Below are positions 1 to 64,000 of a stretch of DNA of 64,000 nt, in pieces (the stretch's first letter is position 1; each line of letters begins with the position of its first letter). A program made the translations under genes and the position numbers. The stretch comes from Tagaea sp. (GTDB lineage: Bacteria; Pseudomonadota; Alphaproteobacteria; CACIAM-22H2), in assembly GCA_965279525.1 (NCBI GenBank), contig CBDIIB010000005.1:1504001-1568000 (forward strand), read 5' to 3'. The notes below the pieces were generated by a model. That model was given only the letters and a program-made list of their open reading frames with translations. It was not told the DNA's origin and ran no database searches.

Positions 1-38
1 TCGAGCGCCTCTGCCGCGTTCTTGCGAATTTTCTTCAT
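1..38 (-). CDS. 5' end of a gene running off the window, possibly CoA-transferase subunit A
   Basis: ATG at 38 after GAGGGGGA RBS; reads MKKIRKNAAEAL, resembling ScoA/AtoD N-termini; only 12 codons visible. Confidence 0.35.
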   Translation of the reverse strand, partial: MKKIRKNAAEAL

Positions 39-117
39 TTCCCCCTCGATGTTCTTGGTTCGGCGGTGCTGAGTACAACAAGACCGGGAGCCGGAATCAA
101 GGCCCGCAATTCTTGTT

Positions 118-1089
118 TCACGGATCGACCGGTGTTGGTGCCGGCAGCGCCTTGCCCTTGGCCGCAAGCACGGCGCGCAGGCGGTCGGGATAGTCGCTGA
201 TCAGGCCATCGACGCCCAGGTCGACCAGCCTTGCCATGTCGGCTGGTTCGTTGACCGTCCACGGGATTACCGTCAGGCCAAGCCCCTTCGCTTCGGCATA
301 GGCCGCGTCGGTCAGATCGCGGAAAAAGGGCGACCAGATCGTCCCGCCCGCCGCCTTGACCAGCCGCGGCGCCGAATCGCCATGGGCGGCGGCGTCGAGA
401 CCGGTCCACGGGCTCACGCCGCGCCCCTTCCATACATTGTCGCCGTTGCCGCGCTCCAGCGTCAGGTAGGCGCGCGCGAGATCGGGGGCCATTCGTGCGG
501 CGACCGCCAGCGTGCGCCAGTCGAAGGATTGCAGCGTGGTGCGTGCGCGCATGGCGTTGCGGTCGATGGCCGCGATCGCGACGCGCGCGAATTCCTCGGG
601 CGGCAGCGTTTCGTCGGGAAAGAGCGGGGAGAGCTTCGTCTCGATATTGAAGCGCACGGCCGCATTGCCGGACCGGCGCACCAGATCGAAGACCGCGTCG
701 AGGGCCGGCATGCGCGTGCCCGGTACGGATTTCTGGCCGGCAAACGTACGCGCGTAGTCGCTGTCGGGACGGATCGTGCCCACGTCGTGGCGCTGCAGTT
801 CGACAAGCGTCAGGTCGCGCACGCGCGGGGCGGGGTGCGCGATCCAGTTTCCGTCGGGCGCTTTCGTGATCTCGGGATTGAGCCGGCGGTCGTGCGCCAC
901 GACGGCGATCCCGTCGCGCGTGACGCCAAGGTCGAACTCGAGCGTCGTGACGCCAAGGGACAGGGCGGCCGCGAAGGCGGGCAATGTGTTTTCGGGTGCG
1001 AGCCCACGCGCACCGCGATGGCCCTGCAGGTCGAACGCGACGGCCGGCACGGCCGCCAGCAGGACCGCAAGGGATGCGATAAGACGCAT
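118..1089 (-). CDS. Glycerophosphodiester phosphodiesterase (GDPD family), secreted
   Basis: Signal peptide then FDLQGHRGARGLAPENTL, LEFDL, NIETK, TLQSFDW, WTVN, DGLISDYP motifs; GGAAGG RBS before ATG 1089. Confidence 0.92.
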   Translation of the reverse strand: MRLIASLAVLLAAVPAVAFDLQGHRGARGLAPENTLPAFAAALSLGVTTLEFDLGVTRDGIAVVAHDRRLNPEITKAPDGNWIAHPAPRVRDLTLVELQRHDVGTIRPDSDYARTFAGQKSVPGTRMPALDAVFDLVRRSGNAAVRFNIETKLSPLFPDETLPPEEFARVAIAAIDRNAMRARTTLQSFDWRTLAVAARMAPDLARAYLTLERGNGDNVWKGRGVSPWTGLDAAAHGDSAPRLVKAAGGTIWSPFFRDLTDAAYAEAKGLGLTVIPWTVNEPADMARLVDLGVDGLISDYPDRLRAVLAAKGKALPAPTPVDP

Positions 1090-1155
1090 GGAATTTCCTT
1101 CCGACGTGAATCGGCGCATTATGGATGCCAATCGTTACAGACGGAGACGCCCGCA

Positions 1156-1662
1156 ATGAAGCCCGATCATTTCCGCGTGCTCGCGCGCTACAACCAGTGG
1201 GCCAACGAACGGCTCTACGCCGTCTGCGGCAAGCTGCACGACAACGAGCTTTTCATGCAGCGCCCGTCCTTCTTCGGGTCGATCCACGCCACGCTCAACC
1301 ATATCCTTGTCGGCGACCGCATCTGGATGGGCCGGCTGACCGGCCACCCGGCGACGGCCACGCGGCTCGACGAGATCCTCTACGGCGATTTCATCGGGCT
1401 CAACGTCGCGCGCGTCGCCGAGGACGCGCAGATCGTCACCTTCTGCGACGCACTCGACGAGCCGACGGTCAACACGACGCTGCGCTACAAGAACATGGCC
1501 GGCGAGACGCACGCCACGCCGATTCGCTGGGTGCTGACGCACATGTTCAACCACCAGACCCACCACCGCGGCCAGACGCACGGGCTGCTTTCCCAGACGG
1601 ACGTGCCGCCGCCGCCGCTCGACCTGATGCACTACCTGCGCGAAGCGCCGCCGGCGGCGTGA
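1156..1662 (+). CDS. DinB family protein
   Basis: ARYNQWAN, FFGSIHATLNHIL, HMFNHQTHHRGQ motifs; GGAG RBS. Confidence 0.9.
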   Translation: MKPDHFRVLARYNQWANERLYAVCGKLHDNELFMQRPSFFGSIHATLNHILVGDRIWMGRLTGHPATATRLDEILYGDFIGLNVARVAEDAQIVTFCDALDEPTVNTTLRYKNMAGETHATPIRWVLTHMFNHQTHHRGQTHGLLSQTDVPPPPLDLMHYLREAPPAA

Positions 1663-2557
1663 GCGCGGCGCGCAGTTCCGCGGTCTCCTCGAGCATCCAT
1701 TCGCGGAATGCCTTGACGGTCGGCCGCTCGACATCCTGGCTGCGGCACACGAGCCAGTACGACTTGCCCGCCGGCACCACCAGCGGCAGCGGCTGGACAA
1801 GCCGCCCCGACGCGATCTCGGCCGAGAACAGGAACGGCGCGCCAAGAGCGATGCCCATCCCTTCCATCGCCGCCTCGACGGCCACGCGCGTCGAATCGAA
1901 CACGGCCGCGCGCTTGCGCGGCTGGCGCACCGGGATGCCGGCGGCGGCGAGCCACACGCCCCATTCGTCGTAGAGGATGTGGTCGTCGAGAAGCGGATGG
2001 ACCAGCACGTCGGCTGCCTTGCGGATCTTCTTGGCGAGACCGGGGGCGCAGAGCGGCGTCAGCGTGTCGTCGAACAGCCGGTCGGCATGCAGGCCCGGAT
2101 ATTCGCCTGTCCCATAGCGGATCGCCGCGTCGACCGGCTCGCGGTCGAAATCGACGAGCCGGGCGGAGGTTTCGAGCCTGAGCTCGATCGCCGGATGGCG
2201 CGCGGCGAACCGGCCCAGCCGCGGCACGAGGAACGTCAGCGCGATCGTCGTCAGCAGGCTGAGCCGGATCGTGCCCTTGGCCTCGCGCTCGCGTGCGCGG
2301 TCGACCGCCATCGAGATGCGCACGAACGCGCCGTTGAGTTCCGGGGCAAGGGCGGCACCGGCCGAGGTGAGGGCAAGCGCACGCGTCAGGCGACGGAACA
2401 GCTTGGTGCCGAGCGCTTCCTCCAGCCCCTTCACCTGATGGCTGACGGCGGCCTGCGTGACGCCGAGTTCCTCGGCTGCCTTGGTCAGCGACAGGTGGCG
2501 GGCCGCCGCCTCGAAGGCGCGCAGGCCGTTGAGCGGCGGCAGGCGGGTCGTCGCCAT
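1547..2557 (-). CDS. LysR family regulator, GcvA-like
   Basis: RLPPLNGLRAFEAAARHLSLTKAAEELGVTQAAVSHQVK HTH; DAAIRYG; low-complexity C-terminal extension overlaps the DinB gene. Confidence 0.92.
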   Translation of the reverse strand: MATTRLPPLNGLRAFEAAARHLSLTKAAEELGVTQAAVSHQVKGLEEALGTKLFRRLTRALALTSAGAALAPELNGAFVRISMAVDRAREREAKGTIRLSLLTTIALTFLVPRLGRFAARHPAIELRLETSARLVDFDREPVDAAIRYGTGEYPGLHADRLFDDTLTPLCAPGLAKKIRKAADVLVHPLLDDHILYDEWGVWLAAAGIPVRQPRKRAAVFDSTRVAVEAAMEGMGIALGAPFLFSAEIASGRLVQPLPLVVPAGKSYWLVCRSQDVERPTVKAFREWMLEETAELRAALTPPAALRAGSASGRAAAAARPSGKAARASGRGGGSGG

Positions 2558-2560
2558 GGC

Positions 2561-2573
2561 TTAGGTTTCCTTA
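2561..2573. promoter_or_regulatory. Candidate LysR T-N11-A box between divergent lysR and DUF1127 genes
   Basis: TTAGGTTTCCTTA imperfect dyad 3 nt upstream of the lysR ATG. Confidence 0.5.
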
Positions 2574-2665
2574 TGCATCGCCCGAGATAAGGTCGTTTGT
2601 ATGGGCCCTATTTTACCGGCAAATTCGCGTCAGTTCCAAGGTTCGCACATGAAGAGGATTTGGTC

Positions 2666-2896
2666 ATGATCTGTCAGACGGTAAACGGGGATGTCGATTT
2701 CCGGACGGCCTGGCGCGAGGCGTTCGCCGCCATCGGGACGGCAATGGGGGCCAGCCTGCTGGCCGTCGTCGTGTGGCAGGAGCGTGCGCGCGACCGCACG
2801 CGGCTCGAAGGGCTCGACGATGCCGCCCTCAAGGACATGGGCATCAGCCGCGCCGACGTGTCGCGCGAGATCGAAAAGCCGGTCTGGCGCGCGTGA
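2666..2896 (+). CDS. DUF1127 (YjiS-like) small protein
   Basis: WQERARDRTRLEGLDDAALKDMGISRADV...KPVWR signature; GAGG RBS. Confidence 0.88.
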   Translation: MICQTVNGDVDFRTAWREAFAAIGTAMGASLLAVVVWQERARDRTRLEGLDDAALKDMGISRADVSREIEKPVWRA

Positions 2897-3285
2897 GTGC
2901 TGCCCCGCTCCAGGGCGGGTGTCTGTGCAAGGCCGTGCGCTATTCGGCGCGCGGCCCGACGACACGCGTCAACCACTGCCATTGCGACATGTGCCGGCGT
3001 GCCAGCGGCGCCATTGCCGCGACTTGGGCGACCGTGCCGCTGGCGGGCTTCGTGCTGACCGGCAAGCCCGCCGAATATCGCGCGTCCGGCTTCGCGACCC
3101 GCTCGTTCTGTGCGGCCTGCGGCTCGACGTTGTTCTGGCAGCGCGACGGCGATGCGACGATCGACCTTTCCGTCGGCACGCTCGACGATGCAGGCGGTCT
3201 TGCCGCCACGCGCCATGATTTCGTCGAGGGGCGCCTTGCGGGCTTCAGCCTCGACCCGCATCTGCCGGAATTTCCCGGTACCTAG
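2893..3285 (+). CDS. GFA family (CENP-V-like) zinc protein
   Basis: GGCLC, HCHCDMCRR, RSFCAACGS motifs; GTGA overlap with upstream stop. Confidence 0.9.
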   Translation: MSAAPLQGGCLCKAVRYSARGPTTRVNHCHCDMCRRASGAIAATWATVPLAGFVLTGKPAEYRASGFATRSFCAACGSTLFWQRDGDATIDLSVGTLDDAGGLAATRHDFVEGRLAGFSLDPHLPEFPGT

Positions 3286-4385
3286 CCCTTCAGGGCTTCT
3301 TCCATCGCCGACCAGAGCGCTTCGAGCGGCTCGCAGCCGACCGACAGGCGCACATAGCCCGGGGCGACCGCATCGCCCCAGCGCGCGCGGCGCTCGGCAC
3401 TGGTGTGCACGCTGCCGAAGCTGGTGCTTGGCCGGATGAAGCGACAGGAGATGAATTTTTCCGCCAGCGCCTCGCTTGCGAACGTCACGCCGACGAGGCT
3501 GCCGAACTTCGCCATCTGCTTTCGCGCGATGGCGTGCGAGGGATCGTTGCCGAGCCCCGGATGGCGCACTGACACCGTGCCTTCGTGCACCGCGAGGCGC
3601 CGCGCGATCTCGACGGCGGAGTCGCACATGCGTGAAAACCGCAGCTCCAGCGTCTCCAGCCCGCGATGGACGAGCCACGCCTCGAACGGGCCGGGGATGG
3701 CGCCGCCGAGCTTGCGCCAGTCGCGTACCGCATCGAGCAACGCCTTGTCGCGCGACGCGACATGGCCAAACAGCACGTCGGCATGCCCGCCGGGCGCCTT
3801 GGTGTCGGCGGCCACGACGAAATCGGCGCCCAGATCGAGCGGGCGCTGGCCCAGCGGCGTCATCGTCGTGTTGTCGACGACGACCTTGGCACCCTCGGCG
3901 TGTGCTGCCGCCGCGACGGCGGCGATGTCGCACACGTCGAGACCCGGGTTGGACGGGCTTTCGATCCACACCAGCCGGTAGCCGGCAAAGCCGCCCGCCA
4001 TGAATTCGGCGGTCGCGCGCAGGTCGAACGACACGCCGAGTGGTGCGAGGAATTTTTCGGCGAGGGCGCGCGTCGTGTAGTAGCCGTCCGACGGCAGCAG
4101 CACGCGGTCACCGGCACGAAGCTGCGAATAGAGCACGGCGGCGATGGCCGCCATGCCCGACGGGAACGCGACGACCGGGGCGTCTTCGAGGATCGCAAGC
4201 GCATGCTCGACGGCATCCCAGCTCGGATTGTGGAAGCGCCCGTACTGGAAGGGTGCGTCCGCCGGCATGCCGGGCAGATGATAGGAACTCGCCATCACGA
4301 TGGGCGGGGCCACCGGCTCGCCGGGGGCGAGGTCGGCGCGTGCGTGCAGCAGGCGGGCGATGCGCTCGTCGTTGGCAGCACTCAT
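3282..4385 (-). CDS. Cystathionine gamma-lyase-like PLP enzyme (Cys/Met metabolism family)
   Basis: YGRFHNP, FPSGMAA, ESPSNP, VVDNT, ADTKAPGGH (PLP Lys), SFGSVHT, VRLSVGCE. Confidence 0.88.
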   Translation of the reverse strand: MSAANDERIARLLHARADLAPGEPVAPPIVMASSYHLPGMPADAPFQYGRFHNPSWDAVEHALAILEDAPVVAFPSGMAAIAAVLYSQLRAGDRVLLPSDGYYTTRALAEKFLAPLGVSFDLRATAEFMAGGFAGYRLVWIESPSNPGLDVCDIAAVAAAAHAEGAKVVVDNTTMTPLGQRPLDLGADFVVAADTKAPGGHADVLFGHVASRDKALLDAVRDWRKLGGAIPGPFEAWLVHRGLETLELRFSRMCDSAVEIARRLAVHEGTVSVRHPGLGNDPSHAIARKQMAKFGSLVGVTFASEALAEKFISCRFIRPSTSFGSVHTSAERRARWGDAVAPGYVRLSVGCEPLEALWSAMEEALKG

Positions 4386-4389
4386 CGCA

Positions 4390-5391
4390 TCACCAGTTGG
4401 GTGCCGGGCGGATGTCGCCCACGGTGCGGCCGGCCGCGTTGGTGATCTTCGGGTTGAGGAGGGCGTCGATCTCGGCGCGCGGCGTTTCGGCGAAGCCGCC
4501 GTACTTTTCGAGGAAATGCGCCATCGCCACTTCGGCCCCGCGTCCGTTGCCGTCCTCGATCTTCAGCGCGATGCCGATCTTCCGGGCCGGCACGGCCGCC
4601 ATGTACACGCCTTCGGCGCCGGTCTTCAGCACCGCATGGCCGCGCGCGGCAATGAGCGCGCGCGTGCAGAAGCGCCCCGTGCCGGCAAGCATGAACGGGT
4701 TCTCGCGGATCGCGGCGGACATGCGGTTGCACGCGGCCGCGCGCTCGGCAGGTAGCCCGTCGGGTGTGCCGACGCGCGCAATGCCCAATGCGAGATTGCG
4801 CACGGGGATCGCCACCTGCGGCAGCGAGCAGCCGTCGAGCCCCGTGGCGGCATCGGCGAGCGACAGGCCGAGCATCGCTTCGTATGTGGCAACGATGCGC
4901 TTTTGCAGCGGATGGGCCGGATCGATATAGCCCTTCAGCGGCCAGCCCATGTGCTTGCACACCGCCAGCATGCCGGTGTGCTTGCCCGAGCAGTTGTTGT
5001 GCGACGCGTCGGGCTCCTCGAAGGCGCGGATCAGCAGGTTGGCGCTGGGCGCGTGGGTGGGCAGGTGCGCGCCGCATTCGAGGTCGCCCACATCCAGTCC
5101 CATGCGGTTGAGCCATGCCACGACCGTGCGCGTGTGCATGGGTTCGCCGCCGTGGCTGGCCGACGAAATCGCGATCTCGGTGGTCGAGCAGCCGAACGCG
5201 TCGGCCGCACCCGTCTCGATCAGGCCCAGCGACTGGATCGGCTTGATCGCCGAGCGCGGGAAGACCGGCCTTGCGATGTCGCCGTGCGATTCGATCAGGG
5301 TGCCGTCGGCGGAAACGACGGCGATTGCGGCGCGGTGGCGGCTTTCGACCAGGCTGCCGCGGGTGACTTCGACGATCAGGGGTTCGCTCAT
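4390..5391 (-). CDS. L-asparaginase, Rhizobium AnsA/class 3 type
   Basis: RGSLVESRH, FPRSAIKP, SHGGE, NNCSGKH, DGCS, KTGAEGV motifs. Confidence 0.9.
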   Translation of the reverse strand: MSEPLIVEVTRGSLVESRHRAAIAVVSADGTLIESHGDIARPVFPRSAIKPIQSLGLIETGAADAFGCSTTEIAISSASHGGEPMHTRTVVAWLNRMGLDVGDLECGAHLPTHAPSANLLIRAFEEPDASHNNCSGKHTGMLAVCKHMGWPLKGYIDPAHPLQKRIVATYEAMLGLSLADAATGLDGCSLPQVAIPVRNLALGIARVGTPDGLPAERAAACNRMSAAIRENPFMLAGTGRFCTRALIAARGHAVLKTGAEGVYMAAVPARKIGIALKIEDGNGRGAEVAMAHFLEKYGGFAETPRAEIDALLNPKITNAAGRTVGDIRPAPNW

Positions 5392-5441
5392 GATTCCAGA
5401 AACTTGCCTCTTGCGCGCGGCCAAGGCAAGGTCCCGCCATC

Positions 5442-5975
5442 ATGCGCGGCTATTTCGGCATCGGGGCGGAGGGCATTTCCAAGCCCATGAATCTGGGGGC
5501 GCTGGCGCGCACGGCGCACGCCTTCGGCGCGTCGTTCGCCTTCACGCTCGCCGCCGCGTTCGACCGGACGGAGGCCAACCGCGCCGACACGTCCGACGCG
5601 TCGGACAGCATGCCGATCTACGACTGGGCCACGCTCGACGACATGCGCCTGCCGGTGGGCTGCGTGCTGGTCGGCATCGAGCTCACGCCCGACGCAGTCG
5701 AGCTGCCGAGCTTCCGCCATCCGCGTTCGGCGGCCTACATCCTCGGCCCCGAACGTGGTTCGCTGTCGCCCGAGACGACCGCGCGCTGCCGGCACGTGGT
5801 CAAGATCCCGACGAAGTTCTGCATCAACGTGTCGCTGGCGGGGGCGCTGGTCATGTACGACCGCGTGCTGTCGATGGGCCAGCACGAGGCGCGCCCCATC
5901 CTGCCCGGCGGGCCGACGGTGTCGACGCGCCGCAAGCACGTGTCCGGCGGTCCGGTATTGCGGAAGAAGACCTAA
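5442..5975 (+). CDS. TrmH/SpoU family RNA methyltransferase
   Basis: NLGALARTAHAFG, ILGPERGSL, CINVSLAGALVMYDR. Confidence 0.88.
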   Translation: MRGYFGIGAEGISKPMNLGALARTAHAFGASFAFTLAAAFDRTEANRADTSDASDSMPIYDWATLDDMRLPVGCVLVGIELTPDAVELPSFRHPRSAAYILGPERGSLSPETTARCRHVVKIPTKFCINVSLAGALVMYDRVLSMGQHEARPILPGGPTVSTRRKHVSGGPVLRKKT

Positions 5976-6631
5976 CCGCGCAGGCGCAGCAGCGGGTTGA
6001 GCAGGCGGCCCCAGCCGCCGGTCAGCTTGATGGGCCCCGTCGTGACCGCAAGGCACAGGCAGTCCTTCGCGCGGTCGGCGGTGGGTGCGTGCTTGACCGT
6101 CTCGTCGGCCGCGCACACGTCGCCGCGCACATAATGGCCGCGGCCGTCTTCGAAGCTGCCGTCGAGCACCAGAAGCAGTTCGTCGCCGTAATGCGTGTGC
6201 GCCGGGATCGCGCGCCCGCCGGCGATGCGCAGCAGGCTCATCCGGTGGGTGGCGGCAGCCGCGGTGGGCAGCGTCACTTCCTCCACACCCTTGACGATCC
6301 GCGACCAGGCGAGCTTTTCCAGATCGCCGCCCGTGTAGGGCAGGATCGAATCGGGCAGCAACGGATGCGGCGTGCGCGGTGCGACGCTCGCCGGCGCCGG
6401 CGCTGGCCGGTCGAGGCGCGCGAGCATGCGCTCCAGCGCGTCGGGGGCGAGGGCCGCCGGCTCCAGCCGGTCGAGCAACGCACCGCCCACGGCGTCGAGC
6501 CGGGCCACGGTGGCGCGGGCTTCCGGGCACAGCGAAAGGTGTGCTTCGAGCAGCACGCCGACCGGTTCGGGCGCCGAGCCGGAAGCGTAGTCGACGAGCC
6601 ATTCGTCGGAGAGGGGGCGGGGCTGTGTCAT
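5972..6631 (-). CDS. chrR: ChrR family anti-sigma factor
   Basis: LVDYASG...HLSLC anti-sigma domain; cupin PAHTHYGDE..LVLDGSF.D, H.P...C.CL; coupled to sigma gene. Confidence 0.9.
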   Translation of the reverse strand: MTQPRPLSDEWLVDYASGSAPEPVGVLLEAHLSLCPEARATVARLDAVGGALLDRLEPAALAPDALERMLARLDRPAPAPASVAPRTPHPLLPDSILPYTGGDLEKLAWSRIVKGVEEVTLPTAAAATHRMSLLRIAGGRAIPAHTHYGDELLLVLDGSFEDGRGHYVRGDVCAADETVKHAPTADRAKDCLCLAVTTGPIKLTGGWGRLLNPLLRLRG

Positions 6632-7197
6632 CGGTCCGTCTCGAACATAGTGCGCAGGCGTGCGACGGCAAGCCGCAGGCGCGATTTCACGGTGCCCAGC
6701 GGCACGCGCAGGCTCTGCGCGATGTCGCCGTGCGAGCGGTCTTCATAATAGGCAAGGCGCAGCATCTGCGCCTGCTCGGCCGGCAGTTCGTCGAGTGCTG
6801 CGGCGAGCCGCTTTTCCCAGCGCCCGGCATCGAGCGTGCGGTCGGGCATCGCCTCGGGCTCGGGCATCAGGCCCGGATCGTCGACATCGAGGCGCGTGCG
6901 CTTGTCGCGACGGAGCGCGTCGATGCGCCGGTTGCGCGCGATGGTGAAGATCCATGTCGCGGGGCTGGCGAGCTTCGCCTCGTAGGCCGGCGCCTTGCGC
7001 CACACCGTCAGCATCACTTCCTGCGTCAGGTCCTCGGCCTGGCCCCTGTCGGCCCCCAGCCGCAGCAGATAGGCCTTCACGCGCGGGCCGAAATGGTCGA
7101 ACAGGCGCGCGAACGCCGCGCGGTCCTGGAAGCGCGCGACCGCCGCGATGTCGCGGATCTGGGCGTCGAGTGCGGAAAGGTCGGATTGGGAACGCAT
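6628..7197 (-). CDS. rpoE: ECF sigma factor RpoE (ECF11 type)
   Basis: AEDLTQEVMLTVWRKA, TWIFTIARNRRIDALRR, VPLGTVKSRLRLA; adjacent chrR; alternative start at 7344. Confidence 0.9.
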   Translation of the reverse strand: MRSQSDLSALDAQIRDIAAVARFQDRAAFARLFDHFGPRVKAYLLRLGADRGQAEDLTQEVMLTVWRKAPAYEAKLASPATWIFTIARNRRIDALRRDKRTRLDVDDPGLMPEPEAMPDRTLDAGRWEKRLAAALDELPAEQAQMLRLAYYEDRSHGDIAQSLRVPLGTVKSRLRLAVARLRTMFETDR

Positions 7198-7354
7198 CGC
7201 GCCCTGTATAGAGGCCGGTGGCCGGATCGCAAACTGCCGGGGTGCCAGCAGCCGGCACGCCAGCAGGCCCGCAGGAAGGCTTGCGGCCTTGCCTGTCGGG
7301 CCGGGGGTCCGGCGGGGCGGCGGTCGGCGGTTGACGTCAATCATCCTCAATGCG

Positions 7355-7381
7355 ATACGCAAGGTCATCCAGCCCGGATCA
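7355..7381 (-). promoter_or_regulatory. RpoE-dependent autoregulatory promoter
   Basis: Minus strand TGATCC-N16-CGTAT, matching the R. sphaeroides RpoE consensus. Confidence 0.8.
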
Positions 7382-7390
7382 CGGATCGCC

Positions 7391-7990
7391 ATGAAACCTC
7401 GATTTCACATCGTCGTTGCCGCTTCGTTCCTAGTCGTTGCGGGTAGCGTGCAGGCCCAGCAGCGCCCGGCTGCCCCGGCTCCTGCCGCGCCTGCGCAGCC
7501 GGCCCCGGGTGCGGGCCTGCCGCGCCAGCTCGGCGCGCATGACGGCTGGATCGCGGTCGAGGCCGGAACCGGCCCGACGCGCGTGTGCTATCTCGTCGGC
7601 CGGCCGGCCAAGTCGGAAAGCAAGCCTGCCAACGCGCGCCGCGGCGAGATCTCGCTGACCATCGCGCACTATCCGGGCGCCAACCGCACCAACGAGGTGA
7701 CGTGGGTCGCCGGCTATGCGCTGCGCGACAACGGTCCGATGGAGATCGAGGTCGGCCGGGTCAAGGTGCCGCTGTCGAACCTGAACCAGCCCAACTCGGA
7801 GAAGGCGTGGACGCGCGACGAGGTCGGCAACCGCCAGGCGATCGACGCGATGCGCCAGGCGGCGGCCAACGCCAGCGCGCTGGTGCGCGGCATATCCGGG
7901 CGCGGCACCGAGACGGTCGACCATTTCGCGCTTGCCGGCTTTGCGCGCGGCCTTGCCGACATCGACAAGGCCTGCGCCGTCCGGCGGTAA
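7391..7990 (+). CDS. Invasion-associated locus B (IalB)-like periplasmic protein
   Basis: Signal peptide, Pro/Ala linker, W...CY, RRGE, IDAMR, G.S.RGTET.D.F.LAGF...C; upstream of rlmN as common in alphaproteobacteria. Confidence 0.7.
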
Positions 7991-8011
7991 GAAAGCGGGC
8001 GCCGTCCGCCG

Positions 8012-8040
8012 GTGACAGGCCGGGTCCAAGCGCCTATATA
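8012..8040 (+). promoter_or_regulatory. Sigma70-type promoter for probably leaderless rlmN
   Basis: GTGACA-N17-TATATA, 6 nt before ATG, no SD. Confidence 0.55.
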
Positions 8041-8046
8041 GGCGCC

Positions 8047-9210
8047 ATGCTCGAACCGGTCGTCCCCAAACCCCAGCTTGCCGAATTCAAGGAGGCGCTG
8101 CCCGCCCCGCAGAGCCCGGACGGCCGCGCCAACCTCGTCGGCCTGTCGCGCGAGGAGCTGACGGCGCTGTTCGCCGAGATGGGCGAGCCGGCGTTCCGCG
8201 CGCGCCAGCTCTGGGGCTGGATCTATTGCAAGGGGGCCAGGGATTTCTCCGACATGACCGACATGTCGAAGAAGCTGCGCGCCAAGCTCGAGACGAAATA
8301 CGCCATGCGCCGGCCCGAGGTGGCGCGCCTGCAGGATTCGATCGACGGCACCAAGAAGTGGCTGCTGCGCTATCCCGACGGGCAGGAAATCGAGACCGTC
8401 CACATCCCCGAGGAAGACCGGGGCACGCTGTGCGTGTCGAGCCAGGTCGGCTGCACATTGACGTGCAAGTTCTGCCACACCGGCACCCAGCGCCTGGTGC
8501 GCGACCTGACGGTCGAGGAGATCGTCGGCCAGGTGATGCTCGCCAAGGACACGTTCGACGAATGGCCGGCACCTGAGTCCAGCCGCAAGCTCACCAACAT
8601 CGTGATGATGGGCATGGGCGAGCCGCTGTTCAACTACGAGAACGTCGCCAAGGCGCTGAAGATCATCATGGACCCCGACGGCATCGCGGTATCGCGGCGC
8701 AAGATCACGCTGTCGACGTCGGGCGTGGCGCCGATGATCAAGCGCTGCGGCGAGGAGCTGCGCGTGATGCTGGCGATCTCGCTGCATGCCGTGACCGACG
8801 AGCTTCGCGACGTGCTCGTGCCGCTCAACAAGAAATATCCGATCGCCGAGCTGCTCGACGCGTGCCGTTCCTATCCCACGCTGTCGAACGCGCGGCGCAT
8901 CACGTTCGAGTACGTGATGCTGAAGGGCGTCAACGACAGCCCGGCCGACGCGCGGGCACTGGTGAAGCTCATCGCCGGCATCCCGGCCAAGATCAACCTG
9001 ATCCCGTTCAACGCGTGGCCCGGTGCCCCGTTCGAATGCTCGTCCGACGAGGCGATCGCGAAATTCGCCCAGATCGTCAACGATGCGGGCTATCCCAGCC
9101 CGGTGCGCAAGCCGCGCGGCAGCGACATCTTCGCGGCCTGCGGCCAGCTCAAAAGTGCGAGCGAGCGCGTGCGCAGGAGCGTCGCGGCGGCGTCGGTCGA
9201 TCCTGCATGA
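8047..9210 (+). CDS. rlmN: Dual-specificity rRNA/tRNA m2A methyltransferase RlmN
   Basis: [16 protein letters not shown] radical SAM motif, MGMGEP, FEYVML, AACGQL. Confidence 0.97.
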
Positions 9211-9272
9211 TCGACGATGTTTGGGGACTGCTGGATTTGTAGGATTCCGGTATCTGTGTGTATCCATCATGG

Positions 9273-10220
9273 ATGCACGTTTCGATATTGATATCGTCTC
9301 TTGATACAACTGTATTAAAGAGCGCGGTCGACGACATCTTGGCGACCGTCGACGGTGCCATCGAATTCGAGATCGTGGCGAGCACACCCGTTGCCTTCGA
9401 GGCGCCGCGCACGCGCATCGTCGTCGAAGATCGCCCGGCCGGCGCCGCCCGCGCCTATAACGCGGCGGCGGCAGCGGCGCGCGGCACGTACATCGCCCAC
9501 GTCACCGACGGCAAGAAGCTGCGCAGGGGTTGGCTCGAAGCCGCACTCGCGACGATCGCGGCGCGTGACGATGGCAGGTCACCCTTCGTGGCCTGCCTGC
9601 CGATGTTCGACGGCACGGAGGGCGATACCTTTGTCGGCACGGCCATGGGACGGCTCTATCCCTGGTTCTTCGTCGCCCATCGCCGGTTGACCGATGCCGT
9701 CGGCCCCTACTGCGATGAAAGCTACAAGGACAGCTTTCTCGATGTCGATCTGGGTTTCCGGGTCTGGGCGGCAGGCGGCCGCTGCGAGATCGTGCCGGGC
9801 GGGCCCTGGTACGAGCACGTAGCGGATGCCAGGCGCGTCCGGCTGGGATCGCGCAATCTCGAAGCGGATTTCGGCCTGCTGTTCGAGCGCTGGTTCGCCA
9901 GGTTCGGCGTTGCCGCCGGATTCGGCGAACCCCGGCCGGACGGACGCACGGTCGTGGCCCCCTGGCACGTGTGCCTGGATGTACCGTCGATCTTCTTCTC
10001 GCACTTCGTGCGCGACCACACGATCCTGCAGGCAGGTCGCGAATGGCCGCGGATCGGGGCGTCCCTGCGCGCGGCGACCCGGCTGATTCACAAGGACGGG
10101 ATCGCGATACCCGGTTCCGTCCTCGTCGAACCGGCGCATCTGCCGGATTGGGTGCTGACGGTGACGCGTGCCCGCCAGGATGCCGTTCAGAGCGCGACCA
10201 CGCCGAACGGGTCGCAATAG
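9273..10220 (+). CDS. Glycosyltransferase family 2-like protein (divergent)
   Basis: VSILI, EIVAS, GAARAYNAAAAAARGTYI, FLDVDLGFRVW; DxD position reads TDG; start uncertain. Confidence 0.6.
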   Translation: MHVSILISSLDTTVLKSAVDDILATVDGAIEFEIVASTPVAFEAPRTRIVVEDRPAGAARAYNAAAAAARGTYIAHVTDGKKLRRGWLEAALATIAARDDGRSPFVACLPMFDGTEGDTFVGTAMGRLYPWFFVAHRRLTDAVGPYCDESYKDSFLDVDLGFRVWAAGGRCEIVPGGPWYEHVADARRVRLGSRNLEADFGLLFERWFARFGVAAGFGEPRPDGRTVVAPWHVCLDVPSIFFSHFVRDHTILQAGREWPRIGASLRAATRLIHKDGIAIPGSVLVEPAHLPDWVLTVTRARQDAVQSATTPNGSQ

Positions 10221-10924
10221 ATTTCGAGGATGTGGTGCAGCTCGGGCAGCTTGTCCGCGGGTGCGAGCACGCCCATGCCCGATGCCGTGCGCGTCAGGAT
10301 GCGCGCCTTGTGGCCGGGCAGCCGGGCCGCGATCGCCTTGAACGAGTCCAGCATCTGGCAGACCATCACGTCGTGGAAGACGAAGACGGCGTCGGGCGCG
10401 CAGAAGGGCAGGATGCCCTCGAAGTCGGCCGTCTGCGCTTCGTTGGTGTGGTCGGCATCGATGAAGACCATGTCGACCGGCCCGTCGAGATGCGCCGCCA
10501 CCGCCGCGGGCACGTCGGTGGGCGAAGCGCCCAGCACGCCCGTGACGTTGTAGCCCTTCTCCGCCGCGATCCGGTTGGTGAGGGCGAGCCCGTCCTTGCC
10601 CATGCCAAGGCCGATGTCGATGGCGACGATCTTCGCCTTGGGCATCGCCATGGCGAGGGCAAGCGTGCTCCAGCCGAACGAGCAGCCGATCGCGAAGATG
10701 CGCTTGGGCGCATAGACCTGGCCGACATCCTCCATCAGCGCCACTTCCGACAGGCTGATGCCGCCGCCGGAATGGCCGATATTGACGCCGTCCTTGATCG
10801 CGTAGGTGAAGGTGCCGTCCTCGGCGGGGCTGTTCGAGATCTTCGTCAGCAGGAACGGCGACATGCTGGAGCGGATCTGGAATCCGTAGCTTGCGTAGAG
10901 ATCGACGAGTTTCGCGAAAATCAT
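10187..10924 (-). CDS. Class I SAM-dependent methyltransferase (Methyltransf_24-like)
   Basis: IGCSFGWST, VAID, DMVFIDADH, VFVFHD. Confidence 0.8.
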   Translation of the reverse strand: MIFAKLVDLYASYGFQIRSSMSPFLLTKISNSPAEDGTFTYAIKDGVNIGHSGGGISLSEVALMEDVGQVYAPKRIFAIGCSFGWSTLALAMAMPKAKIVAIDIGLGMGKDGLALTNRIAAEKGYNVTGVLGASPTDVPAAVAAHLDGPVDMVFIDADHTNEAQTADFEGILPFCAPDAVFVFHDVMVCQMLDSFKAIAARLPGHKARILTRTASGMGVLAPADKLPELHHILEIYCDPFGVVAL

Positions 10925-10928
10925 CTGC

Positions 10929-11633
10929 CTACCGCTTCTGGTACTGGGTTGCGCCGAACAGCACTTCCTTCTGCTTGTCGTCCATCGGCCCGACGCGCCG
11001 GCGTTCCTCGAGCAGCTTGAGACCTTTTACCACCGCCGGGCGCGTGTTGATCGCGTCGAACCAGCGCTTCACGTTCGGGAAGTCTTCGAGCTTCTGGCCC
11101 TGGCGCTCGTGGCTGCGCGTCCACGGGAACACGGCCATGTCGGCGATCGAGTATTCGCCGGCGAGGAACGGCGTTTCGGCCAGCCGCCGGTCGAGCACGC
11201 CGTAGAGCCGTGCGGTCTCGTTCGTGTAGCGGTCGACCGCATACTTGATCGGTTCGGGCGCGTACTGGCGGAAATGGTGGGCCTGGCCGAACATCGGCCC
11301 CACACCGCCCATCTGGAACATCAACCACTGGATCACGTCGTAGCGGGCCCGCGTATCCGACGGCAGGAAGCGCTCGCCCGCGGCCCCCGAGCGGTCGCAC
11401 AGATACATCAGGATGGCGCCCGATTCGAACACCGCATAGGGCCCGCCGCCCGGGCCGTCGCTGTCGACGAGGGCGGGCATCTTGTTGTTGGGGCTGATCT
11501 TCAGGAAATCCGGCTTGAATTGCTCGCCCTTGCCGATGTCGACCGCATGGACGTTGTAGGCGAGGCCCAGCTCCTCCAGCAGGATCGAGACCTTGTAGGC
11601 ATTGGGGGTCGGCCAGACATAGAGATCGAGCAT
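10929..11633 (-). CDS. Glutathione S-transferase, YfcG/Nu-class disulfide oxidoreductase
   Basis: [48 protein letters not shown]. Confidence 0.92.
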
Positions 11634-11680
11634 CGCGGGGGTTCCTCGGCATCCGGGGGATAGGGCCAGTCTAGCAGCGC

Positions 11681-11708
11681 TTGCAGGTGGCGGCGCAATC
11701 CTTATACT
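11681..11708 (+). promoter_or_regulatory. Sigma70 promoter of argG
   Basis: TTGCAG-N16-TATACT. Confidence 0.5.
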
Positions 11709-11751
11709 CCCGCGCGTTTTCAAGGGCTCCAGGTTCGCGGCGGAAAATCAG

Positions 11752-12962
<1,211 letters not shown>

Positions 12963-12966
<4 letters not shown>

Positions 12967-13223
12967 GCGACCGCATCGCCGACGAAATCGACCGCTCGAT
13001 CCTCGAGCTGACGGCCGCGCGCGGACCCCGCAGCTCGATCAGCCCGTCCGAAGTGGCGATCGCGGTGCAGCCCGACGGCAAATGGCAGTCGCTGCTGACC
13101 AAGGTGCGGTCACGCGCCGTGGCGCTGATGCTCGAAGGCAAGATCGAGATCCTGCGCAAGGGCAAGCCGGTCGAGGATCCAGAAGACGTGCGCGGCGTGA
13201 TCCGGTTGCGGGCGAAAGCCTAG
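12963..13223 (+). CDS. DUF3253 domain protein
   Basis: [18 protein letters not shown]...W..L...VR..A..L...[12 protein letters not shown]...RGVIRLR; GTGA coupling to argG. Confidence 0.8.
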
Positions 13224-14095
13224 GCGATATTCCGCCGCGCCTTGGCGGCCTGGATCGTGTTGGCGAGCAGGCACGCGATGGTCATCGGCCCCACGCCGCC
13301 GGGCACCGGCGTGATGGCGCCGGCGACCTGTTCGGCCTCGGCGAACGCGACGTCGCCCACGAGCTTTCCTTTGCTGCCGTCGCCCGCCGGCAGTCGGTTG
13401 ATGCCCACGTCGATGACCGTCGCACCGGGCTTGATCCAGTTTCCGCGGATCATCTCCGCCCGGCCGACCGCCGCGACGAGGATGTCGGCCTGGCGCACGA
13501 CCGCGGCGAGGTCGCGCGTCTTCGAATGCGCCAGCGTGACCGTGCAGTCGGCGGCGAGCAGGAGCTGGGCCATCGGCTTGCCCACGATGTTCGAGCGGCC
13601 GACGATCACGGCATGCAGGCCGGCGAGATTTGGGACCGCATGCCGGATCAGGCGCATGGCGCCCGCCGGCGTGCAGGGCACGAGTGCGGCACGGCCGGTG
13701 GCGAGCATTCCGGCGTTGACCGCATGGAACCCGTCGACATCCTTCTTGGGGTCGATCGCGTCGAGCACCTTGCCCGCGTCGATATGTGCCGGCAGCGGCA
13801 GCTGGACGAGGATGCCGTCCACGTCGTCGGAGCGGTTGAGCTGCTGGACGAGTTCGAGCAATGCTGCTTCGCTCGTGTCGGCGGGCAGCCGGTGCTCGAA
13901 GCTCTTCATGCCCACTTCGAGCGTCGCCTTGTGCTTGGCGCCGACATAGACCTGGCTTGCCGGATCGGCACCGACCAGCACGACGGCAAGGCCGGGCGTG
14001 AAGCGGTGCTTCTCCTCGATCTCGTCGACTTCCAGCGCCACGGCCGCACGCAGGTCGGCCGCGATCGCCTTGCCGTCGATGCGCCGTGCGGTCAT
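13220..14095 (-). CDS. folD: Methylenetetrahydrofolate dehydrogenase/cyclohydrolase
   Basis: [49 protein letters not shown]. Confidence 0.98.
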
Positions 14096-14403
14096 GGCAG
14101 GCGCGCCTTCATCGCGGCGTAGAGATCGGCGGGCTTGCCTTCGATCTTGAATCGCTTGTGCCGGGCGCTTGCCCCTTGCGTCAGCACGAAGGCGCGCTTG
14201 GGCAGGCCGAAATGTTCGGCGAGCAGTTCGACCGTCGCTTCGGTCGCGCGGCCGTTTTCGGGTGCCGCACTGACCGCGACGGCGAGCGTGCCGTCCTCGA
14301 TCACGCCGCCGATGCCCGGCCGGCGCGAACGCGGTGTCACGCGCACGTTGAGGAAGACCCCGTCGGACACGGCCGTCAGCGGTGTCGCCTCGACCGTCGC
14401 CAT
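14092..14403 (-). CDS. DUF167/YggU family protein
   Basis: [24 protein letters not shown]; between yggT and folD. Confidence 0.85.
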
Positions 14404-14408
14404 GGCGC

Positions 14409-14687
14409 CTAGAGCCAGTACTCGTAGATCAGGTTCTGCACGAAGATCAGCAGCAGGATCAGCACGACCGGCGAGATGTCGATGCCGCCGAGATTGGGCA
14501 CGAAGCGCTTTATCGGGCGCAAGGCCGGCTCGGTCACGCGATGCAGGAAGTCGGCGATCGTGTAGACGACCTGGTTGCGCGGGTTGAGGACGTTGAAGGC
14601 CAGCAGCCACGACAGCAGTGCCGAGCCGACGAGCAGCCAGATATAGATCTGGATTGCGGAGACGAGCAGCGAACCGAGCGCGTTCAT
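14409..14687 (-). CDS. YggT family membrane protein
   Basis: [30 protein letters not shown]. Confidence 0.9.
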
Positions 14688-14772
14688 GGCGGCCGAAGCC
14701 CTCTTGTTGCGGACAGGCCGGGAACCGTACACGAAGGGCACAAGCCCCTGCAAGGTCTGGTAAATCCGTCGC

Positions 14773-14801
14773 TTGACAGGGCGGGGGGTCGAACGCATTA
14801 T
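14773..14801 (+). promoter_or_regulatory. Sigma70 promoter of tRNA-Ala
   Basis: TTGACA-N17-CATTAT followed by GC-rich discriminator. Confidence 0.75.
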
Positions 14802-14824
14802 CGCCCGCCTTTCGACGGGCGTGT

Positions 14825-14900
14825 GGGGCCGTAGCTCAGCTGGGAGAGCGCCTCGTTCGCAATGAGGAGGTCGTCGGTTCGATCCCGATCGGCTCCACCA
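14825..14900 (+). tRNA. tRNA-Ala(CGC)
   Basis: 76 nt GGGGCCG...CGGCTCCACCA; G3:U70 pair, anticodon arm CCTCG-TTCGCAA-TGAGG, GTTCGATC T-loop, encoded CCA. Confidence 0.97.
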
Positions 14901-14930
14901 TCCCGCCCGCCCGTCGCGGCATACCTGTTT

Positions 14931-16259
14931 TCAGTGCAGTTTGAGCTTCGGCCGGATCACCTGATTGACGTGGCCGACCGCGATCAGCAGCAGGCCCTTG
15001 AGCCAGCCGTGGATGGCGATCAGGTGCATCCGGTAGAGCGACACGTAGACGAGGCGCGCCAGCCGCCCTTCCACCGCCATGCGTCCGCCCACGAGATTTC
15101 CCATCAGGCTGCCCACTGTCGTGTAGCGCGCGAGGCTGACCAGCGAGCCGTGGTCGCGATAGACGAAATCGACCGGCGGCCGGTCGGCGATCAGGCGGCG
15201 GATGTTCTCGAACGCGGTCGCGGCCATCTGGTGTGCCGATTGCGCGCGCGGCGGTACGGGCCGCTCGCTGCCGGGCAGCACGCACGAGCAGCAGTCGCCG
15301 ATGGCGAAGACGCGCTCGTCGCGCGTGGTCTGCAGGGTCGGGCGCACGACGAGCTGGTTGTTGCGGTTGGTCTCCAGCCCGCCGATGTCCTTGAGGAACT
15401 CCGCCCCCTTGACGCCGGCCGCCCAGACGCGAAGGTCCGCCTCGATGCGCTCGCCGCCCTTGGTCACGATGGCGCGGTCGTCCACTTCGGTCACCTGCGT
15501 TCCGGTCAGCACGCGCACGCCCAGCGCTTCGAGCTCGGCGTGTGCCGCTTCGGCCAGCTTCTCGGGCAAGGCGGGCAGGATGCGCGGGCCCGCTTCCACC
15601 AGCGTGATGCGCAGGCGGCTCTCGTCGAACACCTCGAGACCGTAGAAGCGCAAGGCGGCGGCCGCACTGTAGAGCTCGGCCGCCAGTTCCACGCCCGTCG
15701 CACCGCCGCCGACGATGGCGACATCGACATGCAGGTCGGCCTGCGTGTCGCCCGCCATGCCGCGCGACACGCGCAGGCACTGGCTGAGCAGCATCTGGCG
15801 GAAGCGGTCGGCCTGCGCGCGCTCGTCGAGGAAGATGCAGTTGGCGCGCACGCCCGGCGTGCCGAAATCGTTGGAGACCGAACCGACAGCGATCACCAGA
15901 TAGTCGTAGCGGATGCGGTGGCGGCCGACGATCTCGACGCCCTTCTCGTCGAGCATGGGCGCGATCACGACATGGCGCGTCTCGCGGTCGATGCCCTCGA
16001 GCGTGCCGTCGAAGAACCGGTAGCCCCAGCGATAGGCGTGGCTGCGGTAGCCGACCTCGTCGAGATTGGCGTCGAGCGAGCCGGCCGCGACCTCGTGCAG
16101 CAGCGGCTTCCAGACATGCGTGCGGTTCCGCTCGACGAGGATGATGTCGTATTCCTCGCGCCCGTACGTGGCACCCAGCCGCGCGACAAGTTCGAGGCCG
16201 CCGGCACCGCCGCCGACGACGACGATCTGGGTCTTCTTGGGCTTCATCGGGTTCTGCAT
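14931..16259 (-). CDS. ndh: Type II NADH dehydrogenase
   Basis: VVVGGGAGGLEL, HVWKPLLHEVAAGSL, IVGGGATGVELAAEL, VWAAG, PPRAQSAHQ; start may be 16247. Confidence 0.9.
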   Translation of the reverse strand: MQNPMKPKKTQIVVVGGGAGGLELVARLGATYGREEYDIILVERNRTHVWKPLLHEVAAGSLDANLDEVGYRSHAYRWGYRFFDGTLEGIDRETRHVVIAPMLDEKGVEIVGRHRIRYDYLVIAVGSVSNDFGTPGVRANCIFLDERAQADRFRQMLLSQCLRVSRGMAGDTQADLHVDVAIVGGGATGVELAAELYSAAAALRFYGLEVFDESRLRITLVEAGPRILPALPEKLAEAAHAELEALGVRVLTGTQVTEVDDRAIVTKGGERIEADLRVWAAGVKGAEFLKDIGGLETNRNNQLVVRPTLQTTRDERVFAIGDCCSCVLPGSERPVPPRAQSAHQMAATAFENIRRLIADRPPVDFVYRDHGSLVSLARYTTVGSLMGNLVGGRMAVEGRLARLVYVSLYRMHLIAIHGWLKGLLLIAVGHVNQVIRPKLKLH

Positions 16260-16330
16260 GGCGGCCGTTCGGGTTTGCTGCTACATCCCGATGATAGTCA
16301 CCATTTGCGGGACAGGCAGCGGAATTTGCG

Positions 16331-16789
16331 ATGAGCGAAGAGCTTCTGCGCACCATCGAGAGCGACGTCCTGCGGCGGCTTTTCCGTTTCTGGCTCGACC
16401 AGACGCCGGCGTCGGGCGGGCCGCCGCGCACCAAGGGCTTCCCGGTCGAGGGGCTGGCCGAATGGGCGCCCAACCTCGTCATCATCGAGGTCAAGGCACA
16501 GGCGCGCTTCCGCTACGGCTTCTACGGCACGACCTTCCGCAAGGCCTTCGGTGTCGATCTCACGGGCACGTCCGTCGAAGACCTGCCGAGCGAGCAGGCA
16601 AGCCTGCTGACGGCGGAATACCGGCTGGTGCGCCGCACGCAGCGCCCGTACTGGCGCGTCTATGCCGGCTGGTTCGGGCCGGGCGAAGAGCCGCAGACCT
16701 GGGAACGCCTGTCGCTGCCGCTGGCCGGCGCCAAGGGCGACGTCGCCTTCATCCTCGCGGCGGCCTACAGGGTCGACAAGCGTGGCTAG
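16331..16789 (+). CDS. Stand-alone PAS-fold protein (PAS_5-like)
   Basis: L..FW, FRYGFYGT....FG.DLTG, ERLSLPL pattern. Confidence 0.65.
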   Translation: MSEELLRTIESDVLRRLFRFWLDQTPASGGPPRTKGFPVEGLAEWAPNLVIIEVKAQARFRYGFYGTTFRKAFGVDLTGTSVEDLPSEQASLLTAEYRLVRRTQRPYWRVYAGWFGPGEEPQTWERLSLPLAGAKGDVAFILAAAYRVDKRG

Positions 16790-16792
16790 CTT

Positions 16793-18220
16793 CTAGTTTC
16801 CGGCCTTCAGTTTCGCGATGCGGGCGGAAAGGTCCGCATGCGCCGCGCTGTTCGCCGGAAGCTGGGCGAGCAGGCGCTGCCACAGCGCGGTTGCGGCCAT
16901 GTCCTTGCCGGCGAGCGCTTCGTCCTGGCCGAGCAACCACAGTGCCACGCCCTCGTTCGGCGATTTCGCCAGCAGGCTGGCGACCGCCGCGCGCGCCGGC
17001 GGGTCGAGCGGCTTGTCGGGATCGTGCAGGTCGATCAGCGCGCCCGCAAAGTCGTGCAGCACCTCGAGATTGTCCGGTGCGATCGCCGCAGCGCGCGCAT
17101 GGGCGGCAAGCGCCTTGTCGGCTTCGCCCAGCACCTTGCGCGAGCGCGCGAGCCGTCGCCAGCCGTCGAGATCGTCGGGCTGGGTCTCGAGGCGGGCGGC
17201 AAGCCCCTCGACCATGCTGCGGATCGCGGCCAGCCGGTCGCCTTCGGGAAGGGCGGCAAGCGCGCCGGGATCGGGTACCGCACCTCCGCCGCCACTCCCC
17301 ACGCGGGGGCCGCCGAGCCGCACGACCGCCGGCGGATTCTTCATCGACGGGGTCATCTGCTTGAGGTCGATGCGTGCCTCGCGCGCGGTGCGTTCCATCG
17401 CCTCGCGCACTGTGGGCAGCCATGGCGAATCGGGCGGCGAGGCGGCGATCAGGTCGAACCACACGCGCACGGCGTCGGCCCGGTCGCCGGCCTGTGCGCG
17501 CGCGAGGCCGGCATAGTAGCGTGCGCGCGGATCGCCGGGATCGGCCGACAGAACGCGCCCGAAGGCGGCTTCGGCCTCCGGCGTCACCACGCCGTTCGCG
17601 ACGGCGACCGCCGTCTCGCCGAGCAGGCCCGCGATCTCGGGCTGGCCGCCGGAAATCTCGTCTGCCTTGCGCCACGCGTTCAGTGCCTGTGCGGCAAGGT
17701 TCATCGCGGCGGATGCCTGTGCCAGGCGCACCCAGGCTTCCAGGTCCTTGGGGTCGCGCTCGACGCGCTCGAACATCGCGCGCGCGAAGGCGGCAAGCTG
17801 GCGGTCGGGCAGGTCCTGGGCGGGCTCGGTCGCGCGCCGTTCGGCAAGCGGCATGCCCGGCAGCGTGGGCGAGCCCTGCCGCCCGTAGACCGAGAACGCG
17901 ATCGCCGGCAGCACGATGGCGAGCGCCACGGCGACATAGCGGATACCGCTGCTGTCGACGGGCGCTTGCGCTGCGCGCACCGTCTTGCCGCTGTCGGCAA
18001 GTGCGAGCATGCGCCGGCCGATTTCCGCGCGCGCGGCGCGCGCCTCTTCCGGCGTGACCGTTCCGCGGTCGAGATCGCGGGCGATCTCCGCCATCTGGTC
18101 GCGGTAGATCTCCATGTCGAACGCCGCGCGCGTCGGAACGGGCTTCGCACGGCGCAGCAGCGGCCACACGAGCAGTGCGACGACCAGGACGGTAAGTGCG
18201 CCGAGGATCGCTTGCGTCAC
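16793..18220 (-). CDS. ccmI: Cytochrome c biogenesis TPR protein CcmI/CycH
   Basis: N-terminal TM, YRDQMAEIARDL.RG, YG..GSP.LP, TPRs, IRSMVEGLAARL; GTG start overlaps ccmH stop. Confidence 0.9.
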   Translation of the reverse strand: MTQAILGALTVLVVALLVWPLLRRAKPVPTRAAFDMEIYRDQMAEIARDLDRGTVTPEEARAARAEIGRRMLALADSGKTVRAAQAPVDSSGIRYVAVALAIVLPAIAFSVYGRQGSPTLPGMPLAERRATEPAQDLPDRQLAAFARAMFERVERDPKDLEAWVRLAQASAAMNLAAQALNAWRKADEISGGQPEIAGLLGETAVAVANGVVTPEAEAAFGRVLSADPGDPRARYYAGLARAQAGDRADAVRVWFDLIAASPPDSPWLPTVREAMERTAREARIDLKQMTPSMKNPPAVVRLGGPRVGSGGGGAVPDPGALAALPEGDRLAAIRSMVEGLAARLETQPDDLDGWRRLARSRKVLGEADKALAAHARAAAIAPDNLEVLHDFAGALIDLHDPDKPLDPPARAAVASLLAKSPNEGVALWLLGQDEALAGKDMAATALWQRLLAQLPANSAAHADLSARIAKLKAGN

Positions 18221-18684
18221 TTGCGCTGTTCCTCGTCGAGCAAGGCGGCGAGGCGCTTCTCCTCGTCGGCCGAAAGCGGCACGGCTGCCGCCTGTGCGGC
18301 CGGCCGCCGGCGGCGCAGATAGACGAAGGCGCCCGCCGCCGCCAGTGCGAGCACCGCGAACGGCCCGTACCACAGCACGTAGGTGTCGACGCGTACCGGC
18401 GGCTTCAGCAGCACGTAGTCGCCGTAGCGCTGCGTGACATAGGCGAGTACGGCCGCGTTGCTGTCGCCTTGCGCGATGCGTTCGCGCACGAGGCGGCGCA
18501 GGTCGGCGGCGAGCGGCGCGTTCGAATCGTCGATCGCCTGGTTCTGGCACACGAGGCAGCGCAGTTCCTGCCCCAGCACGCGCGCACGCGCCTCCAGTGC
18601 GGGATCGGAGAGCATCTCGTGCGGCAGCACGGCCATGGCCGGGCCGCCAAGCAGCGAGACGAGAAGTACGAGGACGTATCTCAT
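18217..18684 (-). CDS. ccmH: Cytochrome c biogenesis protein CcmH/CycL
   Basis: ELRCLVCQNQ, SNAPLAADLR, RYGDYVLLKPP. Confidence 0.95.
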   Translation of the reverse strand: MRYVLVLLVSLLGGPAMAVLPHEMLSDPALEARARVLGQELRCLVCQNQAIDDSNAPLAADLRRLVRERIAQGDSNAAVLAYVTQRYGDYVLLKPPVRVDTYVLWYGPFAVLALAAAGAFVYLRRRRPAAQAAAVPLSADEEKRLAALLDEEQRK

Positions 18685-19220
18685 GACTCGCGCCGCAGCT
18701 TCTGGACGAGCGGCATCAGCGTGCGCTCGAGCACGTCGGGCGTGATGGCACCGACATGGCGGTAGCGGATCGTGCCGTGCCGGTCCACGACGAAGGTTTC
18801 CGGTGCGCCATAGACGCCCCAGTCGACGGCCACGCGGTTCTCGAAATCCCAGCCGATCGCGCGATAGGGGTTGCCGAGATCGGCGAGCCACCGCGCGGCG
18901 TCGGCCGCCTTGTCCTTGTAGTTGATGCCGTAGATCGGCACGTCGCCGTCGCGTGCCAGGCGCATCAGGATCGGATGCTCGACGCGGCACGGCGGGCACC
19001 ACGACGCGAACACGTTGACGAGCGACACCTCGCGCGCGAGTGCCGCCGACGCGAGACCGGGGCGGTCCACGCCGGCGACCGCCGGCAGGTCGAACACCGG
19101 CACCGGCCGGTCGATCAGCGCACTGGGGATGTGCTGGGGATCGCGCGTCAGGCCGAAGCCCAGATAGCCGGCCAGCACAGCGAACAGCGCCAGCGGCAGG
19201 AAAAACAGGACCCGCTTCAT
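18681..19220 (-). CDS. ccmG: Thiol:disulfide interchange protein CcmG/DsbE
   Basis: NVFASWCPPCRVEHP, GINYKD, GVYGAPETF. Confidence 0.95.
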   Translation of the reverse strand: MKRVLFFLPLALFAVLAGYLGFGLTRDPQHIPSALIDRPVPVFDLPAVAGVDRPGLASAALAREVSLVNVFASWCPPCRVEHPILMRLARDGDVPIYGINYKDKAADAARWLADLGNPYRAIGWDFENRVAVDWGVYGAPETFVVDRHGTIRYRHVGAITPDVLERTLMPLVQKLRRES

Positions 19221-21250
19221 TCGGCCGCCGACGGCAAGGCGGCACCGTCGCCCGTGCGGCGCGGGGCACCCACGCGGTGGCGCCGGTCGGTCAGCGACAC
19301 GATGCCGCCCAGCACCATCGCGCACGCTCCCAGCCAGATCCACGGGACGAGCGGGTTGTGATAGATGCGCACGGTCCACGCCGTTTCGGGCGTCGTAGGC
19401 GCCAGGAACGCGGGCATGTTGCCGGCCGGTGCGGCAAGTTCCGGATCGCCGATGGTCGCGTAGAGATCGGCAAGCAGGTTGGTGCGGATCGCCGTCTCGG
19501 TCGTCGCCGTGCCCGCGACCGGGAACCAGCGCCGCTCGGGTGCCAGCACGGCAAGGAGCCTGTCGTCGAGATAGACCTCGAACGTGCCGCGCACGGCGAG
19601 GAAGTTCGGCCCCTCGACGCGCGAAGCCCCCTTGAAGACGAAGTTGTAGCCCGCCACGTCGAACGCGTCGCCGGCCTTGGCCAGGCGGATCACTTCGGTC
19701 TGCCACGCGGTCACGCCGGCGATGCCCATCACGGTCAGCCCCATGCCGGCGTGCGCGATGGTCATTCCCCAGCTCGCGCGCGGCAGGTTGAGGGCGCGCG
19801 ACAGCACGGTGCCGGCGGGGGCGCGGAACAGCCGCACGCGTTCGGCCCATTCGACGGCGGCACCGAAGAACAGCCACGCCGCCAGCCCCATCGCGAGGGC
19901 GGCGTACACGGAGCGGCGGTCGTCGGTCCAGTAGACGGCCGCGACGATGGCGATCGAGATGAAGATCGCCGCGCGCAGGCGCTGGAGTGCGCCGCCAAGG
20001 TCGCCGCGCTTCCAGCCCATCATCGGGCCGATGCCCACGGCGAGCAGCAGCGGGATCATCAGCGGCACGAACGTGGCGTTGAAGAAAGGCGGGCCGACCG
20101 AAACCTTGGCGCCGCCCACCGCTTCGAGGAACAAGGGATAGAGCGTGCCGATGAAGACGGTCGCGGCTGCCGTGGCGAGCAGCACGTTGTTGAGGACGAG
20201 GGCCCCCTCGCGGCTGATCGGCTGGAACAGGCCGCCGCCCTTCAGCATGGGGGCCCGCCACGCGTACATCGCGAGCGAGCCGCCGATGGCGACGACGAGG
20301 ATGGCGAGGATGAAAACGCCGCGCTCGGGATCGACCGCGAAGGCATGCACCGAGGTGAGCACGCCCGAGCGCACGAGGAACGTGCCGACCAGCGAGAGCG
20401 CGAAGGCGAGGATGGCGAGCAGGATCGTCCAGGTCTTCAGCGCGTCGCGCTTTTCCGCGACGATGGCCGAATGCAGCAGCGCGCAGCCCACCAGCCAGGG
20501 CATGAAGCTCGCGTTCTCGACCGGGTCCCAATACCACCAGCCGCCCCAGCCGAGCTCGTAATAGGCCCACCACGAACCCAGCGCGATGCCCAGCGTGAGG
20601 GCGGCCCACGCGGCAAGCGTCCAGGGGCGCACCCAGCGCGCCCACGCGGCATCCACGCGCCCCTCGATGAGGGCGGCCATCGCGAAGGCGAAGACGATCG
20701 AGAAACCGACATAGCCGAAATAGAGGAACGGCGGATGGAAGGCGAGGCCGGGATCCTGCAGGAGCGGGTTGAGATCGTTGCCGTCCGCCGGCGGCGGCAT
20801 CACGCGCTCGAACGGGTTCGACGTGAACACGATGAAGGCGAGGAACGCCACGCCGATCATGCCCTGGATGGCGAGCGTGCGCGCCTTCAGCCCCGGCGGC
20901 AGGTTGCGCCCGAAGGCCGCGACCATGGCGCCGAACAGCCCGAGGATCAGCGACCACAGCACCATCGAGCCTTCGTGGTTTCCCCACGCGCCCGACACCT
21001 TGTAGAGCATGGGCTTGGCCGAGTGCGAGTTCATCACGACGTTCTTGACGGTGAAGTCCGACACGACGAACGAATAGACGAGGCAGCCGAACGCGACGGC
21101 CACGAGCGCGAACTGGAGGAGGGCGGCGGGCTTGGCAAGTGCCGTCAAGGCAGGTTCGCCCGTCTGCGCGCCGACCAGCGGCAGCACCGACTGCACGAGC
21201 GCCACGCAAAGCGCCAGGACGAGCGCGTAATGGCCGAGTTCCGCGATCAC
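19217..21250 (-). CDS. ccmF: Heme lyase CcmF
   Basis: WGNHEGS, LNPLLQD, HPP, WAYYELGWGGWWYWDPVENAS, SVHAF. Confidence 0.97.
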   Translation of the reverse strand: MIAELGHYALVLALCVALVQSVLPLVGAQTGEPALTALAKPAALLQFALVAVAFGCLVYSFVVSDFTVKNVVMNSHSAKPMLYKVSGAWGNHEGSMVLWSLILGLFGAMVAAFGRNLPPGLKARTLAIQGMIGVAFLAFIVFTSNPFERVMPPPADGNDLNPLLQDPGLAFHPPFLYFGYVGFSIVFAFAMAALIEGRVDAAWARWVRPWTLAAWAALTLGIALGSWWAYYELGWGGWWYWDPVENASFMPWLVGCALLHSAIVAEKRDALKTWTILLAILAFALSLVGTFLVRSGVLTSVHAFAVDPERGVFILAILVVAIGGSLAMYAWRAPMLKGGGLFQPISREGALVLNNVLLATAAATVFIGTLYPLFLEAVGGAKVSVGPPFFNATFVPLMIPLLLAVGIGPMMGWKRGDLGGALQRLRAAIFISIAIVAAVYWTDDRRSVYAALAMGLAAWLFFGAAVEWAERVRLFRAPAGTVLSRALNLPRASWGMTIAHAGMGLTVMGIAGVTAWQTEVIRLAKAGDAFDVAGYNFVFKGASRVEGPNFLAVRGTFEVYLDDRLLAVLAPERRWFPVAGTATTETAIRTNLLADLYATIGDPELAAPAGNMPAFLAPTTPETAWTVRIYHNPLVPWIWLGACAMVLGGIVSLTDRRHRVGAPRRTGDGAALPSAAE

Positions 21251-21717
21251 TTGGCGGTACCCGTCGTTTCCTGCCAGCGGCCCGAGCGCTTGAGCGCCTC
21301 GGCCACTTCGGCCGGCATGTAGTTCTCGTCGTGGCGGGCCAGCACTTCGCCGGCGCGGAACGTGCCGTCGGCCGAAAGCTTGCCGTTGGCGACCACGCCC
21401 TGTCCTTCGCGGAACAGGTCGGGCAGCACGCCGACATAGGCGACGGGGATCGCATGCTCGAGATCGGTCACCTTGAAGCGCACCTCGGCCGAGCCCGCGA
21501 CGCGTTCGACCGAGCCGACCTCGACCAGACCGCCGATGCGCATCTGCCGGTCGATCGGCACCTTGCGCGCCGCGATGTCGCTGGGCGTATGGAAGAACAC
21601 GAGATGGTCGTCGAACGCGGTCAGCGTCAGGGCGGCCGCGGTCGCAAGGCCGAGGCCCGCGAGCAGCAGCACCATCATCCGCCGGCGCTTTGCGGTGCGC
21701 GCCTTGGGAAGTTTCAT
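21247..21717 (-). CDS. ccmE: Heme chaperone CcmE
   Basis: LPDLFREGQGVVA, VLARHDENYMP. Confidence 0.96.
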   Translation of the reverse strand: MKLPKARTAKRRRMMVLLLAGLGLATAAALTLTAFDDHLVFFHTPSDIAARKVPIDRQMRIGGLVEVGSVERVAGSAEVRFKVTDLEHAIPVAYVGVLPDLFREGQGVVANGKLSADGTFRAGEVLARHDENYMPAEVAEALKRSGRWQETTGTAK

Positions 21718-21878
21718 GGCCGCGAATCCTTGCCGTCTTCCGCCGCCGCAAGCTCGCGCTCGAGTGCGCGCAGGTGGCGCCAGCTTCCCGCGGCGATCGC
21801 GACGAGCACGGCGGCCGTCAGCGCGTAGGCCGGCCAGACGAAGGCGGCATAGCCGCCCATGTCGAAAAACGCCGCCAT
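21714..21878 (-). CDS. ccmD: Heme exporter protein CcmD
   Basis: 54 aa, MGGYAAFVWPAY + TM + charged tail, between ccmC and ccmE. Confidence 0.9.
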   Translation of the reverse strand: MAAFFDMGGYAAFVWPAYALTAAVLVAIAAGSWRHLRALERELAAAEDGKDSRP

Positions 21879-22624
21879 CACGCACGCTCCGGCATCGCGG
21901 TCCCGGCGACGCGGGCCTGCTGCAGCACCGCGATGCGCCGCTCGATGAGGCCCGCGCGCATGCGCACCAGCGTTACCGCGACGAAGAACAGCGTGTAGCC
22001 GATCGCCATCGCCAGCAGCGGCAGCAGCATCGAGGAATGGATCGCCGGCGCGTCGAGCCTGGTGACCGACGCGGGCTGGTGCAGCGTGTTCCACCAGTCG
22101 ACCGAGAACTTGATGACCGGCAGGTTGACCGCACCCACGAGTGCGAGCACCGCGGATGCGCGCGCGCCGCGTTCGGCTTCGTCGAACGCCGAGTTGAGCG
22201 CCATGTAGGCAAGATAGATGAAGAACAGGATCAGCACCGACGTGAGGCGCGCGTCCCACACCCACCACGTCCCCCACATCGGCTTGCCCCACAGCGAACC
22301 AGTGACGAGGCACAGGAACGTGAACGCGGCCCCCACCGGTGCCATCGCGCGTCCGGCCACGTCGGCGAGCGGATGGCGCCACACGAGCGTCGCGGCACCG
22401 GCAAGGGCAAGGTTCGTGTAGACGAACATCGCCATCCACGCCGCGGGCACGTGCACGTACATGATGCGCACCGTCTCGCCCTGCTGGTAATCGGCCGGCG
22501 ACACGAACAGCGCGTTCCACAATCCGAGCCCCAGGAAAAGCGCCGCGCCGCCCGCCATCCACGGCAGCAGCCGGTCGGAGAGACGCTTGAAATTCGCCGG
22601 ACTTGCGTAGCGGTGCCAGTTCAA
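21878..22624 (-). CDS. ccmC: Heme exporter protein CcmC
   Basis: RIMYVHVPAAW, WGKPMWGTWWVWDARLTS, WWNTLHQ; TTG start after GAAGGGA. Confidence 0.95.
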   Translation of the reverse strand: MNWHRYASPANFKRLSDRLLPWMAGGAALFLGLGLWNALFVSPADYQQGETVRIMYVHVPAAWMAMFVYTNLALAGAATLVWRHPLADVAGRAMAPVGAAFTFLCLVTGSLWGKPMWGTWWVWDARLTSVLILFFIYLAYMALNSAFDEAERGARASAVLALVGAVNLPVIKFSVDWWNTLHQPASVTRLDAPAIHSSMLLPLLAMAIGYTLFFVAVTLVRMRAGLIERRIAVLQQARVAGTAMPERA

Positions 22625-22724
22625 AAATGTAGTCCCTTCGCTGCCTTGCCGATCGGCCGGGAGTATTGCGCGGCGGGGCGCATTTTCCAACCCAAACGGG
22701 GCGACATAAGGGCGCAAGGCCCGG

Positions 22725-23390
22725 TCATTCGCTGGCCTGGCGCAGCGATGCCGCCATGGCGAAAGGGGCGAGCGTCAGCGCGAACACGCCGAGCCCGGAA
22801 AGCAGGAACAAATGGGGCCGCACGGGCAGGCCGGCGACTGCCGCCTCCACCGCCGCGACCGCGAAGATCAATACCGGCACATAGAGCGGCAGCACGATCA
22901 GGGCAAGGAGGGCGCCGCCTTTTCGTGCCCCCACCGACAGTGCGGCACCGATCCCGCCCATCAGCGACAGCGTCGGCGTGCCGAGCAGCAGCGTGGCCAG
23001 CAGCGTGCCGTAGGCCTCGGCCGGCAGCTGCAGCATCATCGCGACGAGTGGCGACACGACGATCAGCGGCAGCGCCGTCGTCAGCCATTGTGCGGCGCAC
23101 TTGGCCAGCGCCAGCAGCTCGAGCGGGGCAGGGGCGAGGACGAGCTGCTCGAGGCTGCCGTCGTCGGCCTCGGCCTGGAACAGCCGGTCGAGCGACAGCA
23201 GGCAGGCGAGCAGGGCGACCACCCACACGATGCCGACCGCCACGCGCGCCAGCACCTGCGGCTCGGGTCCGATGCCGAAGGCGAAAAGTGTTGCCGCGAT
23301 GACGAAGAACGCGAGGATCGTCAGCGTCTCGGCCGGCGTGCGCAGCGCCAGCTTCACGTCGCGCGCGACGAGGGCGAAGGCGGCGTTCAC
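22725..23390 (-). CDS. ccmB: Heme exporter permease CcmB
   Basis: LSLDRLF..EADDGSLE, LAKCAAQW, LLLGTP.LS, LPLYVPVLIF. Confidence 0.95.
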   Translation of the reverse strand: MNAAFALVARDVKLALRTPAETLTILAFFVIAATLFAFGIGPEPQVLARVAVGIVWVVALLACLLSLDRLFQAEADDGSLEQLVLAPAPLELLALAKCAAQWLTTALPLIVVSPLVAMMLQLPAEAYGTLLATLLLGTPTLSLMGGIGAALSVGARKGGALLALIVLPLYVPVLIFAVAAVEAAVAGLPVRPHLFLLSGLGVFALTLAPFAMAASLRQASE

Positions 23391-24019
23391 TTGGCCGTCC
23401 CCAGCGTCAGCGTGCGCGCGTCGGCACCCGCGAAATCCAGATGCGTGGCCGCGATGACGATGCCACCGCCGGCCCGGTGGTGCGCGATGGCGCGCGCAAG
23501 ACTGCCGGTCGCCGCCTCGTCGAGGCCGTTGGTCGGCTCGTCGAGCAGCCACAGCCGGGCCGGGGCCGCGAGCAGGCGCGCAAGGGCCGCGCGCCGGCGC
23601 TGGCCCTGGCTCAGGAAACGCGCGGGAACGTCGGCAAGTGCGCCAAGCCCGAACGCGTCGAGGGCTGCCGCCGGATCGCCGCCGGCGGCACCGCGCAGGG
23701 CGGCGTGGAACGCGATGTGTTCGCCAAGCGTCAGCGTGGGCTTGAGCGCGTCGTTATGGCCGACGAAATGCAGCCGCGCGCGGTGGCCGGCCGGATCCCC
23801 GGCAACGTCTTCGCCGTCCCACGCGAGCGTGCCGTCGGCGGGGCCGAGCAGGCCCGCCAGCACGCGCAGCAGGCTCGACTTGCCCGTCCCGTTGGCACCG
23901 CGCAGCACGACGAGGTCGCCCGGCCGCGCGTGCAGGCCGACATCGCGGAACACCAGCCGGCCGCCGCGACGGCAGGCGAGTGCTTGCCCTTCGAGGCCAG
24001 CGGTCGAATCCGTGTTCAT
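23387..24019 (-). CDS. ccmA: Heme exporter ATPase CcmA
   Basis: CRRGGR, GANGTGKSSLLR, LSQGQRRR, WLLDEP. Confidence 0.93.
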   Translation of the reverse strand: MNTDSTAGLEGQALACRRGGRLVFRDVGLHARPGDLVVLRGANGTGKSSLLRVLAGLLGPADGTLAWDGEDVAGDPAGHRARLHFVGHNDALKPTLTLGEHIAFHAALRGAAGGDPAAALDAFGLGALADVPARFLSQGQRRRAALARLLAAPARLWLLDEPTNGLDEAATGSLARAIAHHRAGGGIVIAATHLDFAGADARTLTLGTAK

Positions 24020-24036
24020 CGGCGAGAGATTAGCGG

Positions 24037-24082
24037 AAAAAAAGTGGCGGATACGAACCGTACATCCGGGCCCGTATCCGCC
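24037..24082 (-). terminator. Intrinsic terminator on minus strand just upstream of ccmA
   Basis: Perfect 10-bp stem GGCGGATACG/CGTATCCGC C (24046-24055/24073-24082), 17-nt loop, then AC and T7. Confidence 0.7.
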
Positions 24083-24185
24083 TTCGCACAAGTTCCCGGC
24101 TGGGGCTGGAGTCCGGGGAGCTCCAGTCGGGTAAATAAGTCGGCAACAAGTTGCGTGCGCGATCGCAGTGGACTTGCCGATGGTC
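24037..24185 (-). ncRNA. Candidate ~150-nt small RNA (5' end estimated)
   Basis: ECF-like promoter upstream, two internal hairpins, CUUAUUUA linker, CUCCCC loop, terminator; no credible ORF. Confidence 0.55.
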
Positions 24186-24191
24186 CAATAA

Positions 24192-24217
24192 AACGCGACC
24201 GCCACGGCTTTATTCGG
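24192..24217 (-). promoter_or_regulatory. ECF sigma-type promoter
   Basis: CCGAATAAA-N13-CGTT, identical elements and spacing to 56859-56884. Confidence 0.65.
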
Positions 24218-24416
24218 GCCGCTTTATGGCCGAAACGTGAAATCGCACCGGGGCGACAAGTTATGCGGATTTTGTAATCATTATCGAATAGTTAATGCAT
24301 GAAACGCATGTCTCGGCTGTGTGCAATGCAGCGTGAAATTCAGATTTCAGTCACGATTGAGGTCCATATTGCTCCCATCGGACGCCGGACATGACCGGTG
24401 CCGTTTGGAGATCAAA

Positions 24417-24545
24417 ATGCTCGCGTTCGCAGCCCTCGCCGCCATTCCCGCCGTCATCGCCCTGCTCGCGATGGCGCATGACGTGATCGACGAGTCGTTC
24501 GTCGTCACCAACCCGGCGTTGATGGCAGCGGCCGCCGGCCGCTGA
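24417..24545 (+). CDS. 42-aa hydrophobic small protein, unknown
   Basis: GGAG 6 nt before ATG; MLAFAALAAIPAVIALLAMAHDVIDESFVVTNPALMAAAAGR; GC-rich third positions. Confidence 0.6.
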   Translation: MLAFAALAAIPAVIALLAMAHDVIDESFVVTNPALMAAAAGR

Positions 24546-24557
24546 GCTGCCGGGCGT

Positions 24558-25802
24558 CTAATCGAACTTCCGCACGTCCTCGATCACCTTGCCGTCGTTC
24601 GGCAGGGTGCCGGGGGCGGTGAATTCGATGGCGCCCTTCATCTTCGTGACGGACTGAAGCGCCTCGGCGAGTTTCGCCGCGAGGCCCGCATCCGCCACCC
24701 CCTCGACCTTCAGCGTCATCGTGTCGTTGTCGCCCTCGCGCGCCACGACAAGACGGTATTTCGCGATCCCGTGCCGCTTGGCCGCCTCGGCCACCTGGCC
24801 CGGATGGACGAACATGCCCTTCACCTTCGTGGTCTGGTCGGCCCGTCCCATCCAGCCGCGCAGGCGCCGGTTGGTGCGACCGCACGATGAGGTGCCGGGC
24901 ACGAACATCGATAGATCCCCGGTCCCGAAGCGGATCAGCGGATAGTCGGGATTGAGCGTCGTCACGACGACCTCGCCCACTTCGCCGTCGGCCAGCGCTT
25001 CGCCGGTTCCCGGCCGCACGATCTCGACCACCAGCCATTCGTCGAGGATCAGCCCCGCGTCGGGTACGCTCTCGTAGCCGATCAGGCCGAGATCGGCCGA
25101 CGCATAGCATTGGCGAAGGGAAATCCCCTTGGCGTCCATCTCGCCGCGCAGCGCCTTTGGCACCGCCTCGCCGGACACGAGGGCGAGCTTCAGGCTCGAC
25201 ATGTCGGCCTGAAGCTCCGCGCCTTTTTCCAGAACGATCTTCAGGAACGACGGCGTGCCGACGTAGCCCTTCGGGCGGATGTCGGCGATCGCGCGCACCT
25301 GCTGTTCGGTGTTGCCGGTTCCCGCCGGCACGACCGGACAGCCGATGGCGTGGGCGCCCATTTCAAGCATCGAGCCCGCCGGCGTCAGGTGATAGCTGAA
25401 GCAGTTGTGCACGATGTCGCCGCGCCGGAACCCGGTCGCCCAGAGTGCGCGCGCCAGCCGCCAATAGTCGGGGCGCATCGCCTCGGGATCGTAGATGGGG
25501 CCGGGCGACATGAAGATGCGGCCCAGATGCTTGGTCTTGATCGCCGTCAGCCCGCCGAACGGATCGCGCGCCTCGAAGCGCTTCTTCTGTAGCTCGATGA
25601 GATCGCCCTTGCGCACGACTGGCAGCTTCGAAAGGGCCGCACGGTCGGTCACGCGCGACGGATCGACGTCTGCCAAAGTCTCGGCGAAATGCGGCGCGTT
25701 GGCCTTCGCGTTCTCGATCTGGTTGCGCAGGTCGGCGAAGTGCCGGTCCTCGCGCAGGGAAGGATCGCGGGTTTCCAGATCGTCGAAATATTCCGATGTC
25801 AT
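24558..25802 (-). CDS. Phenylacetate-CoA ligase-like (PaaK family) protein
   Basis: IFMSPGPIYDPE, NCFSYHLTPAG, YVGTPSFL, YASADLGLI, YPLIRFGTGDLS, GRADQTTKVKG. Confidence 0.85.
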   Translation of the reverse strand: MTSEYFDDLETRDPSLREDRHFADLRNQIENAKANAPHFAETLADVDPSRVTDRAALSKLPVVRKGDLIELQKKRFEARDPFGGLTAIKTKHLGRIFMSPGPIYDPEAMRPDYWRLARALWATGFRRGDIVHNCFSYHLTPAGSMLEMGAHAIGCPVVPAGTGNTEQQVRAIADIRPKGYVGTPSFLKIVLEKGAELQADMSSLKLALVSGEAVPKALRGEMDAKGISLRQCYASADLGLIGYESVPDAGLILDEWLVVEIVRPGTGEALADGEVGEVVVTTLNPDYPLIRFGTGDLSMFVPGTSSCGRTNRRLRGWMGRADQTTKVKGMFVHPGQVAEAAKRHGIAKYRLVVAREGDNDTMTLKVEGVADAGLAAKLAEALQSVTKMKGAIEFTAPGTLPNDGKVIEDVRKFD

Positions 25803-25880
25803 GCCGTCTTTCCCCGCTCGCCCGAATCGCCGGCCGCAAGCGTGTCGGACGGCGCCGGCCGCTTCAAGCGCCAAATCGCT

Positions 25881-26732
25881 TCAGGCAAGCCAGCGCTTGC
25901 GCCGCTTGTAATGCTTGATGTCGCGGAACGACTTGCGCCCGCCGGCGGCGATGCCGAGGTAGAATTCCTTGACGTCCTCGTTGCCGCGCAGCGTTTCGGC
26001 CGAGCCGTCGAGCACGACGCGGCCGTTCTCCAGGATGTAGCCGTAATGCGCGTGGCGCAGCGCGATCGACGTGTTCTGCTCGGCCAGCAGCAGCGACACG
26101 CCCTGCTCGCGGTTGAGCTTGACGACGATCTCGAAGATCTCCTCGACCAGCTGCGGAGCAAGGCCCATCGAGGGTTCGTCGAGCAGGATCATGTCGGGTT
26201 TGCTCATCAGCGCGCGGCCGATGGCCGTCATCTGCTGCTCGCCGCCCGACGTGTAGCCGGCCTGCGACTTGCGCCGTTCTTTCAGGCGCGGGAAGTAGCC
26301 GTAGACCATCTCGAGATCGCGCGCGATGGCGGCACGCCCCTCGGTGCGGGTGTAGGCACCCGTCATCAGGTTTTCCTCGACGGTGAGATGGCCGAAGCAG
26401 TGCCGGCCCTCCATCACCTGGATCACGCCGCGCTTCACGAGGTCGTTGGGCGTCATCCCGTCGATGCGCTCGCCCTTGTATTCGACCGAGCCCTTGGTGA
26501 CCTCGCCGCGCTCGGCGCGCAGCAGGTTGGAAATGGATTTGAGCGTGGTGGACTTGCCCGCCCCGTTGGCGCCGAGCAGGGCGACGATGCCGCCCTTGGG
26601 CACTTCGAGGCTCACACCCTTCAGCACCAGAATCACATGGTCGTAGATGACCTCGACGTTCTTGACCTCCAGCAGCGGCTTTTCGCGCGGGGTCCCGAGT
26701 TTGCGTTCGAGTTCGGCGGCTTGGGATGTCAT
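25881..26732 (-). CDS. HAAT-type ABC transporter ATPase (LivF-like)
   Basis: GANGAGKST, SGGEQQM, LLDEPSMGLAP. Confidence 0.93.
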   Translation of the reverse strand: MTSQAAELERKLGTPREKPLLEVKNVEVIYDHVILVLKGVSLEVPKGGIVALLGANGAGKSTTLKSISNLLRAERGEVTKGSVEYKGERIDGMTPNDLVKRGVIQVMEGRHCFGHLTVEENLMTGAYTRTEGRAAIARDLEMVYGYFPRLKERRKSQAGYTSGGEQQMTAIGRALMSKPDMILLDEPSMGLAPQLVEEIFEIVVKLNREQGVSLLLAEQNTSIALRHAHYGYILENGRVVLDGSAETLRGNEDVKEFYLGIAAGGRKSFRDIKHYKRRKRWLA

Positions 26733-26752
26733 GCGGGTGCTGTCCGGCAAAT

Positions 26753-26783
26753 AAAAAGGGGCGGACCGTTTCCGGCCCGCCCC
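26753..26783 (-). terminator. Intrinsic terminator or stabilising hairpin after the binding-protein gene
   Basis: GGGGCGGGCCG-GAAA-CGGTCCGCCCC-TTTTT. Confidence 0.8.
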
Positions 26784-26818
26784 GTCAGGCTAGGATCCCT
26801 GGACCACTGACGGGTCCT

Positions 26819-28150
26819 TCAGGACTGGCGCGCGCAGTCGCGCGGCTGTGTGTTCTTCTCCTTGGCGTACTGGGCCGAACCCGTCTCGTACATCTCGCGC
26901 AGCATCGGGCGGTTCGGCTCGATCCAGTCGGAGACCCAGTTCCACTTCTTGCCGTCCCACTGCTGGATGCGGACGACGCCGCCACCCTCGTGGTCGGCGC
27001 AAGACGTGCGCAGCGGCGGCATGAAGCCTTCGAAGCCCATCACGGCAAGCCGCTGCGGGTTGAGGTTCAGGTTCTCGAAGCCCCAGCGGACCTGCTCGCC
27101 CGTCATCGGCTTGTTGCCGTAGCGCTCCTGCGCCGTGCGCACCGCCTCGACCACCATCGCGGCGTTGATCGCCCCGCGGTTGTAGAGGACCGTGCCCACA
27201 TGCTTGCCGTCACCGGTCGCCTGGCCGGCCTTGACCACGGTGTTCTCGATGTCGCGCATGAACTTGTAGTCCTTGCCCGTGCCGTGGAAGTTCGCGGCCA
27301 TGTAGCCCTTGGCCGCGTCGCCGGGCGGCGTCACGTCCTGCTCGGAGCCGGCCCACCACACGCCGATGAACTTGTCGCGCGGGAAGCCGACGGCCGCCGC
27401 TTCGGTGATCGCGGTCGGGTTCATGACGCCCCAGCCCCACATGATCACGTAGTTCGGACGGATCTGGCGGCCGATGCGCAGCCAGATGGCCTTCTGTTCC
27501 ACGCCCGGGTTCGGCACCGGGAACTCCGACAGCTCGAAGCCCTGTTCCTTGGCGAGGCGCTGGATGACCGGCAGCGGTTCCTTGCCGAACGCGCTGTCGT
27601 GATAGATGTACGAGATCTTCTTGCCCTTGAGCGAGCCGCCTTCCTTCGACTTGATGAACTGCAGGATCGCGTCCATCTGCGAATAGTAGGTGGCGGGCAG
27701 CGTGAACATCCACGGGAAGACGCGGCCGTCCGAGCCGTCCGAGCGGCCGTAGCCGGACGTCAGCATCGGGATCTTGTCCTGCGCGGTGCGCTCGATGAGG
27801 GCATAGGTGATGCCCGTCGAGAGCGGCACGATGGCGGTCGCACCGGTCGGGCCCTTGGCCTTCAGGCGCTCGTAGCATTCCACGCCGCGGTCGGTGTTGT
27901 AGGCCGTCTCGCATTCCTCGTAGGTGATCCGGACGCCGTTGATGCCGCCGTCGCGCGCGTTGATCATCTTGAAATAGTCGAGGAAGCCGTCGGCGAACGG
28001 CGTGCCGTTCGGCCCGAACGGGCCGGTGCGGTACGAGAAGGACGGAATGAACTGTTCGTTGGCTTGCGCGTTGGCGGGTGCCGGCATCGCGAGCGGGGCC
28101 GCGAGAATCGCGGCACCAAGCAATGCAGACCCAAAGCGGATGAGGCTCAT
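26819..28150 (-). CDS. HAAT-type ABC substrate-binding protein
   Basis: Signal peptide, YRTGPF, INARDGGING, ECET.YNTDRGVECYERLK, WGWGVMN, CADHEG. Confidence 0.92.
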   Translation of the reverse strand: MSLIRFGSALLGAAILAAPLAMPAPANAQANEQFIPSFSYRTGPFGPNGTPFADGFLDYFKMINARDGGINGVRITYEECETAYNTDRGVECYERLKAKGPTGATAIVPLSTGITYALIERTAQDKIPMLTSGYGRSDGSDGRVFPWMFTLPATYYSQMDAILQFIKSKEGGSLKGKKISYIYHDSAFGKEPLPVIQRLAKEQGFELSEFPVPNPGVEQKAIWLRIGRQIRPNYVIMWGWGVMNPTAITEAAAVGFPRDKFIGVWWAGSEQDVTPPGDAAKGYMAANFHGTGKDYKFMRDIENTVVKAGQATGDGKHVGTVLYNRGAINAAMVVEAVRTAQERYGNKPMTGEQVRWGFENLNLNPQRLAVMGFEGFMPPLRTSCADHEGGGVVRIQQWDGKKWNWVSDWIEPNRPMLREMYETGSAQYAKEKNTQPRDCARQS

Positions 28151-28228
28151 CGGGCGTTCTCCCTGTTGACGTCGCGTAGGTCGCCGGGCGCTTGGCCCGG
28201 CAGATCGTTGACCGACCTTGAGGGCCAG

Positions 28229-28257
28229 ACCTTACGCCATGCCCGGTCCGGCGCCAA
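28229..28257 (-). promoter_or_regulatory. Sigma70-type promoter for binding protein-livF-paaK half-operon
   Basis: TTGGCG-N17-TAAGGT. Confidence 0.5.
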
Positions 28258-28318
28258 GACCCGGAAAAATGGCGGCGATCGGGCGTCGGGTCGGCCCGTC
28301 TGCAGGCAGAAAATAACA

Positions 28319-28348
28319 TTGACACATTCAAATCTATCGATGTATAAG
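28319..28348 (+). promoter_or_regulatory. Promoter/operator of arsR1, probably leaderless
   Basis: TTGACA-N18-TATAAG with AT-rich imperfect dyad ACATTCAAATCTATCGATGT in spacer; ATG 7 nt later. Confidence 0.7.
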
Positions 28349-28355
28349 CGGATCC

Positions 28356-28664
28356 ATGATCGAAACCTGCAAGGCTCTCGCCGACCCCGCCCGGCTCAAG
28401 ATCCTCGAATTCCTGCGCAAGCCGGATTCGCAATGCTGCACGTTCGCCGACCGCGTGTGCGCGTGCGACGTCGAATCGCATCTCGGCCTGTCGCAGCCCG
28501 CCACCAGCCACCACATGCGCATCCTCGTGCGCGCCGGCCTCGTCACGTCGGAGAAGGACGGGCGCTTCATCTATTACCGGCTCGACCATGCGGCCTTCGC
28601 TTCGGCCGTCGAATTCTTCGCCCGCTTCACGCGCCCGCCCAGGCGGCCGGCGCGGGCGGCCTGA
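28356..28664 (+). CDS. arsR: ArsR/SmtB family repressor with CC-X6-CAC sensing region
   Basis: KALADPARLKIL, QCCTFADRVCACD, LSQPATSHHM, GRFIYYRL. Confidence 0.88.
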   Translation: MIETCKALADPARLKILEFLRKPDSQCCTFADRVCACDVESHLGLSQPATSHHMRILVRAGLVTSEKDGRFIYYRLDHAAFASAVEFFARFTRPPRRPARAA

Positions 28665-28684
28665 CACAAGGAAAGGATTTCAAG

Positions 28685-30067
28685 ATGACCAAGCTTCCCG
28701 TTGCCGTGATCGGTGCCGGCCCCGTGGGCCTCGCCGCGGCCGCCCGCCTTCTCGAACGCGGCCTCGAGCCGGTCGTGCTCGAAGCCGGCCCCGCCGCGGG
28801 CCATGCGGTGGCGCAGTGGGCGCATGTGCGCATGTTCTCGCCGTGGTCGTTCAACATCGACGCGGCAGCACGCAAGCTGCTCGAAGCGACGGACTGGGTC
28901 GCTCCGAAGGCGACGCGGGCACCCACGGGTGCGGAACTGCTCGAACACTATATCCGCCCGCTCGCCGCAACCGCCGAACTTGCCCCGCGCATCCGCTACG
29001 GCGCGAAGGTCGAGGCCGTCGCACGAGCGACGCGCGACAAGCTGCGCGATGACGGGCGCGACGAGCCGTTCGTCGTGCGCTACCGCAAGGACGGCCGGCT
29101 CGAAACGCTTGCCGCCAGTGCGGTGATCGACGCGTCGGGCACCTGGTTCACGCCCAACCCGCTCGGCGCCAACGGCCTTGCGGTCGATGGCGAGGAAGCG
29201 TGTGCTGCCGCGATCGCCACCGGCATTCCGGACGTGCGCGGCGTCGACCGGCCGCTTTACGAAGGCAAGACGACGCTCGTGATCGGCAGCGGCCATTCGG
29301 CTCTCAACGCGCTTCTCGATCTCGTGTCGCTGCGCAAATCCGATCCGGGTACGCGCATCCTCTGGGGCATCCGGCGGGCGAACGGGTCGCGCGCGGTCGG
29401 CGGCGGGGCCGCCGATGCACTTCCCGAACGCGGTGCGCTGGGCACGCGCCTCGAGGCGGCCCTCGCGGCCGGCGACATCGAACTGATCCCGTCCTTCGCC
29501 GTCGAGCGGCTGGCACGCGACGGCGAACGCGTCGGTGTCGAGGCCCGCACCGGCGGCCGGCCGCTCGCATTCGCCGTCGACCGGATCATCGCGACGACCG
29601 GCTTCCGGCCCGATCTTGCGCTGACGCGCGAGGTGCGCGTGGCGCTCGATCCGGCCCTCGAATGCCCGCCGGCATTGGCCCCGCTGATCGATCCCAACCT
29701 GCATTCGTGCGGCACGGTGCGCCCGCATGGGGCCGCGGTGCTCGCCCACCCGGACAAGGACTTCTACATCGCCGGGATGAAGAGCTACGGGCGCGCGCCG
29801 ACATTCCTGCTCGCCACGGGCCACGAACAGGTGCGCTCGATCGCGGCGGCCCTCGCCGGCGACAAGGAAGCGTCCGAGCGCGTCGAACTGGACCTGCCGC
29901 AGACCGGCGTGTGCTCGGTCGCCGTGCGCGACGTGACCGAAGTGGAGCTTGCCGCGACGGCGGGCGGCGGTTGCTGCGGCGGACCTGCACCCGAATCTTC
30001 GGGTTCGTGCTGCGTAGCCGATGTCGAGGCGAAGGCCGTCGGCAAGACCGGCTGCGGCTGCAGCTAG
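28685..30067 (+). CDS. ars-associated NAD(P)/FAD-dependent oxidoreductase (ArsV/ArsO-like) with Cys-rich tail
   Basis: VIGAGPVGL, IDASGTW, IGSGHSA, TGFRP, HSCGTVRPHG, GMKSYGRAPTFL, LPQTGVC, CC..CC..CGC tail; AAGGA RBS. Confidence 0.8.
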   Translation: MTKLPVAVIGAGPVGLAAAARLLERGLEPVVLEAGPAAGHAVAQWAHVRMFSPWSFNIDAAARKLLEATDWVAPKATRAPTGAELLEHYIRPLAATAELAPRIRYGAKVEAVARATRDKLRDDGRDEPFVVRYRKDGRLETLAASAVIDASGTWFTPNPLGANGLAVDGEEACAAAIATGIPDVRGVDRPLYEGKTTLVIGSGHSALNALLDLVSLRKSDPGTRILWGIRRANGSRAVGGGAADALPERGALGTRLEAALAAGDIELIPSFAVERLARDGERVGVEARTGGRPLAFAVDRIIATTGFRPDLALTREVRVALDPALECPPALAPLIDPNLHSCGTVRPHGAAVLAHPDKDFYIAGMKSYGRAPTFLLATGHEQVRSIAAALAGDKEASERVELDLPQTGVCSVAVRDVTEVELAATAGGGCCGGPAPESSGSCCVADVEAKAVGKTGCGCS

Positions 30068-30717
30068 CGCAACAGCCGGCGCGCGAGGGCGAAGGCCAAG
30101 AACGCGCCGGCCGCCTGCGCCAGCATGAAGCCCGGTGCATCGGCCGGCCGGATGCCCGCGAAGCTGTCGGTCAGCGAACGCGCCAGCGTGACCGCCGGAT
30201 TGGCGAAACTCGTCGACGCGGTGAACCAGTAAGCACCGGCGATGTAGCCGGCGACGGCCGCCGGAATGTGCGCCGGGTTGCGCTTCGAGGCGACCAGCAC
30301 GATCAGCAGCAGCCCGAATGTCGCGACGGCTTCGGCGAGCCACTGCGGCATACCGGCCCGGACCTTCACACCCAGCTGGAAGACCGCCATGTCGAACATG
30401 CCGTGCGCGACCAGTACGCCCGCGACGGCGCCCGCGACCTGGGCCGCGACATAGGCCGGCACGTCGGCGCGCGCGAGATCGCCGCGCGCGGCCAGCGCCA
30501 GTGTCACCAGCGGATTGAAATGCGCGCCCGAAACAGGGCCGAGCGTGGCGATCAGCGCGTAGAGCACGCCCGCCGTCGCGATCGCGTTGGCGAGCAGGGC
30601 CAGCGCCACGTTCCCGCCCGAAAGCCGCTCGGCCATGATGCCCGAGCCGACGACGGCCGCGAGCAGCAGGGCGGTACCCGCACCCTCGGCCGCGGCACGC
30701 TGCGAAAGTCCCGTCAT
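30064..30717 (-). CDS. MIP/aquaglyceroporin, AqpS-like arsenite channel
   Basis: SGAHFNPLVT and STSFANPAVT; follows arsC. Confidence 0.9.
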   Translation of the reverse strand: MTGLSQRAAAEGAGTALLLAAVVGSGIMAERLSGGNVALALLANAIATAGVLYALIATLGPVSGAHFNPLVTLALAARGDLARADVPAYVAAQVAGAVAGVLVAHGMFDMAVFQLGVKVRAGMPQWLAEAVATFGLLLIVLVASKRNPAHIPAAVAGYIAGAYWFTASTSFANPAVTLARSLTDSFAGIRPADAPGFMLAQAAGAFLAFALARRLLR

Positions 30718-31220
30718 GCCGGCACGGCCGGCTTGCCCATCTCGTCGATCTTGCGCTGGATCTCGAGCTTCGAGAGCGTGGCCAGCGGCAGGCTCGCGAA
30801 GATCCGGATGCGCCGTTCGATCATCGCGAAGACGTCGGCGGTGAAGGCGGCCTTCTCGGCGTCCGTGCCCTCGAACGACGACGGATCGGGAAAGCCCCAG
30901 TGCGCGGTCATCGGCATGCCCGGCCAGATCGGGCAGACCTCGCCGGCGGCCTGGTCGCACACCGTGAAGACGAAATGCATGACCGGGGAACCGGGCTTCG
31001 CGAACTCGCTCCAGTCCTTCGAGCGGAAGCCGGACGTGTCGAAGCCGAGCCGGTCGAGCAGCGATTTGACCGACGGGTTGATCCGGCCCGACGGCTGGCT
31101 GCCGGCGCTGAAGGCGTGGAACCTTCCCGCACCATGCTTGTTCAGCAGCGCTTCGGCCATCACCGAGCGGGCGGAATTGTGCGTGCACAAGAACAGCACG
31201 TTCTTGATCGCGTCGGTCAT
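30714..31220 (-). CDS. arsC: Arsenate reductase, LMW-PTP fold
   Basis: LFLCTHNSARS, SAGS, TVCDQAAGEVCP, HWGFPDP. Confidence 0.92.
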   Translation of the reverse strand: MTDAIKNVLFLCTHNSARSVMAEALLNKHGAGRFHAFSAGSQPSGRINPSVKSLLDRLGFDTSGFRSKDWSEFAKPGSPVMHFVFTVCDQAAGEVCPIWPGMPMTAHWGFPDPSSFEGTDAEKAAFTADVFAMIERRIRIFASLPLATLSKLEIQRKIDEMGKPAVPA

Positions 31221-31573
31221 GGGCGGAGGGTCTCCTTCCGGCGTGGCTTTCCCGCAGGCGCGCAAGGAACGGGCGCGCAGAGTTCCGGCCGGCTGCCGCA
31301 GCAATTGGCGGTGAGATACGCCATCAGCGCGTTCATCGCCTCGAAGTCGGCCGCATAGAAATGCGAGCGGCCGTCGCGCCGCAGCACGGCCAGGCCCGCA
31401 TCGGCCAGATCGCGCAGGTGGAACGACAGCGTGGGCGGCGGCACGTCGAGCCGGCGCGCGATGTCGCCGGCGGCAAGCCCGTCGGGCCCCGCCTCGACAA
31501 GCAGGCGGAAGACGGCAAGACGCGTGTCGTGCGCGAGGGCACCCAGCTTTCCGGCGGCGTCCGACAGTTTCAT
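31217..31573 (-). CDS. arsR: ArsR repressor with C-terminal CC...C site
   Basis: ALAHDTRLAVFRLLV.AG, TLSFHL, YLTANCCGSRPELC. Confidence 0.92.
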   Translation of the reverse strand: MKLSDAAGKLGALAHDTRLAVFRLLVEAGPDGLAAGDIARRLDVPPPTLSFHLRDLADAGLAVLRRDGRSHFYAADFEAMNALMAYLTANCCGSRPELCAPVPCAPAGKPRRKETLRP

Positions 31574-31591
31574 GTTTCTAGAAATATCGAA
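31572..31591. promoter_or_regulatory. ArsR operator abutting the arsR2 start codon
   Basis: AT-rich ATGTTTCTAGAAATATCGAA containing perfect palindrome TTTCTAGAAA. Confidence 0.65.
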
Positions 31592-31615
31592 CCGATACCC
31601 GGCCGTCACGTTAAA

Positions 31616-32371
31616 TCAATATGACAACAGCCCCCGCACGGCGGCCGCGATGGCGCGCGGCCGCTCACCGAGCCCGGCGACGGCCGCGTCCGGCCGCGGG
31701 TCGATTTCCAGAAGCTTGGTGCCGGCGGCGACCGGCACGCCGTCATGCACGAGGCCGCGGATCGTCCCGGCAAGCGGGGCTGCGATGGCCGCTGCACCGA
31801 CCGACCCGACGGCTTCACCCGCCGCGACGGCAGCACCGATGCGCGCGTGCGTGCGGAACGTGCCGGCAGCCGGCGCATAGACCAGCCGCTCGCGCCCGGC
31901 GCCGCCCAGCGCCTTGGGTTCGCCGCGCAGCGCCATCGTCGGGCCGTCGCGCACGACGCGGCCAAGTGCTTCCCAGCTTGTCTCGACCGCGACATGGCAG
32001 TTCGTCCATGCGTCGAACCCCGGCCCGAGGCCGATGGAAAGGGGGGCCTCGCCGCGGATGTCGTCCGGCGTCACGCGCTTGCGCAAGCGTGCATCGACCA
32101 GCACGTCGGGGCGGAACGTCCTGCGCGCGCCGTCATAGGGCAGGGAAGTCGCGACAAGTCCTTCGGCGAAATCGTCGGCCGCGTCGACGCGCCGGCAGAT
32201 CAGTCCTTCGAGGGTCGAGGCACCGTCGAACATCGCGTCGGCGAAGCTCATCGCGCGCCGGTGCGTGGCCGGTGCCTCCACATCGTGGATCAGCACGGTG
32301 TGGCCCGCCAGGCGCAGCGCATGCGCCACGGCCGAGCCCACGTCGCCGATCCCGCGCACGAGGACACGCAT
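31616..32371 (-). CDS. YqeB/EF2563-like molybdenum hydroxylase accessory protein (divergent)
   Basis: VLVRGIGDVGSAVA, RR.MSFADA, DVLVDAR, GLGPGF, ERLVYAP, IRGL, EIDPR. Confidence 0.75.
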   Translation of the reverse strand: MRVLVRGIGDVGSAVAHALRLAGHTVLIHDVEAPATHRRAMSFADAMFDGASTLEGLICRRVDAADDFAEGLVATSLPYDGARRTFRPDVLVDARLRKRVTPDDIRGEAPLSIGLGPGFDAWTNCHVAVETSWEALGRVVRDGPTMALRGEPKALGGAGRERLVYAPAAGTFRTHARIGAAVAAGEAVGSVGAAAIAAPLAGTIRGLVHDGVPVAAGTKLLEIDPRPDAAVAGLGERPRAIAAAVRGLLSY

Positions 32372-32381
32372 CAAGGCGCCT

Positions 32382-33458
32382 TCAGTGCGGGAAGGGCCAG
32401 AGCCGCAGCTTTTCCTTGCCGATCTGCCAGAGCCTGGCAAGGCCGTGCGGCTCGACGATCAGGAAGAACACGATGAGGCCGCCGAAGATCATGAACTCCA
32501 TGTGCGCGATCATCGAGGTGGAGAGCGGCACGCCGATGGCCGTGGGCACCGAGTTGAGGAAGATCGGCAGCATGACGATGAAGGCCGCCCCCAGGAACGA
32601 GCCGAGGATGGAGCCCAGGCCCCCGATGATGATCATGAACAGGATCTGGAACGAGCGGTTGATGTCGAAGGCGAGCGCTTCGACCGAGCTCGTGTAGATG
32701 AACGCCCACAGCGCGCCCGCCACACCGCAGTAGAACGACGAGACCGCGAAGGCGAGGAGCTTGGTATGCAGCGGGCGGATGCCGATGATCTCGGCGGCGA
32801 TGTCCATGTCGCGGATCGCCATCCACGCGCGCCCGATGCGCCCGCGCACGAGATTCTTGGCGACGAGGGCGAGCACGGCCACGAAGCTGAGGCAGAAGAG
32901 ATACTTTGCCTGCGACGTCGCCTCGATGCCGGTGACGAACCAGCCGAACACCGCACGCGGCGGCGCCGAGATCACGCCCGAGGGCGAGTAGTTGACGAAC
33001 CACGGCACCTTGGTGAAGAGCCAGATCAGGAAGAACTGGGCCGCGAGCGTGGCGACCGCAAGATAGAAGCCCTTGATGCGCAGGCTCGGGATCCCGAAGG
33101 CGACGCCGACAAGGGCGGTGATGCCGCCCGACATCAGGAACACGACGACGATGTTGAGTTCCGGGAACGCGGTCGCAAGCTTGTAGGCCGCGTAGGCGCC
33201 GCACGCCATGAAGCCGCCGGTGCCCAGGCTGAGCTGGCCGCAATAGCCGGTGAGGATGTTGAGCCCGAGGGCCGCCACCGCGAAGACGAGGAACGGGATC
33301 AGGATCGTCGACAGGTAATAGTCGCTCGCCGTCAGCGGGATCGCGACGAAGGCGATGGCGAGGATGACCGACAGCGCGATCCGGTCCTGCAGGATCGGGA
33401 AGATCGCCTGGTCGGCGGCATAGCTCGTCTTGAACTGGCCGGCTTCGCGGTAGATCAC
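32382..33458 (-). CDS. HAAT ABC permease (LivM-like)
   Basis: GLNILTGYCGQLSLG, LRIKGFYLAVATLA, IIGGLGS. Confidence 0.93.
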   Translation of the reverse strand: MIYREAGQFKTSYAADQAIFPILQDRIALSVILAIAFVAIPLTASDYYLSTILIPFLVFAVAALGLNILTGYCGQLSLGTGGFMACGAYAAYKLATAFPELNIVVVFLMSGGITALVGVAFGIPSLRIKGFYLAVATLAAQFFLIWLFTKVPWFVNYSPSGVISAPPRAVFGWFVTGIEATSQAKYLFCLSFVAVLALVAKNLVRGRIGRAWMAIRDMDIAAEIIGIRPLHTKLLAFAVSSFYCGVAGALWAFIYTSSVEALAFDINRSFQILFMIIIGGLGSILGSFLGAAFIVMLPIFLNSVPTAIGVPLSTSMIAHMEFMIFGGLIVFFLIVEPHGLARLWQIGKEKLRLWPFPH

Positions 33459-33462
33459 GGGA

Positions 33463-34398
33463 TCAGACCCTCTCGATGATGCGTTCGCCGAACAGGCCCT
33501 GCGGCCGGAACATCAGGAAGAACAGCGCCAGCATGTAGGCGAACCAGTCCTCGATGCCGCCGCCGATCTTGGCGGCCCAGAAAACCTCGGCGACCTTCTC
33601 GCCCACGCCGATGATGAGGCCGCCGATGATGGCGCCCGGGATCGACGTGAAGCCGCCCAGGATCAGCACCGGCAGCGCCTTCAGCGCCACGAAGGCGAGC
33701 GAGAACTGCACGCCGAGCTTGGAGCCCCACATGATGCCCGCGACCAGCGCCACGATGCCGGCGACCGACCAGACGATCACCCAGATCGTCTGCAGCGGGA
33801 TGCCGACGGACTGTGCCGCCTGATGGTCGTCGGCAACGGCGCGCAACGCGCGCCCGATGCGCGTCGACTGGAAGAAGAAGGCGAGCGTGGCGACCAGCGC
33901 GCCGGCGACGAGTGCGGCGACGATGTCAAAGGTGTTGATCAGCACGCCGGCGATCTCGATCGGGTCCTTCGGGATGCCGATGTCCAGCCGCTTCACGTCC
34001 TCGCCCCAGATCGACTGGAACAGCCCGTCGATGAAATACGAGATCCCGATCGTCGCCATGAACAGGATGATCGGCGCCTGGTTGACGAGCGGGCGCAGCA
34101 CCACCCGCTCGATCGCGAACGCGAGCGCGATCATCGTGGCGAGTGCGCCGATCATGGCGAGCCAGATCGGAGCACCCAGGTCGATGAAGCCCACGAAAGT
34201 GAGGGCGGCGCACAGCACCATGGCACCTTGCGCGAAATTGAACACGCCCGAGGCCTTGAAGATCAGCACGAAGCCCAGCGCCACGAGGCTGTACATCACG
34301 CCCGACAGCACGCCGCCGACCACGACTTCGACGAAGAACGTGGGGAACTCCCAGATCTCCTTGAGCGGGCCGAAGAGGAAGTCGAGGACGAATTCCAT
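33463..34398 (-). CDS. HAAT ABC permease (LivH-like)
   Basis: YSLVALGFVLIFKASGVFNFAQG, GRALRAVADD, ILGGFTS, RPQGLFG. Confidence 0.93.
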   Translation of the reverse strand: MEFVLDFLFGPLKEIWEFPTFFVEVVVGGVLSGVMYSLVALGFVLIFKASGVFNFAQGAMVLCAALTFVGFIDLGAPIWLAMIGALATMIALAFAIERVVLRPLVNQAPIILFMATIGISYFIDGLFQSIWGEDVKRLDIGIPKDPIEIAGVLINTFDIVAALVAGALVATLAFFFQSTRIGRALRAVADDHQAAQSVGIPLQTIWVIVWSVAGIVALVAGIMWGSKLGVQFSLAFVALKALPVLILGGFTSIPGAIIGGLIIGVGEKVAEVFWAAKIGGGIEDWFAYMLALFFLMFRPQGLFGERIIERV

Positions 34399-34409
34399 GC
34401 GTCAGCCTT

Positions 34410-35210
34410 TCACGCGTGTCCCGTGCCCAGATAGGCCTCGATGACCTTCGGGTCGGTCTTGACCGTATCGGGTGTGCCGTCGGCGATCTTGCGGCCGTAT
34501 TCGAGCACGACGACGCGGTCGGAGATGTCCATCACCACGCCCATGTCGTGCTCGATCAGCGCGATGGTCGTGCCGAACTGCTCGTTGACGTCGAGGATGA
34601 AGCGGCACATGTCCTCCTTCTCCTCGAGATTCATGCCCGCCATCGGTTCGTCGAGCAGCAGCAGGTCGGGCTCGGCGGCAAGTGCCCGGCCGAGCTCGAC
34701 GCGCTTCTGCAGCCCGTAGGGCAGCCTTCCGACCGGTGTCTTGCGGATCGCCTGGATCTCGAGGAAGTCGATGACGCGCTCGACGACCTCGCGGTGCTCG
34801 ATCTCCTCGGCACGCGCGGGGCCCCAGTGCAGGCACTGCCACAGGAAGCCGCGCTTCATCTTCAGGAGCCGGCCGGTCATGATGTTGTCGAGCGTCGACA
34901 TGCCCTTGAACAGCGCGATGTTCTGGAACGTGCGCGCGATGCCGTTCTTGGCCGCCTCGTGCGGGCGCATGGCGCCGCGCGTCACGCCCTTGTAGGCGAT
35001 GGAGCCGTGGCTGGGATGGTAGAAGCCGTTGATGCAGTTCAGCATCGACGACTTGCCCGCCCCGTTGGGCCCGATGATCGCGCGGATCTCGCCCTTGCGG
35101 ATGTCGAACGACACGTCGGTCAGCGCCTTCACGCCGCCGAAGCCGAGCGAGACGTTCTCGACCTTCAGCAGCGTGTCGCCGATCTGCCGTGCCGCCGCCG
35201 CCCGCGTCAT
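34410..35210 (-). CDS. HAAT ABC ATPase (LivG-like)
   Basis: IGPNGAGKSS, ARTFQN, LPYGLQKRVELGRAL, IEHDM, VIEAYLG. Confidence 0.93.
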   Translation of the reverse strand: MTRAAAARQIGDTLLKVENVSLGFGGVKALTDVSFDIRKGEIRAIIGPNGAGKSSMLNCINGFYHPSHGSIAYKGVTRGAMRPHEAAKNGIARTFQNIALFKGMSTLDNIMTGRLLKMKRGFLWQCLHWGPARAEEIEHREVVERVIDFLEIQAIRKTPVGRLPYGLQKRVELGRALAAEPDLLLLDEPMAGMNLEEKEDMCRFILDVNEQFGTTIALIEHDMGVVMDISDRVVVLEYGRKIADGTPDTVKTDPKVIEAYLGTGHA

Positions 35211-35213
35211 CCG

Positions 35214-37190
35214 TCAGCCCGCCTTGCGCAGGTCGGTGCGCGCGGGTGCATCGAAGCGCGCCGCCTCGCGGATGGCGAGGTCGGCTTCGATCTTGCCCTT
35301 GCGGCCGTCCTCGAACGTCACGACGGTCGAGATGTGGGCGCGCTCCGTACCCGAATAGAGCCCCTCGACGAGCGGGCCGTAGCGGTCGGCGATGAAGCTG
35401 CGGCGCACCTTGCGCGTGCGCGTGAGTTCGCCGTCGTCGGCGTCGAGTTCCTTGTGGAGCACGAGGAAGCGGCGGATCTGCGAGCCGGCGAGGGCGGGAT
35501 CTTCGGCAAGGTCGCGGTTGACCTTCTCGACGCATTCCTGGATCAGCGCCAGCACTTCGGGCTTGGCCGCCAGTTCCTGGTAGGAGCCGTAGGCGATGCC
35601 CCGCCGCTCGGCCCAGTTGCCCGTCGCCTCGAGATCGATGCTGATGAAGCACGCGGCATGGTCGCGCGCGTGGCCGAAGGCGACGGCTTCCTTGATGTAG
35701 CTGAAGAACTTCAGCTTGTTCTCGAGATATTTCGGCGCGAACAGCGTGCCGTCGCGGAGCTTCCCGACGTCTTTCGCGCGGTCGATGATCTTGAGATGGC
35801 CGTCCTTGTCGAAATAGCCGGCATCGCCGGTCAGGTAGTAGCCGTCGCCGTCCTTGGCCGACGCGGTCGCGAGGTCGTTCTTGTAGTAGCTCTGGAAGAT
35901 GCCGGGCGAGCGCACCAGCACCTCGCCGTTCTCCGCGATCTTGATCTCGACCTCGGGGGCGGGCACGCCGACCGTGTCGGACTTGATCTGCCCGTCGGGC
36001 TGCATGCAGATGAAGACCGAGGTCTCGGTGGCGCCGTAGAGCTGCTTCAGGTTCAGGCCCAGCGACCGGTAGAAATCGAAGATGTCGGGGCCGATCGCCT
36101 CGCCGGCCGTGTAGCCGATGCGCATGCGCGCCAGCCCCAGCGCGTTCTTGAGCGGACCGTAGACCAGCCGTTCGCCGATCGCGAGGAGCAGGCGCTGGAC
36201 GGGCGACACCGGCTTGCCGTCCATCCGCGCGATGCCCGAGCGCTTCGCGATGCCCATGAAGTAGTGGAACATGTTGCGCTTGATCGTGCCGGCATCCTCC
36301 ATGCGGATGGCGACCTGGGTCAGGATGTTCTCGAAGATGCGCGGCGGGGCGAAGAAAAAGCTCGGCCCGATCTCTTTCAGGTCCGTCATCACCGTGGCGC
36401 CCGATTCCGGGCAGCTCACGCAGAAGCCGGCGACGTAGGCCTCGGCATACGAGAAGATGTGGTCGCCGACCCACGCCATCGGCAGATAGGCGAGGATCTC
36501 GTCGGTCTCGCGCAACCCGTCGAAGCGGATCGCGTTCTCGGCCGTGCGGATCACGTTGTCGAAGGTCAGCAGCACGCCCTTGGGCTGGCCGGTGGTTCCC
36601 GACGTGTAGAGCATGACCGAGGCGTCCGAGCCCTTGCCCTTCGCGATCTCGGCATCGAGGAAGCCGGGGTTGGCGAGCGCGTGCGCGTCGCCCGCCTCGA
36701 CCAGCCGGTCGGCGGCGACGAGACCCTCGTCGGTGTAGTTGCGCATGCCGCGCGGGTCGTCATAGACGATCGTTTTCGGCAGGCCGGTGCGCGCGCGGAT
36801 GGCGAGCAGTTTGTCGACCTGCTCCTGGTCCTCGGCGATCGCCACGCGCGCCTCGGCATGGTCGACGACATAGGCCATCTCGTCGGCGACCGCGTCCTGG
36901 TAGACGGGGACGGGGACCGCACCCAGGCACTGGGCGGCGCACATCGACCAGTAGAGTTTCGGGCGGTTGTCGCCGACCAGCACGATCTTGTCGCCGCGCG
37001 CCACGCCGAGCCCGGCAAGGCCGCCGGCGATGCGCCGGATTTCCGCCGCACTTCGGGTCCATGACCAGCTCTGCCAGATGCCCAGTTCCTTCTCGCGCAT
37101 CGCCGGACGCGCCCCGCGCACGCGCACGTTATGCGCGAGCAGCTTGGGAAACGTATCGAGTGCCGGATCGCGGGTCGGGCCTGGCGTCAT
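35214..37190 (-). CDS. Long-chain fatty acid-CoA ligase-like AMP-binding enzyme
   Basis: YTSGTTGQPKG, YGATE, TGDAG, IIDRAKD, ELTRTRKVRR. Confidence 0.92.
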   Translation of the reverse strand: MTPGPTRDPALDTFPKLLAHNVRVRGARPAMREKELGIWQSWSWTRSAAEIRRIAGGLAGLGVARGDKIVLVGDNRPKLYWSMCAAQCLGAVPVPVYQDAVADEMAYVVDHAEARVAIAEDQEQVDKLLAIRARTGLPKTIVYDDPRGMRNYTDEGLVAADRLVEAGDAHALANPGFLDAEIAKGKGSDASVMLYTSGTTGQPKGVLLTFDNVIRTAENAIRFDGLRETDEILAYLPMAWVGDHIFSYAEAYVAGFCVSCPESGATVMTDLKEIGPSFFFAPPRIFENILTQVAIRMEDAGTIKRNMFHYFMGIAKRSGIARMDGKPVSPVQRLLLAIGERLVYGPLKNALGLARMRIGYTAGEAIGPDIFDFYRSLGLNLKQLYGATETSVFICMQPDGQIKSDTVGVPAPEVEIKIAENGEVLVRSPGIFQSYYKNDLATASAKDGDGYYLTGDAGYFDKDGHLKIIDRAKDVGKLRDGTLFAPKYLENKLKFFSYIKEAVAFGHARDHAACFISIDLEATGNWAERRGIAYGSYQELAAKPEVLALIQECVEKVNRDLAEDPALAGSQIRRFLVLHKELDADDGELTRTRKVRRSFIADRYGPLVEGLYSGTERAHISTVVTFEDGRKGKIEADLAIREAARFDAPARTDLRKAG

Positions 37191-37311
37191 GGTCGGTGGT
37201 CTGCCTCTCCCTTTTCGTCACGTGCCCCTTCCTGCGGCCACGTCGACGGTTGTAGAACCCGTCATTCGCGGCAGGACATCGTTCCCGTCCACTTAAGTCG
37301 AAAGGTCGAAC

Positions 37312-38082
37312 TTGGTCAAGCAGAGCACGCCGTTCTTCATCCCGCTCGAAGGCAGGAAGCTGCATGCCGTGCGCATCGACGGGCCGGGCGTGCCGCCGCT
37401 CGTATTCCTGCACGAGGGCCTCGGCTCGATCGCGCAGTGGCGCGACTTTCCCGCCGCCCTGTGCGCCGCTGCCAACCGGCCCGGGATCGTCTACGAGCGT
37501 TTCGGCCACGGCCGCTCCTCGCCGCCGGCGGCGCTGCGCACGCCTTCCTACCTGCATGCCGAGGCGGCCACGCTCGTGGCGGTCCTCGACGCGCTCTCGG
37601 TCCCGAAGGCCGATCTCGTCGGCCATTCCGACGGCGGTTCGATCGCGTTGCTGGCCGGTGCCCGTGCGCCGGCACGTTTCGGGCGCATCGTCACGATGGC
37701 GGCCCACGTGATGGTCGAGGAGGTGACGCTCGCCGGCATCCGGGCCGCCCAGCTCACTTATGCCGGCACGGACCTGCGCGCGCGCCTGATGCGCTATCAC
37801 GGCGAGGGAACCGACGCGCTGTTCCGCGCGTGGGCGGATACCTGGCTGTCCGCACCCTTCCGCACCTGGAACATCGAGGCCGAGCTGCGTGCACTGACCG
37901 CCCCCGTCCTTGCCGTGCAGGGCGAAGCCGACGAATACGGCACGACCGACCAGCTCGCACGCATCAAGGCGGCGGCCGGCGGTCCGTGCGCCACATGGGC
38001 CGTGCCCAAGGCCTCGCACCACCCGCACTTGCAGGCGCGGGCCGAAGTGCTCGACCGGCTGGCGGCGTTCCTCAGGATCTAG
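37312..38082 (+). CDS. Alpha/beta hydrolase
   Basis: FLHEGLGS, GHGRS, GHSDGGS, QGEADEYG, HHPH; TTG start. Confidence 0.88.
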   Translation: MVKQSTPFFIPLEGRKLHAVRIDGPGVPPLVFLHEGLGSIAQWRDFPAALCAAANRPGIVYERFGHGRSSPPAALRTPSYLHAEAATLVAVLDALSVPKADLVGHSDGGSIALLAGARAPARFGRIVTMAAHVMVEEVTLAGIRAAQLTYAGTDLRARLMRYHGEGTDALFRAWADTWLSAPFRTWNIEAELRALTAPVLAVQGEADEYGTTDQLARIKAAAGGPCATWAVPKASHHPHLQARAEVLDRLAAFLRI

Positions 38083-38086
38083 CGGC

Positions 38087-40636
<2,550 letters not shown>

Positions 40637-40701
40637 TTTCGTCTCGTCCTTGGCGTGGCCGGAAAGCTGCCCGGAAACGGCCCCAATATGGACGCAAGAC
40701 A

Positions 40702-40718
40702 GTTAACAAGTGTTTGAC
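40702..40718. promoter_or_regulatory. CtrA-like box upstream of the kinase
   Basis: GTTAA-N7-TTGAC, one mismatch to TTAA-N7-TTAA. Confidence 0.5.
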
Positions 40719-40856
40719 GAAGCGTGGTTCCGGCCGGGATCGCCGGGCCGCGAACATATCGCGAAAATTGCGGCACCGCACTTCAACGCGCCGGGCGGGC
40801 GTGCTATCCAAGGCGCAGTGTTTTCTTTCGCATCAGGGATATAGGGGAGATCGCCC

Positions 40857-43547
<2,691 letters not shown>

Positions 43548-43565
43548 GGAACGCTCCGGACCGGA

Positions 43566-43602
43566 GAAAACCCCGCCGGGCGACCGGCGGGGTTTTTCGT
43601 TT
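43566..43602 (+). terminator. Intrinsic terminator after acnA (repeat copy 1)
   Basis: AAAACCCCGCCGG-GCGA-CCGGCGGGGTTTTT. Confidence 0.9.
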
Positions 43603-43614
43603 CGGGGTGATCCG

Positions 43615-44001
43615 ATGGTTCTGGAAATCGTACCGGTCTACGCGGCCCTGCTCGGGCTGCTCTATCTCTTCCTCACCGTGCGCGCGATCGGTGCGCGGCG
43701 CACCGGGCGCAAGGCGATCGGCCCGCTGGGCGAGGAGCGACTCGACCGGCGCGTGCGCGCGCACGCGAACTTCGCCGAGTATGCGCCGCTCGTCCTGCTG
43801 CTGCTCGCCTTCGCCGAACTGCGCGGGGCCCCGCCGGTCTTCCTGCACGCCACGTGCGCGATGCTCGCCCTCGGGCGCTGCGCGCATGCCTTCGGCGTGT
43901 CGCGCATGCCCGAGAATTTCCGCTGGCGGGTCGCCGGCATGGCCGGAACGCTGACGGCGCTGGCACTTGCAGCGCTGCTGCTGCTGGCCGGCTATCTCTG
44001 A
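43615..44001 (+). CDS. MAPEG family membrane protein
   Basis: YAALLGLL, RAHANFAEYAP, GRCAHAFG. Confidence 0.88.
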   Translation: MVLEIVPVYAALLGLLYLFLTVRAIGARRTGRKAIGPLGEERLDRRVRAHANFAEYAPLVLLLLAFAELRGAPPVFLHATCAMLALGRCAHAFGVSRMPENFRWRVAGMAGTLTALALAALLLLAGYL

Positions 44002-44002
44002 G

Positions 44003-44263
44003 CTAGAGCGTCACGCCGGGGTCCTTGGGTGCGGGCTTGGCAGCATCGTTGCGCTGCGGGTTGAGCCGGCGGATCGTGATGTTGCCGTCGGCATCCATCT
44101 CAGGCGCGGCGTATTGCGGCAGGTTGGCGATCACGCCCCGCAGCGCTTCGATCATCTTGCCGATGGCCTCGCGCGCCAGCGTTTCCGGCGGCACGGTCGT
44201 GCCTTGCGCGAAAGCCGGCGTGGCGAGGAGAAGGCCCGCAAGGGCCAGGGCCTTGATTTGCAT
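44003..44263 (-). CDS. Small secreted hypothetical protein
   Basis: GGAGG RBS, signal peptide ending AFA, conserved-looking PQYAAPEMDADGNITIRR. Confidence 0.75.
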   Translation of the reverse strand: MQIKALALAGLLLATPAFAQGTTVPPETLAREAIGKMIEALRGVIANLPQYAAPEMDADGNITIRRLNPQRNDAAKPAPKDPGVTL

Positions 44264-44316
44264 GGGAACCTCCAATTGTCTGCCGCGACAACGGACGGCC
44301 CGGTGCGATTAATCCC

Positions 44317-45600
44317 TCACGTCACCTTGGCGCGGACGTGGAACTTCGGCTCCTCGTAGGCGCGCGTCTCGATCACGTCGACGAGATTGGCGGCCGCGTC
44401 CCACACGTCGACATGGCGCAGATAGAGCGGGGCGAAGCCGAAGCGCAGGATGTCGGGCGTGCGGAAATCGCCCACGACGCGCCTTGCCACCAGCGCCTGC
44501 ACGATCGCGTAGCCGTGTTCGTGGCGGTAGCAGACCTGGCTGCCGCGGCTTTCGAATTCGCGCGGACTGGCGCGCGTCAGGCCCAGCCGGCCGGCGAGCG
44601 AGTCCACGAGGATGCGGAAGATCTCGGTCAGCGCTTCTGACTTGGCACGGATGTCGGCCATCTTCCAGGGCAGCAGCGTGTCCACGCCGCATTCCAGCGC
44701 CACCAGCGACAGGATCGGCGGCGACGAGACGATCGCGCGCGCGATCCCGTCGGCCGGGCGGTAGCCGGTCTCGAAATCGAACGGCTTGGCGTGCCCGAGC
44801 CAGCCCTGCAAAGCCGGCACGAAACTCTTCTGCAGACGTTCGGCGACATAGAGGAATGCCGGCGCACCCGGCCCGCCATTCAGATACTTGTAGCCGCAGC
44901 CCACCGCATAGTCGGCATCCGCACCGGCAAGATCGACGGGAAGTGCCCCCGCCGAGTGGGCGAGATCCCAGATCGCCAACGCGCCCTTCGCGTGTGCGGC
45001 CTTCGTCACCGCCGCCATGTCGTGGAGATCGCCCGTGCGGTAATCGACCTGCGTGAGCATCACGGCGGCCGTGTCGGCGTCGATGGCGCCGATCACGTCC
45101 TCGGCGGAATCGACCAGACGCAGCCGGTGGCCCTGCCCCAGCGTGCGGAACAGGCCTTCGGCCACGTAAAGGTCGGTCGGGAAGTTGGAGCGCTCGGAAA
45201 CCACCGTGCGCCGTTCGGGCCGTTCAGCCAGTGCTGCGGCGAGCAGCTTGTAGAGATTGAGGCTCGTCGTGTCGCACGCGACGACGGTGCCTGCGGGCGC
45301 ACCCACCAGCGTGGCGATCTTGTCGCCGATGCGGGCCGGCAACTCCATCCAGCCATGCTTGGTCCAGCCGGCGATCAGGTCCTCGCCCCATTGCGCGCGC
45401 ACCGTGTCGAACACGCGGTTCGCCGTACCGCGCGGCAGCACGCCCAGCGAGTTGCCGTCGAGATAGATGAGGCCATGCGGGATGTGGAACTGGTCGCGCG
45501 CACCGGCCAGCGGATCGCGCGAATCCATCGCCTTGGCATCGGCGCGCGTCGGGGCCGATGCGGGAAACGGCGAATGGCGGTCGAGCGAGGCGGGCGGCAT
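44317..45600 (-). CDS. kynU: Kynureninase
   Basis: IYLDGNSLG, NFPTDLY, WDLAHSAG, GCGYKYLNGGPG, RGSQ, GDFR.PD. Confidence 0.95.
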   Translation of the reverse strand: MPPASLDRHSPFPASAPTRADAKAMDSRDPLAGARDQFHIPHGLIYLDGNSLGVLPRGTANRVFDTVRAQWGEDLIAGWTKHGWMELPARIGDKIATLVGAPAGTVVACDTTSLNLYKLLAAALAERPERRTVVSERSNFPTDLYVAEGLFRTLGQGHRLRLVDSAEDVIGAIDADTAAVMLTQVDYRTGDLHDMAAVTKAAHAKGALAIWDLAHSAGALPVDLAGADADYAVGCGYKYLNGGPGAPAFLYVAERLQKSFVPALQGWLGHAKPFDFETGYRPADGIARAIVSSPPILSLVALECGVDTLLPWKMADIRAKSEALTEIFRILVDSLAGRLGLTRASPREFESRGSQVCYRHEHGYAIVQALVARRVVGDFRTPDILRFGFAPLYLRHVDVWDAAANLVDVIETRAYEEPKFHVRAKVT

Positions 45601-45640
45601 GCCCTGCAACTAGAACCGTGCCCGGCGCCAGTTTCAATGG

Positions 45641-45871
45641 TTACATGCTGGAGAAGAGCAGATAGGCAAGCGAGCCGGCGACCGCGAGCAGAAGTACGAT
45701 CATCAGTCGGTTGTTGAACCGGTCGTGTTCGGGAATCGGATTGGGTGTAAACGCCTCATCGAAAAAGAACGATAGAAATCCGGGTCTTCCCGTCGGTATT
45801 GGCGTGTCGGTCTCGCGCCCGTTCTTCGGCGGAGGCGGCATTGCGGAATTCCCGGAATCTTGAAGTCCCAT
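45641..45871 (-). CDS. 76-aa orphan with C-terminal transmembrane helix
   Basis: GGAG 6 nt before ATG 45871; fills htpG-kynU gap; LMIVLLLAVAGSLAYLLF; lower GC. Confidence 0.5.
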   Translation of the reverse strand: MGLQDSGNSAMPPPPKNGRETDTPIPTGRPGFLSFFFDEAFTPNPIPEHDRFNNRLMIVLLLAVAGSLAYLLFSSM

Positions 45872-45908
45872 TGCCATCTCCAGCCGATCCCTGATGCCCC
45901 GCGTGTAC

Positions 45909-47789
45909 TTAGCCCGCCGCGAAACCCGACGCGAGTGCCGAGGCCATGCGCTTGGCGAAGTCGGCGGGGTCTTCGAGCTTCTCGCCTTCCACGATGCGCG
46001 CCTGGTCGTAGAGCAGCTTGGCCACATCACCCACGCGCGCCTGCACGGCCGAATTGTCGCCGCCGGTCTTCACGGTCTCGACGAGGGCCCGGATGAGCGC
46101 GTGCGACGGGTTCACCTCGAGGATGCGCCTGGCCCCCGATTTGAGCTGCTTGTGCTGGCGCAGCATGCGTTCGAGATGGATGTCCATGTCGTTGTCGTCG
46201 GCGACGAGGCACACGGCACTTTCGGCCAGCCGCTCGCTCGCGCGCACGTCTTTCACCGTCTCGCCCAGTGTCAGTCGGAACAGGGCGAGCAATGGGGCGA
46301 CGTCGGGTGCGGCGTCCGCCTTGGCTTCGTCGGGCTTGGCATCCTCGGCGAACTTGCCCAGATCGGCCGATCCGCGCGTCACCGACTTGAACTTCTTGCC
46401 CTCGAACTCGTCGGTCTGCGCCACCCAGAACTCGTCGACGGGGTCGGACAGCAGCAGCACCTCGATCCCGCGCTTGGCGAAACCTTCGAGATGCGGGCTC
46501 GCGGCCACCGCCTTCGGGTCGTCGCCGGCGATGTAGTAGATCGTGTCCTGTTCCGGCTTCAGGCGCGCGACATAGTCCGCAAGGCTGACCCACGCCTTGC
46601 CCTGCGTGCTCGTGCGGAAGCGCGCGAGACCCAGCACGCGCTTGCCGTGCTCGGCATCCTCGAAGATGCCTTCCTTCATCGCCTCGCCGAAATGGTCCCA
46701 GAACGTCGCGTAGCCTTCGGCATCGTCCTTGGCGCGCTTCTCCAGTTCGCCCAGCACGCGGCCCGTGATGCCGTGGCGGATCTTCGTGATGACCGGATTG
46801 TTCTGCAGCATCTCGCGGCTGACATTGAGCGGCAGGTCCTCGGAATCCACGACGCCGCGCAGGAAGCGCAGATAGCGCGGCACCAGCCCTTCCGGTGCTT
46901 CGTTGACGAACACGCGGCGCACATAGAGCTTCACGCCGTGCCGGCGCTCGGGCGAGAAAAGATCGAACGGGCGCGATCCCGGCACGTAGAGCAGCGCCGA
47001 ATACTCGATGGTGCCTTCCGCCCGCCAGTGCAGGTTCGCCCATGGCTCGTCGAAGGCGTGCGCGATGTGGCGGTAGAACTCGGTGTGCTGCTCGGCCGTG
47101 ACCTCGCCCTTCGGGCGCATCCACAGCGCCGACGCACGGTTGAGCGTCTTGTCGCCGAGCCGGATCGGGATCGCGATATGGTCGGAATAGCGCCGGACGA
47201 TCTCGCCGAGTTTGTCCTCGTCGAGGAACTCGGCGGCGTCGTCCTTCATGTGCAGCAGGATCGTCGTGCCGCGCGCGGTCTGCTCGGCCGGAGACACCGC
47301 ATAGCTGCCCTTGCCGTCGGATTCCCAGCGCCACGCGGTGTCGGTGCCGGCCTTGCGGCTCTCGACGACAACCTTGTCAGCGACCATGAAGGCCGAATAG
47401 AAGCCCACGCCGAACTGGCCGATCAGCGGGTTGTCCTTGCGCTTGCTCTCGTCCATCGCCTTGACGAAGGCGGCGGTGCCCGAGCGCGCGATGGTGCCCA
47501 GATTGGCGACGAGTTCGTCCTTGTCCATGCCGATGCCGTTGTCGGCGATGGCGAGGGTGCGCGCTTCCTTGTCCACGGCAAGCTCGATGCGCAACTCGGA
47601 ATCATCGCCGATCAGGCCCGCATCCTGCTGGCCCAGGAAGCGCAGCTTGTCGCACGCGTCCGACGCGTTGGAGACGAGCTCGCGCAGGAACACCTGCCGC
47701 TCGCTGTAGAGCGAATGGGCGACGATCTCGAGCAGGCGGCTGACTTCCGCCTGGAAGGCGTGGGTTTCGGCTTTCGTCGTGTCTGTCAT
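45909..47789 (-). CDS. htpG: Chaperone HtpG (Hsp90)
   Basis: FLRELVSNASDA, DNGIGM, IGQFGVGFYSAF, DSEDLPLNVSRE, LEVNP.H. Confidence 0.98.
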   Translation of the reverse strand: MTDTTKAETHAFQAEVSRLLEIVAHSLYSERQVFLRELVSNASDACDKLRFLGQQDAGLIGDDSELRIELAVDKEARTLAIADNGIGMDKDELVANLGTIARSGTAAFVKAMDESKRKDNPLIGQFGVGFYSAFMVADKVVVESRKAGTDTAWRWESDGKGSYAVSPAEQTARGTTILLHMKDDAAEFLDEDKLGEIVRRYSDHIAIPIRLGDKTLNRASALWMRPKGEVTAEQHTEFYRHIAHAFDEPWANLHWRAEGTIEYSALLYVPGSRPFDLFSPERRHGVKLYVRRVFVNEAPEGLVPRYLRFLRGVVDSEDLPLNVSREMLQNNPVITKIRHGITGRVLGELEKRAKDDAEGYATFWDHFGEAMKEGIFEDAEHGKRVLGLARFRTSTQGKAWVSLADYVARLKPEQDTIYYIAGDDPKAVAASPHLEGFAKRGIEVLLLSDPVDEFWVAQTDEFEGKKFKSVTRGSADLGKFAEDAKPDEAKADAAPDVAPLLALFRLTLGETVKDVRASERLAESAVCLVADDNDMDIHLERMLRQHKQLKSGARRILEVNPSHALIRALVETVKTGGDNSAVQARVGDVAKLLYDQARIVEGEKLEDPADFAKRMASALASGFAAG

Positions 47790-47815
47790 GGTCGGCTCCG
47801 GACTATCTCGGCGCT

Positions 47816-47844
47816 ATCTAGGCGGTCGCCCGGGCCGGCGCAAG
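47816..47844 (-). promoter_or_regulatory. RpoH-type promoter of htpG
   Basis: CTTGCG-N16-CCTAGAT, close to the alphaproteobacterial RpoH consensus. Confidence 0.7.
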
Positions 47845-47851
47845 GCCGCCG

Positions 47852-48652
47852 CTACCAGGGGAAATTGAAGGGCTCGCCGAATTCGCCGATCGCGGCCGTG
47901 TGCGTGACGAGGCCCGCTTCAGGCGTCCAGTAGTGGAGCTGGAAGCCCGGCGGATCCATCTTCATCGCCGCCGGCCCGTCGGCGCGCAGGTCGAGATTGA
48001 TCTGGTGTGCGGTCGAGGGTGCGACCGACGCGATCGTGCCGGCAAAGCGCGTCTGGATCGCGCGGTGGATGTGACCGCACACGATGCGCTCGACATTCGG
48101 ATACTTGCGAACGACCGCCGCCATCGCGGGCACGTTGTTCAAGCCCGAGCGGTCCATGTGGCCGATCCCGGTCTTGAAGGGCGGGTGGTGCAGGAAGATC
48201 ATCGTCGGCCTGTCGCCACCGGCGGCCAGCGTGCGGTCGAGCCAGTCGGCGCGCGCGGCACACACCTCGCCGTGATGGTGCTTTGCGACCGTCGTGTCGT
48301 AGCCGATCAGGCGGACGGGGAAATCGTCGACCGCGTAGTGGAAGAATTCGGATGCACCGACGCGCTTTCCGCTTTCGGGGAACGCCGCCGCGAGCGTGTC
48401 GCGTGCGTCGTGGTTGCCGGGTACGACCAGCAGCGGCGCCTTCAGGGGGGCAAGGATCTCTTTCAGGATGCCGTATTCCTCGGCCGAGCCGCGCTCGACG
48501 AGGTCGCCGGTGGCGAGCACGACGTCGGGCTGCGGGTCGAGCGCGTTGAGCGCTTCGACCGCGCGTCTGAGCATCGAAACGGTGTCGACGCGGCCATAGG
48601 CGGGCTTGCCGCCCTTCTGGATGTGCAGGTCGGAGATCTGGGCGATGAGCAT
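47852..48652 (-). CDS. Metallophosphodiesterase, CpdA/GpdQ-like
   Basis: QISDLH, TGDL, PGNHD, HHPP, CGHIH. Confidence 0.92.
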   Translation of the reverse strand: MLIAQISDLHIQKGGKPAYGRVDTVSMLRRAVEALNALDPQPDVVLATGDLVERGSAEEYGILKEILAPLKAPLLVVPGNHDARDTLAAAFPESGKRVGASEFFHYAVDDFPVRLIGYDTTVAKHHHGEVCAARADWLDRTLAAGGDRPTMIFLHHPPFKTGIGHMDRSGLNNVPAMAAVVRKYPNVERIVCGHIHRAIQTRFAGTIASVAPSTAHQINLDLRADGPAAMKMDPPGFQLHYWTPEAGLVTHTAAIGEFGEPFNFPW

Positions 48653-48694
48653 GGCTTGAAATCTGCCGGAAGAGGCCCGAGAGTCAAGCGCGTC

Positions 48695-51142
48695 ATGGGC
48701 GATTCGAAGATCACCGCGGTTCTCGGGCCCACCAACACCGGCAAGACGTTCCTTGCGGTCGAACGCATGCTCGGCCACCGCACCGGGATGATCGGCTTTC
48801 CGCTGCGCCTGCTGGCGCGCGAGAACTACGAGCGCATTGCAGCCGCCAAAGGGGCGGGGCAGGTGGCGCTGGTCACGGGCGAGGAGCGCATCGTGCCGCC
48901 GCATGCGCGCTGGTTCGTGTGCACGGTCGAGGCGATGCCGATGGACCGCGAAGTGTCGTTCCTCGCCATCGACGAGATCCAGATGGTCGCCGACCGCGAG
49001 CGCGGCCATGTCTTTACCGACCGGCTCCTGCACGCGCGCGGGCGCAACGAGACGATGTTCATGGGGGCGGAGACCGCGCGCCCGCTGATCCGACGCCTGG
49101 TGCCCGACGCCGAATTCGTCGTGCGCCCGCGGCTTTCCACGCTGACCTACACGGGGCCCCGCAAGATCACGCGCCTGCCGCGCCGCTCGGCCGTCGTCGC
49201 GTTCTCGGCCGCCGAGGTCTACGAGATCGCCGAGCTTGTCCGCCGCCAGCGCGGCGGGGCGGCCCTGGTGTTCGGAGCGCTGAGCCCCCGCACGCGCAAC
49301 GCGCAGGTCGCGATGTACCAGTCGGGCGACGTCGACTACCTGATCGCGACCGACGCGATCGGCATGGGCCTCAACATGGATATCGACCATGTCGCCTTCG
49401 CCGCCACCGCCAAGTTCGACGGGCGCGGCATGCGCCGGCTCGCCCCGCAGGAACTGGGCCAGATCGCGGGCCGTGCCGGGCGCAACATGGCCAACGGCAC
49501 GTTCGGCACGACCGCCGAGATCGGCGCACTCGACAACGACGTCATCACCGCGATCGAGGAGCACCGCTTCCCGCCGCTGACGCACGCCTACTGGCGCAAT
49601 TCCGATCTCGATTTCCGGTCGCTCGACGGGCTGTTGGCGAGCCTCGACACGCGCGCACCGTCGGGCGAGCTGGTGCGCGTGCGCGATGCCGACGACCATC
49701 TCGCCCTCCAGCAGATGGCCCGCGACGGCGAGCTGCGCGAGCTTGCGCGCGGGCGCGTGGCCTTGCTGTGGGAAGTCGCGCGCATCCCCGATTTCCGCAA
49801 GCAGATGTCGGATACGCACGCGCGCCTGCTCGCGACCGTGTTCCGGCATCTGGCGGGGCCCGCCGGCCGCCTGCCCGACGAGTGGGTGGCCAAATCCATC
49901 GCAAGGCTCGACGATACCGAGGGCGACATCGACCGGCTGCTGCAGAAGATCGCGGCGATCCGCACGTGGACTTATGTTTCGCACCGCGCGGACTGGCTGG
50001 CCGACGCCGAGGCGCACCAGGCCAAGGCGCGCGGCGTGGAAGACCGGCTTTCCGACGCGCTGCACGAGCGCCTGACGCAGCGCTTCGTCGACCGGCGCAA
50101 CGCGGTCATCGTGCGCAAGCTTGCCGACGGCGAGGACCTGCTCGCCTCGGTCGCCGCCGACGGGGAGGTGCGCGTCGAAGGCGTGCATGCCGGCCGGCTC
50201 GACGGGTTCGAGTTCCGCGCCGATCCCACGCTCGACATGGGTGCACCTGCGGTCCGGGCCGCGGCAAACCGCGCGCTGCGCCGCGACATCGGCCTGCGCA
50301 CCGCGAAGCTGGCGGCCGATCCGGACGACGCGTTCGCCCTGCAGCCCGACGCGCGCATCGCCTGGCACGGCCAGCCGCTGGCACGCCTCGTCGCGGGGCC
50401 CAATGCGCTCGCCCCGGAGATCACGCTGGGGCGCAGCGACCTGCTGGAGCCCGCACACCGCCAGGCCGTGATGCGCCGTCTGGCCGACTGGCTCGACGCG
50501 TTGCTGAAGCGCCAGCTCGCCCCGCTGTTCCGCCTGAGGGAAGCCGACCTGCCGCCCGCCGCGCGCGGCCTTGCCTTCGAGATCGTCGCGGCACTGGGTG
50601 CGATTCCGGCGGCGTCGGCGACGATCGCGCTCGACACGCTCGATGCCAAGGCGCTGGGCGAGCTTGGCCGGGCGGGCGTGCGCGTGGGCACCTATGGCGC
50701 GTTCGTGCCGGCACTCAAGGATCACGCGTCGGTCAGGCTGCGCGCGTTGCTGTGGGCGGTCCATCGCGGCGTCGAGCCGGCGGTCCCGCCCACGGGGCGC
50801 ATCAGCGTGCCGCGGGGCACGCTTGCGGCGGACCTGATGGCCGCCTGCCTCTATCTGCCGGCGGGGCCGCTTTATGTGCGCGCCGACCGGCTGGAGAAGC
50901 TGGGCACCACGCTGGGTTCCGCCGCGAAGGCCGGCGCCTTCGTGCTCGATCCCGCGTGGGCGCGGCTGGTCGATTGCGAGGCAGCACTGCTGCCCGCGGT
51001 CGTCGTGGCGCTCGGCTACCGGATGCTGCGCGAGGCAGGCGATCCGCCGCGCTTCGTGCCCAAGAAGATGCGCGTGGCGCGCGGGCTGCCGGCCGACGCG
51101 GACTCGCCCTTTGCCGCCCTCGCACCCCTGGTCAAGCCTTGA
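48695..51142 (+). CDS. Suv3/MgpS-like SF2 helicase
   Basis: [54 protein letters not shown]. Confidence 0.92.
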
Positions 51143-51417
51143 GCGAGGGGGCCGTCGCGCGCCTGCGCGCCGACAAGTGGCTCTGGGCCGCACGCTTCTT
51201 CCGCACGCGGGCGTTGGCGCAAGACGCCCTCGAAGCGGGCAAGGTCCGCAGTCGCGGGCGCGTGCTCGACAAGGGCGACACGCTGAAGGCCGGCGACGTG
51301 CTGACCTTCGTGGCCGGCGAGCGCCTGCGCACCGTCGAGGTGCTGGGGCTGGCCGGGAAGCGCGGCGACGCGGCTGCGGCAAAACGTCTCTACCGCGATC
51401 TCCACGATCCGGTTTGA
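51139..51417 (+). CDS. hslR: S4-domain ribosome-associated heat shock protein Hsp15
   Basis: [24 protein letters not shown]; TTGA coupling. Confidence 0.88.
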
Positions 51418-51518
51418 GCCTGCCCGGTTTGTCCCTGCGTCCCGTGGGGTTGCCCGCGTTGCGGGCGTATGCTACCCGACGGACTGTTCACCGTTCCCGC
51501 TGCCGAAGAGTGCGCGCA

Positions 51519-51860
51519 ATGACCTACGTCGTCACCGAATCCTGCATCAAGTGCAAGTACACCGACTGCGTCGAGGTCTGCCCGGTCGACTGTTTCTACG
51601 AGGGCGAGAACATGCTCGTCATCAAGGCCGAGGAATGCATCGACTGCGGCGTCTGCGAGCCCGAGTGCCCGGCCGAGGCGATCGTGCCGGATACCGACCC
51701 CAAGGCGAGCAAGTGGGCGGAAATGAACAACGAGTACGCCGAAAAGTGGCCGAATCTGACCCGCAAGAAGGACGCCCCCGCCGACGCTGACGACTGGAAG
51801 GGTGTCGACGGCAAGTTCGACAAGCATTTTTCTCCCAACGGTGGGACCGGAAACCCGTAA
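51519..51860 (+). CDS. fdxA: Ferredoxin FdxA (7Fe type)
   Basis: [41 protein letters not shown]. Confidence 0.96.
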
Positions 51861-52155
51861 AAGGACGCGGAGCCGTGCGAAAAACGCGCGGGTAACGCGT
51901 GCTTTTTGACCATTTTTGTGATAGCTTCTTTTTTGACGGGCTGTGGCAATTGCGCCGCATGCCGCTGAGCCCCGGAAGGGGACGCGTCGGGCCTCGTGCC
52001 CGCTTCATACCAGACCGTTTCTCCAGCTATTTCATATAGTTGGAGCAAACGGCCGCAGTGCCGGCGGGTTTTTCCAGCCCTCCGGAACGGGACTTTTTTC
52101 TGCCCGATGGACCGGGGTTTGGGTCTGGACGGGTCTTTGAAGGAGCAGGGCTTCC

Positions 52156-52680
52156 ATGACGCTACGCAAGACGACGGTGCGCGAGACGGACGATCTGGGC
52201 TTCGCGGTGGGTGACCACGTCGTGTACCCCACGCATGGCGTGGGCAAGATCACCGGCCTCGAGACGCAGGAGATCGCCGGCACCAAGCTGCGCCTGTTCG
52301 TCATCCAGTTCGACAAGGACCGCATGACCCTGCGCGTGCCGACGATGAAGGCCAAGACGTCGGGCCTGCGCCGCCTGTGCACCAAGAAGGAAATGCAGAA
52401 CGCCCTCGCCACGCTGAAGGCGCGCGCGCGCATCCGCCGCACGATGTGGAGCCGCCGCGCCCAGGAATACGAGGCGAAGATCAATTCGGGCGACCCCAAG
52501 GCGATCGCCGAAGTGGTGCGCGACCTGCACCGCAACGCCGGCCAGCCCGACCAGTCGTTCTCCGAGCGCCAGATGTACCAGGCCGCCCTCGACCGCCTCG
52601 TGCGCGAGTTCGCGGCCGTCGAGAAGATCTCGGAAGAGACCGCGACCCAGCGCCTCGAGGCGATGCTCAAGGCCGCCTGA
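52156..52680 (+). CDS. carD: CarD/CdnL RNA polymerase-binding regulator
   Basis: F.VGDHVVYPTHGVG, MWSRRAQEYEAKINSGD, SFSERQMY. Confidence 0.95.
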   Translation: MTLRKTTVRETDDLGFAVGDHVVYPTHGVGKITGLETQEIAGTKLRLFVIQFDKDRMTLRVPTMKAKTSGLRRLCTKKEMQNALATLKARARIRRTMWSRRAQEYEAKINSGDPKAIAEVVRDLHRNAGQPDQSFSERQMYQAALDRLVREFAAVEKISEETATQRLEAMLKAA

Positions 52681-52705
52681 TCCGTTCTTCACGGGTTCGA
52701 TACGC

Positions 52706-52741
52706 GAAACCCCGCCGGGCAACCGGCGGGGTTTTTCGTTT
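52706..52741 (+). terminator. Intrinsic terminator after carD (repeat copy 2)
   Basis: AAACCCCGCCGG-GCAA-CCGGCGGGGTTTTT. Confidence 0.9.
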
Positions 52742-52789
52742 TGGAGCACTCGGCCGCGATGGCAGGATGATCGCGGAGGGTGGTTGCGC

Positions 52790-53374
52790 ATGCTGACGCT
52801 CTTTCTCGCACCTGGATCGAGCTCGATGGCGCCGCACATCGCGCTGCGGGAAATCGGCGTGCCTTTCGAACTTCGTGCGCTCTCCTTTGCGCGCCGCGAA
52901 CATCGCGACCCCGCCTATCTTGCGATAAACCCGGAAGGCAAGGTGCCGACGCTGCTCGTCGACGGACGGCCGCTGACCGAGGTTGCCGGAATCCTCTTCT
53001 ATCTCGCGCGGCGGTTCGCACATGCGGGCCTGCTGCCGGAGAACGACGCCGAAGCCGAGGCCGGCATCGTCTCGTGGATGTCGTTCCTCGCCGCGACGGT
53101 GCATCCGGCACGCCGTCTCGGCGCCGAGCATGCCCGCACGGTCTATGGCCTCGTCGAGCGGCGGCTGGCGGGCCGCGAATGGGTGATCGGCGGGCGCATG
53201 TCGATCGCCGACATCCACCTGTTCCGGCTGTACTGGCGGTACCGCAACTCGGCCGGCCCGGCACCCGGCGAATTTCCCGGGCTGACGGCCCACCACGACC
53301 GCATGCTCGCCCGTCCCGCCGTGCGCACGACGTGCGAGATCGAAGCGGCAATCGGCTACGAACTGCCGGCCTGA
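52790..53374 (+). CDS. Glutathione S-transferase family protein (beta-class-like)
   Basis: PGSSSMAPHIAL.E, INPEGKVPTL, LTEVAGIL, SIADIHL, ARPAV. Confidence 0.9.
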   Translation: MLTLFLAPGSSSMAPHIALREIGVPFELRALSFARREHRDPAYLAINPEGKVPTLLVDGRPLTEVAGILFYLARRFAHAGLLPENDAEAEAGIVSWMSFLAATVHPARRLGAEHARTVYGLVERRLAGREWVIGGRMSIADIHLFRLYWRYRNSAGPAPGEFPGLTAHHDRMLARPAVRTTCEIEAAIGYELPA

Positions 53375-53424
53375 TCGGTTTCCGCTTGGGCCGACGCGGA
53401 GCCGCAAGATAACTTCCGGTCCAG

Positions 53425-54252
53425 ATGTCGACCGCTCCAGCTTCCCTTCCCGCCAGAGGCGAGCGCTTTGCCGTGCTGCGCCGCTGCCGGCGCGTGTGGG
53501 CCATCGCCGCGATCCACGGCAATGCCGAAGCGCTTGGCCGCCTGCATGCGGCGATCGGCGAGCGGCTCGAGACCGGCGACCGGATCGTGTACATGGGCAA
53601 CTGGTTGGGGCGCGGCGGCGACATCGCCGCCTGCGTGGACGAGATGGTGCGCTTCCGGCGCGAGGTGATCGCGGCCCCCGGCTTCTTCGCGTCCGACGTG
53701 GTGTTCCTGCGCGGCATGCAGGAGGAGATGTGGCAGAAATGCCTGCAGCTCCATTTCGCCGTCAATCCGGGCGAAGTCCTGCGCTGGATGCTCGACCAGG
53801 GCCTTGCCGCCACGCTCGCCGCCTATGGGGCGGATCCCAAGATGGGCCTGTCGGTCAGTCGCGAGGGGGCAAGCGCCCTGTCGCGCTGGACCACGTCGTT
53901 GCGCAAGGCGCTCGATGCGAAGCCCGGCCACCGCGAGGTCACGCTCGCCATGCGCCGGGCCGCCTATGACGACCGCGGCCGGATGCTGTTCGTCAGCGCC
54001 GGTCTCGATCTCGACCGGCCGCTCGCCACGCAGGGCGACGCGCTGTGGTGGGGCGGGCGCGGCTTCGACAAGCTCGACCGGCCGTTCGAATCCTATGCGC
54101 GGGTGATCCGCGGCTATTCGCCGGTCCATCCGGGTGCTTCGGGCGGGGATTTCACGCTGACGCTCGACGGCGGCAGCGGTTTCGGCGGCCCGCTTCTGGC
54201 CGCAAGTCTCGGACCGGACGGGGAAATCCAGGAGATCCTCGAAAGCGGGTGA
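53425..54252 (+). CDS. PPP/PrpA-fold phosphatase homolog with substituted metal ligands
   Basis: AIAAIHG, YMGNWLGRG, LRGMQEE, FVSAG, LWW, VIRGY, LDGGSGFGGPL follow PPP motif order. Confidence 0.75.
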   Translation: MSTAPASLPARGERFAVLRRCRRVWAIAAIHGNAEALGRLHAAIGERLETGDRIVYMGNWLGRGGDIAACVDEMVRFRREVIAAPGFFASDVVFLRGMQEEMWQKCLQLHFAVNPGEVLRWMLDQGLAATLAAYGADPKMGLSVSREGASALSRWTTSLRKALDAKPGHREVTLAMRRAAYDDRGRMLFVSAGLDLDRPLATQGDALWWGGRGFDKLDRPFESYARVIRGYSPVHPGASGGDFTLTLDGGSGFGGPLLAASLGPDGEIQEILESG

Positions 54253-54276
54253 TCCGGTCGGCGGGCGGCGGCGTAT
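54250..54276 (+). promoter_or_regulatory. RpoE-dependent promoter of rpoH
   Basis: TGATCC-N16-CGTAT, same as 7355-7381. Confidence 0.8.
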
Positions 54277-54318
54277 TTCCCGGTAGAGCCAGCTTGGCCT
54301 TTCCGAACGGATCTCCCG

Positions 54319-55203
54319 ATGGCCCATCTCGACGACAGCGAGACCCAGCGCGCCAACACGATCTACATCCGCCGCGCGATGAAAGCGCCGATGCTGGAGC
54401 GCGAGCGCGAGCTGGCCCTTGCCCGCGCATGGCGCGAGACCGGCGACCAGACGGCGCTGGGCGAGCTGGTCGGGGCCTACGGGCGGATGGTCGTGTCGGT
54501 GGCGCTGCGCTTCCGCCATTACGGCCTGCCGGTCGGCGACCTGATCCAGGAAGGCAATATCGGCCTGATGCAGGCCGCCCAGCGCTTCGAGCCGTCGCGC
54601 GACGTGCGCTTTTCCACCTACGCGCAATGGTGGATCCGCGCGGCGATCCAGGATTTCGTGCTGCGGAATTGGTCGATCGTGCGCACGGGCACGACCGCCG
54701 CGCACAAGTCGCTGTTCTTCAACCTGCGCCGGCTGCGGGCGCGTCTCGACGATCCGTCGTCCGACCACATGACCGATGCCCAGCGCGGCCGCATCGCGCG
54801 GACCTTGCGCGTCAATCTTTCGGACGTGGTCGAGATGGAGGGCCGCATGTCGGCCTCCGACCGTTCGCTCGACGCGCCCATCGGCGCCGACGGCGATTCC
54901 GACTGGGTGTCCACATTGGTCGACAGCCGTCCGACGCCCGAGGACGCGACGATGTGGTCACGCGACGGCTCGGCGCGCACGCGGCTGGTGCGCGAAGCGT
55001 TGGGCGATCTCAGCCCGCGCGAACGCGCGGTGATCGAGGCGCGGCGCCTGGCGGAAGAAGGCGTGACGCTCGAAGCGCTCGGCTCGAAGCTCGGGATCTC
55101 GAAGGAGCGCGTGCGCCAGATCGAGCATCGCGCATTGGGCAAGCTCAAGGCCGCCCTCGTGCGCCGCGTCGCGGATCCGACGGACCTGTTCGCGGGCGCC
55201 TAG
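54319..55203 (+). CDS. rpoH: RNA polymerase sigma-32 factor, RpoH2-like
   Basis: DLIQEGNIGLM, RFSTYAQWWIRA, NWSIVRTGTTAAHKSLFFNLR (RpoH box), ISKERVRQIE. Confidence 0.92.
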   Translation: MAHLDDSETQRANTIYIRRAMKAPMLERERELALARAWRETGDQTALGELVGAYGRMVVSVALRFRHYGLPVGDLIQEGNIGLMQAAQRFEPSRDVRFSTYAQWWIRAAIQDFVLRNWSIVRTGTTAAHKSLFFNLRRLRARLDDPSSDHMTDAQRGRIARTLRVNLSDVVEMEGRMSASDRSLDAPIGADGDSDWVSTLVDSRPTPEDATMWSRDGSARTRLVREALGDLSPRERAVIEARRLAEEGVTLEALGSKLGISKERVRQIEHRALGKLKAALVRRVADPTDLFAGA

Positions 55204-55207
55204 AAGG

Positions 55208-56266
55208 TCAGATCGCTTCCAGATCGTTCCACGCCTGGTCGGCGAGGCCGCGCAGGCGCTGGCCTTCGATGCGCCCTGCGAAGGCATAGGCATAGCCGCC
55301 GCGATGCCAGTGGACGACGTTGACGTCCTGGCGCCGGTCGGCGCGCGGGGCCTGTTCGCGCCGCTCGGAAAACGCGATCACGAGACCGACCACTTCGTTG
55401 GAACTGTTCTTGTAGAGAAGCTGGGCCGCGGGCCTTCCGCCGACGATCAGCATGCGCCCGCCCTGCAACGCGAAGCCCTGCGCCGTCAGGTCGGGCAGTG
55501 CGAGGTTGCGGTTGAGCCTGGCGCCGAACCATTTGCCCAGCTCCGGCATGTCTTCGGTCGTGAAGTCGACGAGCAGGCGCCCTTCGCTGGCTTGCGTGGC
55601 TTCCGCGACGTTGTAGAAGCCTGCCACGTTGTCGAGCCAGCGGTCTGTCGAGGCAAGTTCGAGCCCGCCGATCTGCGGCTGGATGCGCCCCGTGAACACG
55701 CCGCCGGCCCCCAGCATCACGAACAGGGCGACCGATGCGGCGACCGCCCATGCCAGCGGCCGCCGGATGGTGCCGGCTTTCGCGCGCGGGCGAAATGCCG
55801 CGACATTGCCGCCGGCTTGCGTGTCGCGCACGGCGGCAATCAGGCGGGCGGGAACGGGCTCGTCGACGACCGGGGCATAGGCGGCGCGCGCCATCATCGC
55901 GGTGCGGCGGAAGGATTCGATGCGTGCGGCAATGTCGCGGCGCGATGCGGCCGCCTTGGCGACGCGCGCGGACGCGAGCGCATCCAGCGCGCCGTCGGCA
56001 TAGGCCATCAGCGTTTCGTCGTCGAAACCCGGGTCGGCGGCGACGGGCGCGTTGCGCACCGCGTCGACCAGGCGCTGGGGGACGGGTTCGTGCAGCACCT
56101 CGTTCATCGCCGCATGGGCGAGGGCCGCGATGCGCCGGAACATCGCCACGCGCGCGGCGAGGCGCGCATCGGCGGCAAGGGCCGCCTCGAGCGCGCGCTG
56201 TTCGCCCGCGTCGGCCGTGCCGTCCGCGTAGCGCATCAGCATCTCGTCGTCGAAGCTGCGGTCCAT
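55208..56266 (-). CDS. Transmembrane anti-sigma factor (PrtR/ECF26-like) with duplicated N-terminal domain
   Basis: Two FDDE.LM.YADG...EPVP.RL..AVR repeats, TM WAVAASVALF, periplasmic LPDL...GF.LQGGR...AAQLLY...W...GYAYA. Confidence 0.85.
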   Translation of the reverse strand: MDRSFDDEMLMRYADGTADAGEQRALEAALAADARLAARVAMFRRIAALAHAAMNEVLHEPVPQRLVDAVRNAPVAADPGFDDETLMAYADGALDALASARVAKAAASRRDIAARIESFRRTAMMARAAYAPVVDEPVPARLIAAVRDTQAGGNVAAFRPRAKAGTIRRPLAWAVAASVALFVMLGAGGVFTGRIQPQIGGLELASTDRWLDNVAGFYNVAEATQASEGRLLVDFTTEDMPELGKWFGARLNRNLALPDLTAQGFALQGGRMLIVGGRPAAQLLYKNSSNEVVGLVIAFSERREQAPRADRRQDVNVVHWHRGGYAYAFAGRIEGQRLRGLADQAWNDLEAI

Positions 56267-56285
56267 GAAACGCGTACCCTTCTTC

Positions 56286-56831
56286 CTATTCTGCAGGCGA
56301 AGCGAGCGACGAGCCGGTTTCGCCGAGCATGCGCGCGAGAGCGGTCCGCGCGCGGGCGAGACGGCTCATCACCGTCCCGATCGGGATGTCCAAGGCCGAG
56401 GCGGCCTCCTTGTAGCTCTGCCCTTCGACGCACACGAGCGTGAGTACCGCACGCTGGTCGTCGGGCAGTTTTGCCATCGCCGCGCGCACGGCCTCGTAGG
56501 TCATGTGCGCCTCGATGCCGCGCCCGCCGTCGAAGGCGAGCTCGTCTTCCACCATGTCCGCATCGATCCGGCCTTCGCCGGTGCGGACCTTGTTCGCGCG
56601 CCGGTCGTCCAGCCAGATCGTCTGGACGATGCGGAACATCCAGCTGTCCAGCCGCGTGCCGGGCTGGTACTGGTCGATCCGGGTAAGGGCGCGTTCGCAC
56701 GCGGCCTGCACCAGATCGTCGGCCTGGTCGGGTGCCCCCGCCAGCCCGCGCGCGAAACGGCGCAGGCGCGGCAGCAGGGCCACCATCTCCTCGCGGATCT
56801 GCCGGATCGTGTCGTCGTTCACGACGCGCAC
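56286..56831 (-). CDS. ECF sigma factor (ECF26-like)
   Basis: LPRLRRFARGL, ADDLVQ, SWMFRI, SYKEAA..LDIPIGTVMSRLARAR; start 56831 or 56822. Confidence 0.92.
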   Translation of the reverse strand: MRVVNDDTIRQIREEMVALLPRLRRFARGLAGAPDQADDLVQAACERALTRIDQYQPGTRLDSWMFRIVQTIWLDDRRANKVRTGEGRIDADMVEDELAFDGGRGIEAHMTYEAVRAAMAKLPDDQRAVLTLVCVEGQSYKEAASALDIPIGTVMSRLARARTALARMLGETGSSLASPAE

Positions 56832-56858
56832 CGGAAGATTGCGGCTCGACAGCAGGAC

Positions 56859-56884
56859 AACGGCAGCACTTCGGGTTTATTCGG
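56859..56884 (-). promoter_or_regulatory. Probable autoregulatory ECF promoter
   Basis: CCGAATAAA-N13-CGTT directly upstream of the ECF gene. Confidence 0.7.
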
Positions 56885-56993
56885 CACGGTTACGGCTTCC
56901 CCCGGGACTGTGGCCGATCCGCCACATTCTGGCGGACCGACGGAAGCGCAAATAAACCCCAAGGGCGGCGGAAAGTCGAGGAAAGACGGGGTT

Positions 56994-57535
56994 TTAGCGC
57001 GGCGTCTCGCCGTCGGTCGGCGGCGGCGTCGGGGTCGGGGTCGGCAGGAAAGCCGCGGGAATTTCCGGCGGCGTGTCGGGCTGGCTGTCGCCGCGCCAGT
57101 AGACGACGAGGAAGCGCCCGTCCGCCTCGCGCAGATAGACCTGCCAGTCGTCCCAGATTTCGGCCGCACAGCTGCCCTGCGCCGGGCAGCGGCGGACCTG
57201 CGCTTCGACCAGCAGGAAGCCCGGGCGGAACCAGCCGAGATGGCGCGTGTCCTCGGTGATGTCCTCGGGCCGGATCGTGCTCGTGCGCTCGACCGCGAAC
57301 TCCAGCGCCTGCGGCTGTTCGACGAGCTTCGGGATTTCGGTGAGACCGACGATCGCGCACACCTCGTCCGACAGGCGTGCCGCACAGGCGAAGAAAAGGG
57401 CGGTGGCGCACCGCGCGCTGTCGGGCTGGCCCGTGCATGCAAGCTCGCCGTCGAGTGCGGCACGAGCCGGCGCTGCAGGCGTCTGCGCATGCGCGCTGCC
57501 GACGCCAAGAAGCAGGACGAGGGCAAGCACCCGGA

Positions 57536-57539
<4 letters not shown>
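56994..57539 (-). CDS. Secreted Cys-containing hypothetical protein
   Basis: Signal peptide ending AHA, six Cys, Pro/Thr tail; ATGA overlap with upstream gene. Confidence 0.72.
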
Positions 57540-59014
<1,475 letters not shown>

Positions 59015-59046
59015 GGACCGGACTTTATCCTGCCCGGCGGGCAAAG

Positions 59047-59080
59047 AAAAACCCCGCAGGCCTTGGGGGCCGGCGGGGTT
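59047..59080 (-). terminator. Intrinsic terminator after gcrA (related hairpin)
   Basis: Minus strand AACCCCGCCGGCC-CCCAA-GGCCTGCGGGGTTTTT. Confidence 0.75.
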
Positions 59081-59114
59081 CCTCGACGAAGCAACCTTAC
59101 GGGCGGATCAACAC

Positions 59115-59609
59115 TCAGGCGGCTTCGGTCTTGGGCTTCATCTTGACGTAGGCGATGGACGCGTGCGCCGAGCAGTAGGGCTTGCTCTCGAGCGAACGCT
59201 CGCCGCAGAAGTGGAAATCGGCATCGCCCGGATCGCCGATCGGCCAGCGGCAGGTGCTGGCCGACAGCGCCATCATCGGCAGGCGCTTGGCCGATGGCTG
59301 GTTGGCGAGCGCCTTCAGGGCTGCCGCACTCGTCTGCTGGGCGGCGGTGGCGATGCGCGGTTCGCGCGGGGCCTGCGGCAGGCGCGGCGCGCTGGGCTGC
59401 GACGGGCGCGAGGCGGCCGTCTGGCGGAATATCTGCGGGCGCGGGCCGGTGCGCTTGATCGGCGACGGACGGGCCGGCAGGTGCAGGCGGTGCGCCTTGC
59501 CGACGACGGCGTTCTTGGAGATGCCGAGGCGCTTGCCGATCTCGGCGGTGGTCAGCCCCTCGCCCCACAAGCGCGTGAGCTCCGAAATCTGCTCGGGTGT
59601 CCAATCCAT
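59115..59609 (-). CDS. gcrA: Cell-cycle regulator GcrA
   Basis: MDWTPE..L..LW.EG, ISKNAVVGKAHRL, TCRWPIGDP, FCG, PYC..H..IAY. Confidence 0.95.
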   Translation of the reverse strand: MDWTPEQISELTRLWGEGLTTAEIGKRLGISKNAVVGKAHRLHLPARPSPIKRTGPRPQIFRQTAASRPSQPSAPRLPQAPREPRIATAAQQTSAAALKALANQPSAKRLPMMALSASTCRWPIGDPGDADFHFCGERSLESKPYCSAHASIAYVKMKPKTEAA

Positions 59610-59657
59610 TGCGCCATCCCCTTGATTTATCGTCGGATTATAAGATCGGCTAGGGAT

Positions 59658-59768
59658 TGTGGATAACTCCACTGTTCCCACAACATATTGTGATATTCGC
59701 GACCCGATGAGTCAAGCCCCCGCCACAAGGGGTTGTGGGTAACTGCCTACATATAGAGTCGCAGAGTC
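59658..59768 (-). promoter_or_regulatory. gcrA promoter region with DnaA boxes, NrdR-like boxes and GANTC sites
   Basis: TTGACT-N17-CACAAT (59715-59687); TTATCCACA 59658-59666; TTACCCACA 59734-59742; CACAACATATTGTG 59679-59692; GAGTC at 59709, 59756, 59764. Confidence 0.75.
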
Positions 59769-59817
59769 GCCCGGCCGCGATTGCGCTGCAGTGCAAAGTG
59801 TGAAATTGGGGATGCGC

Positions 59818-60810
59818 ATGATTTTCGCGTACATCCCGCATGACGGCCTCATCGAGCGCCGCACGATCGGCCCCGACGACAAGCTGCCGACCTCGGCGCT
59901 GTGGATCGACCTGTTCGAGCCGACCGACAGTGACCGCGCGCGCGTCGATGCCGCGTTCAACCTCGCGATCCCGACACACGCCGAGATGCTGGAGATCGAA
60001 CCCTCCGCGCGCCTCTATTCGGAGAACGGGGCCGTCTACATGACGGCGACGATCCTGGCGCGCGCCGATGAGATGAACCCGACGGCCGACGCCTTCACGT
60101 TCGTGCTCGCCAACCGCAGTCTCGTCACGGTGCGCTACCACGATCCGCGCCCGGTCAACACGTATGGGGCGCGCATCGTGCGCCTGCCGGCGACCTGCAC
60201 GTCGGGCGAGGAGGCGCTGCTGGGCCTGCTCGAGGCGTTCGTCGACCGCATCGCCGACATCCTCGAGAAGGCGGGCCTCGACCTCGACGCGATCTCGCGC
60301 GGCATCTTCGGGCGCACGAACCCGTCGACGCGGCAGGCCGAACACGAGCAGGACATGCAGCAGGTGCTGCGCCAGCTCGGCCGGATCGAGGACATCTGCT
60401 CGACCGCGCGCGAGAGCATGCTGGGGCTCGTGCGCCTCGTGCGCTTCCTCGACGTGTCGGTCGACGCGGAAACCAAGAAGCGCGCCAAGGAGATCGGTGC
60501 CCGCGTCAAGACGCTCAACCGCGACTTGACCTCGCTGATGGAGCACGCGGATTTCGACAGCCGCAAGGTCAACTTCCTGCTCGATGCCACGCTCGGGCTC
60601 ATCAACATCGAGCAGAACCGCATCATCAAGCTGTTCTCGGTCGTGTCGGTCGTGCTGATGCCGCCAACGCTGGTCGGCACCGTCTACGGCATGAACTTCC
60701 GTGCGATGCCCGAGCTCGACTGGAGCTTCGGCTATCCGATGGCGATATGCGTGATGCTCGCGTCCGCGATCCTGCCCTATCTCTATTTCAAGAAGCGCGG
60801 CTGGTTCTGA
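59818..60810 (+). CDS. corA: CorA family Mg2+ transporter
   Basis: WIDLFEP, EIEPSARLY, NIEQNRIIK, PPTLVGTVYGMNF..MPEL.W..GYP. Confidence 0.95.
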   Translation: MIFAYIPHDGLIERRTIGPDDKLPTSALWIDLFEPTDSDRARVDAAFNLAIPTHAEMLEIEPSARLYSENGAVYMTATILARADEMNPTADAFTFVLANRSLVTVRYHDPRPVNTYGARIVRLPATCTSGEEALLGLLEAFVDRIADILEKAGLDLDAISRGIFGRTNPSTRQAEHEQDMQQVLRQLGRIEDICSTARESMLGLVRLVRFLDVSVDAETKKRAKEIGARVKTLNRDLTSLMEHADFDSRKVNFLLDATLGLINIEQNRIIKLFSVVSVVLMPPTLVGTVYGMNFRAMPELDWSFGYPMAICVMLASAILPYLYFKKRGWF

Positions 60811-60813
60811 GCG

Positions 60814-61698
60814 TCAGCGCGGCGGTGCGGCCAGTGCGCGTTTGCTGATCCAGCCGGCGACGTTGCTGGCCGGCACCGACACCAGCATCCATTCGCCCGT
60901 GTCCTCGGCGACCAGGGCCCGGTGCGTGCCGGCCGGCAGCAGGCCGCGCTGCTCGCATTGCGTGCCGGCACAGCGGCGCACGTTGACGTTTCCGGAAAGG
61001 CGCAAGGCGCGCAGCTCGGGATCGGCCGCCGGCGGTGCGACCGGCGCGGGCGGGGCCAGCAGCACGGGGCGCGGGCCGCCGGGTGGGGCGAGTGCGAGGG
61101 CGCGCGTGCCCATCAGCGGCAACGCGAGCCGCCCATCGCCGAGCTGGGCGACCGCCTGGATGCGCGGATTTTCGCAGCGCGGCAGGTGCGCCACCGCAAG
61201 CTTCGCGCGCCAGCCCGAGATCGCGAGATTGGGGTGTGCGGCGCGCGCCACGTCGGCGCGCGGCAGGTCGACCTTGACCGACGCGACCACCTCGCCGCAC
61301 ACCGCGATCGCGACGTTGCGTGCGCGCCAGCCAAGCTCGCTGTCGCCGGCCCAGCCCGAGATCTCGATGAGTGCCGCGTCGCCGAGCGGTCCGCCGGCAT
61401 CGGCAGACGCATCGATCCAGCCGCCGGCCGCCTGGCCGACGCGCCACGCCGTCAGCGGATAGGTGCGCTCGGCGCTGTCCACGACGATCGCCGGTGCCGC
61501 CGGTGCCGGCATCGGTGCGGCGACGACGGGTGCGGGTGCGGGGGCCGGTACTGGTGCCGGCGGCGGCGGTGTCGCGACGACGGCGGCGACTTGTGGCAGC
61601 GGGACGGGTTCGCTCTCGACGAGCCAGTAGCTGGTCGCGCCTGCGCCCGCCAGGATGGCGATGGCGACCAGGAGCCAGATCCGGCTGAGCGAGTTCAT
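60814..61698 (-). CDS. Membrane-anchored protein with Ig-like domain and C-terminal SH3b domain
   Basis: N-terminal TM, Pro-Ala linker, GWID..ISGWA..RADVA..SGW, then VNVRR...W.LV...GWIS. Confidence 0.65.
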   Translation of the reverse strand: MNSLSRIWLLVAIAILAGAGATSYWLVESEPVPLPQVAAVVATPPPPAPVPAPAPAPVVAAPMPAPAAPAIVVDSAERTYPLTAWRVGQAAGGWIDASADAGGPLGDAALIEISGWAGDSELGWRARNVAIAVCGEVVASVKVDLPRADVARAAHPNLAISGWRAKLAVAHLPRCENPRIQAVAQLGDGRLALPLMGTRALALAPPGGPRPVLLAPPAPVAPPAADPELRALRLSGNVNVRRCAGTQCEQRGLLPAGTHRALVAEDTGEWMLVSVPASNVAGWISKRALAAPPR

Positions 61699-61700
61699 CG

Positions 61701-62762
61701 CTATCCCTTGAGATACATGTCCGGATCGAGCTGGAGGCTGCGCGCGAGTTCGGCAAGCTGGGCCCAGTTGCCGGCATCGATCGGGATGGACGACGCGCGC
61801 GCGGCGCGCGCACGCCGTTCGGGCTCGCCCGGCAGCATCACGTCGCCGGGGCTGGATTTGAGCCAGGCTTCCAGCTTCGCGGCCTCGCCGGCGATGTACT
61901 CGGATGTACCCAGGGCGGCCGGATCGATGGCGACCGCGATCGCGTTGTTGGTGATGCGCCGCGTGGTCGGCGGCAGGCTCGCGATGGTGCCCCCGCCGCC
62001 GAGCGCGCCTGAGAACAGCTCGATGAGTGCGGAGAGCGCGTAGCCCTTGTGCGCCGCCATCGTCAGCAGCGCGCCCGACGGCCGGTCCTCGCGGAACATG
62101 ACACCCGGATCGTTGGTCGGCTTGCCGTCGGAATCGATCAGGATGCCGTCGGCGACCGGCACGCCCTTGTTGAACGCGACGCGCACCTTGCCGACCGCGA
62201 TCTGGCTCGTCGCCATGTCCGCGATGATGGGCACGCCACCTTTGACCGGCAGCCCGAGGCAGATCGGGTTGGTGCCAAGCCGCCCTTCGCGTCCGCCGGT
62301 GGGGGCGACCTTCGCATCCACGCCCGCGACGTCGACGACGAAGAACGAGGCCAGCCCGTGGCGCGCGGTCTGCTCGGCCCACGCCCCGATGCGCCCGATA
62401 TGGTGCGTGTTGCGAAGTGCGAGCACTGCCGCGCCGGCTTCCTTCGCCTTGGCGCACAGAAGGTCGGTCGCCGCCGCCATGATCGTCTGGCCATAGCCGC
62501 GGTTGCCGTCGACCACGAGCGTGGCGGCCGTCTGCGAGACGACCGTCGGCTTCATGCCGAGTGCCAGCACGCCGCGGCGCACCGCGTCGATATAGATCGG
62601 CAGCATGCCCACGCCGTGCGAGTCGTGCCCTGTCAGGTTCGCATCGACGAGATTGTCGGCGACGGCCTTGGCTTCCGCCGCGTCCGAGCCGGAGGCCCGG
62701 CAGATCGCGGCCCCCAGTTCGCGCAGGCGGGCGGGCGAGATCGAGATGTCGGTATCGGCCAT
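61701..62762 (-). CDS. Ldh_2 family (malate/lactate/ureidoglycolate) dehydrogenase
   Basis: ANLTGHDSHG, DGNRGYGQ, HHIGRIG, GTNP, DMATS, HKGYAL, LPGE.E. Confidence 0.92.
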   Translation of the reverse strand: MADTDISISPARLRELGAAICRASGSDAAEAKAVADNLVDANLTGHDSHGVGMLPIYIDAVRRGVLALGMKPTVVSQTAATLVVDGNRGYGQTIMAAATDLLCAKAKEAGAAVLALRNTHHIGRIGAWAEQTARHGLASFFVVDVAGVDAKVAPTGGREGRLGTNPICLGLPVKGGVPIIADMATSQIAVGKVRVAFNKGVPVADGILIDSDGKPTNDPGVMFREDRPSGALLTMAAHKGYALSALIELFSGALGGGGTIASLPPTTRRITNNAIAVAIDPAALGTSEYIAGEAAKLEAWLKSSPGDVMLPGEPERRARAARASSIPIDAGNWAQLAELARSLQLDPDMYLKG

Positions 62763-62764
62763 GG

Positions 62765-64000
62765 TCAGGCCACCCATTCGCTGACAGGGGCTTTCGCCTC
62801 GTGCAGCGGCTGGCAGATCACGTCGACCAAAGTCGGGCCGCCGTGCGCGAACGCCTCAGCAAGGGTAGCATTGAGTTTCGTCGGATCTTCCACGCGCCAG
62901 CTCCTGATGCCGAACGCGGCCGCGACGGCCGCATGGTCGGTCCGGTTGAAATCGACCGAGAAATAACGCCCGCCATAGCCGGTCTTCTGCCCGGCCTTGA
63001 TCCAGCCATAGACGGCGTTGGACACGACGACGAGCGTGACCGGCAGCCCCAGCCGCGCGATCGTCTCCATCTCGCCGCACGCGAAGCCGAAGCTGCCGTC
63101 GCCCATGACGGCCACGCACTTGGATTGCGGGCGCGCGATGGCGGCGCCGACGACCGCGGGCAGCGAATAGCCAAGGGCCCCGTGCGCGCGGTTCGTCACG
63201 AACCAGCGCCCTGTCCGACGCTTGGGGTAGAACGCCGAGAAATACGGGCACGGCGTGCCCGGGTCGGCGACGATGACGGCATCCTCGGGCAGCAGGGCCG
63301 CCATTTCGGCGACGAGCCGCTCGGGCTTGATCGGCGTGTCGTTGCTCTGTGCCAGCACTTCGAACGCCGCCGCCCGCTCGGCCCGCGCGTTCGCCACGCG
63401 CGATGCGGCATCGCCTGCGTTCTTCGCCTTGCCCAGGGCGGCAACGATGCCGGCAAGTGCGAGCTTCGCGTCGCCCACCACACCGGCCTTGGTCGGATAG
63501 ATGGCCCCGATCACGGCGGGATCGACATCGACATGCACGATGGGCGTGCCCTTGGCCGGGAAGCGCCAGCGCTCGGTCGTGACGGAGCCCGCCCGGCAGC
63601 CGACGAACAGCACGAGATCGGCCGCCTCGACCAACGCGCGCGTCGGCAGCGTCCCGCCGTTCGAGCCGACCACGCCGGCCGACAGCGGATGCGAATCCGC
63701 GATGGAACCCTGGCCCGAGATCGTGACGAGCACGGGGGCGTCGAGCCGTTCGGCCAGCGCCTGCAGTTCGCCCTGCGCGCCCGAGATCACCACGCCGCCG
63801 CCCACGACGATGACGGGGCGCTTCGCTTCCGCCAACGCGCGTGCCGCGCGTTCGATGTCGGCGGGATCGGGTGCCACGCGATGCGAGGGATAGGTGCCGT
63901 GCGCCGGCTCGCCCCACATGTCGGCCTCGTCGACCGGGTCCTTCTGCACGTCGTAGGGCAGGCCCAGATGGACGGCCCCCGGCCGGCCGCTCGTCGCCTC
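62765..64000 (-). CDS. Thiamine pyrophosphate-binding enzyme (acetolactate synthase-like), 5' truncated by window
   Basis: SGRPGAVHLGLPYDV, ADLVLFVG, GALGYSLP, GDGSFG...SN TPP motif. Confidence 0.9.
   Translation of the reverse strand, partial: EATSGRPGAVHLGLPYDVQKDPVDEADMWGEPAHGTYPSHRVAPDPADIERAARALAEAKRPVIVVGGGVVISGAQGELQALAERLDAPVLVTISGQGSIADSHPLSAGVVGSNGGTLPTRALVEAADLVLFVGCRAGSVTTERWRFPAKGTPIVHVDVDPAVIGAIYPTKAGVVGDAKLALAGIVAALGKAKNAGDAASRVANARAERAAAFEVLAQSNDTPIKPERLVAEMAALLPEDAVIVADPGTPCPYFSAFYPKRRTGRWFVTNRAHGALGYSLPAVVGAAIARPQSKCVAVMGDGSFGFACGEMETIARLGLPVTLVVVSNAVYGWIKAGQKTGYGGRYFSVDFNRTDHAAVAAAFGIRSWRVEDPTKLNATLAEAFAHGGPTLVDVICQPLHEAKAPVSEWVA

Follow-up and report, generated by a model that had tools for sequence, protein, structure and literature searches.

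Directly upstream of the cytochrome c maturation gene ccmA, the stretch of Tagaea sp. DNA analysed here (64,000 nucleotides, hereafter the window) carries a well-supported pseudoknotted RNA of ca. 150 nt that ends in an intrinsic terminator and constitutes a new, previously undescribed family with a fixed place before the cytochrome c maturation operon (Table 1). Its predicted promoter is identical in −35 box, −10 box and spacing to the apparently self-regulated promoter of a conserved ECF sigma/anti-sigma pair, and the two promoters lie 32.7 kb apart. We think, with a probability of about one half, that this RNA is an ECF-sigma-dependent small RNA acting via a C-rich loop and that ccmA is expressed separately from it. 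Among the signal-responsive sigma factors of bacteria, those of the ECF type form the largest class, yet to our knowledge small RNAs are an established part of the output for only few of them (sigma-E, EcfG). In the literature that we searched, no small RNA output has been reported for the ECF26 group, and a search at the level of titles retrieved nothing on an RNA element before ccmA or on RNA-level control of the ccm operon. If the regulon predicted across 21 genomes of this genus holds, comprising the operon of the sigma factor and this one RNA, the physiological output of the system would run via the RNA.

Table 1. Features of the RNA locus and of the sigma/anti-sigma locus, in positions of the window.
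Feature	Position	Strand	Details
Conserved block upstream of the −35 box	24218..24241	-	contains ..TTTCGGCCATAAAGCGGC..; conservation with distant members of the genus starts at ~24241
Predicted RNA promoter, ECF26-type	24192..24217	-	−35 CCGAATAAA (24217-24209), 13-nt spacer, −10 CGTT (24195-24192)
RNA	24037..24187	-	predicted start 24187-24184; 3′ end in U7 (24043-24037); covariance model positions 1-154
Hairpin P1	24140..24180	-	UCGGCAA (24180-24174) pairs with UUGCCGA (24146-24140)
Inner stem P1b	24153..24166	-	GCG (24166-24164) with CGC (24155-24153)
P1 apical loop	24156..24163	-	AUCGCGCA
Pseudoknot 5′ strand	24156..24162	-	UCGCGCA inside the P1 loop; pairs with 24090-24084
Hairpin P2	24095..24131	-	CCCGACUGG (24131-24123) pairs with CCAGCCGGG (24103-24095)
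Invariant P2 loop, proposed seed or recognition site	24108..24117	-	CCCGGACUCC
Pseudoknot 3′ strand	24084..24090	-	UGUGCGA in the P2-terminator linker
Intrinsic terminator	24037..24082	-	14-bp stem (24082-24069 with 24059-24046); loop with GGAUGUA; U7 (24043-24037)
−10-like hexamer TAATCT	24027..24032	-	7 nt before the ATG of ccmA; would give a leaderless mRNA
ccmA	23387..24019	-	TIGR01189, 190 bits (cut-off 131.6); ATG 24019-24017
Putative membrane anti-sigma factor, 352 aa	55208..56266	-	follows the sigma gene; weak matches
ECF sigma factor, 181 aa	56286..56831	-	Pfam Sigma70_r2 and Sigma70_r4_2; TIGR02937, 81.9 bits (cut-off 42.9)
Sigma-gene promoter, matching copy	56859..56884	-	CCGAATAAA (56884-56876), 13 bases, CGTT (56862-56859)

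The preliminary description of this DNA had proposed that the RNA shares an exact promoter with the distant ECF sigma gene, and we indeed find CCGAATAAA-N13-CGTT at 24217-24192 and at 56884-56859 on the minus strand with the same 13 specified bases, the same spacing and unrelated spacers, the CGTT of the second copy lying 28 nt upstream of the GTG of the ECF sigma ORF (56831-56286). Two matches in the window compare with 0.02 expected from 100 shuffles, and the genome-wide scan for GAATAAA-N13-CGTT that had been suggested returned the RNA and sigma promoters as the only two sites in 4.35 Mb, against an expectation of 0.13. For comparison, AATAAA occurs five times in the window when both strands are counted, and GAATAAA is found at 36 sites in the whole genome. 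The looser pattern GAATA-N15-CGTT has 12 genomic matches against 9.8 expected, which means that the ten sites besides the RNA and sigma promoters are background. We also scored 8.69 million genomic windows with a weight matrix trained on 20 sigma promoters from other genomes of the genus and found the sigma promoter at rank one (25.3 bits) and the RNA promoter at rank nine (13.5 bits), with seven sequences in between, none of which has the AATA core. That the RNA promoter scores well below the sigma promoter is due to differences in the bases flanking the core boxes.

Within the genus this arrangement is stable. A BLAST search with a 221-nt query detected the element in 19 of the 20 other genomes of the genus, the sole genome without it being 83% complete, and in none of 20 genomes outside. 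GAATA-N15-CGTT is invariant at all 20 RNA loci of the genus while the spacer between the boxes varies freely, and the same pattern lies 30 to 72 nt upstream of all 21 orthologues of the sigma gene, which are present in every genome of the genus at 83-98% identity; the common promoter is both statistically unusual and kept genus-wide (20/20 and 21/21). Across the 21 genomes, CGAATAR-N14-CGTT gives 70 matches (19 for a reversed control pattern), of which 20 are sigma promoters, 20 are RNA promoters and 30 lie elsewhere, with no site shared genus-wide among these 30. From this distribution, the conserved predicted regulon consists of the operon of the sigma factor itself and the RNA, which is thus probably the only target of the sigma factor outside its own operon.

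Outside the genus the two promoters part ways. None of the 16 RNA loci that we examined in other genera has the ECF motif upstream, whereas GGAAT[AT]-N14-16-CGTT precedes all 20 sigma orthologues that we fetched from other genera. The RNA family is thus older than its ECF promoter, the ECF26-type promoter on the RNA is specific to this genus, and sigma control cannot be the original logic of the family. At least 14 of the 16 RNA loci in other genera instead share GCCAY-N11-AATGA-N3-CACAAT at equivalent upstream positions. The CACAAT block is not present in this genus, and the GCCAY block is kept in both groups, at the same distance as in the conserved block upstream of the −35 box (Table 1). 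Seen together, this genus and the other genera of the family form a natural experiment on how an RNA element can switch to another regulator and, possibly, to another way of acting.

The sigma factor itself has a group-4 architecture with regions 2 and 4 only, and its best NCBIfam matches (PRK12511 and PRK12540) remain below their cut-offs. The product of the gene that follows resembles zf-HC2 (23.2 bits; cut-off 22.2) and the anti-sigma family NF052375 (40 bits; cut-off 100) only weakly, and we judged by eye that it contains a hydrophobic stretch. The preliminary description had named a promoter consensus for the ECF26 group, which comes close to the published −35 GGAATA / −10 GT, as given in the accessible part of a Sinorhizobium meliloti survey (PMC6180224). 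According to Table 1 of that work, mapped promoters of S. meliloti RpoE6 read GGAATAA-N14-CGTT with transcription starts ~8-9 nt past the CGTT (PMC6180224). As in our genome, the S. meliloti ECF26 sigma factors RpoE1, RpoE3, RpoE4 and RpoE6 are described there with GGAATA/GT promoters, some of them of the GGAATAA-N14-CGTT form (PMC6180224). The promoters of the sigma orthologues themselves fit this consensus in all 20 cases from other genera, and those of this genus deviate from it mostly by a C in place of the first G of GGAATA (19 of 21 promoters). Unlike our locus, the accessible part of the S. meliloti survey presents no sRNA with an ECF26-type promoter, and the single sRNA that it describes as responding to RpoE6 had a non-matching one (PMC6180224). 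The ECF26 regulons in that part of the survey do include cytochrome genes, which makes a link to cytochrome c maturation plausible (PMC6180224).

The 20 sequences of the genus align over ~150-159 nt, where long blocks are invariant and the stems vary, and from this alignment we built a covariance model with the structure specified by hand. The preliminary description had expected a discrete, conserved and structured RNA of ca. 150 nt ending in a terminator, which is borne out by the structure counts given below and by the outcome of the Rfam search that it had recommended: Rfam 15 has no match at the locus (23900-24600) even at E<=10, and at gathering score the whole window contains only a tRNA. 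The covariance model has full-length matches in 36 of the 50 genomes of the family (the order comprises the same 50 genomes) and in 9 of its 15 genera, and with filters off one genus is added (37/50 genomes, 10/15 genera). Among 150 genomes sampled from the class outside the family, the model produced one weak match (24.6 bits) that we rejected as spurious, since it lacks the loop motif and does not lie near ccmA. A loose two-block pattern searched across public genomes returned at least 119 stretches, with matches that are mostly due to chance; among the 80 listed loci that we scored with the covariance model, two are real and both belong to the same family.

Three covarying helices and a pseudoknot with compensatory changes emerged from the covariation analysis. 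Hairpin P1 is present at the positions originally described, and in the 35-sequence alignment all seven of its pairs, as well as two of the three pairs of P1b, have changed on both sides. For the second hairpin the earlier account stands in part: CUGGAG/CUCCAG with a 9-nt loop can partly close the CCCGGACUCC loop in this clade but is confined to it, whereas the conserved helix P2 is longer (CCCGACUGG/CCAGCCGGG), encloses a larger loop and shows changes on both sides in seven of nine pairs. In all 35 aligned sequences, drawn from the genus and from nine others, CCCGGACUCC is identical, and the loop in which it lies is closed by this covarying stem; one additional genus has CUUGGACUCC in its place. 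The terminator with a U7 tract ending at 24037 had likewise been predicted, and we find it with a 14-bp stem in which 10 of 14 pairs changed on both sides and 97.8% of cells are paired. Terminator and U-tract are present at all 20 loci of the genus, as 14 bp followed by U7-9, and the GGAUGUA of the terminator loop is invariant in the genus only.

The pseudoknot, formed by the P1 loop and the linker behind P2, was not part of the preliminary description. Its helix of 6-9 bp can form in 35 of 35 sequences, with compensatory changes across genera (AUCGCGU/ACGCGAU, GUCGCGC/GCGCGAC and an extra U-A pair) and a register that is shifted by one position between this genus and the others. Since one or two bases of the loop stay unpaired on the 5′ side of the pairing strand and none on its 3′ side, the geometry would be that of an H-type pseudoknot with P2 inside the long connecting loop. 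Compact pseudoknotted folds of this kind typify cis-acting elements more than sRNAs of the Hfq type, which counts against reading the RNA as an sRNA.

In total we counted 41 pairs on the model-based alignment of 35 sequences and compared them with a control in which the helix partner was slid by one to three columns. The fraction of paired cells was 91.1% (35-45% when slid), 29 pairs had changed on both sides (10-15 when slid), the covariation score was 0.406 (at most 0.084 when slid) and none of 500 shuffles reached the observed pairing values, though the counts favour P1, P1b, P2 and the terminator because the alignment was fitted to these helices. The pseudoknot helix was left out of the model that made the alignment. 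Used alone, MAFFT and RNAalifold misaligned P1 and P2 of one clade, and no helices were predicted besides the long-range one and the terminator, a problem that was solved by the model-based alignment.

We compared four RNA-library runs over positions 23800-24450, of which one metatranscriptome acts as a true RNA library (longest contig 5.4 kb). On this 651-nt stretch it has a sole contig of 168 nt, which spans 24183-24021 with two differences and with four and one unaligned letters at its ends; ccmA and the region upstream of the predicted start have no contig in this run. The 5′ boundary of the contig falls 5-8 nt past the CGTT, as expected for ECF promoters, and agrees with the start near 24185 that had been predicted, though contigs show neither strand nor true ends. 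Its 3′ boundary lies 16 nt beyond the U-tract, from which it follows that at least two reads crossed the terminator. With one study and a depth of 3, the contig is a moderate hint of expression. Two of the other runs were set aside: their contigs cross promoter and terminator at ~93% identity, yet they contain DNA, as is evident from contigs of 148-171 kb. The fourth run is probably DNA and was set aside as well.

Downstream of the RNA, ccmA is the first gene of a ccmABCDE..G cluster, followed by ccmB, ccmC, ccmD, ccmE and a DsbE-type gene. The RNA lies directly before ccmA in all 36 loci examined (20/20 in the genus and 16/16 in other genera, 10 genera overall), including five of the 20 loci of the genus in which tblastn detects no paaK-like gene upstream; in four genera that lack the RNA, other genes adjoin ccmA. 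The preliminary description had credited ccmA with a −10 element of its own, TAATCT at 7 nt from the ATG, and a −10-like hexamer is kept there throughout the genus: in 20 of 20 loci a TAnnnT starts 12-14 nt before the ATG and thus lies 6-8 nt from it. At the 16 loci of other genera, no TAnnnT hexamer occurs within 45 nt before the ATG of ccmA and often 0-20 nt separate the terminator from the start codon, so that ccmA may depend on read-through there. As far as can be judged from sequence, two coupled features would set the genus apart from its relatives: the ECF promoter on the RNA and the separate −10 for ccmA.

In the model that we prefer, release of the sigma factor by the anti-sigma factor would allow RNA polymerase to start 5-8 nt past the CGTT, at ~24187-24184, and to transcribe ca. 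150 nt until the 14-bp terminator followed by U7 ends transcription. The apical loop of P1 would pair with the linker as an H-type pseudoknot and P2 would display CCCGGACUCC, via which the freed RNA would base-pair with mRNAs bearing GGAG-type ribosome-binding sites, and ccmA would be expressed as a leaderless mRNA from its own −10. The dependence on the sigma factor, the exact start, the release as a free RNA, the action in trans and the direction of regulation are those parts of the model that we infer.

The fixed position before ccmA, an RNA family older than its ECF promoter and the pseudoknot are also compatible with a cis-acting leader of the ccm operon. This main rival, an attenuator- or riboswitch-like 5′ leader, is in our view possible but with the odds clearly against it. 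The fold would then bind a ligand or protein and set read-through past the terminator into ccmABCDE, the ECF26-type promoter would have been added in this genus so that stress raises ccm transcription, and the terminated leader may build up as a by-product or serve a second function. A leader would agree well with an RNA that precedes ccmA in the same orientation in 36 of 36 loci with ccmB to ccmE next, and with the other neighbours of ccmA in the four genera that lack it. It would likewise agree with the absence of a −10-like hexamer at the 16 loci with short gaps in other genera, with a covarying H-type pseudoknot and a loop invariant over 10 genera, and with the RNA contig reaching 16 nt beyond the U-tract. 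Yet the terminator is very strong in the genus (14 bp and U7-9), the 3′ strand of the pseudoknot abuts it without overlap, and no conserved antiterminator appears: when 10 of the 35 sequences were folded with the 3′ arm of the terminator cut off, its 5′ arm paired with different partners. Between terminator and ATG there is neither a Shine-Dalgarno sequence nor a leader, and at 20/20 loci of the genus the position of the −10-like hexamer suits a leaderless mRNA. The RNA contig has no continuation into ccmA and the RNA matches no Rfam family, which also speak against a leader. An intermediate scenario, rather improbable in our eyes, combines both functions in time: an ancient cis sensor of the ccm operon, for heme or a related signal, would have been uncoupled from ccmA in this one genus and captured by the ECF26 sigma factor. 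Here ccmA would have gained its leaderless promoter and the RNA would have become the sole outside target of the sigma factor, turning from a leader into a stress-controlled small RNA, a conversion that would then be caught in the act.

A reading in which the RNA is real but the resemblance of its upstream region to the sigma promoter is non-functional is, to our mind, unlikely; another sigma factor would then transcribe it, as has to be the case in the other genera, and the 13 shared bases would be over-read. The motif is absent from all 16 RNA loci in other genera, at least 14 of which have other blocks in its place, and the RNA promoter scores 13.5 bits against 25.3 for the promoter of the sigma gene; besides, the 20 loci of the genus are related, so that their agreement amounts to few independent events. 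A coincidence would, however, have to account for an exact core with exact spacing just twice in 4.35 Mb, for a core without any variation across 20/20 loci although the bases between the boxes vary, for the absence from this genus of the CACAAT block of other genera and for a contig whose 5′ end falls 5-8 nt past the CGTT. That the stretch encodes a small protein is hardly conceivable, although there is a 52-codon TTG ORF (24188-24030, minus strand) with its stop codon within a conserved GCTAA. In most of the 20 relatives, each of the three frames stays open across the bulk of the region, the longest run without a stop being 33-68 codons per frame, and an open frame is thus uninformative in this GC-rich stretch. 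Relatives differ by 1- and 2-nt indels within conserved parts and their substitutions track base pairs, not codons; on the grounds of the uninformative frames and the indels we rejected a coding function.

Several known systems resemble parts of this picture. Terminator-type riboswitches and attenuators include classes with H-type pseudoknots such as preQ1-II and SAM-II. Like these elements, the RNA before ccmA has a conserved pseudoknotted fold that is followed by a terminator and placed directly before an operon; unlike terminator-type riboswitches in general, it matches no Rfam family, shows no alternative antiterminator pairing that we could find and precedes a gene that seemingly has its own promoter. 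The enterobacterial sRNAs MicA, RybB and MicL form the repressing arm of the sigma-E response and end in an intrinsic terminator with a U-tail, but they are shorter, use seeds at their 5′ ends and contain no pseudoknot. Their sigma factor and promoter are of another group, and the RNA described here is apparently the only conserved target beyond the operon of its sigma factor. A parallel to our preferred model is GsrN of Caulobacter, which, in the accessible part of its description, depends on sigma-T/EcfG, pairs with an mRNA leader through a C-rich hairpin loop and activates katG (PMC5869019). Both would be alphaproteobacterial sRNAs that depend on an ECF sigma factor and expose a C-rich loop (PMC5869019). 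The sigma factor of GsrN belongs to ECF15/EcfG and works with NepR and PhyR, whereas our locus features an ECF26-type sigma factor with a putative membrane anti-sigma factor; we found no sequence or Rfam relation between the two RNAs, and only the one described here has a pseudoknot and a fixed position before ccmA. By its sigma group, pseudoknot, apparently minimal regulon and ccm context with a lineage-specific promoter change, the system is distinct from both EcfG-GsrN and the sigma-E sRNAs.

Possible targets in trans were sought through the P2 loop, as CCCGGACUCC is predicted from its sequence to be complementary to ribosome-binding sites of the GGAG type. We scanned 19,851 putative start regions for duplex energy but dropped the result, in which GC-rich false starts prevailed. 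The 10-nt loop has five exact complements in the genome, one of which is the locus itself, and two of them fall into start regions, one belonging to a DppC-like permease and the other to a 74-aa protein. The start region of a CheY-like regulator has a 9-mer complement. In nine orthologues of this regulator from relatives, only GGAGUC is kept at the candidate site (7/9) and the rest varies; the match thus keeps just its Shine-Dalgarno part, which argues against a conserved target site for this candidate. An hfq gene is present in the genome.

In the RNA, the structured small RNA of about 150 nt encoded directly before ccmA, the loop of the terminator includes GGAUGUA, which does not vary across the 20 sequences from the genus even though its surrounding stem covaries, and this loop motif is not kept in other genera; loop conservation is not usual in plain terminators. 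At four loci from one other genus (L105, L110, L115 and L116), an extra copy of the P1-loop motif (CGACATCGCGC) is found ca. 55 to 70 nt upstream of the RNA. This copy directly follows the stop codon of the paaK-like gene that precedes the RNA and could, given transcript read-through from that gene, compete for the linker strand with which the P1 loop pairs.

Features neighboring the RNA and the sigma gene, and a candidate target locus
Feature	Position	Strand	Remarks
Terminator loop with GGAUGUA	window 24060-24068	-	invariant in 20/20 genus sequences
AT-rich stretch	window 24242-24360	-	between small ORF and conserved block upstream of RNA promoter
Small hydrophobic ORF (MLAFAALAAIPAV...)	window 24321-24545	+	divergent from the RNA
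RpoH (sigma-32) gene	window 54319-55203	+	NF005693, 367 bits vs. cut-off 315
CheY-like single-domain regulator	G000 contig C4, about 492900-492990, and orthologues (L146-L154)		

Upstream of the RNA promoter, the AT-rich stretch is poorly conserved among relatives and atypical of a genome with 66% GC. The small hydrophobic ORF, which likely starts at the ATG near 24418, is present at 20/20 genus loci with 38% to 100% identity (tblastn) and had no match in Pfam or NCBIfam.

The RpoH gene is convergent with the putative anti-sigma gene and ends 5 nt from its stop codon, and two stress sigma systems therefore lie tail to tail. In G015, G009 and G001, three genomes that belong to a single clade, the promoter pattern shared by the ECF sigma gene and the RNA has a third, identical match (CGAATAGGGAGTTGGCGCGCTCGTT), which may represent either a clade-specific additional sigma target or a conserved coding stretch. 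Upstream of the CheY-like regulator, a candidate target of the RNA, all nine orthologous loci (9/9) share a conserved inverted repeat (GCAACGC-AGTTGC) followed by TATTTTTT, an arrangement that resembles a regulator binding site with a -10 element.
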